Source of the DNA: Microcystis aeruginosa NIES-843
Lineage (GTDB): Bacteria > Cyanobacteriota > Cyanobacteriia > Cyanobacteriales > Microcystaceae
Assembly: GCF_000010625.1 (NCBI RefSeq)
Contig: NC_010296.1
Span: 3,150,001 to 3,182,000 of the forward strand
DNA: 32,000 nucleotides
Reading direction: 5' to 3'
Shown here: positions 1 through 32,000 of the stretch, in pieces
Layout: each line of letters starts with the position of its first letter
Numbering within the stretch: the first letter of the stretch is position 1
The notes under the pieces: model-generated
Database searches by the model: none
Told to the model about the DNA's origin: nothing
The model's input: only the letters and a program-made list of their open reading frames with translations
Made by a program: the position numbers and the translations under genes

Positions 1-480
1 ATTTTGCTTAAACACCCAGTTCGAGACTGTTGCGAGTTCGTTTTCTCGATCGTAAAAATCAATAATTTGAGGAGCAAGGGTTAGATCATGATATTTTGAT
101 TCAGATTGAGAGTTATTATTACTATTTAAGTCATTTTCGTTAGACAATCTTGTATTTTCTGTAGGACAAAGATTATTATTATTGCCATTAATACTATAAA
201 TATTAGAATTTTTTAATGATTTAATATACACTCTTTCTAAGACAGAACGGGAAGTAGATTTTTTTATATCTTTTTCTAAAACCTCTGATAAAAGCTTCCA
301 TAATTTAGCACCTTCCTCTCTAATATGAGTCTCACTGCGGTGATATTCGTTACCTATTTCTTGATAACTCTGTCCTTGCCAACTCCCTTCAAAAATAGCC
401 TTCTGGATAGTATTTAGCGGCTTTTTATCTCGCTCAATAAGGCGTTCATCAATCAGTTGTAAGACTTCCGTGATATTCAT
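1..480 (-). CDS. STAND-type NTPase (NB-ARC/NACHT/AAA-like), N-terminal fragment with HTH-like leader domain; continues beyond window start
   Basis: Absent from the ORF track because it has no stop in the window. The reverse complement from ATG 480-478 is open for 160 codons to position 1: MNITEVLQLIDERLIERDKKPLNTIQKAIFEGSWQGQSYQEIGNEYHRSETHIREEGAKLWKLLSEVL...DFYDRENELATVSNWVFKQN. The QxxIFxxSWxGxSYxEI...KLWxxLS module followed by FYxRExEL is the N-terminal layout I recognise from cyanobacterial multidomain STAND ATPases. The P-loop would lie outside the window. Confidence 0.5.
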   Translation of the reverse strand, partial: MNITEVLQLIDERLIERDKKPLNTIQKAIFEGSWQGQSYQEIGNEYHRSETHIREEGAKLWKLLSEVLEKDIKKSTSRSVLERVYIKSLKNSNIYSINGNNNNLCPTENTRLSNENDLNSNNNSQSESKYHDLTLAPQIIDFYDRENELATVSNWVFKQN

Positions 481-726
481 ACAATCGACACAGCAAAAGA
501 CTTTTGGGTATTATAGCCCAACTAAATCCCACTTTTTCCAATTTTTAGAAAAATTTACCCGACAAAACTCCCGATAAAATCCGATGTTTAGGGATTGTCA
601 CTTTTTGGAAGCGTTTGGCATGATGGAATGTAGTTAAGCAAAACAGACCTAAAACTAACCATATCTAACTCAGCGACGCTAGTTCTAAGTATTATTGCTT
701 ATGTCTCAGTTTAACGTAGGTATTTT

Positions 727-912
727 ATGACGAAGTTCGTTTTAGACAAATATGCGCTCGATTCTAAAAAATCAGAAGCTAAGGCAAAAATCGTCGGTTC
801 ATTGGGTTCAAATGCCTCAATTTCAGGGGATCAGATAGAAGTACCCAGTTATGACGCGAGTAAAGTGGTTCAGATTTTAAGTCAAGTTGGTATCAAGTAT
901 TCGGGGGGTTAA
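727..912 (+). CDS. hypothetical small protein (61 aa)
   Basis: ORF only. No recognisable motif and no obvious SD. Lies between the STAND fragment and the GTPase gene. Confidence 0.25.
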   Translation: MTKFVLDKYALDSKKSEAKAKIVGSLGSNASISGDQIEVPSYDASKVVQILSQVGIKYSGG

Positions 913-947
913 TTTAGGCGACTGTTACCCTAACGCCTTATGTTTTT

Positions 948-1134
948 GGCTCTTCGGTTTGTGTTATGTAATAGACGGGAGTCATAAGGGATGAAAATCT
1001 TACAGAGAAAGACATTTTGCGATTTTTGTTAATCGTTTTTGATCTAGAACGAACTAATCAATTAAGTCTTTTGCCAGATAAAGATTTAGCCGATTTATGC
1101 CACCCGATCAAACCATACCAAGTAACGAAGAACC
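948..1134. mobile_element. MITE, copy 1 of a 187-188 bp family (second copy at 19683-19870)
   Basis: Hand alignment to 19683-19870 runs along the full length at roughly 80 percent identity. Terminal inverted repeats are GGCTCTTCGGT and ACGAAGAACC. A direct repeat TGTTTTT flanks it (941-947 and 1135-1141). No coding capacity. Confidence 0.7.
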
Positions 1135-1164
1135 TGTTTTTTGTACTAAATTTTTATCAATACT

Positions 1165-2157
1165 ATGTCATTCCAGCAATCAAACATATCTTCCGCCCAA
1201 GAAAAAGAAATCAGGGAACGCATTGATGCCGAGCGGAATAAACCTCTGGTTGTAGTCGTAATGGGACAAACTGGAGTCGGTAAGTCTTCCCTTATCAACG
1301 CCTTGTTTGGAACAAAGCTCAAGACCAATGACGTACAGCCAGAAACAAAGTCCCCAGAGAAGCATATTGAAAAAGGTTCTGATCACTCTGAGTTATGGTT
1401 CTGGGATATGCCTGGAATTGGGGAATCTTCTTCTGCTGATAGTGGATACTTGAATGACTATCGCCAAAAAATTCTGGAGGCAGATGTTGCTTTATGGCTT
1501 TGTCATGCAGACAGTCGCTCAGTAACGTTTGATGTTGAAGCGATACATAAAATTCTTGAGGGTTTAACAGATGGCGAGAAATCTCTGATTCTTAGTAAAC
1601 TCACTTTTGTTCTTAGTAAGGCTGATTTGATCACACCAGAGCCTTGGATTTTATATCGCTCAGGCAATGAAGTTGTATTTGATACAACTGAAAAAACTGA
1701 AAAATTACTGAATGCAAAAGCTGCATATTTCAAAGAAGCATTGCTAACACCGCATAGTAAAAATTTCGTTTCCAAAACATTTCATGATGGAACATTTCAG
1801 CTACGATTGTCACATTTAACTTATGACAAGAATTTTACCTATTATTCGGGAATAATGACTGTATCACATCTTAGAAAGTTACAAGAAGAGTATCCAAATT
1901 ATTCTGATGTATTTAAGAGACTCTATCACAACTCAGAAGTAATCTACTGCTCTTCTCGCTTCAAATATAATCTTGCAAAACTAATGCAAGTGATCGTTGA
2001 TAAGATTGGAGGCGGGGTTAGTATTCGGTTTCGGAAATTTATATCCGAAAATTCGATGAATCGGGTTTCTTGGGACAAGGCACGAACCTTTTCAAACTTA
2101 GTCGTCTTTGATTCAATTAAAGATGAAATAACTTTTGACTTATCAAAAGTCAAATAG
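1165..2157 (+). CDS. P-loop GTPase, COG3596 / YfjP-YeeP-YkfA-like (MMR_HSR1-type G domain)
   Basis: G1 is GQTGVGKSS, G3 is DMPGIGES and G4 is SKAD. The spacing and the WLCHADSR segment resemble the E. coli prophage GTPases YfjP/YeeP as I remember them. The C-terminal ~150 aa carry no recognisable motif. Confidence 0.8.
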   Translation: MSFQQSNISSAQEKEIRERIDAERNKPLVVVVMGQTGVGKSSLINALFGTKLKTNDVQPETKSPEKHIEKGSDHSELWFWDMPGIGESSSADSGYLNDYRQKILEADVALWLCHADSRSVTFDVEAIHKILEGLTDGEKSLILSKLTFVLSKADLITPEPWILYRSGNEVVFDTTEKTEKLLNAKAAYFKEALLTPHSKNFVSKTFHDGTFQLRLSHLTYDKNFTYYSGIMTVSHLRKLQEEYPNYSDVFKRLYHNSEVIYCSSRFKYNLAKLMQVIVDKIGGGVSIRFRKFISENSMNRVSWDKARTFSNLVVFDSIKDEITFDLSKVK

Positions 2158-2197
2158 TTACAAAAGTCACACTTACAAGACAATAGGAGTAAATTCA

Positions 2198-2389
2198 GTG
2201 GATAAGGAAGAAATTAAGCGTCGAATTAATCGTCGAATTGACAATGATGATCAGTATGCAGCTAATATATCAGCAGCATTGGATGCTGGAGATGAAGCGT
2301 GGTTATTGACATTAATTATAGAAGTAATTGGCGTAATTATTGAGATAGGAAGTTCTATTTTTAATTGGATTAAGCGTCAGTTTAGTTAA
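2198..2389 (+). CDS. small protein with hydrophobic/amphipathic C-terminal helix (63 aa from GTG 2198; 84 aa if ATG 2135)
   Basis: AGGAG at 2185-2189 lies 8 nt upstream of GTG 2198, in frame with track ORF 2135-2389. Charged N-terminus (VDKEEIKRRINRRIDNDD), C-terminus WLLTLIIEVIGVIIEIGSSIFNWI. Tightly linked to the GTPase gene. Confidence 0.45.
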   Translation: MDKEEIKRRINRRIDNDDQYAANISAALDAGDEAWLLTLIIEVIGVIIEIGSSIFNWIKRQFS

Positions 2390-2390
2390 T

Positions 2391-2457
2391 TGCGATCGCT
2401 TTTCTGATCGGGTGCATTATACTTTGTTAATGCACCTTATTTATTATTGTGTCTAAT
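2391..2457 (+). repeat. TA-island boundary repeat, copy A (short form, perfect hairpin, flipped loop)
   Basis: GCGATCGCTTTTCTGATCG, then GGTGCATTA-tactttgt-TAATGCACC (2411-2436), then TTATTTATTATTGTGTCTAAT. Matches copies B-F. Confidence 0.75.
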
Positions 2458-2459
2458 CT

Positions 2460-2795
2460 TTACAAAAACTCAATCTTTTTATACATATATTGAGGTTCTA
2501 AACATTCCCAAATTAAGACTAAATCACTGATAATTTTTCCAATTGGCTGACGTTGTTGGCGAGTGTAAATAATGCCACAATGTTCAATACCTGTAGAGGC
2601 CAAACTAAGAAAATCATCATCAAAAGTAAAAATGACTCGTTGTTGGGACAAAGCATAAGCTAGTTGTCTTTCATCAGATGCACCAATTAGACCCTCTTCT
2701 GGGGATGTTGTGACATCAACTCCCCGCATTCTCAAGCCGTTTGCAATAGCATTACTAACACTTTCATCCAGATGAAATTTAATCTTGACTGGCAT
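2460..2795 (-). CDS. DUF5615-family PIN-like putative toxin
   Basis: MPVKIKFHLDESV...VIFTFDDDF... matches the DUF5615 pattern and is paired with an upstream DUF433 gene. Likely start is ATG 2795; the track ORF extends to 2819. Confidence 0.65.
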   Translation of the reverse strand: MPVKIKFHLDESVSNAIANGLRMRGVDVTTSPEEGLIGASDERQLAYALSQQRVIFTFDDDFLSLASTGIEHCGIIYTRQQRQPIGKIISDLVLIWECLEPQYMYKKIEFL

Positions 2796-3102
2796 TTTCA
2801 CCCTGTAATATTTTCTCAATTAAAGATGGTTTGTTTCCTTGTAGTTGTTTAGCAAAAGTTTCTCCTGCTTCAATTTGTCGTCTAATTTCTTCTCGATTGT
2901 CATGGTAATAGGTCAAGGCCGCATAAACATCTGCTAGGGTAATAGTAGGATGGTGATAAATAATTTCATCTGGTGACATTCCCATTCTTTCATGCCAAAT
3001 TACAATATCTTGAACTTTAATTCGATGTCCAGCAATACGAGGTTTTCCGCCACAGATACCAGAAGTGATTTCAATATGTTGTGAGATAACTAAAGATGAC
3101 AT
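2779..3102 (-). CDS. DUF433-family putative antitoxin
   Basis: The CGGKPRIAGHRIKVQDIV motif is typical of DUF433. Overlaps the downstream DUF5615 gene. Confidence 0.8.
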   Translation of the reverse strand: MSSLVISQHIEITSGICGGKPRIAGHRIKVQDIVIWHERMGMSPDEIIYHHPTITLADVYAALTYYHDNREEIRRQIEAGETFAKQLQGNKPSLIEKILQGENASQD

Positions 3103-3169
3103 AATTACTTGCCAATAAGATCAATCAATCCTTGTTATTATACCATTTTTTCCCAGTAAGGCAACATCA

Positions 3170-3340
3170 GTGCGATCTCGAAGATATTCGCAAAGCAGCA
3201 CGCTGATTTTTTTAGGGTGCATTAACAAATTATAATGCGCCTTATTTGTTGTCTATTGATGAAGTGATCCAAAGACATTAATTCGAGGGATTGAGGTAAG
3301 GGCAGTTTGTTGGGTTGATTTTGCGTTAAAATTAAGTTAG
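3170..3340 (+). repeat. TA-island boundary repeat, copy B (long form)
   Basis: Hairpin GGTGCATTA-acaaatta-TAATGCGCC at 3216-3241. About 125 bp align to copy D at roughly 88 percent identity by hand. The left arm GTGCGATCTCGAAG...AGCAGCACGCT matches copy C. TAAAAT box at 3327-3332. Confidence 0.75.
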
Positions 3341-3354
3341 ATATGTCTTAATTG

Positions 3355-3612
3355 ATGAAACTTAGCAAGACAATGAATACTTCGACCACTTTTCAAGAAA
3401 TTGCCGCCGAAATACAATTATTTGATAATATTGAACAAAAAGAACAATTTATTTTTGTGGTGGGTGCTTTAGTTTCTCGCATCATCAGTCTTCATAAAGC
3501 CGCAGAAATCATGGAAATGGATACAGAAATGTTCTTGAAAATTTTAGAATTAATGGGAATCGATTTTTCTTATCTTACTACAGAAGACATAGATAGAGAA
3601 AAAAAATGGTAA
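3355..3612 (+). CDS. UPF0175-family putative antitoxin
   Basis: Small protein with a C-terminal HTH-like segment (AAEIMEMDTEMFLKILELMGI). Overlaps the following DUF3368 gene in the typical UPF0175/DUF3368 pairing. The track starts at TTG 3352; ATG is at 3355. Confidence 0.65.
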   Translation: MKLSKTMNTSTTFQEIAAEIQLFDNIEQKEQFIFVVGALVSRIISLHKAAEIMEMDTEMFLKILELMGIDFSYLTTEDIDREKKW

Positions 3613-4100
3613 TCTCTATGAAAATTGTTTTCAATTCTTCCCCTTTAATCTTTTTTTCTCAGTTAGGATTTTTAGAAAAATCCCTAGATTCTAATGATAA
3701 TTTTTATTTGCCTGCAACCGTACAACAAGAAATTAATGCCAAACAAGATCAATCTTCAGAGACTCTTAATAAGCTGATCAATCAACAGAAATTAATTATC
3801 CTAAATATTAAATTAATCTCTCTAGCAAATAGTTTAAATGAACGTTTAGGGAAAGGTGAATCTGATGCCATTACTTTAGGAATAGAATTACAAACTGATT
3901 ATATCATCCTTGATGACTTTGCAGCAAGAAAAGAAGCACTACACTTAGGTTTAAATGCTAAAGGAACTTTAGCGATTATTCGTAAACTTCTCAAAGAAGG
4001 AAAGATAGAAATTGAAAATTTGGAGAGTTTTTATCAAAGACTTAGAGAAATTAACTTTAGAGTCAAGCGTGAGATATTTGAGAGCATTTTTGGAGACTGA
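3606..4100 (+). CDS. DUF3368-family PIN-like putative toxin
   Basis: The N-terminal FNSSPLIFFSQLG and the D-containing LDDFAARKEA segment fit the DUF3368 PIN-like family. Alternative start at ATG 3618. Confidence 0.65.
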   Translation: MVISMKIVFNSSPLIFFSQLGFLEKSLDSNDNFYLPATVQQEINAKQDQSSETLNKLINQQKLIILNIKLISLANSLNERLGKGESDAITLGIELQTDYIILDDFAARKEALHLGLNAKGTLAIIRKLLKEGKIEIENLESFYQRLREINFRVKREIFESIFGD

Positions 4101-4190
4101 GTGTGATACTGAAGGCACTGCGTAGCAGCACGCTTATTTTATCGGGTGCATTAACAAAGCATAATGCGCCTTATTTCTTGTTATTGATGG
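4101..4190 (+). repeat. TA-island boundary repeat, copy C (short form)
   Basis: Hairpin GGTGCATTA-acaaagca-TAATGCGCC at 4145-4170. The following TTATTTCTTGTTATTGATGG is the 3' end (reverse strand) of CDS 4171-4350. Confidence 0.75.
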
Positions 4191-4350
4191 ATTCCCACCA
4201 TAACTTTAAATCACTTTCATTAATCTTTTTTTGAAGATATTCAATCTGATCTGAATAACTGAGATTTTTCATGTCTTCAGCCATTTTTTCTTGACTGGTT
4301 TGTTTAAAAGCTAAACAGTCAAAACTTTTTTTAATTGTCGTTGGCTTCAT
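4171..4350 (-). CDS. small protein (59 aa), likely partner of the upstream PIN gene
   Basis: ORF MKPTTIKKSFDCLAFKQTSQEKMAEDMKNLSYSDQIEYL...WWESINNKK. Its start overlaps the end of the PIN reading frame. I recall this protein type downstream of PIN genes, with low certainty. Confidence 0.4.
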   Translation of the reverse strand: MKPTTIKKSFDCLAFKQTSQEKMAEDMKNLSYSDQIEYLQKKINESDLKLWWESINNKK

Positions 4351-4783
4351 CAATTGTTACCTCTAAAGGAGAAATAATAGTCAAAATCCCGTAGCCATTG
4401 AGTAAATTAATTTGATTATAGCCTTTCATTTTATCTAGGCGCACAATATGTTTAAAATTCCATGATATGATTGCATCCGCTACATGATTAGCATCATTAA
4501 TAGACTTTGATGTAACAACTCATTCATTGATATAAGCATCCCTTAACTGTAAAACTTCAGGTGTTATCTTAACTACTTCAATAACTCTCTGCGGAATCGA
4601 TAATAAAATATCTTTAACCGATTGGGGAGCATTAATTAATTCGCTAACAATGATATCACTCATTAACAAAATAAACTTTTCTTGCTTAATGGCTTCCATC
4701 AATTGATTGGACTCTAAGGAAAATTCATCATCTAAACAGCCTGCAATGACTGATGTATCGATATAAACTCTAAGTTTTTTCAT
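4340..4783 (-). pseudogene. PIN-domain (VapC-like) toxin gene, disrupted
   Basis: N-terminus MKKLRVYIDTSVIAGCLDDEF (track ORF 4520-4783) stops at TGA 4522-4520. Read-through gives VVTSKSINDANHVADAIISWNFKHIV, the conserved D/H and WNFKH part of this PIN family. A 1-nt frame change near 4438-4441 is then needed to read LDKMKGYNQINLLNGYGILTIISPLEVTIDEANDN. Confidence 0.6.
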
Positions 4784-4826
4784 AAATGATAGAAAAAGTT
4801 TTCTGATCTTAGTTTAACATCAAAAG

Positions 4827-4940
4827 TGCGATCGCCGCTCTTTTAGAGTGGATTAAGGTAGTGTAATGCAGCTTATTGATAATAGAATTTTTGAAACCTA
4901 AAAGTCGAGGGCTTTAGTTTTAAGATTTATCAAGCTTAAA
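4827..4940 (+). repeat. TA-island boundary repeat, copy E (degenerate long form)
   Basis: GTGCGATCGCC...AGTGGATTAAGGTAGTGTAATGCAGCTTATTGATAATAG...AAAGTCGAGGGCTTTAG aligns loosely to copies B and D. The hairpin arms have decayed. Confidence 0.45.
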
Positions 4941-4991
4941 GTACAGTTAACATTAAGCTATAATAATCATTAGTCAACAACAGTTATTACT

Positions 4992-5240
4992 ATGTCTTTT
5001 GCAGCTAAATATCGAGATCGGATTGTGATTAACCCAGACATTCGCAGTGGCAAACCTTGCATTGTCAATACTCGTATTGCAGTAGCAGATATTTTTGATT
5101 ATCTAGGAGGAGGGATGACTATTGAAGAAATATTAGATGATTTCCCCGATCTTACCTTAGAAGATATACAAGCCTGTTTTGCATTTGCCGCCGAGCGGGA
5201 TCGTCGTTTAATGGTTATTCCCTATGAAACTGCTATTTGA
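4992..5240 (+). CDS. DUF433-family putative antitoxin
   Basis: RSGKPCIVNTRIAVADIFDYL motif. Overlaps the downstream DUF5615 gene. Confidence 0.8.
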   Translation: MSFAAKYRDRIVINPDIRSGKPCIVNTRIAVADIFDYLGGGMTIEEILDDFPDLTLEDIQACFAFAAERDRRLMVIPYETAI

Positions 5241-5556
5241 CGAAAACTTATCACCTAAACTACCTCTGTTACTGGTATCACATTTTCCCGATAGCGCTCA
5301 TGTTAGAGATTGTAGCCTAAAAGGGTTTCCCGATCAAAGGATTTGGGAATATGCGCGTATCAATGGATTTATAATTGTCTCGAAAGATGCTGATTTTTAT
5401 CAACGGAGTTTGTTGTATGGCCAACCTCCAAAGTTCATCTGGTTGAGGATTGGAAATTGTACCACTTATCATCTAATCAGTCTTATTTTAAAACATAAAC
5501 AAGCTATTAAGAGATTTAGCGATAATTCTACCGAGTCTGTTTTAGTAATTGCATAA
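5224..5556 (+). CDS. DUF5615-family PIN-like putative toxin
   Basis: MKLLFDENLSPKL...IIVSKDADF pattern typical of DUF5615. Paired with DUF433. Confidence 0.7.
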   Translation: MKLLFDENLSPKLPLLLVSHFPDSAHVRDCSLKGFPDQRIWEYARINGFIIVSKDADFYQRSLLYGQPPKFIWLRIGNCTTYHLISLILKHKQAIKRFSDNSTESVLVIA

Positions 5557-5569
5557 TCATATATTATCC

Positions 5570-5714
5570 TCAGCGATCGCTTTTCTGATCGGGTGCATTA
5601 ACAAAGTATAATGTGCCTTATTTATTGTCTATTGATGAAATGACCCAAAGACGTTAATTTAAAAGATTGAGGTAAGGCAGTTTGTTGGGTTGGTTTTGTG
5701 TTAAAATTAAGCTG
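5570..5714 (+). repeat. TA-island boundary repeat, copy D (long form)
   Basis: GCGATCGCTTTTCTGATCG plus hairpin GGTGCATTA-acaaagta-TAATGTGCC (5592-5617). The remainder aligns to copy B. TAAAAT box at 5702-5707. Confidence 0.75.
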
Positions 5715-5759
5715 GAGTAAATTCTAATCCCCGATTAAAATTTCAACGGAACAATCACC

Positions 5760-6023
5760 ATGAACTTTTATACCGTTATTCTGAGAAAAAGTGCAAATTA
5801 TTGGGTTTCATTATGTCTTGAAAATGGATTAGTTGGACAAGGAGAAACTCAGGAAAAAGCTATTGAGAAACTAAAAGAAGCGATTGAATCTTTTTGGGAG
5901 ATTTATCATGATCAAGCCAATATATATACCAGTCCTATTCCTATAGACGAACTTCATGAATTTTTAACTGTGGGAGATTCTGAAACTCCCGAAACTTACG
6001 AACTCAGAAAAGTTTATGCCTAA
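5760..6023 (+). CDS. hicB: HicB-like antitoxin (UPF0150 N-terminal domain type)
   Basis: YTVILRKSANYWVSLCLENGLVGQGETQEKAIEKLKEAI is the typical HicB N-domain pattern. Overlaps the downstream HicA-like gene. Confidence 0.7.
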   Translation: MNFYTVILRKSANYWVSLCLENGLVGQGETQEKAIEKLKEAIESFWEIYHDQANIYTSPIPIDELHEFLTVGDSETPETYELRKVYA

Positions 6024-6255
6024 AAATATTCCTTCTCTTAAACCCAAAGCACTAATCAAAATTCTTGAAAAAGGAGGCTGTCAATTTTATCGAGAAGGAA
6101 AAGGTGATCATCGTTTATATTGTAGAGTATTGTATAATCAACGTCGAATCGTTCCTATCGATATAGGTGCAAAAGAAATGTCCCCTGCTTATGTTTTACG
6201 AATTTTTAGACAATTTGGTTTTACAGATGAAGAAATAAAACATTTATTGAAATAG
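6016..6255 (+). CDS. hicA: HicA-like mRNA interferase toxin
   Basis: LKPKALIKILEKGGCQFYREGKGDHRLY fits the HicA/YcfA pattern (KxxxxIKxLxxxGxxxxRxxGSH-like). Confidence 0.7.
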   Translation: MPKNIPSLKPKALIKILEKGGCQFYREGKGDHRLYCRVLYNQRRIVPIDIGAKEMSPAYVLRIFRQFGFTDEEIKHLLK

Positions 6256-6355
6256 ATGATTGAATGCGTTTTTTTCAAACGAATAAATTATCTATTCTAG
6301 TACACTTTATCTTAATTTTATTTCCAAGAGCTAAAATAAAGTGATAGCTACTTTT

Positions 6356-6415
6356 TTAAGGTACATTAACACAAGAGTAAAACCCTCGATTGCTTGTTAT
6401 AAATTGATTTAATGA
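6356..6415 (+). repeat. TA-island boundary repeat, copy F (degenerate)
   Basis: AAGGTACATTAACACAAGAGTAAAACCCTCGATTGCTTGTTATAAATTGAT aligns loosely to GGTGCATTAACAAAGCATAATGCGCCTTATTTCTTGTTATTGAT of copy C. Confidence 0.4.
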
Positions 6416-6761
6416 TTAATTTTCACCCAGTCATCGTCGATAAATTAGCCTGCCTTAAAAACAGGTAAAGTGACTATCACCATTTTGCCTAATTTTTTCA
6501 CTCTGGTAATGAACTTTTGATTATGAAATGATCCAAATTTGAGGAGAATTTGCCATCTCAATTGTTAAGATTTCGTAACTATTCTGATTGACTGGTATCA
6601 CCTAAAATACCCATGCGGATCACAAAATTGTCCAATTGTCAACAGCTTTTGAGATGCTCTCACCCTGTAGAAAATCAAGAATATTTTTTAGGTGGAATAG
6701 GAAGATGAAATTTATCGGTAAACTAATAAATTATCATCACCTAAACCACTTTCTAGCCTAA

Positions 6762-9182
6762 TTAATAAGGCCATTTCCAGTTAGTAATCTCGTCCTTATC
6801 GATACCATTGGTAAAAGCATAATCGAGATTATCGATAATGGCATTTTTCATTCGTTCTTTCACATGACCGGCAGCAGAACCTAATTTCGGCACGCGATCA
6901 ATGACATCGATTACTAAATGAAAACGATCAACTTGGTTACGAATGGCTAATTCTAGGGGAGTATTAATATTCCCCTCTTCTTTGTAACCGCGCACATGAA
7001 TACGTTCTTGATTGCTGCGACGGTAGGTAAGTTTATGAATCAGCCAAGGATAACCGTGGAAATTAAAGATAATTGGCTTATCAGTGGTAAATAAACTATC
7101 AAAATCCCGTTCTGATAAACCGTGAGGGTGTTCACTTTCCGACTGTAATTTAAACAGATCAACCACGTTGATAAAGCGAACTTTTAAGTAAGGGAATTCC
7201 TCCCGCAGAATTGCCGTTGCTGCTAAAGATTCTTTAGTGATAATATCCCCACAGCAAGCCATAATTACATCTGGTTCATCGGGATTAGTTCCATCATCAT
7301 CGTTACTTGCCCAATCCCAAATACCGATACCTTTGGTGCAGTGTTTAATTGCTTCTTCAATGGTCAAGTATTGCAGGTGTTTCTGTTTATCAGCAACGAT
7401 AATATTAGTGTAATCCTTGCTCTTGAGACAGTGATTAGCCACACTTAATAAACAGTTACCATCGGGGGGAAGATAAACCCGCACCACGTCGGCACTTTTA
7501 TTGGTTACTAAATCGATAAAACCGGGGTCTTGGTGACTAAAACCATTGTGATCCTGCCGCCAAACCACCGAGGATAATAACAGATTCCAAGAGGAAACAG
7601 AAGCGCGCCAAGGCACATGATTTTTGCAGATATCGAGCCATTTAGCGTGTTGGTTGAACATGGAATCGATAACGTGGGCAAAAGCTTCGTAGGAGTGAAA
7701 TAAACCGTGACGACCGGATAATAAATAACCCTCTAACCAACCGACTAAAGTATGTTCACTCAGCATCTCCATCACCCGACCATCGGGAGATAATTGACTA
7801 CCATCTAAATCCTCTGGATAGGTATCAGCTAACCAAGCTTTTTTAGTCACTTCATAGAGAGCCGCTAAACGATTGGAAGCAGTTTCATCGGGACCAAAAA
7901 CGCGAAAATTAGTCATATTATTTCGCATTACATCCCGCAAAAATACCCCCATCACTCCCGTGTTTTCTGCTTCCACTTGGCCCGGGTGGGTGACATCTAC
8001 GGCATACTGACGAAAATCGGGCATTTTTAGGTCTTTACGCAGCAATCCGCCGTTAGCGTGCGGATTAGCACTCATGCGACGATGACCCCTAGGAGCCAGT
8101 TCTTTAAATTCTGGCTTAAATTTACCCGTGGTATAGTCAAATAATTCCTCCGGGTTATAGCTTTTCATCCACTCCTCTAATTTTCTCAAGTGTTCGGGGT
8201 TTTCCTGCATGGCACCCATGGGGACTTGGTGAGCGCGCCAGAATCCTTCTACTTTATGACCATCAACGTTTTTCGGACCTGTCCAACCCTTGGGAGACCG
8301 GAGGATAATCATCGGCCAGGGGTAACGTTTAGCCACTCCCGTGCTGCGAGCTTCCTGTTGATAGGAGCGAATCTGATTGATACAGTGTTCTAGGGTAGCG
8401 GCCATTTTTTGATGGCAGTGCATGAGGTCTTCATCTTCCTTACATTCGACGATGTAGGGAGTGTAACCGTAACCGACAAAGAGACTTTCTAACTCGTGGG
8501 TCGAAATACGGGAGAGGATGGTGGGATTAGCGATTTTATAACCGTTTAAGTTTAAAATTGGCAGTACCGCACCATCGCGAATCGGGTTAAGGAATTTATT
8601 CGAGTGCCATGCGGTGGCCAGGGGACCGGTTTCAGCTTCCCCATCACCCACCACCACGGCCGTAATTAGGTCGGGATTGTCAAAAACAGAACCGTAGGCA
8701 TGGGAAACACTATAACCCAGTTCGCCGCCCTCATGGATAGAACCGGGGGTTTCGGGGGTGACGTGACTACCGATGTGACCGGGAAAAGAAAATTGTTTAA
8801 AGAATTTTTGTAATCCTTCCTCGTCTTCACTTTTATCGGGGTAAATTTCCGAATAGGTTCCTTCTAGATAAACCGGACCGAGTACCCCCGGCGCCCCATG
8901 GCCCGGACCGGCCATAAAAATCATATCGAGGTCGTATTTTTTGATTAAACGGTTGAGGTGAACGTAGGTAAAACTTAAGGCCGGACTTGCTCCCCAGTGA
9001 CCAAGTAAACGATACTTAACGTGTTCGGGTTTAAGATGTTCTTTGAGCAGGGGATTATCGCGCAGATAAATCATACCTACAGCTAAATAGTTACAAGCGC
9101 GCCAATAGGCATGGGTTTTGTAGAGTTCGTCTTGAGAAAGGGGATTTTGTTCTGTTAAGGGTCTTTCTGGTGTGAATACCAT
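6762..9182 (-). CDS. xfp: phosphoketolase (xylulose-5-P/fructose-6-P phosphoketolase)
   Basis: 806 aa. Carries the EGGELGYS signature and the [11 protein letters not shown] ThDP-binding motif. Length is typical of XFP. Confidence 0.95.
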
Positions 9183-9827
9183 GAATATTTCTCCGAGATC
9201 TATGAAGGATGAGATTAAGAGAGTTGATAGACAATTTCTCCAGATTATCGAGGGGGTTAACCCTCGGTCAGTTTTAAAACTGTAATCAAGAGTCTAACCT
9301 TTTGGGGCGCAAAAAACTATTAAAATAAGCTATATTTTGCCAATCTGACTTGGGGAATTTATGTCAGTCGGGCGGGGTTTTTAAATGGCTTTTAAAGGCA
9401 TATTAATATGTTCTTAACTTAGGTATCAATAAGCTGCCCGCGAATTTAAATTGCCTGTTGAGATGAGGCAAGAGGCACTCTTGCAAGAGGCAAGAGGCAA
9501 CAGTAAAGGGATTGGGGGAGATTCAGCTAATCTAAGAGGATAGGCGGTTAAAATGCGTCTTAGCCTATAATTCTCAGAAAGCTTTTAATGATTTTTTAAT
9601 GTCAGTTTTTTCCAAAAGGCTATATAATCATGTTTTCGTTTGTCGGCAAAGGCCAACATCAGGTTTTCTCGATGCCGGTGGCGGGGAGGACTAGGGTAGC
9701 AAATTTATTATTTTTTATCTTTAGACCTCCTGCAAAAGTAAGTTTTAGAGCCACTATCAGGTCAAAATATCTAAAAAAATCGGATAAATTTGACATAATC
9801 TTAGATTTTATGGATATTATAGTTATC

Positions 9828-9865
<38 letters not shown>

Positions 9866-10029
9866 TCACCTAACGAAAGATTTTTGATTTTTGCAGGAGA
9901 GCTTTTGAAGCACTGAAACTTAAAATCTTTCTATACTTCATCTAGCGATCGATAAAAGCTGATTAGCATATATAGTGATTCTCTACAGGCTAATCAATTC
10001 TCAAATTATTTTTTCTTGATCGTGCCTAA

Positions 10030-11094
<1,065 letters not shown>

Positions 11095-11268
11095 ATCAGT
11101 TATCAGTTATCAGTAAACAGTAACCAGTGATCAGTAAACAGTAAACAGTAACCAGTGAAAAGACAGCACTGTTAATGCCTTTATCACTTAATCCTCAAAT
11201 CTGATAAATGCCTTTATCACTTAATCCTCAAATCTGATAACTGATAACTGATCACTGATAACTGATAA
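11095..11268. repeat. STRR-type heptamer repeats (CAGTNAN / CTGATAA) plus a 33-bp unit duplicated in tandem
   Basis: atcagttatcagttatcagtaaacagtaaccagtgatcagtaaacagtaaacagtaacc. Then aatgcctttatcacttaatcctcaaatctgata x2 (11175-11240). Then ctgataactgataactgatcactgataactgataag. Confidence 0.85.
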
Positions 11269-11269
11269 G

Positions 11270-11638
11270 ATGAATCCAAAATTTAAAGATATTACCGCTT
11301 GGGAACAGGCACAATTGTTAATGCAGCCGGCATTTATTCGGGTGCTGGATAATCTGCGTAAACAGTTAGAAAATTCCCTCTGGAAAGGAACTTATACAGA
11401 AATTCAAGATCCCTATCCCAGTTATCTGCTCTGTTTGACTTATCTCGATCGCTCCGTTACTGTAAATATTTGGGAACTTTGTTTTCAAGTCTGTTTTCTC
11501 GATTATCCCACCGATGAAGGAGAGAGCGTCACCATCGATACCAGTCTCCTCGACCCCACCGGTGAACTAGATTGGCAGAGTTTGGAAACGAAAACCGAGC
11601 GCATTATTAACCGATTATTCGCTAATTTACCCCAATGA
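11270..11638 (+). CDS. conserved hypothetical protein (122 aa)
   Basis: Clean ORF whose stop overlaps the next start (ATGA at 11635-11638), suggesting co-translation with the YgfZ-like gene. No motif recognised. Confidence 0.5.
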   Translation: MNPKFKDITAWEQAQLLMQPAFIRVLDNLRKQLENSLWKGTYTEIQDPYPSYLLCLTYLDRSVTVNIWELCFQVCFLDYPTDEGESVTIDTSLLDPTGELDWQSLETKTERIINRLFANLPQ

Positions 11639-12648
11639 AAGCAGATTTAGAAACGATCAAGGCAGAGTATGCCGCTAATTTTCTCAAAGATTACAGCAAT
11701 GATCCCCAAAGTTTAGCATCCCAAACAATTTTAATCGATCGCTCCGATTGGGGTTTATTAGAATTAAAAGGCCAGGACCGACTGCGTTTTCTCCACAATC
11801 AAACCAGTAACGCGATTGATCGCCTGAAACCGGGTCAGGGTTGTGAGACAATTTTCCTTAACTCTACCGGTCGTACCCTCGATTTTGTCACAGTTTACGC
11901 CAGCGATGATTCCCTCCTCATCCTCGTTTCTCCCCAACGTCGTCAATTTTTACTGGAATTGATCGATCGCTATATTTTCCCCTTCGATAAAGTGGAAATT
12001 AGCGACTTAACCGATAATTTTGCCATTTTTACCCTAATCGGTACTGAAAGCGGGCAATACCTGCAAAAAATCGCCATTCCAGAGCAGATTTTAACGGGGG
12101 TGCAGCATAGTCATTATCTCCTTTCTGACCCCCCCCTGAGAGTGGCCGTCGGCACCGGCTTAGATCTGCCCGGATATACTTTAATCGTTGCCGCCGCCGA
12201 AGCCGGTCCCCTCTGGGAAAATTTAATTAAAAATGGCGTTACTCCCGCCGATGAGCAGGTGTGGGAATACCTGAGAATCCATCAAGGCCGACCGGCAGTC
12301 GATCGAGAATTAACCGAAGACTATAACCCTTTAGAGGCCGGTTTATGGCGAGCGATCGTTTTTGATAAGGGCTGTTATATTGGTCAAGAAACTATCGCCC
12401 GTCTCAACACCTATAAAGGCGTAAAACAAAGACTTTGGGGCATAAAACTCAGCCAACCCGTCCCCAGCAATACCCCGATTATTTTAGAAGCGCAAAAAGT
12501 CGGTTTACTCACCAGTGTGCTGGAGGATTTTGGCTTGGGTTATGTGAAAACAAAAGCGGGAGGAGAGGGTTTAAAAGTACAAATCGGCGAGGCAACAGGA
12601 GAATTAATCCCTTTACCCTTCCTCTCTCACGAATACCCCTTTCAGTGA
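11635..12648 (+). CDS. ygfZ: YgfZ/GcvT-like folate-binding protein
   Basis: Carries the KGCYIGQETIARL signature (KGCYxGQE) of the YgfZ family. Length 337 aa. Confidence 0.8.
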   Translation: MKADLETIKAEYAANFLKDYSNDPQSLASQTILIDRSDWGLLELKGQDRLRFLHNQTSNAIDRLKPGQGCETIFLNSTGRTLDFVTVYASDDSLLILVSPQRRQFLLELIDRYIFPFDKVEISDLTDNFAIFTLIGTESGQYLQKIAIPEQILTGVQHSHYLLSDPPLRVAVGTGLDLPGYTLIVAAAEAGPLWENLIKNGVTPADEQVWEYLRIHQGRPAVDRELTEDYNPLEAGLWRAIVFDKGCYIGQETIARLNTYKGVKQRLWGIKLSQPVPSNTPIILEAQKVGLLTSVLEDFGLGYVKTKAGGEGLKVQIGEATGELIPLPFLSHEYPFQ

Positions 12649-12680
12649 ACAGTAAACAGTAATCAGTGAACAGAACGTAG

Positions 12681-12705
12681 GTTGGGTTGAAGTATGAAAC
12701 CCAAC
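12681..12705. repeat. GTTGGGTT-8nt-AACCCAAC hairpin (common cyanobacterial small repeat)
   Basis: Perfect 8-bp stem in the convergent gap between ygfZ and nadE. I recognise the sequence type as a dispersed cyanobacterial repeat. It may act as a terminator. Confidence 0.4.
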
Positions 12706-12833
12706 GCCCGCCTGGGTTAGTGATAACTCACATCTGATATAGTCATTTCAGATAATTCTGATCCACTCTAGACCGATGAAAACCTTATGAACTCTGGCAT
12801 TTATATTCTCAATCTTAATTGAAATGACTATAG

Positions 12834-12928
12834 CTGATAACTGATAACTGATAACTGATAACTGATAACTGATAACTGATAACTGATAACTGATAACTGA
12901 TAACTGATAACTGATAACTGATAACTGA
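12834..12928. repeat. perfect heptamer array CTGATAA x13 (STRR)
   Basis: Direct reading: 13 perfect units plus a partial ctga, ending 8 bp before the nadE stop codon. Confidence 0.95.
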
Positions 12929-12936
12929 AAAACCCC

Positions 12937-14595
12937 CTAACCCCAGCGACTAGCGATGGGCATTCGCCAACCAGTGCCAAAAGCGCGATCGCTAATTTTT
13001 AGACCGGGAGGGGCTTGTTTGCGCTTAAATTCGGCATTTTTAACTAATTTAATCACTTTCTGCACAATTTCAGGCTCAAAACCGGCGGCAATAATTTGTT
13101 CGGCGGATTGATGGCGATCGATTAATAGTGCTAAAATAGCATCTAAAATCTCGTAGGGAGGTAAAGAATCTTGATCCTTCTGATTGGGTTTTAATTCAGC
13201 ACTAGGAGCTTTATTAATCACATTGAGGGGAATAATTTCCCCGTGCCGATTTAACCAGCGACAGAGGGAATAAACCCTGGTTTTCGGCACATCAGCAATC
13301 ACTGCTAAACCACCATTCATATCACCGTAAAGGGTGCAATATCCCACCGCCATTTCTGATTTATTGCCAGTGGATAATAGTAAATGACCGAATTTATTAG
13401 AGAGAGCCATTAATAAATTACCGCGAATGCGTGACTGAAGATTTTCTTCGGCAATACCAAAATCAGTCCCAGCGAAAACCGGCTCTAAAAGTTGATCATA
13501 AGCGGTCATAATTTCCTGAATTGCTAACTTCTCACTTTTGATACCTAAATTATTAACTAAAGCCACTGCATCGCTAATGGAATGGTCGGAACTATAGGGA
13601 GAAGGCATCATCACAGCGAGAACATTTTCTTTACCTAATGCGTCGCTGGCAATAGCGGCAACTAAACTGGAATCAATGCCACCACTCAAGCCGAAAATTA
13701 CCCGTTTAAAACCGCATTTCTGCACATAATCTCGCACTCCTAAGACTAAGGCTCGATAAATTTCCTCATCTTCATCGACGGGTAAAGGATGAATAACTGC
13801 GGGTAACAAATCTTGATTAAACTCGATCAATTCTAGGCTAGAAGTAAATGCTTGGGCGCGATAAATCACTTCTCCTTGTCTGTTAAAAGCAACGCTGTCA
13901 CCATCAAAAATTAAATCATCATTTCCTCCCACTTGATTGACATAAACTATAGGTAAATTATATCTAGTGGCACTATGGGATAATAAAGATTCTCGCAATT
14001 TTTGCTTACCGACACTGTAGGGAGAAGCGGAAAGATTAACGATTAAATCCACTCCCAAATTAGCTAAATCAGCGATGGGATTAACTGCGTATTGACGTTG
14101 ACCCCAAAATTGTTCATCATTCCAAACATCTTCACAGATAGTTACACCGATTTTTACATTATTTTCTGTTAGTTGAAAATATTGACTTTCTTTCCCAGAA
14201 GCAAAGTAACGATCCTCATCAAAAACATCGTAGGTAGGCAATAAACGTTTAGTAAAAATTTGTTTAATTTCTTGACTTTTCAACAAAGCTATGCTATTAA
14301 ATAGCGGCTTTTCTCCCCTGACCGTTGCCGAGGGATTTTTTTCGACAAAACCGACTAAGACGGCTAACTTTTCTGGTAATTGTTGGGACAATAATTGCAA
14401 TTGTCGAGACATTTTCTCCACAAAACCCAGATTTAATAATAAGTCTCTGGGAGGATAACCACAGAGGGATAATTCCGGGGTTAAAAGTAATTCTGCTCCC
14501 TGATTAAATGCCGTTTGAGCAGCCTCTAAAATTCTTTGGGCATTTCCTTCGATATCTCCAACAATGGGATTTAATTGAGCGATAGCAATTCTCAT
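12937..14595 (-). CDS. nadE: glutamine-dependent NAD+ synthetase
   Basis: N-terminal CN-hydrolase domain (ELSLCGYP, ICEDVW). C-terminal NAD synthetase domain with SGGIDSS. 552 aa. Confidence 0.95.
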   Translation of the reverse strand: MRIAIAQLNPIVGDIEGNAQRILEAAQTAFNQGAELLLTPELSLCGYPPRDLLLNLGFVEKMSRQLQLLSQQLPEKLAVLVGFVEKNPSATVRGEKPLFNSIALLKSQEIKQIFTKRLLPTYDVFDEDRYFASGKESQYFQLTENNVKIGVTICEDVWNDEQFWGQRQYAVNPIADLANLGVDLIVNLSASPYSVGKQKLRESLLSHSATRYNLPIVYVNQVGGNDDLIFDGDSVAFNRQGEVIYRAQAFTSSLELIEFNQDLLPAVIHPLPVDEDEEIYRALVLGVRDYVQKCGFKRVIFGLSGGIDSSLVAAIASDALGKENVLAVMMPSPYSSDHSISDAVALVNNLGIKSEKLAIQEIMTAYDQLLEPVFAGTDFGIAEENLQSRIRGNLLMALSNKFGHLLLSTGNKSEMAVGYCTLYGDMNGGLAVIADVPKTRVYSLCRWLNRHGEIIPLNVINKAPSAELKPNQKDQDSLPPYEILDAILALLIDRHQSAEQIIAAGFEPEIVQKVIKLVKNAEFKRKQAPPGLKISDRAFGTGWRMPIASRWG

Positions 14596-14607
14596 ATTTT
14601 TTCCTAT

Positions 14608-15336
14608 TTAAACAAAAACTAACGGTTGCTCTTTAAAGGGAGCAAAAGCTTTTTCATCAAAGCGATATAAACTAGCCGGACGACCGGCACCACGAGAGAC
14701 TTTTAAACCCATATCCTTGAGAAATCCTAATTTCAATAGCCGATTTCTGAAGTTAGAATAATCACTAAAATTTTTACCTAAAATTGTCTCATAAAATTGA
14801 TAAAGATCATTTAAAGTAAATAATTCTGGTAAAACCTCAAAAGCGACGGGACTATATTCTACTTTATTGCGTAATCTTCGCCAGCCATATTCCAAAATTT
14901 GACCGTGATTAAAGGCTAAATCTGGCACTTTATCAATCATATACCAAGTGATATTATGATCCTGTTCAGTGATTAACTTTGCTTCTTCAAACCGCACTAA
15001 AGCGAAGTAACTCACCGATAGATAACGTTTCCCAAAACTCTCGGCCGCTGCCGGGGAATCTCCCTCTGGACCGCCAAAAGTATATAACTGTTCCAGATAG
15101 AGATTATTGACACTAATTTTCTCGGCTAAAATTCGATAGGCCGCCGTTTCCAGTGATTCCCCATTTCTCACTAAAGTCCCGGGTAAACTCCAGTAATTAC
15201 TAAAGGGTTCTTCCCGTCGTTTAATCAGAAGCACCAGCAGCCGATTTAATTGGGTATCAACGGAAAAGATCACGTTATCAACTCCGACTTTAAAATCAGC
15301 TAGAGATTTATTAGCTAGGGTCTTTTGCGGTTTCAT
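14608..15336 (-). CDS. nrtR: NrtR-like Nudix-related transcriptional regulator (Nudix-like ADPR-binding domain plus C-terminal winged HTH)
   Basis: WSLPGTLVRNGESLETAAYRILAEK Nudix-like fold, LAFNHGQILEYGWRRLRNKVEYS, and a C-terminal FRNRLLKLGFL...GRPASLYRF winged-HTH signature. Sits between nadD and nadE. Its start overlaps the nadD stop (ATGA). Confidence 0.75.
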   Translation of the reverse strand: MKPQKTLANKSLADFKVGVDNVIFSVDTQLNRLLVLLIKRREEPFSNYWSLPGTLVRNGESLETAAYRILAEKISVNNLYLEQLYTFGGPEGDSPAAAESFGKRYLSVSYFALVRFEEAKLITEQDHNITWYMIDKVPDLAFNHGQILEYGWRRLRNKVEYSPVAFEVLPELFTLNDLYQFYETILGKNFSDYSNFRNRLLKLGFLKDMGLKVSRGAGRPASLYRFDEKAFAPFKEQPLVFV

Positions 15337-15920
15337 GCGTAAAGTTTTTGACCTTCGATATAATCTTTAATCGGTGCAGGAACAGCCTGTTTATCGCCTT
15401 TTTCTCGATAATCTGTTGAGGATACAGCCGGAGCAAATACATCAGCAATTAGACAATCACCCCCTAATGTTTGCAGTTGTTCAATATCATCTTGATTAAT
15501 AGGATAGCCTGGACGAGGAATCACGAGAATTTTGACTTTTTCTAGTAATTCTTGGCTGCGATACCAGTGCCTAATTTGTCCGGCTAAATCGGAACCAATG
15601 ACTAGGGTATATTCCTCCTGTTCTCCCCAAATTGCTCGCGCTTTTTCCACACTAATTAAGCTACGTCGATCGCTTAATTCTCGTCGCAGTTGTATATTAT
15701 CCCTTGGGGGTTGAATATCCCGGATGAGCAAATTTAACATCCTCAGACGATGTTCGAGACTGGTTTGATGATTTTTAAAGGGATTATCGGCGGCCCAAAC
15801 TGCAACGATATCGTACTGTTCCGATAACCATTTTAGTATGGCTTGATGACCGGCAGTAGGAGGATCGGCACTGGTTCCAAAAAGGGCAATTTTAAGCATA
15901 GGATTCAATTGCTTGCTCAC
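15333..15920 (-). CDS. nadD: nicotinate-nucleotide adenylyltransferase
   Basis: GTSADPPTAGHQAIL (HxGH-type motif) and VSSTDYR (ISSTxxR-type motif). 195 aa. Confidence 0.85.
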   Translation of the reverse strand: MSKQLNPMLKIALFGTSADPPTAGHQAILKWLSEQYDIVAVWAADNPFKNHQTSLEHRLRMLNLLIRDIQPPRDNIQLRRELSDRRSLISVEKARAIWGEQEEYTLVIGSDLAGQIRHWYRSQELLEKVKILVIPRPGYPINQDDIEQLQTLGGDCLIADVFAPAVSSTDYREKGDKQAVPAPIKDYIEGQKLYA

Positions 15921-16004
15921 TGAGGGATTAGTTTAAGTCTGCTCAAGCTTGGCAAAGATTAACTTCTCCCCATTATAGTTGATTTTACCAAAATAGGGCA
16001 AGAG

Positions 16005-16049
16005 GATCAGTGATCAGTAATCAGTGATCAGTAATCAGTGATCAGTGAA
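16005..16049. repeat. STRR heptamers (GATCAGT/AATCAGT)
   Basis: gatcagtgatcagtaatcagtgatcagtaatcagtgatcagtga. Confidence 0.85.
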
Positions 16050-16139
16050 GTTTTGCGACGAGTGGGCTGCTATTAACTTAACAGAAAATTCCCTAACACT
16101 TGGCCGTTCTGAATAGGGGAGATTGCGTCTAATTGCAAA

Positions 16140-16415
16140 GGGTGCATCTCACATTTGCAGAAATACCGACAATCAGCACTTATCAGTGACTCTTAAATTG
16201 GTACAAAAATATGAACAATCGCGTGTAAGCATCCCACCGAAAAGCTAATGCGCGGGGGGTTTGGGGGCGGCGCCACGCCCCCAACGGGGGGTTTGGGGGG
16301 TAGAACCCCCCAAAGGCTTGGATTGAGTGATAAAATCGGAAGTAATGCCCGATTTTAAAAGAGAGTTTCCCCGTAAAAATCCCAATTGGTAGATTGACAA
16401 AAATGAGATGCACCT
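16140..16415. mobile_element. MITE (about 276 bp) with GC-rich internal hairpins
   Basis: Termini are gGGTGCATCTCA and TGAGATGCACCt. A perfect 8-bp direct repeat ATTGCAAA flanks it (16132-16139 and 16416-16423). The interior carries GGGGGCG-gcgcca-CGCCCCC and GGGGGG-tagaa-CCCCCC hairpins. Track ORF 16183-16413 lies wholly inside. Confidence 0.7.
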
Positions 16416-16430
16416 ATTGCAAAAAGATAC

Positions 16431-17021
16431 TTATTCTTGAATAAGAGCATAATCATAATGCTCCAAAATTTCACCTAAACAGGATGAATTATCATCGTAT
16501 AAATTACCTAAGTTGTCTTCTTGCAAATGGTTTCTAACCCGATCAAAAAGCCCAACGGAATAGACACTATCATCATGACGAGAACGGTATCTAATCCCAT
16601 CTACTCCTTGGGGATGTTCCCAAATTGCCTGCCCCCAAGTCCGACAATATTCATAATCACCAGAAGAAATGCGGGCATCTATTCCTATGCGAACAAGGGC
16701 CGGCCCCGTTAAGTCGGCCAACACTAAAGTGCGATCGCTTCTAATTCTAAAAAGATTTCTATTTCTTAGGGCTGTAACGGTTACGGCTCCGTCAAATGTT
16801 CGTCCAAAACATTCAATAAAGGTACTGTACTCATCACCCACATAGAGAAGCCCATAGCCCTGATTTGGCCCATCGAAACGACCGCTACCACTGCGGTCAA
16901 AATGAAGACTAGAAAGGTGTCCGGTTTTATTTAATCTTAGCCAGGGGCCTGGGGTTTCAATGACGGGCAATTGACGCTGACTAAAATCGTCTGGTGGGAG
17001 GGGAAAAGGAGGCAAACCCAT
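16431..17021 (-). CDS. RES-domain toxin (Xre-RES / MbcT-like family)
   Basis: SGRFDGP...LLYVGDEYSTFIECF...IRYRSRHDDSVYSVGLF follows the R-E-S conserved-residue layout. The start codon overlaps the stop of the upstream antitoxin-like gene. Confidence 0.8.
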   Translation of the reverse strand: MGLPPFPLPPDDFSQRQLPVIETPGPWLRLNKTGHLSSLHFDRSGSGRFDGPNQGYGLLYVGDEYSTFIECFGRTFDGAVTVTALRNRNLFRIRSDRTLVLADLTGPALVRIGIDARISSGDYEYCRTWGQAIWEHPQGVDGIRYRSRHDDSVYSVGLFDRVRNHLQEDNLGNLYDDNSSCLGEILEHYDYALIQE

Positions 17022-17461
17022 TACGCCGCGCTATGACTCCCGTAGCACTTAGCGGCCAAAACCACTGGCTCGATTTCTCCCTTTTGGAGTTTTTCTAGCG
17101 GGGTTGCTCCCTCTAAACGAATATCACCCGTAAGCAGAAAGATCATTTGTGTCCAAGCACCGTCTTCTTTTAGGACGGCTAACACTTGGTCTAAACCTGA
17201 CAAAACTTTGCCATCAATAAATTGCCAAGCAGGATAAACTAATTCTTCGTTGACAGATAAACCTAAGATCTGATGATTGAGCCTCATAGTTTCTAATTCC
17301 AAAGAACTACAGGCTAAAACACTACAAACCTCAGCGCTGGTTAAGGTTCCGCCTTGCTTAGATAGGAACCGCTTCTTCGCTTCTTCGCCTCGTTTAATGG
17401 CAGCCTCCAACGCAGGGGCCAAAGCTAAAGGAGATTGTGTTTTTTGTATAGATTCTAACAT
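17021..17461 (-). CDS. Xre/MbcA/ParS-like antitoxin (C-terminal DUF2384-type domain)
   Basis: The C-terminal WTQMIFLLTGDIRLEGATPLEKLQKGEIEPVVLAAKCYG fits the DUF2384 pattern and is paired with RES. Likely start is ATG 17461 (MLESIQ...); the track ORF extends to 17494. Confidence 0.7.
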   Translation of the reverse strand: MLESIQKTQSPLALAPALEAAIKRGEEAKKRFLSKQGGTLTSAEVCSVLACSSLELETMRLNHQILGLSVNEELVYPAWQFIDGKVLSGLDQVLAVLKEDGAWTQMIFLLTGDIRLEGATPLEKLQKGEIEPVVLAAKCYGSHSAA

Positions 17462-17518
17462 TTTTAAGCTAATAAGAAATAATAATTTTGGCAAGACCTT
17501 AATCAGACGATCCTTTCC

Positions 17519-17758
17519 TTATATCGCCAATTCTCGGCAAGGAATTCTATGCTCCAGAATCATCGCAGCCATCTCATAGGTAAAAATATCTAAGTGTCCC
17601 CCTTCAGGAGCCTGAAAACAAAACTCTTCGCCCGGCTCAACAACTACCTCCCGCCATTTTGCTATCAAGTCAACGTTATTTCTGAGAATAGCCATTTTTC
17701 CCGTGTTGTTTACATATACACAGTTGATAATTGCTTGATTAACAGTTGCATTCGACAT
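17519..17758 (-). CDS. hypothetical protein (79 aa from ATG 17758), first gene of the apparent RES-Xre transcription unit
   Basis: GGAGGGG lies 6 nt upstream of ATG 17758-17756 (MSNATVNQAIINCVYV...). There is a 57-bp gap to the antitoxin start. No recognisable motif. Confidence 0.4.
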   Translation of the reverse strand: MSNATVNQAIINCVYVNNTGKMAILRNNVDLIAKWREVVVEPGEEFCFQAPEGGHLDIFTYEMAAMILEHRIPCRELAI

Positions 17759-18027
17759 AACATTCCCCTCCATTTCAGCAATATGGATTTGTTTTTGCCT
17801 AGTAGTGTTTCGGCTCCTCATGTCAGGAATCCCTAACATTATTAGCTTGACTCAATCTACCCTCATGGGCTACTATGCGGGGATGATAATGATGAGTAAA
17901 GAGCCAGCACCCGCAAGGGTACTGGCCCTCTCCTAGCTTCGCATCATCGGGATTAACCCTCTCAATTAGCCCACCAGGAGACTTAAAAACCTTAGTGTGG
18001 ACTTAAGAAGCCAGGAGGTCAATCAAT

Positions 18028-18177
18028 ATGAAGAACTTACTCACTGTCATGCTCCTAAGCTCCCTTGCTTACGGCGTAGCTGTCGGGAAGATTCATCCCT
18101 ATGACTACGTTTTTATCTACACCATCAACGAACTAGCAAAACGTCAGGGTGGAGATAATCAAGACGGGAAGCGATAG
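18028..18177 (+). CDS. small ORF (49 aa) with N-terminal hydrophobic helix
   Basis: Below the track cutoff. AGGAGG at 18013-18018 lies 9 nt before ATG 18028. Sequence: MKNLLTVMLLSSLAYGVAVGKIHPYDYVFIYTINELAKRQGGDNQDGKR. It competes with the antisense ORF 18133-18285. Confidence 0.3.
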   Translation: MKNLLTVMLLSSLAYGVAVGKIHPYDYVFIYTINELAKRQGGDNQDGKR

Positions 18178-18285
18178 GTAGAGCCAAGAACGTTTACCTA
18201 ATTCAAGCTGGGCAGTGCGGCAACACTCGACCAGCTTTTTTGTACTGTTTTTTACTATCGCTCTATCTTCCTTAATTGTATCCAT
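18133..18285 (-). CDS. alternative small ORF (50 aa) with C-terminal hydrophobic helix
   Basis: MDTIKEDRAIVKNSTKKLVECCRTAQLELGKRSWLYLSLPVLIISTLTFC. No SD. Divergent from the 18600 gene across the iteron-like array. Overlaps ORF 18028-18177 antisense, so at most one of the two is probably real. Confidence 0.2.
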   Translation of the reverse strand: MDTIKEDRAIVKNSTKKLVECCRTAQLELGKRSWLYLSLPVLIISTLTFC

Positions 18286-18298
18286 AATATAATCACTT

Positions 18299-18587
18299 AC
18301 TGTAAGAATCTCAACCAACAATTATTGCAAAGTTAAACCAACAATTATTGGAGTTAAACCAACAATTGTTGCTATCATTAAACAATAATTGTTGGTACTC
18401 CATTTCAAAATATGCTAACTAGCCCATCAATATATGATGCCCAAAAGCTGGCAAGAAACTGTGGTTTGGATATTTCCAAGCACTGTAAGAATCTCAACCA
18501 ACAAATATTGCAAAGTTAAACCAACAATTGTTGCTATCATTAAACAATAATTGTTGGTACTCCATTTCAAAATATGCGAACTAGCTC
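18299..18587. repeat. tandemly duplicated block carrying seven iteron-like AACCAACAAT(T/A)(A/G)TTG sites
   Basis: Direct sites at 18313-18327, 18336-18350, 18357-18371, 18496-18510 and 18519-18533. Inverted sites at 18383-18396 and 18545-18558. The block ACTGTAAGAATCTC...CCATTTCAAAATATGC.AACTAGC occurs twice, starting at 18299 and 18482. CAACAATTGTTG is a perfect 12-bp palindrome. Confidence 0.85.
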
Positions 18588-18599
18588 GAAAGTACAGCC

Positions 18600-19190
18600 A
18601 TGAAGACGCTCTCGTCAATGCCCCAAAACCTATCCGATGCCGAAAGGCAAGCAAGCAACTGTGGTTTGGATATACCCAAGCTACAAGCTTTGTTGGAAGA
18701 AATCGAACCCCCATCTGAAAAATACAAAATGCCCCCGTCACTATGCGATGCCCAAAAGCAGGCAAGAAACTGTGGTTTGGATATACCCAAGCTACAAGCT
18801 TTGTTGGCAGAAATCGAACTCCTATCTGAAAAATACAAAATTATTTTCTATCTGGCGGCTACAGGACTTTATTCCGCCGATGATTTGGCTGAAATGTTCA
18901 ATCATAGCCAAAAAAATCTAAACGCGGATTTCAACAAAAACCTAGGATCCCATCTTAAGGATTACCTTGAGTTAGATGAGCGGGTGGGAATTACTTCTTT
19001 AAGAAGAGTTCTCTTTAAAAAAGGCTATTTTGTTGACATTAATGACGATGAATCAGTGAGAGTTTTGCCAACACGCTACGCTGAAAATTCTCAAACAGAG
19101 CTTAATGACGATGAATCAGTGAGAGTTTTGCCAACACGCTACGCTGAAAATTCTCAAACAGAGCAGTCTTTTACTGTCAGACAAAATTAG
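18600..19190 (+). CDS. repeat-containing protein with putative HTH-like middle segment (196 aa)
   Basis: Two 37-aa N-terminal repeats (DA[EQ][RK]QA[SR]NCGLDIPKLQALL.EIE..SEKYK). The middle segment IIFYLAATGLYSADDLAEMFNHSQKNLNADFNKNLGSHLKDYL resembles the HTH-like module of the STAND fragment at 1-480. The C-terminus has a perfect 21-aa duplication. Confidence 0.6.
   Translation: MKTLSSMPQNLSDAERQASNCGLDIPKLQALLEEIEPPSEKYKMPPSLCDAQKQARNCGLDIPKLQALLAEIELLSEKYKIIFYLAATGLYSADDLAEMFNHSQKNLNADFNKNLGSHLKDYLELDERVGITSLRRVLFKKGYFVDINDDESVRVLPTRYAENSQTELNDDESVRVLPTRYAENSQTEQSFTVRQN
19039..19164 (+). repeat. perfect 63-bp tandem duplication inside CDS 18600-19190
   Basis: ttaatgacgatgaatcagtgagagttttgccaacacgctacgctgaaaattctcaaacagagc x2, with no mismatch. 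Encodes (I/L)NDDESVRVLPTRYAENSQTE twice. Confidence 0.95.
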
Positions 19191-19792
19191 TGCGGATGAG
19201 AAGACCACCAATCAAGGAGATTGATTTAAAAATGGAAAACACCATTATTAATGGGTTGTTAGCTCAACTAGACAATGAACAGAATAGCGATCGCCGTGCT
19301 GAAATCATAAGGAAATTGGGAGAATATCCTGAGCCTCAAGTTATTAAAAAACTTTGGGATTTGAGAAATAATCTCGAAAGCGAATCTGATGATTTTGTGC
19401 AGTACGAAATCAAGCTTAGTTTGCGTAAGGTAACTAATCATCCTAGTATAAATATTAATTTTTTTCTTGATAACTTAGGAGTATTCCAATCAAAAGACAA
19501 CAATTCTCAAGCTCCAAAAGTCTTAATTGACGCTGATCTGATTGAAGAGTTTTTATTACGAAATCAGACGACTCTTAACAGGGAAGCTGCTAGGGTTATG
19601 GGACTTGTTTTAGAGGGAAAAATTAATCCTTACATCGGCGAAATGGGATTAATACAAATTTGGCATAGTATGAAAAATCTTAGGCTCTTCGGTAATTGTT
19701 ATGCAATGGACGGGGGTTATAAGGGATGGAACCCTTATATAGAAAGGCATTTAGCGATTTTTGTCAATTGTTTTTTATCTAGAGCGAACTAA
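19190..19792 (+). CDS. 5' part of a MITE-split gene: HEAT-repeat-like N-terminal region; last 37 codons and stop are MITE-derived
   Basis: LLAQLDNEQNSDRRAEIIRKLGEYPEPQVIKKLWDL resembles a PBS-lyase/HEAT-like repeat. Likely start is ATG 19196 or 19232. The reading frame enters the MITE at 19683 and terminates inside it. Confidence 0.6.
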   Translation: MRMRRPPIKEIDLKMENTIINGLLAQLDNEQNSDRRAEIIRKLGEYPEPQVIKKLWDLRNNLESESDDFVQYEIKLSLRKVTNHPSININFFLDNLGVFQSKDNNSQAPKVLIDADLIEEFLLRNQTTLNREAARVMGLVLEGKINPYIGEMGLIQIWHSMKNLRLFGNCYAMDGGYKGWNPYIERHLAIFVNCFLSRAN

Positions 19793-19870
19793 TCGAATTA
19801 AGTCTCTTGCCAGATAAGGATTTAGTCGATTTATGCCCCCCTATCGAACCATACCAAGTAACGAAGAACC
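19683..19870. mobile_element. MITE, copy 2 of the 187-188 bp family, inserted inside a coding sequence
   Basis: Same TIRs as copy 1 (GGCTCTTCGGT and ACGAAGAACC). A perfect 8-bp target-site duplication AAATCTTA lies at 19675-19682 and 19871-19878. Confidence 0.85.
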
Positions 19871-21542
19871 AAATCTTAAATCTCAAGAATATGCCAATCG
19901 TTCGATCATTGAACTTCTGAGCAAGATTAACGTCGGCCAAGTTAACTTGAAAGAAATCGACCTAGAAAAATATCCCAACGTTAATTTAACAACGGCAATT
20001 CAAGTTGAGATTGCCAGAAAGTATAGCCTAGCAGGTATTATCACCATCAGAGATCGAGAATTCATTGCCAGTGGGTATCCTTTTGTGGGTTCTCCTTCCT
20101 TATTCTCACAGTTTTTAGGGAAAGATACCTCGCCAGCTTCTATCGAAAGAACTCTCAAAAATCTCGGTAAAGCTGCCATGGAACATGAAAAAGTAAAACT
20201 CAATCAGCTTTTAGAAAACGAGCCTCAACAAAACTTATTCTTTGAAGATAATCTTTTGCTTTTTCAAGGCTGGAAAATTGAGAACTTTGAAATTCTTTGT
20301 GCCAATAACAATTTAACTTCCGCGACAGTTATCCTATGTAATACAAAAACCCAAGAGCGTTACACTGAATCAGCCTTTAAAAAAGGTTCAGTAGATGCAC
20401 TTTGTACTGCTTTTAATGAGGCTCTAGCTCATTTAGTTGAGGTTAAACATATCCTTAAATCTGTCTATTTGGCCAACTTAAAAGAAGGTCAACAAGGAGA
20501 CGTAACTGTCAAGGTGGTGGTCGAGTATGATGGTAAAAAAGTGATTACCATCCACACCCACGAAAATATTCTCAAGGCTTATTTTTTCGCCTACGTCAAA
20601 GCGATGATTGCCGTTTATGCACCCGATGAATATCACCCCGATATTCATAGCACGAAAGAATTGAAATATTTGTACAAAATTGGCGAACGAGATTTTTGGG
20701 GACTGAATTTCAGCCAAGTCAATTTAATGGATACCCCAGGCAATCTTTCCGATGCAAAATTGATGGGATGTAACTTCAGTCAGGCTAATCTTTCGATGGT
20801 TAATTTAACTAATGCTGATTTAACAGGAGCCGATTTAAGTCATGCCAATTTGAGCAAAGCTGATTTAACAGGAGCCGATTTAAGTCATGCCAATTTGAGT
20901 AAAGCTAATCTAACGGGAGCTAACTTGACCGATGTTAAATTAGATGAAAATAATCTAACCATCCTTGATGGCACAATTTTGACTAACACAATTATGCCTG
21001 AAATTAACATTGAAATTAGCGGCGAATCTCGTTTAGAAAAGGTTGCTCAACTACTCAAACACATTGATCCTCAAAGTCAATCTCGAATCTTGGCTATTCA
21101 CTCCATGACAGATTGCATCTGGTGGGATAATCCTCTTGGTCAAAAATTCTGGGAAGTTAACGAAGAACTAATCAAAAGAGGGATTTCTATTCAACGAGTT
21201 TTTATTCTTCCTGAAGTTCCGACTCCAAAGCATTTACAGGTGATTCAGGAACAACTTAACTCTGGCATAGAAGTTGCTTGGATTTGTCAGGAAAAAGCCA
21301 AAGATGTTGAAGGCTATCGTTGGGATGATACCAACCTATTAATTAGCGAAAACTTATCTGTTCCCAGAAATTCTTTTACAGCGAGAAGAACTATGAATGG
21401 TCAAACAGAATCAGGTTATATTTCCTATCAAACAAGAGTTGTCGAGACAGATAAAAGTATCTTTAACGCTCTATGGGAAAAATCCGAAAAACTCTCTACT
21501 CAAGCTAATATTCAGGAACAATTAGCAAACCTGAATACCTGA
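19833..21542 (+). CDS. 3' part of the MITE-split gene: unknown domain, LeuA-dimer-like segment (tentative), pentapeptide repeats, unknown C-terminal domain
   Basis: The first 13 codons (MPPYRTIPSNEEP) are MITE sequence. Pentapeptide repeats are clear (NFSQANLSMVNLTNADLTGADLSHANLSKADLTGADLSHANLSKANLTGANLTDVKL). KKGSVDALCTAFNEAL...VTVKVVVEYDGKKVITIHTHENILKAYFFAYVKAMIAV resembles the LeuA allosteric/dimerisation domain pattern, with low certainty. Confidence 0.7.
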   Translation: MPPYRTIPSNEEPNLKSQEYANRSIIELLSKINVGQVNLKEIDLEKYPNVNLTTAIQVEIARKYSLAGIITIRDREFIASGYPFVGSPSLFSQFLGKDTSPASIERTLKNLGKAAMEHEKVKLNQLLENEPQQNLFFEDNLLLFQGWKIENFEILCANNNLTSATVILCNTKTQERYTESAFKKGSVDALCTAFNEALAHLVEVKHILKSVYLANLKEGQQGDVTVKVVVEYDGKKVITIHTHENILKAYFFAYVKAMIAVYAPDEYHPDIHSTKELKYLYKIGERDFWGLNFSQVNLMDTPGNLSDAKLMGCNFSQANLSMVNLTNADLTGADLSHANLSKADLTGADLSHANLSKANLTGANLTDVKLDENNLTILDGTILTNTIMPEINIEISGESRLEKVAQLLKHIDPQSQSRILAIHSMTDCIWWDNPLGQKFWEVNEELIKRGISIQRVFILPEVPTPKHLQVIQEQLNSGIEVAWICQEKAKDVEGYRWDDTNLLISENLSVPRNSFTARRTMNGQTESGYISYQTRVVETDKSIFNALWEKSEKLSTQANIQEQLANLNT

Positions 21543-21582
21543 CTTTCTTTCCATCTTTAACTTTTCAGGTTTACCAATTCCT

Positions 21583-21707
21583 TAAAAAGGATGCCGTTGA
21601 ACTTTCTGAATCAGCCTAATGATTTTTAAAGTCTGCTTGCGGTCATCCTCAACCCACCAAGCCAAATCTTCAAAAGCCAACCGATCAAATTCCAAGCTTT
21701 TAGCCAT
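21583..21707 (-). pseudogene. YoeB/Txe-family toxin remnant (frameshifted and 3'-truncated)
   Basis: ATG 21707-21705 gives MAKSLEFDRLAFEDLA. After a 1-nt frame slip, WWVEDDRKQTLKIIRLIQKVQRHPF-stop follows. The combined sequence parallels the E. coli YoeB N-terminus (LIWSEESWDDYLYWQETDKRIVKKINELIKDTRRTPF) and stops where YoeB continues EGKGKPEPL. Confidence 0.55.
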
Positions 21708-21889
21708 TTTTATCGGATAAATATTGAAGACTGGCTTGGTTCATTTTTCCCGAATTTTATTGTTTTATTAACTGATGATCACAAGGCGATCGCCGTTCTA
21801 ATTCTATTTTGATAAAAAGCGATCGCTTCCCCACAATCCCTAAAAAATAACCATAAAATTAATTAATAAGTGGGTAGGCGTTAAAAATT

Positions 21890-21975
21890 ATCAGATGCCC
21901 CCTTATTAAGGGGGATCCCCCCGCCTATCGGCACCCCCCTTATCAAGGGGGGCAGGGGGGATCGAACCTAAAATC
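21890..21975. repeat. GC-rich double-hairpin dispersed repeat in an AT-rich inverted flank
   Basis: CCCCCTT-att-AAGGGGG and CCCCCCTT-atc-AAGGGGGG hairpins, then CAGGGGGGATC. I recognise this sequence type as a common dispersed cyanobacterial repeat. Confidence 0.6.
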
Positions 21976-22027
21976 CATTATTAATTTAATTATAACCAGC
22001 CACTTAGAATATCGGAGAAAGACAAAG

Positions 22028-22639
22028 ATGATTATCGCTCAAGAAAAACCAACTATTGCGACAGTCACCAAAACCCCTGTCACTTTGGAAGCATATCGGG
22101 CGATCGCTGAAACTTCTCAGGAACGTTATGAATATTGCCATGGAGAAATGATTCTTATGCCTGGAGGAACCGCAACCCACAGCGCAATCGCGATCAATAT
22201 CTCGGTTTTTTTGGGATTTTTATTGAGAGATAGGGATTTTCGTCTCTATAACAGCGATCTGCGGGTGTGGATTCCTGAATATCATTGTGGAACCTATACC
22301 GATCTCATGGTTGTTAACCATGAACCGGAATTTAACGGCGATCGCAAAGACGAAATTCTTAATCCTTTATTTATTGTAGAGGTGCTTTCCCCCGCCACGG
22401 AAGCAGATGATCGAGGTGATAAATTTAGAAAATATCGTTCCCTGCCAAGTTTTTGTGAATACCTGCTCGTTAGCCAAACTGAACCCTACATTGAGCAATA
22501 TTTTAGACTCGCACAGAGCGATCGCTGGCAATTGCAAACCTACGATCAACTTAGTCAAATAATCCCTCTGGAGAGTTTAAACGTTGAACTTCCCTTGCTA
22601 GAAATTTATCGTCGTGTTAGTTTTGCCGCAGCCTCATAA
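22028..22639 (+). CDS. Uma2-family (DUF820) putative endonuclease
   Basis: YEYCHGEMILMPGG...HSAI...DLRVWIP...DLMVV...PLFIVEVLSPATEADDRGDKFRKYRSLPSFCEYLLV is the classic Uma2 pattern. Confidence 0.85.
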   Translation: MIIAQEKPTIATVTKTPVTLEAYRAIAETSQERYEYCHGEMILMPGGTATHSAIAINISVFLGFLLRDRDFRLYNSDLRVWIPEYHCGTYTDLMVVNHEPEFNGDRKDEILNPLFIVEVLSPATEADDRGDKFRKYRSLPSFCEYLLVSQTEPYIEQYFRLAQSDRWQLQTYDQLSQIIPLESLNVELPLLEIYRRVSFAAAS

Positions 22640-22756
22640 ATCCCTTAATCCGATTAATAACCTTTCTATTTTGTTTACATAAAAAGCGATCGCCCCACAG
22701 TTTAAACTCAAAAAACCGCCATCGACAAAGAAGCGGCGAGTAGTAGTTCATTAGAA

Positions 22757-23011
22757 CTACTCTGGATAGTTAGGCAGAGAATGATATTGAAAAATGCCAA
22801 ATATACTGCCGACACTGCCGACACTTAGAATACTGCCAACACTGCCAATACTGAGAATACTGCCGACACTGCCAATACTGAGCATACTGCCGATACTAAC
22901 CAGACTTAAAATGCTGCTGGCACTAGCGAGACTTAAAATACTGCCGGCACTGCCTAAACTCAAGATACAGCGATAACTAGCTTTGCTCAGATAATTAAGA
23001 CCAGAAATCAT
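22757..23011 (-). CDS. Gly/Ser/Ile/Leu-rich 9-residue-repeat peptide (84 aa), translationally coupled to the upstream RCK/channel gene
   Basis: ATG 23011-23009 overlaps the TGA 23010-23008 of the upstream gene (ATGA). The sequence encodes about seven degenerate 27-bp units (22802-22990) giving ...SLGSAGSILSLASASSILSLVSIGSMLSIGSVGSILSIGSVGSILSVGSVGSIFGIF. The opposite strand is also open across the repeat, so coding is not certain. Confidence 0.4.
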   Translation of the reverse strand: MISGLNYLSKASYRCILSLGSAGSILSLASASSILSLVSIGSMLSIGSVGSILSIGSVGSILSVGSVGSIFGIFQYHSLPNYPE

Positions 23012-24714
23012 TTTAAATCGGGGAAAGATTGGGGAATAGTTAGGGAAGTATTTTGCCAAACCTGTTGTAAACGCATAGCCGGCATAGTTAGATAAAGAAT
23101 ATCACCTTGATCGAGAGTGATTTCCAGTAATTGCCAACCGTGGATAGTTTGACCCTGTTTTTCTAGGTAAAGTGGCACAAAATCGGCATTCATCGCCGCT
23201 TCCTTGACAATTTGCCCCATAAAAGGATGATTAGGTGTGATTAATGTAGCCAAAGCAACCCAGAGGAGATCATCGGTCATGCCATTACCGAGAATTCTAC
23301 CGCCCAAAGCGGCCGCAGCGAAGGAATAGGTAGCTAGATCCCGGGGACATAATACCGTATCAAAATCAAAAACCTCTTGAATCGATCGCCCGAATTGTTC
23401 CTGAGAGCAGCGTAAAACTAGATTAATTTTAGGAGCGATCGCTTTAGCAGTGAGGGCAATCTCCACATTAATCATATCCTCGTAAGTAACCACGATCAAA
23501 GATTCGGCGTTGTTAATATTAGCGGTTTCTAGGGTAGCCACTAGACGCGCATCCTCGATGATAACGGGGATTCCCCAGGAGCGCACGGAATGCAAAAATC
23601 GATTATTGGGGTCCGATTCGATCACCACCACTTCACAGCCTTGGTCGTGCAATTGTCGCACGATCCGGGTGCCGATACCTCCTAAACCACAGATAATGTG
23701 ATGATTGCGGACGGGAATGCGGGTAGCATCCCAAAACTGCTTAAAGCGACTACCGAGAATAAAATCGTTGAGGAGAGCATAACAGATACCGATAACCCCC
23801 GCACCGACAATCATCATGACCACGGTAAAAATTTTGATACTATCGGGGGTAGATTCGGCCACTTTTTCGTTACCTCCGGCACCGGTAATCATCCCGACGG
23901 AAAAATAGAGGGAATCGACGAGGGAAATTTTTTGATTAACGCTGAGATAGGTAACGGTAGCAAGGGAAATCATCCCCAAGAGGGAAAGGGTGACAAGAAT
24001 TACCGGTTGGACATAGTGCTGATAGGGACGGAGATTGAGTAGATTTCTCAGCCACTTTTGCAGTTTAAAACGCTGTTTTGCCTTAATTGTCGGTTTATTG
24101 CCGATAATCAGATGATCGCCAGTTTGGAGTTTTTTGCCCGAAAGAACTGCGGAAACCAGATCAATTTCGTCGTGAGCCGGGAGATAATAGATTAACATCC
24201 GGGCCGGATCGTCCCAAAGCTCGTAGAGGGGTAATCCCCACCAAGGATGATTTTCCTCGATAATTATCTCTTGAATTGGCCAAAGGCGATCGAATAGCTG
24301 TAATTGACCGATAGCTTTATTACCAAGGGCAGCAAAGGAAAAGATCGGAGCCGCTAGGGAAGCAACGCTCATGCTAACGTGAGCAGGGAGGGTTTGATCG
24401 AGTCTTTCTCCTAAAGTTTCGTTAAATAGTCGGTTAACTATCCGAATTTTCGGGTTAATTATCCTTGCACGGGTGAGAATTTCCAGATTGAGTGCGTCGT
24501 TATCGATGGCCAAAACTAGGGTTTCTGCATCCGGGAGACCAGCTTGCAGGAGAGTTTTAGGAGAGCAGGGATCGCCGATAATAATATCAGACTGGTATTC
24601 GCAGACCATTTGGCGATCGCTAATCGCCACTACTGCCGCAGATTGTTGTTTGAGTAAACAAAAGATTTTATAACCCGTGCGACCTAATCCACAGACGATG
24701 ATTTGCGGTTTCAT
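23008..24714 (-). CDS. ion-channel protein with two RCK/TrkA-N NAD-binding domains
   Basis: Two Rossmann GxGxxG motifs (VCGLGRTGYKI, ICGLGGIGTRIV) flank a membrane segment with a pore-like stretch (LYFSVGMITGAGGNE). 568 aa. Confidence 0.8.
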   Translation of the reverse strand: MKPQIIVCGLGRTGYKIFCLLKQQSAAVVAISDRQMVCEYQSDIIIGDPCSPKTLLQAGLPDAETLVLAIDNDALNLEILTRARIINPKIRIVNRLFNETLGERLDQTLPAHVSMSVASLAAPIFSFAALGNKAIGQLQLFDRLWPIQEIIIEENHPWWGLPLYELWDDPARMLIYYLPAHDEIDLVSAVLSGKKLQTGDHLIIGNKPTIKAKQRFKLQKWLRNLLNLRPYQHYVQPVILVTLSLLGMISLATVTYLSVNQKISLVDSLYFSVGMITGAGGNEKVAESTPDSIKIFTVVMMIVGAGVIGICYALLNDFILGSRFKQFWDATRIPVRNHHIICGLGGIGTRIVRQLHDQGCEVVVIESDPNNRFLHSVRSWGIPVIIEDARLVATLETANINNAESLIVVTYEDMINVEIALTAKAIAPKINLVLRCSQEQFGRSIQEVFDFDTVLCPRDLATYSFAAAALGGRILGNGMTDDLLWVALATLITPNHPFMGQIVKEAAMNADFVPLYLEKQGQTIHGWQLLEITLDQGDILYLTMPAMRLQQVWQNTSLTIPQSFPDLK

Positions 24715-24864
24715 TCGTCGAGCGCGTTTTTTGCTGATTAACCTTTCAGTTCTAGCGCAAAAACTAGGAAAAATCTGTAACTAAAGCTGCAATGCTGCCA
24801 ATTTTCCTAATCAGGCTTTGAAGATGATAAAATAACCCTCATCATTGATTTAATCACCTAAGCC

Positions 24865-25809
24865 TTGACTCGCTTTCTTTGGGATAAATTTAGTAAAGAT
24901 TACCTCGAAACTTTTCTCTCTTCTTCCGGTGACGTGAAAACTAGCCTTAATGTGACGGCAGAAACTCAAGAAATCGATGTCTATTTTCGACCGACTTCCC
25001 CCAAAATACCGCCCGAATTAGGTTTATTGGGCCGATTAGCTCAAACCCCTTGTTTATTGGAACCCTATCGCAATCCTGTCACGATTGAGGGAATTATCGC
25101 TTGTTTATCTAAACTGTTGACTGTGCGGGAACAATTACAAAGAGAAGCTCACCGTCATCAACAACCCTTATTAGCAGAAAATATTCCTAGACTATGGATA
25201 CTAACTCCTACTGCCAGTCAAAGAATTATAACTGCTTTTTCCGCTCTCAATCATCCAGATTGGGGAGAAGGAATTTATTTTTTACCTCCAGCATTAACCA
25301 CATCCCTTATTGTCCTGCATCAATTACCTGAAACCCCTGAAACCCTTTGGTTAAGATTATTAGGTAGAGGAGGAACCAGAACCAGAGCGATTGATGAATT
25401 AGAGGCCTTGTCTTCTAATCATCCCTTTAAATCAGCTTCCTTAAAATTATTATACAATTTGAGTAGGAACTTGCAAGCCTTACCCAAAAGAACCCAGGAG
25501 GAGAGGAAATTTATTATGCGTTTAGCCCCTTTATACGAACAAGATAGAGAAAAAGCTATTCAACAAGGAGAAGCTATCGGACTTCAAAAAGGTAGAATCG
25601 AAGGCATTCAAGAAGGAGAAGCTATCGGACTTCAAAAAGGAGAAGCCAACCTAGTGCTACGCTTACTTAACCGACGTTTTGGTGAACTGCCCCCGCATAT
25701 CACTGAAACTATCCAAAAACTAGCCGTTGAACAATTAGAAGACTTAGGAGAAGCATTACTAGACTTTGAGACTCAAGCTGACTTAATTAATTGGCTTAAT
25801 CAAAACTAA
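24865..25809 (+). CDS. Rpn/PD-(D/E)XK putative-transposase-like protein with C-terminal DUF4351-type domain
   Basis: The C-terminal LVLRLLNRRFGELPPHITETIQKLAVEQLEDLGEALLDFETQADLINWL is the DUF4351 pattern. N-terminal DKFSKDYLETFL...EIDVYFRP is typical of this cyanobacterial family. Contains an internal GEAIGLQKG duplication. The track start is non-ATG (TTG). Confidence 0.6.
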   Translation: MTRFLWDKFSKDYLETFLSSSGDVKTSLNVTAETQEIDVYFRPTSPKIPPELGLLGRLAQTPCLLEPYRNPVTIEGIIACLSKLLTVREQLQREAHRHQQPLLAENIPRLWILTPTASQRIITAFSALNHPDWGEGIYFLPPALTTSLIVLHQLPETPETLWLRLLGRGGTRTRAIDELEALSSNHPFKSASLKLLYNLSRNLQALPKRTQEERKFIMRLAPLYEQDREKAIQQGEAIGLQKGRIEGIQEGEAIGLQKGEANLVLRLLNRRFGELPPHITETIQKLAVEQLEDLGEALLDFETQADLINWLNQN

Positions 25810-26087
25810 AATATTCTGGAAATGCCATTTAAAACTCCTCTAATTGTTTTCTTGAAATATCGGAAAATTGAGAGCTTTATTGAACGGGGCAAGGTCTTAG
25901 AAATTAATCACACCATCTCCATTAAAATCTGGCGTTGCTAATTTGAGTTCTGAATCTTCTTAGGTGAGATTTTTAAAACCTAGACCCCAACTAACTTTTG
26001 GATGCGATACACAGTTGGCATTCATCTCTTGATTCAGCAACGCCGAATAATCTTATACTACTCCTAATCACTTCTTATCTCTTGACA

Positions 26088-28166
26088 ATGACCTTAGAAA
26101 CCGATCACGGTAAAAGCCATCCCGTCGGGGCAACTGTCTTGGCCGATGGTGTCAACTTCTCACTATTTTCTAAGTATGCCACTGCGATCGAATTATTATT
26201 ATTTGATGATGCTAATTCTCCCGTACCTAGCCGGACTATTCTCCTCACCCCGCAAACCAACCGCACCTTTTTCTATTGGCATATTTTCGTTCACGGCATT
26301 GGAGCCGGTCAAGTGTATGCTTATCGAGTCTATGGTCCGGATAATCCGGCCCAGGGTCATCGCTTCGATCCTGATAAAGTAGTTCTCGATCCCTATGCGA
26401 AAGCGATTGTCGGTGCGGAAATTTATGATCGACAAGCTGCCAGCGAAAAAGGCGATAATTGTCATCGAGCTTTGCGGGGTCTGGTAGTGGATACGGGCCG
26501 CTACGATTGGGAAGATGACAAACCGCTACGCACTCCCTACTCTGCCAGTTTTATCTACGAGATGCACGTCGGTGGTTTTACCCGTAACCCGAATTCTGGC
26601 GTTAGCGAGGAAAAAAGAGGTACTTTTGCGGGATTAATCGAAAAAATACCCTATTTGAAAAACCTAGGCATTACTGCCGTGGAATTGTTACCGATTCATT
26701 ACTTTGATCCCGCTTCGGCCATGCCGGGGTTAACTAACTATTGGGGTTATAGCACGATCAGCTTTTTTGCGCCCCATGCTGGTTACAGTAGCGATCGCTC
26801 ACCCCTGGGTCCTTTGAATGAATTTCGAGATCTGGTGAAAGCTTTACACAAAGCGGGGATCGAAGTGATTCTCGATGTGGTTTTCAATCATACCGCCGAG
26901 GGGGACGAAATCGGGCCAACTCTTTCCTTTAAAGGTATCGATAATCGCACCTACTACATCCTCGATGCAGAAGATAAAAGCCTCTATAGTAACTATACCG
27001 GCTGTGGTAACACCCTCAAGGGCAGTCATCCGATTGTGGGCAAAATGATTCTCGATTGTTTGCGCTATTGGGTGTCGGAAATGCACGTGGATGGTTTTCG
27101 CTTTGACCTAGCGGCCGTATTATCGCGCAATGTGGACGGGGAACCGATCCTGCAAAAAGGTTATAACATGATCTGGGCGATCGAATCGGATCCAGTCTTA
27201 GCCGGGACAAAATTAATCGCTGAAGCCTGGGATGCGGCAGGATTGTATAGTGTCGGTCAATTTGTCGAATTTGCCGATTGGTTTTCCGAGTGGAATGGTC
27301 CTTTTCGCGATGATGTACGCGCTTTTGTCCGGGGAGATACCAGCATAGTCACGAAATTAGCGGCGCGGATTTTAGGAAGCCCCGACATATACCACAGACC
27401 TGATACCGATGTCAATAGAAGTATAAATTTTGTTACCTGTCACGATGGCTTTACCCTTAACGATCTAGTGTCCTACGACGGGAAACACAACGAGGCTAAC
27501 GGCGAGGAGAATCGGGACGGTTGCAACGATAATTTTAGCTGGAATTGTGGGGTAGAAGGGGAAACCAATAACGAGGCGATTAAAACCCTGCGACTGCAAC
27601 AAATAAAAAATCTCTTAACGATCCTGTTCATTTCCCAAGGAACACCTATGCTGTTGATGGGGGACGAAGTGCGACGCACCCAAAAGGGCAACAATAACGC
27701 CTATTGTCAGGATAACCAGTTAAGTTGGTTCGATTGGAGTGCGGTAGAGCAAGAGTTCGATCTTTGGTGTTTCGTAAGGAGACTGATCGATTTTAATAAA
27801 AAATTAGCTCTTTTCCGTCAAGAAAAATTGCTAGAAGTCACCTATACCAGTCTTGAACCCCATCTCAGTTGGCATGGCGTACAGTTGAGTAAACCCGATT
27901 GGTCGGAAGATTCCCGCAGTTTAGCTTTTTCCCTGCGTCATCCCAAGGCAAATGAGTATTTACACATTATGCTGAACGCTTACTGGGAATCTCTCAACTT
28001 CCAGTTACCCCCCCTATTCCCAGAGGAAAAATGGCATCGCGTCATCGATACTGCTGGGCAATTGTCCGAGGCAGCCTGTGATTTAGATGCCGCCGTCGCT
28101 ATTGAATCGGAAACCTATCGGGTGCAAGCGCGTTCGGCGGTAGTTTTAATCGTTAAACCAGTATAA
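26088..28166 (+). CDS. glgX: glycogen debranching enzyme (isoamylase-type GH13)
   Basis: GH13 regions DVVFNHT, GFRFDLA, AEAWD and FVTCHDGFTLND are present. Likely start is ATG 26088 (MTLETDHGKSHPVGATV); the track ORF starts at 25998. Confidence 0.9.
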   Translation: MTLETDHGKSHPVGATVLADGVNFSLFSKYATAIELLLFDDANSPVPSRTILLTPQTNRTFFYWHIFVHGIGAGQVYAYRVYGPDNPAQGHRFDPDKVVLDPYAKAIVGAEIYDRQAASEKGDNCHRALRGLVVDTGRYDWEDDKPLRTPYSASFIYEMHVGGFTRNPNSGVSEEKRGTFAGLIEKIPYLKNLGITAVELLPIHYFDPASAMPGLTNYWGYSTISFFAPHAGYSSDRSPLGPLNEFRDLVKALHKAGIEVILDVVFNHTAEGDEIGPTLSFKGIDNRTYYILDAEDKSLYSNYTGCGNTLKGSHPIVGKMILDCLRYWVSEMHVDGFRFDLAAVLSRNVDGEPILQKGYNMIWAIESDPVLAGTKLIAEAWDAAGLYSVGQFVEFADWFSEWNGPFRDDVRAFVRGDTSIVTKLAARILGSPDIYHRPDTDVNRSINFVTCHDGFTLNDLVSYDGKHNEANGEENRDGCNDNFSWNCGVEGETNNEAIKTLRLQQIKNLLTILFISQGTPMLLMGDEVRRTQKGNNNAYCQDNQLSWFDWSAVEQEFDLWCFVRRLIDFNKKLALFRQEKLLEVTYTSLEPHLSWHGVQLSKPDWSEDSRSLAFSLRHPKANEYLHIMLNAYWESLNFQLPPLFPEEKWHRVIDTAGQLSEAACDLDAAVAIESETYRVQARSAVVLIVKPV

Positions 28167-28281
28167 CAAGGGGAGAGATATTGCTCGATCGACCGATCTT
28201 GAATGCTTTAACTAATGAACAATGGCATCAATTCAATCGTCAAGTGGAAAAACGTTATTTATTTGCGGAGCAATAGCTGAA

Positions 28282-29043
28282 ATGATGCGGCTTTCATTAG
28301 CGAAACGGTTATCGATTCTCTCTTTGTGTTTAATGGGTTTTTCCCTACCTTGGACCGCGTTCAGCGTTTCACCAGTACAGGCGAACATAGAACCGAATGC
28401 GATCGCTCTTGGTGATCCTGTTCGGGAAGAGAAGCAAGCTCGGCAGTTAGTAGAATGGTTGGGAACTAAACAATACGGTAAAGTTATTGCAGCTTTGTCA
28501 CCCCAACTAAAACCCCTCTGGACTGCCGAAAAATTGCAAAAGGTCTGGGAAAGCCAAGTCACTGACAATACTGGACCGTTTAAGCGCATTGTCAAAAGCA
28601 AGCTACTCGATGCTATCAATGCCAATTTGGTGATTGTCACCGTTGAATTTGAGAAACTCACTGAAGATGTGGTAATTACCTTTAACCGGTCTGGTCAGGT
28701 AATTGCCGCCGATTTTCCCGAATTTCGTAGTATTTCTGAGATTGGCGCTGCTTTTGTCACGTCCTTGGTCAACAAAGACTACGGCCTGGCCAGAGGTTTT
28801 TTACACCCTTTCCTGAAAGCTGAGGTTTTCCCCACCAGAGTACAAGGCGCTTGGGAGAATTTACTTAAGCGTACTGGCCCCGTGCGTCGGATCGTGGGAA
28901 CTCAGGTCAGAAAAGGTGCGGATACAGACGGTGTGGCTCTGGTGTTGGTGACGATTCAATTTGAAAAACTGACGGATACCTTAATCCTCGTTTTTGATGA
29001 TCAAAAGCAGATTGTCAACGTGGATTTCCCTTTAGGCAATTAG
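28282..29043 (+). CDS. secreted protein with two DUF3887-like repeats
   Basis: Signal-peptide-like MMRLSLAKRLSILSLCLMGFSLPWTAFSVSPVQA from ATG 28282. Two internally similar halves (...VIVTVEFEKLTEDVVITFNRSGQVIAADFP and LVLVTIQFEKLTDTLILVFDDQKQIVNVDFP). Confidence 0.6.
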   Translation: MMRLSLAKRLSILSLCLMGFSLPWTAFSVSPVQANIEPNAIALGDPVREEKQARQLVEWLGTKQYGKVIAALSPQLKPLWTAEKLQKVWESQVTDNTGPFKRIVKSKLLDAINANLVIVTVEFEKLTEDVVITFNRSGQVIAADFPEFRSISEIGAAFVTSLVNKDYGLARGFLHPFLKAEVFPTRVQGAWENLLKRTGPVRRIVGTQVRKGADTDGVALVLVTIQFEKLTDTLILVFDDQKQIVNVDFPLGN

Positions 29044-29086
29044 TAATCAGCCGAAATTACCCCGTAAATTGAGTTGGAGACGATAA

Positions 29087-30388
<1,302 letters not shown>

Positions 30389-30416
30389 AATTTGAAAAAA
30401 GTTTGCAGTGATCGAA

Positions 30417-30640
30417 AAAGGGTGTTATACTAAAGGCACTGATAACTGATAACTGGTCACTGACTATTGTGGTACTTCGCTGAAACCCTTTTCGGCGAAG
30501 TGTTTATTTTTGGCCTTTTTCTGCACGAAGGTATGATTTTTGGATCAAAGGTGTTATAGTAAAGGTACTGATAACTGATAACTGGTCACTGACTATTGTG
30601 GTACTTCGCTGGAACCTTTTTCGGCGAAGTATTTATTTAA
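30417..30640. repeat. about 95-bp segment duplicated in tandem (30417-30513 and 30547-30640)
   Basis: aaagggtgttatactaaaggcactgataactgataactggtcactgactattgtggtacttcgctgaaacccttttcggcgaagtgtttattt versus aaaggtgttatagtaaaggtactgataactgataactggtcactgactattgtggtacttcgctggaacctttttcggcgaagtatttattt. Copy 2 contains the last codons and stop of CDS 30593-30955. Confidence 0.85.
30475..30511 (+). terminator. rho-independent terminator candidate for eno
   Basis: 11-bp stem CTTCGCTGAAA / TTTCGGCGAAG (one U-G pair on the plus strand) with a CCCT loop, followed by TGTTTATTTTT. Confidence 0.6.
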
Positions 30641-30955
30641 GAGGGTGTTGACCAGAGAGAGGACGATTGGCGCACCGATAAAAGCCACTAAACCCTTAAC
30701 TGCGAATCCCGGGACGAGGATCGAGGCTAACCAGAAACAAAAGCTATTGAGAACAAGGATAAAGCCACCGAGGGTGAGAATAGTAATCGGTAGGGAAAGC
30801 AGCCCTAGAATCGGTTTAACCAGTCCGTTGACTAAACCGATAACTGCCCCCGCAACCATGGCCACAATAAAGCTATCGACTTTAACACCGGGGAAGATAA
30901 TATCAACCACTAATAAACTAAGGGCAGTGGCAAGAATATTTAGGGTTTGCGGCAA
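30593..30955 (-). CDS. phage-holin-family-IV-like (YvlD/DUF360-type) small membrane protein
   Basis: 120 aa with four predicted hydrophobic helices. The sequence LLVVDIIFPGVKVDSF..A.V.GLVNGLVKPIL.LLSLPITILTLGGF fits this family. Confidence 0.75.
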   Translation of the reverse strand: MPQTLNILATALSLLVVDIIFPGVKVDSFIVAMVAGAVIGLVNGLVKPILGLLSLPITILTLGGFILVLNSFCFWLASILVPGFAVKGLVAFIGAPIVLSLVNTLLNKYFAEKGSSEVPQ

Positions 30956-30974
30956 AAAGCTTTTCGGTGGTGGC

Positions 30975-31006
30975 AGGGTGTGGGGTGTGGGGTGTGGGGT
31001 GTGGGG
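30975..31006. repeat. heptamer repeat GTGGGGT x4
   Basis: gggtgtggggtgtggggtgtggggtgtggggt, read directly. Confidence 0.9.
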
Positions 31007-31269
31007 TTTTATCGATTTTCAGGTGGTCAACTACCTAATTTTCAGGGAAAAAGTCCAGGAATTTTCCCCCCGATCCCCGCAATGGCTGGCACTTTTTGAG
31101 GGGAAAAAAGTCCAAAAGTCTTATCCAACAAGGTTTTTAGATTTATTCAGCAGACCCTATTTAAAAGAAGGCCGATCATCGAAAATTTGGGTCTGAAACC
31201 CCGCCGTTCTACGACGGCTTTACTGTTAAATATTAGCACATTTACGAAATATATGCTAAAATGTGAGAC

Positions 31270-32000
31270 ATGGAAAAAGCCTATTCGTTTCGATTTTACC
31301 CAACACCCGAACAAGAGTCGCTATTGCGGCGCACATTGGGCTGTGTAAGATTAGTTTACAACAAAGCTCTCCACGAACGAACACAAGCTTGGTACGAAAA
31401 GCAAGAAAGAGTAGGCTACGCTCAAACTTCTTCAATGCTAACTGATTGGAAAAAGCAAGAAGAATTAAACTTTCTCAATGAAGTAAGCTGTGTACCCTTA
31501 CAACAAGGGTTAAGACATTTACAAACAGCTTTCACTAATTTCTTTGCTGGTCGTACTAAGTATCCTAGCTTTAAGAAAAAACATCAGGGAGGAAGTGCCG
31601 AATTTACCAAGTCTGCTTTTAAATTCAAAGACAAACAAATCTATTTAGCTAAATGCACAGAACCTTTACCTATTCGATGGTCAAGACACATCCCAGAAAG
31701 CTGTGAACCAAGTACAGTAACAGTCAGATTACATCCCTCAGGACGTTGGCATATTTCAATTAGATTTGATGACCCAACGATTAAGCCATTACCAGTAACA
31801 GATAAAGCCATTGGAATTGACTTAGGAATTAGTAGCCTAGTAATTACCAGCGATGGTGACAAAGTATCTAATCCTGAGCATTTTAAAAAGCATTATCGGA
31901 GACTGCGAAAGGCCCAAAAAAGCCTTTCTAGAAAACAGAAAGGGTCAAAAAATCGGGAAAAAGCAAGAATCAAAGTAGCAAGGATTCACGCTCAAATCAC
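31270..32000 (+). CDS. tnpB: TnpB (IS200/IS605-family OrfB, IS1341-like), N-terminal about 243 aa; continues beyond window end
   Basis: Absent from the track because it has no stop in the window. ATG 31270 gives MEKAYSFRFYPTPEQESLLRRTLGCVRLVYNKALHERTQAWYEKQERVGY...AIGIDLGISSLVITSDGDKVSNP...KARIKVARIHAQI. This is the classic OrfB_IS605 N-terminus with the first RuvC aspartate (GIDLG). No tnpA is seen upstream. Confidence 0.9.
   Translation, partial: MEKAYSFRFYPTPEQESLLRRTLGCVRLVYNKALHERTQAWYEKQERVGYAQTSSMLTDWKKQEELNFLNEVSCVPLQQGLRHLQTAFTNFFAGRTKYPSFKKKHQGGSAEFTKSAFKFKDKQIYLAKCTEPLPIRWSRHIPESCEPSTVTVRLHPSGRWHISIRFDDPTIKPLPVTDKAIGIDLGISSLVITSDGDKVSNPEHFKKHYRRLRKAQKSLSRKQKGSKNREKARIKVARIHAQI

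Follow-up and report, generated by a model that had tools for sequence, protein, structure and literature searches.

Five two-gene modules of toxin-antitoxin type lie next to each other in a 32-kb window of Microcystis aeruginosa (the window being the whole stretch of DNA analysed), and the gaps between them carry copies of one hairpin-bearing element, which raises the question of what this element is and how it relates to the modules that it separates. Whole toxin-antitoxin pairs are lost, gained or reordered at these joints, in one hotspot of the Microcystis chromosome. The explanation we put forward, which we regard as about evenly balanced between right and wrong, is that the joint is a composite of terminator and promoter module that gives portable homology, the modules being shuffled by homology-driven recombination.

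Detection of the repeat copies

Copies were searched for with the core pattern GGTGCATTA-N8-TAATGCGCC-TTATTT, allowing at most one mismatch and using 100 shuffles as control (0 expected), and with an nhmmer profile built on the core and run across the window. The pattern matches at 2411, 3216, 4145 and 5592, always on the plus strand. The profile gives copies A (2392-2457), B (3194-3266), C (4124-4194), D (5572-5643), E (4827-4879, E=1e-5) and F (6341-6408); the match to F is weak (E=0.02), spans the whole model colinearly and is kept in all strains. The six copies reported in the preliminary description were recovered in this way, four of them near-identical (A to D) and two decayed (E and F), and they share one orientation though the genes of the modules face both ways. 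Neither search gave a credible further copy in the 32-kb window outside the array. A seventh, very decayed joint is present at about 6497-6537.

Anatomy of the joints

On the plus strand, a joint consists of a left arm containing HIP1, a hairpin of 9-12 bp with an 8-nt loop, and TTATTT. In the long form these parts are followed by what remains of a minus-strand gene end, 10 codons in length, and by a shared promoter module. Joints B and D, both of this form, match each other in two blocks, 87 nt at 89% and 41 nt at 90%, close to the earlier estimate of about 125 bp at roughly 88 percent. RNA of the plus strand folds at -10.8 to -15.1 kcal/mol (z -2.2 to -4.6), and in B, C and D the fold of the minus strand is poorer, since the stem variants form G.U wobbles only on the plus strand. 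Two independent compensatory stem changes were observed (C-G to T-A and A-T to G-C). E and F have lost the ability to fold. Copy A carries its loop as the reverse complement of the common sequence, within flanks of the common orientation. Four copies were called as terminator-like sites on the plus strand (7 sites found vs 1.5 expected), with 21-44 nt between plus-strand gene stops and the hairpin. Read on the plus strand, the hairpin resembles an intrinsic terminator, and terminator activity is predicted.

The stop codon of a 60-aa ORF on the minus strand (4171-4353) is the TTA of CCTTATTT, and decayed reading frames are retained in B (LWITSSIDNK and a stop) and D (LWVISSIDNK and a stop), which confirms the gene-end link previously drawn for copy C. 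The related proposal of a gene end plus hairpin spread by recombination holds, as regards the relic, for the middle part of B and D. The TAAAAT boxes lie at 3327-3332 and 5702-5707, as first reported. The promoter module is common to modules 2 and 5 and an extra PIN module, three unrelated operons, and its homology stops 2-5 nt past the TAAAAT box, a pattern consistent with the portable promoter suggested before and with predicted promoter activity.

Arrangement of joints and modules

Joint A (2390-2457, plus strand) begins 1 nt past the stop codon of an 84-aa ORF and has a short left arm with HIP1 (TGCGATCGCTTTTCTGATCG), a hairpin with a perfect stem and flipped loop TACTTTGT (2411-2436), and a TTATTT tail. 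It is followed by module 1 (2460-3102, minus strand), composed of a DUF433 gene (2779-3102) and then a DUF5615/PIN-like gene (2460-2819), with a consensus promoter-like site at 3164-3137. The long-form joint B (3169-3341, plus strand) has a left arm of 47 nt (3169-3215) in which a HIP1-like box is split by about 24 nt, a hairpin at 3216-3241, tail and gene-end relic at 3242-3281, and a promoter module that extends to 3341 and includes the first TAAAAT box as its -10 box. Module 2 (3352-4100, plus strand) contains a UPF0175 gene (3352-3612) and a DUF3368 gene (3606-4100), the protein product of which matches the PADLOC candidate PDC-S70. Directly after the module-2 stop codon comes the long left arm of joint C (4101-4190, plus strand), with its hairpin at 4145-4170 and a tail (4171-4190) that is the coding 3' end of the 60-aa ORF. 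This ORF and a frameshifted PIN gene (4354-4783) form the decayed module 3 (4171-4783, minus strand), from which the DUF433 partner is absent. The PIN and DUF433 genes are both intact in other strains, where the module has three genes, namely DUF433 (100 aa), PIN_3 (157 aa) and one of 59 aa.

Joint E (4827-4940, plus strand) is a decayed B-type joint with a HIP1 box, a non-folding hairpin remnant (4847-4872) and a diverged promoter part upstream of module 4; its left flank is a module-1-type upstream region in strains retaining the DUF433 gene. Module 4 (4992-5556, plus strand) pairs a DUF433 gene (4992-5240) with a DUF5615 gene (5224-5556). Modules 1 and 4 are both DUF433/DUF5615 pairs (36% and 28% identity), and the original statement that the five cassettes are unrelated was too strong. 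Joint D (5572-5716, plus strand), again of the long form, has a short left arm with HIP1, a hairpin with two G.T wobbles (5592-5617), the relic at 5618-5656 and a promoter module with the second TAAAAT as -10 box. In module 5 (5760-6255, plus strand) an 87-aa gene without a significant HicB Pfam match occupies the HicB position (5760-6023) ahead of HicA (6016-6255, PF07927). The degenerate joint F (6341-6408, plus strand; non-folding hairpin remnant at 6360-6385) follows HicA in most strains examined. Finally, the seventh joint relic (6497-6537, plus strand) comprises a right-arm remnant and a gene-end relic, and positions 6512-6537 are doubled in strains with an extra module there (an 86- or 63-aa ORF plus PIN, after HicBA), one copy lying on each side.

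Variation among strains and crossover positions

In other strains, complete chromosomes included, modules 1-4 or 3-4 are missing exactly at the repeat, or extra modules are present. Window position 2445 is joined to 5573 through one repeat copy in locus L010, and 4189 to 5589 in locus L006. The left/right combinations observed are p84 with modules 1, 2 or 5, 100aa with 1, 2 or 3, the end of 1 with 2, 5 or 4, and the end of 2 with 3, 5 or 1; at least 15 different left contexts of joints were found, and in chromosome CP116295.1 module 2 stands ahead of module 1. A fixed block was rejected, given that modules are absent, added or reordered with the repeats as limits.

Crossovers between two joints are located where these share their longest stretch, at times in the promoter part. 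The A x D crossover (L010) lies within an identical left part of 29 nt, the pairs A x B, C x A and B x D share nothing but a stretch in the right arm or tail and switch there, and the crossovers of L005 and L014 lie 70-100 nt downstream of the hairpin, inside the promoter module. These positions favour homology-driven recombination at a terminator-plus-promoter joint and do not support a dedicated recombination site, which the preliminary description had also offered; its interpretation is upheld for the boundary role, by the module variation and the confinement of the core to the array, and for the fit to a promoter, but finds no support for the dedicated site and overstates the unrelatedness.

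Occurrence in other genomes

The exact core was found in 19 stretches among 185,579 species genomes scanned. M. ichthyoblabe, the sole complete Microcystis chromosome among the species representatives scanned, has four exact core matches in one 8-kb stretch and none elsewhere, and its array slot is bordered by pheT on one side and the phosphoketolase gene (xfp) on the other. A dispersed REP or MITE was rejected on account of this confinement to the array. Crocosphaera carries the same element beside toxin-antitoxin-like pairs, and in a Pseudanabaena MAG two copies bracket one uncharacterised gene pair; Microcystis and Crocosphaera share 60-85 nt including the left arm, Pseudanabaena has a short form, and the adjoining gene pairs are unrelated. 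The copies of Crocosphaera, SU3 and Pseudanabaena have a GTAG tag immediately before the stem on its 5' side, and so does a diverged copy that follows pheT in Microcystis; the window copies have lost this tag and carry ATCG or TTAG in its place. These loci also contain two further hairpin types with GTAG, GTAG-GTTGGGTT...AACCCAAC and GTAG-GGTGGGCAATGCCCACC, the former having the HIP1 left arm in common with the element. Occurrence in other genera, the strand asymmetry of the terminator-like hairpin and the likeness to GTAG-tagged REPs were absent from the preliminary description.

As initially stated, no recombinase gene is present in the whole 32-kb window; nor did one turn up among the genes called in the upstream 10 kb of CP020664.1 (L061) or among the larger ORFs scanned beside other arrays, with loci checked to about 6-12 kb.

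Mechanism and alternative explanations

With homology-driven shuffling, each joint would end the transcription unit to its left and would drive the next module where that module is on the plus strand. Because the same 35-125 nt are found at every joint, the joints could act as portable homology, and recombination between them would delete, duplicate, reorder or swap whole modules, likely routes being RecA-dependent exchange, template switching at the hairpin and allelic replacement following DNA uptake. What results would be an array of cassettes in the chromosome, placed in the pheT-to-xfp core hotspot and lacking a recombinase of its own. Against this, some recombinant pairs have only about 16-30 nt in common, which is short for efficient RecA recombination, and homology-driven exchange within one locus does not explain the conservation of the element across genera beside unrelated pairs.

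The left boundary of the element, at the identical nucleotide in at least 15 unrelated contexts and mostly after NNAG, looks like site-directed joining. The joint could be a true recombination site, attC-like in function, where a recombinase encoded elsewhere would recognise the plus-strand hairpin as single-stranded DNA together with the left arm and the GTAG-type tag, excising and reinserting units of genes plus one hairpin; we judge this unlikely. Strict co-orientation and stem variants that pair on one strand only, with compensatory changes, fit such a substrate too, but the crossover point is variable (left of the loop, right of it, or in the promoter module) and loops are unlike between copies that have evidently recombined. 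Module 1 has a particular hairpin variant downstream (loop ACAAATTA) that stays with it in most copies, in the neighbourhood ahead of module 2 as well as in that ahead of module 5, and both orders of modules 1 and 2 exist, which speaks for such a site; against it, the extra module after HicBA has a 26-bp direct repeat derived from the relic at its limits and not hairpins. The tag outside Microcystis and the bracketed two-gene modules of Crocosphaera and Pseudanabaena are in agreement with a REP-associated or IS200-like Y1 HUH transposase or a tyrosine recombinase, and cyanobacteria are reported with GTAG-tagged REPs (PMC3733652) and Group 4 RAYTs (PMC5581495), but the window copies lack the tag and the flanks examined contained no candidate enzyme gene.

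That the element is an expression module only (terminator or insulator plus promoter) multiplied by local duplication, with incidental and rare recombination and the array a decaying block of paralogous intergenic regions, appears very improbable. The terminator-form hairpin, the shared promoter and the decay of E, F and the 6497-6537 relic agree with it, and the gene-end relic of B and D would mean that both arose by duplication of a pre-existing junction; however, recombinant joints are numerous, also in complete chromosomes, module order is permuted over those many left contexts, and the element is kept beside unrelated modules in other genera. That a 60-90-nt unit is a small RNA gene or its 3' end, for example an RNA antitoxin or regulator ending at the hairpin, is scarcely credible in spite of the cross-genus conservation of long left arm and hairpin and the plus-strand specificity of the latter, as Rfam gives 0 family matches even at E up to 10, the region upstream of the left arm has no conserved promoter, left-arm covariation is nearly absent (1/23 predicted pairs), long and short left arms are interchangeable, and the unit of A, C and D comes right after a plus-strand stop codon.

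Comparison with known systems

We found no prior description in the literature of a hairpin-jointed toxin-antitoxin cassette array. By its form, the hairpin may be a low-copy relative of the cyanobacterial GTAG-tagged REP elements, of which Di Nocera et al. (2013, PMC3733652) describe families GTAG-12, -15 and -16 in Anabaena, Nostoc and Cyanothece, with RAYT transposases presumed. Both are extragenic stem-loops of 26-32 nt, mostly just downstream of genes, with a GTAG tag in the copies outside Microcystis, a likeness of form and tag. The element differs in its very low copy number (one array per Microcystis genome), its tagless window copies, its added HIP1 left arm, relic and promoter, and its delimiting of exchangeable gene modules. 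Correia/NEMIS of Neisseria (PMC3184786) are also short intergenic repeats giving their neighbours a stem-loop and promoter elements, but the present element lacks terminal inverted repeats apart from the hairpin, shows no target-site duplication and is not dispersed.

Integron cassette arrays with attC sites, above all those of sedentary chromosomal integrons rich in toxin-antitoxin cargo, likewise have one co-oriented hairpin-forming repeat per cassette junction, ORFs ending at or inside the repeat, and strain-variable presence, absence and order of cassettes. In contrast, intI and attI are absent nearby here, the modules have their own or a shared promoter, face both directions and recombine at a variable point, and the site is a simple 26-32-nt hairpin without R''/L''/L'/R' boxes or extrahelical bases, which bears out the first impression that it does not resemble attC. 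The small pdif (Xer) modules of Acinetobacter plasmids, often toxin-antitoxin pairs, lie between short palindrome-like sites and occur in a variety of combinations, and they have no linked recombinase gene because the enzyme is chromosomal. They are plasmid-borne, however, with 11-6-11 XerC/XerD sites in alternating orientation, whereas ours are chromosomal, co-oriented 9-8-9 sites with a variable spacer, whose compensatory stem changes argue for base pairing over arm recognition.

A conserved hairpin joint as internal punctuation, and module shuffling, do not appear in the available parts of the descriptions of core defence hotspots without mobility genes (Pseudomonas aeruginosa, E. coli, Acinetobacter). 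Those hotspots, which have housekeeping genes at their flanks, offer a comparable setting in other respects, namely a fixed slot between core genes, here pheT and xfp, with strain-variable defence or toxin-antitoxin content and no integrase; the contents of the pheT-xfp slot include Septu (PtuAB), a STAND NTPase, GTPases and a PDC-S70-like module.

Organization of the array and anatomy of the joints

Between positions 2390 and 6540 the window contains five two-gene modules of the toxin-antitoxin type lying between copies of one hairpin-bearing repeat (here called the joint), in agreement with the preliminary description. The joints are all found on the plus strand, in the order A (2390-2457), B (3169-3341), C (4101-4190), E (4827-4940), D (5572-5716) and F (6341-6408). 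Module 1 (2460-3102, minus strand) and module 4 (4992-5556, plus strand) are both DUF433/DUF5615 pairs, module 2 (3352-4100, plus strand) is a UPF0175/DUF3368 pair, module 3 (4171-4783, minus strand) comprises a 60-aa ORF and a broken PIN gene, and module 5 (5760-6255, plus strand) pairs HicA with a gene in the HicB position that lacks a Pfam HicB match. The five cassettes had been taken as unrelated, but modules 1 and 4 represent one family pair, with 36% and 28% identity. Module 3 of the window is a decayed DUF433-PIN-59aa unit that is intact in other strains. Its PIN gene (4354-4783) is frameshifted, leaving an 87-aa ORF, and elsewhere an intact 157-aa PIN_3 is present (e.g. in comparison loci L015, 3092-3565, and L001, 393-1184). 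In other strains a 100-aa DUF433 gene, lost from the window, lies upstream of PIN_3 and completes the three-gene unit.

The joint is a genuine repeat, since the pattern GGTGCATTA-N8-TAATGCGCC-TTATTT was found four times, on the plus strand only, with no match in 100 shuffles. A profile derived from the array copies gave strong matches to A-D and weaker ones to E (E=1e-5) and F (E=0.02); these last two, listed as degenerate in the preliminary description, no longer fold. A seventh joint relic, absent from the earlier list, is located at 6497-6537, and neither the pattern nor the profile search gave a credible further copy in the other 26 kb of the window.

The stem consists of nine pairs, extendable to 12, closed by an 8-nt loop and followed by the tail TTATTT. 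The short version of the left arm, TGCGATCGC-TTTTCTGATCG, includes the cyanobacterial HIP1 octamer, which in the 47-nt long version (B and C) is interrupted by about 24 nt; the sequence of the long arm is conserved between Microcystis and Crocosphaera. HIP1 itself (GCGATCGC) has 17 sites in the window, and a stem of at least 7 bp starts 6-18 nt downstream in 5 of the 34 strand-specific sites, compared with 2.75% of random positions (joints A and D are two of those five). The long forms B and D add a 10-codon relic of a minus-strand gene end, reading LWITSSIDNK-stop and LWVISSIDNK-stop, respectively, as against LWWESINNKK-stop in the live 60-aa gene at C. After the relic, B and D carry a putative promoter module that terminates in TG-N-TAAAAT. 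The likeness of these two long forms, estimated by hand at about 125 bp and 88% identity, is borne out by aligned segments of 87 nt at 89% and 41 nt at 90%, about 90 nt of which extend beyond the core; the TAAAAT boxes (3327-3332 and 5702-5707) and the overlap of copy C with a gene end also proved to be placed as first reported.

The four bases immediately 5' of TGCGATCGC, a possible target motif, are mostly NNAG (TTAG, GTAG, TAAG, TCAG), and at least 15 unrelated left contexts terminate at one identical nucleotide before TGCGATCGC. Examples include window positions 2386-2389 and loci L017, L019, L024, L030, L051, L055, L057, L059, L073 and L075, among others, and in some cases NNAG is the stop codon of the upstream gene. 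The loop is hypervariable among strains that are otherwise 97-100% identical. It is inverted in copy A and in all the other flipped copies seen, each of which is the first copy seen on its array or contig, in four different left contexts.

Distribution of the joint

In 185,579 species-representative genomes, a scan with the exact pattern, which diverged copies could escape, returned the core in just 19 stretches. Six Microcystis representatives have two to four clustered copies, mostly all in one stretch, and in the complete M. ichthyoblabe chromosome all four copies fall within a single 8-kb stretch, none lying outside the array. Crocosphaera species (among them C. watsonii, with one copy in its complete genome) have single copies, as do 'unicellular cyanobacterium SU3' and a Pseudanabaena MAG; a metagenome scan yielded 31 stretches of the same kinds. 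Together with the searches of the window, the genome scan led us to reject, for this core, the dispersed REP or MITE that had been considered as an alternative. Alignments of the copies and their flanks revealed no terminal inverted repeats or flanking duplications of the kind that would indicate a MITE (an element of 70-400 bp), and a phage attachment site finds no support in IMG/VR viral contigs, where the core has no match.

The window holds repeats of other kinds. Heptamer arrays of CTGATAA/TAACTGA occur intergenically in both orientations (11095-11290, 12816-12948, 15992-16063 and 30440-30470), resembling the intergenic TAACTGA direct repeats reported from cyanobacteria and Beggiatoaceae (PMC4679880). 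Directly 3' of a RES-domain gene (16431-17021), whose partner is a 157-aa ORF, there is a MITE-like element of about 300 bp (16128-16427), which has a G-rich core and ends in inverted repeats of about 30 bp (TTGCAAAGGGTGCATCTCA ... TGAGATGCACCTATTGCAA). The 190 nt at 945-1134, upstream of the GTPase-like gene, are duplicated with 83-92% identity at 19680-19870, upstream of a pentapeptide-repeat gene (19833-21542). Several tandem and interspersed repeats occur at 18300-19170 and 22776-22991; they include units of 111 and 63 nt as well as an ACTGCC-rich run with a 9-nt period.

Variation among strains at the joints

Array versions were collected from contigs bearing exactly the HicA, GTPase, DUF433 or DUF3368 proteins of the window. 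Contrary to the fixed block allowed for in the preliminary description, strains vary in the presence and order of modules at the repeats. In locus L010, window segment 991-2445 is fused to 5573-6499 through one repeat copy, with modules 1-4 absent, and in L006 segment 2596-4189 is fused in the same manner to 5589-6537, with modules 3-4 absent. Additional modules found elsewhere include a second HicBA pair, a YefM/YoeB pair and, after HicBA in other strains, a PIN module preceded by an 86- or 63-aa ORF. A Septu pair (PtuA of 380 aa and PtuB of 190 aa; L036 2641-4852, also in L033 and L047) sits inside the array; the joint copy in front of it is diverged, bears the GTAG tag and comes straight after pheT.

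A given left side was seen next to several right sides: p84, an 84-aa ORF ending before joint A, with modules 1, 2 and 5; 100aa with modules 1, 2 and 3; the end of module 1 with modules 2, 5 and 4; and the end of module 2 with modules 3, 5 and 1. Chromosome CP116295.1 and loci L074 and L055 carry module 2 ahead of module 1, opposite to the order in the window; modules have thus been reordered and not merely deleted. Assembly chimeras are unlikely, given that variants appear in the complete chromosomes AP019314.1, CP020664.1, CP116295.1 and NZ_CP191408.1 and that the repeat is shorter than the k-mer of 141 implied by the metagenome contig names. Most of the strains examined have the array in the interval from pheT (accompanied by a STAND NTPase) to the phosphoketolase gene, which makes it a core hotspot; a few chromosomes have another right or left flank (alaS, DUF559 or a methylase gene). 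Around position 7830 of L075 and L076, in hairpin orientation, a half joint consisting of left arm, left stem, loop and TA gives way to unrelated DNA, a rearrangement breakpoint inside the hairpin, located at the right end of an array that retains only modules 1 and 5.

The hairpin as a plus-strand structure

A consensus scan called joints A-D as plus-strand terminators, with seven sites observed against 1.5 expected. By sequence, the joint has the form of an intrinsic terminator, a stem-loop followed by a U-rich tract, with plus-strand genes stopping 21-44 nt upstream, and it also has the palindrome of REPs, an extragenic stem-loop of 20-40 bp. Stem variants among strains change U-A to U.G and G-C to G.U, which pair on the plus strand only, and two independent double changes retain pairing (GGTGTATTA...TAATACGCC and AGTGCGTTA...TAACGCACC). 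Overall, 92% of cells were paired and two compensated pairs were reached by 18 of 500 shuffles, with the arms partly fixed by the search pattern. These compensatory changes give modest backing to the hairpin as a base-paired structure of the plus strand. The RNAalifold consensus displayed almost no covariation in the left arm, which disfavours a structured left arm or small RNA, and Rfam searches of the whole window at the gathering threshold, and of 2200-6700 at E up to 10, returned no family match, only chance matches at the snoRNA level.

Crossover positions and search for a recombinase

The position of the switch between parental sequences was located in several recombinant joints. In the A x D recombinant (L010) it falls within a 29-nt identical left part, whereas in the A x B, C x A and B x D recombinants it falls in the right arm or tail, the sole identity that those pairs share. 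In the joints of L005 and L014 it lies 70-100 nt further downstream, inside the shared promoter module. The boundaries of the extra module that follows HicBA are formed not by hairpins but by a 26-bp direct repeat of the relic. A fixed crossover point is rejected: crossovers are located to the left of the loop, to its right and in the promoter part, and hairpin variants tabulated by their left and right contexts showed no consistent linkage. Homology-driven exchange or gene conversion would be expected to leave such a pattern, which does not fit a recombinase with one cleavage point.

The impression that no recombinase was in view holds over a wider range. Among the ORFs of at least 110 aa scanned in the window there was no integrase or recombinase Pfam match, evident housekeeping neighbours in related loci being left out; called genes in the 10 kb upstream in the complete genome CP020664.1 (L061) had no such domain, and none was found among selected larger flanking ORFs of other arrays (L015, L017, L019, L024, L029, L030, L032 and L036). 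A reverse transcriptase gene (L029) and a DDE transposase (L001) lie near the array, and neither is conserved.

Related hairpins in other genera

Four Crocosphaera species have a variable stretch downstream of chlH with differing pairs, namely a HicB-like gene with an HTH gene, HEPN with HicAB, and PIN with a 69-aa gene. Between L026 and L012 the stretch is swapped exactly between two hairpins, one of the GGTGCATTA type and the other GTAG-GGTGGGCAATGCCCACC. The latter follows the chlH stop codon and, in L026, appears again at the opposite end of the island (L012 1994-2010, L013 4967-4983, L026 188-204 and 1632-1648, L028 1596-1612); its palindrome is quoted as a low-affinity HetR binding consensus in Nostoc PCC 7120 (PMC7476756). 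Two core copies also bracket a DUF6883/DUF4926 pair in one Crocosphaera MAG and an uncharacterised gene pair in Pseudanabaena.

Most copies from Crocosphaera, SU3 and Pseudanabaena, like the diverged copy after pheT, carry GTAG next to the stem on its 5' side. Window copies A-D have ATCG or TTAG in this position, where pairing of TAG with the TTA tail is also possible. A third hairpin type, GTAG-GTTGGGTT...AACCCAAC, shares its HIP1 left arm with the joints and heads the second HicBA module in other strains; it occurs once in the window, outside the array, at 12677-12705 of the plus strand (GTAGGTTGGGTTGAAGTATGAAACCCAAC). GTAG-tagged palindromic repeats have been described as a REP superfamily, of which Anabaena, Nostoc and Cyanothece each have families (PMC3733652). 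In such systems the REPs typically flank a cognate RAYT (Y1 HUH) gene, and Group 4 RAYT genes are reported to be common in Cyanobacteria (PMC5581495).

Proposed mechanism of module exchange

Considering that crossovers follow shared identity, that no recombinase is linked and that the sites are not attC-like, we favour, at about even confidence, a reading of these sequences in which the joint is a putative terminator-plus-promoter module acting as portable homology between modules. Being repeated, the joint would allow modules to be deleted, duplicated, reordered or replaced allelically by way of this homology. Palindromes are known to promote template switching that does not depend on RecA.

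Homology poorly explains three features: the very short identities (16-30 nt) used by some events, the constant 5' boundary after NNAG, and the fact that different genera have kept the whole 60-85-nt unit. On these grounds a trans-acting single-strand hairpin enzyme that moves the modules stays in play, though we regard it as unlikely, the scattered crossovers being at odds with cleavage at one point. A more elaborate proposal, which we consider doubtful, is that a cassette system lacking an integrase exists in Microcystaceae and in at least one Pseudanabaena. In this system a REP-like plus-strand hairpin with its HIP1-bearing left arm would take the role of attC and a trans-encoded single-strand hairpin enzyme (e.g. 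a domesticated Y1 HUH transposase) would cut beside the hairpin and shift 'two genes plus one hairpin' between joints in chromosomal hotspots such as pheT-xfp in Microcystis and the chlH 3' flank in Crocosphaera.

How toxin-antitoxin pairs and small defence modules move without a carrier mobile element is an old open question, and this locus is a tractable natural case, in which whole modules are lost, added and reordered at a short, sequence-defined joint present in several cyanobacterial genera. The joint appears to supply a terminator and a putative promoter, making each module an independent expression unit. If exchange is driven by homology, the locus illustrates how a core hotspot can become a self-organising cassette array by means of a REP-like terminator; involvement of a hairpin enzyme would make it a new cassette-capture system parallel to integrons, and the integrase-less cassette system, if real, would be a dedicated route for the movement of toxin-antitoxin and small defence modules. 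The joint sequence is also a practical probe for variable defence content in Microcystis bloom metagenomes.

Comparison with known systems

In literature searches by sequence strings and topic, of incomplete coverage, neither this element nor any cyanobacterial toxin-antitoxin array punctuated by hairpins was found to have been described. As in integrons, there is one co-oriented repeat per cassette junction and the cassettes vary in presence and order, but the ORFs scanned beside the array include no intI tyrosine recombinase with attI. Integron arrays of the CALIN type also lack intI, so this absence alone does not exclude attC. The attC site measures 57-141 bp, with R''-L''/L'-R' boxes (RYYYAAC ... 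GTTRRRY) and an imperfect long stem with extrahelical bases, whereas the joint has a simple 9-12-bp stem and an 8-nt loop, and its 147-nt long forms adopt no long imperfect stem as single-stranded DNA (z -0.9 to -2.0). Inspection found no GTTRRRY at the joint boundaries, in accordance with the first impression that the sites do not look like attC. A Xer/pdif site is 28 bp long (11-6-11), with distinct XerC and XerD arms in alternating orientation; the joint has a 9-8-9 geometry, a variable spacer, co-oriented flanks and compensatory arm changes. The joint hairpin, GTAG-GGTGCATTA...TAATGCACC in its tagged form, resembles GTAG-type REPs in form, with GTAG-15 and GTAG-16 as candidate families, but it is neither dispersed nor high-copy. 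In function the array recalls integron cassette arrays and the pdif modules of Acinetobacter, although the defining features of both fail, and in location it is a core defence hotspot.
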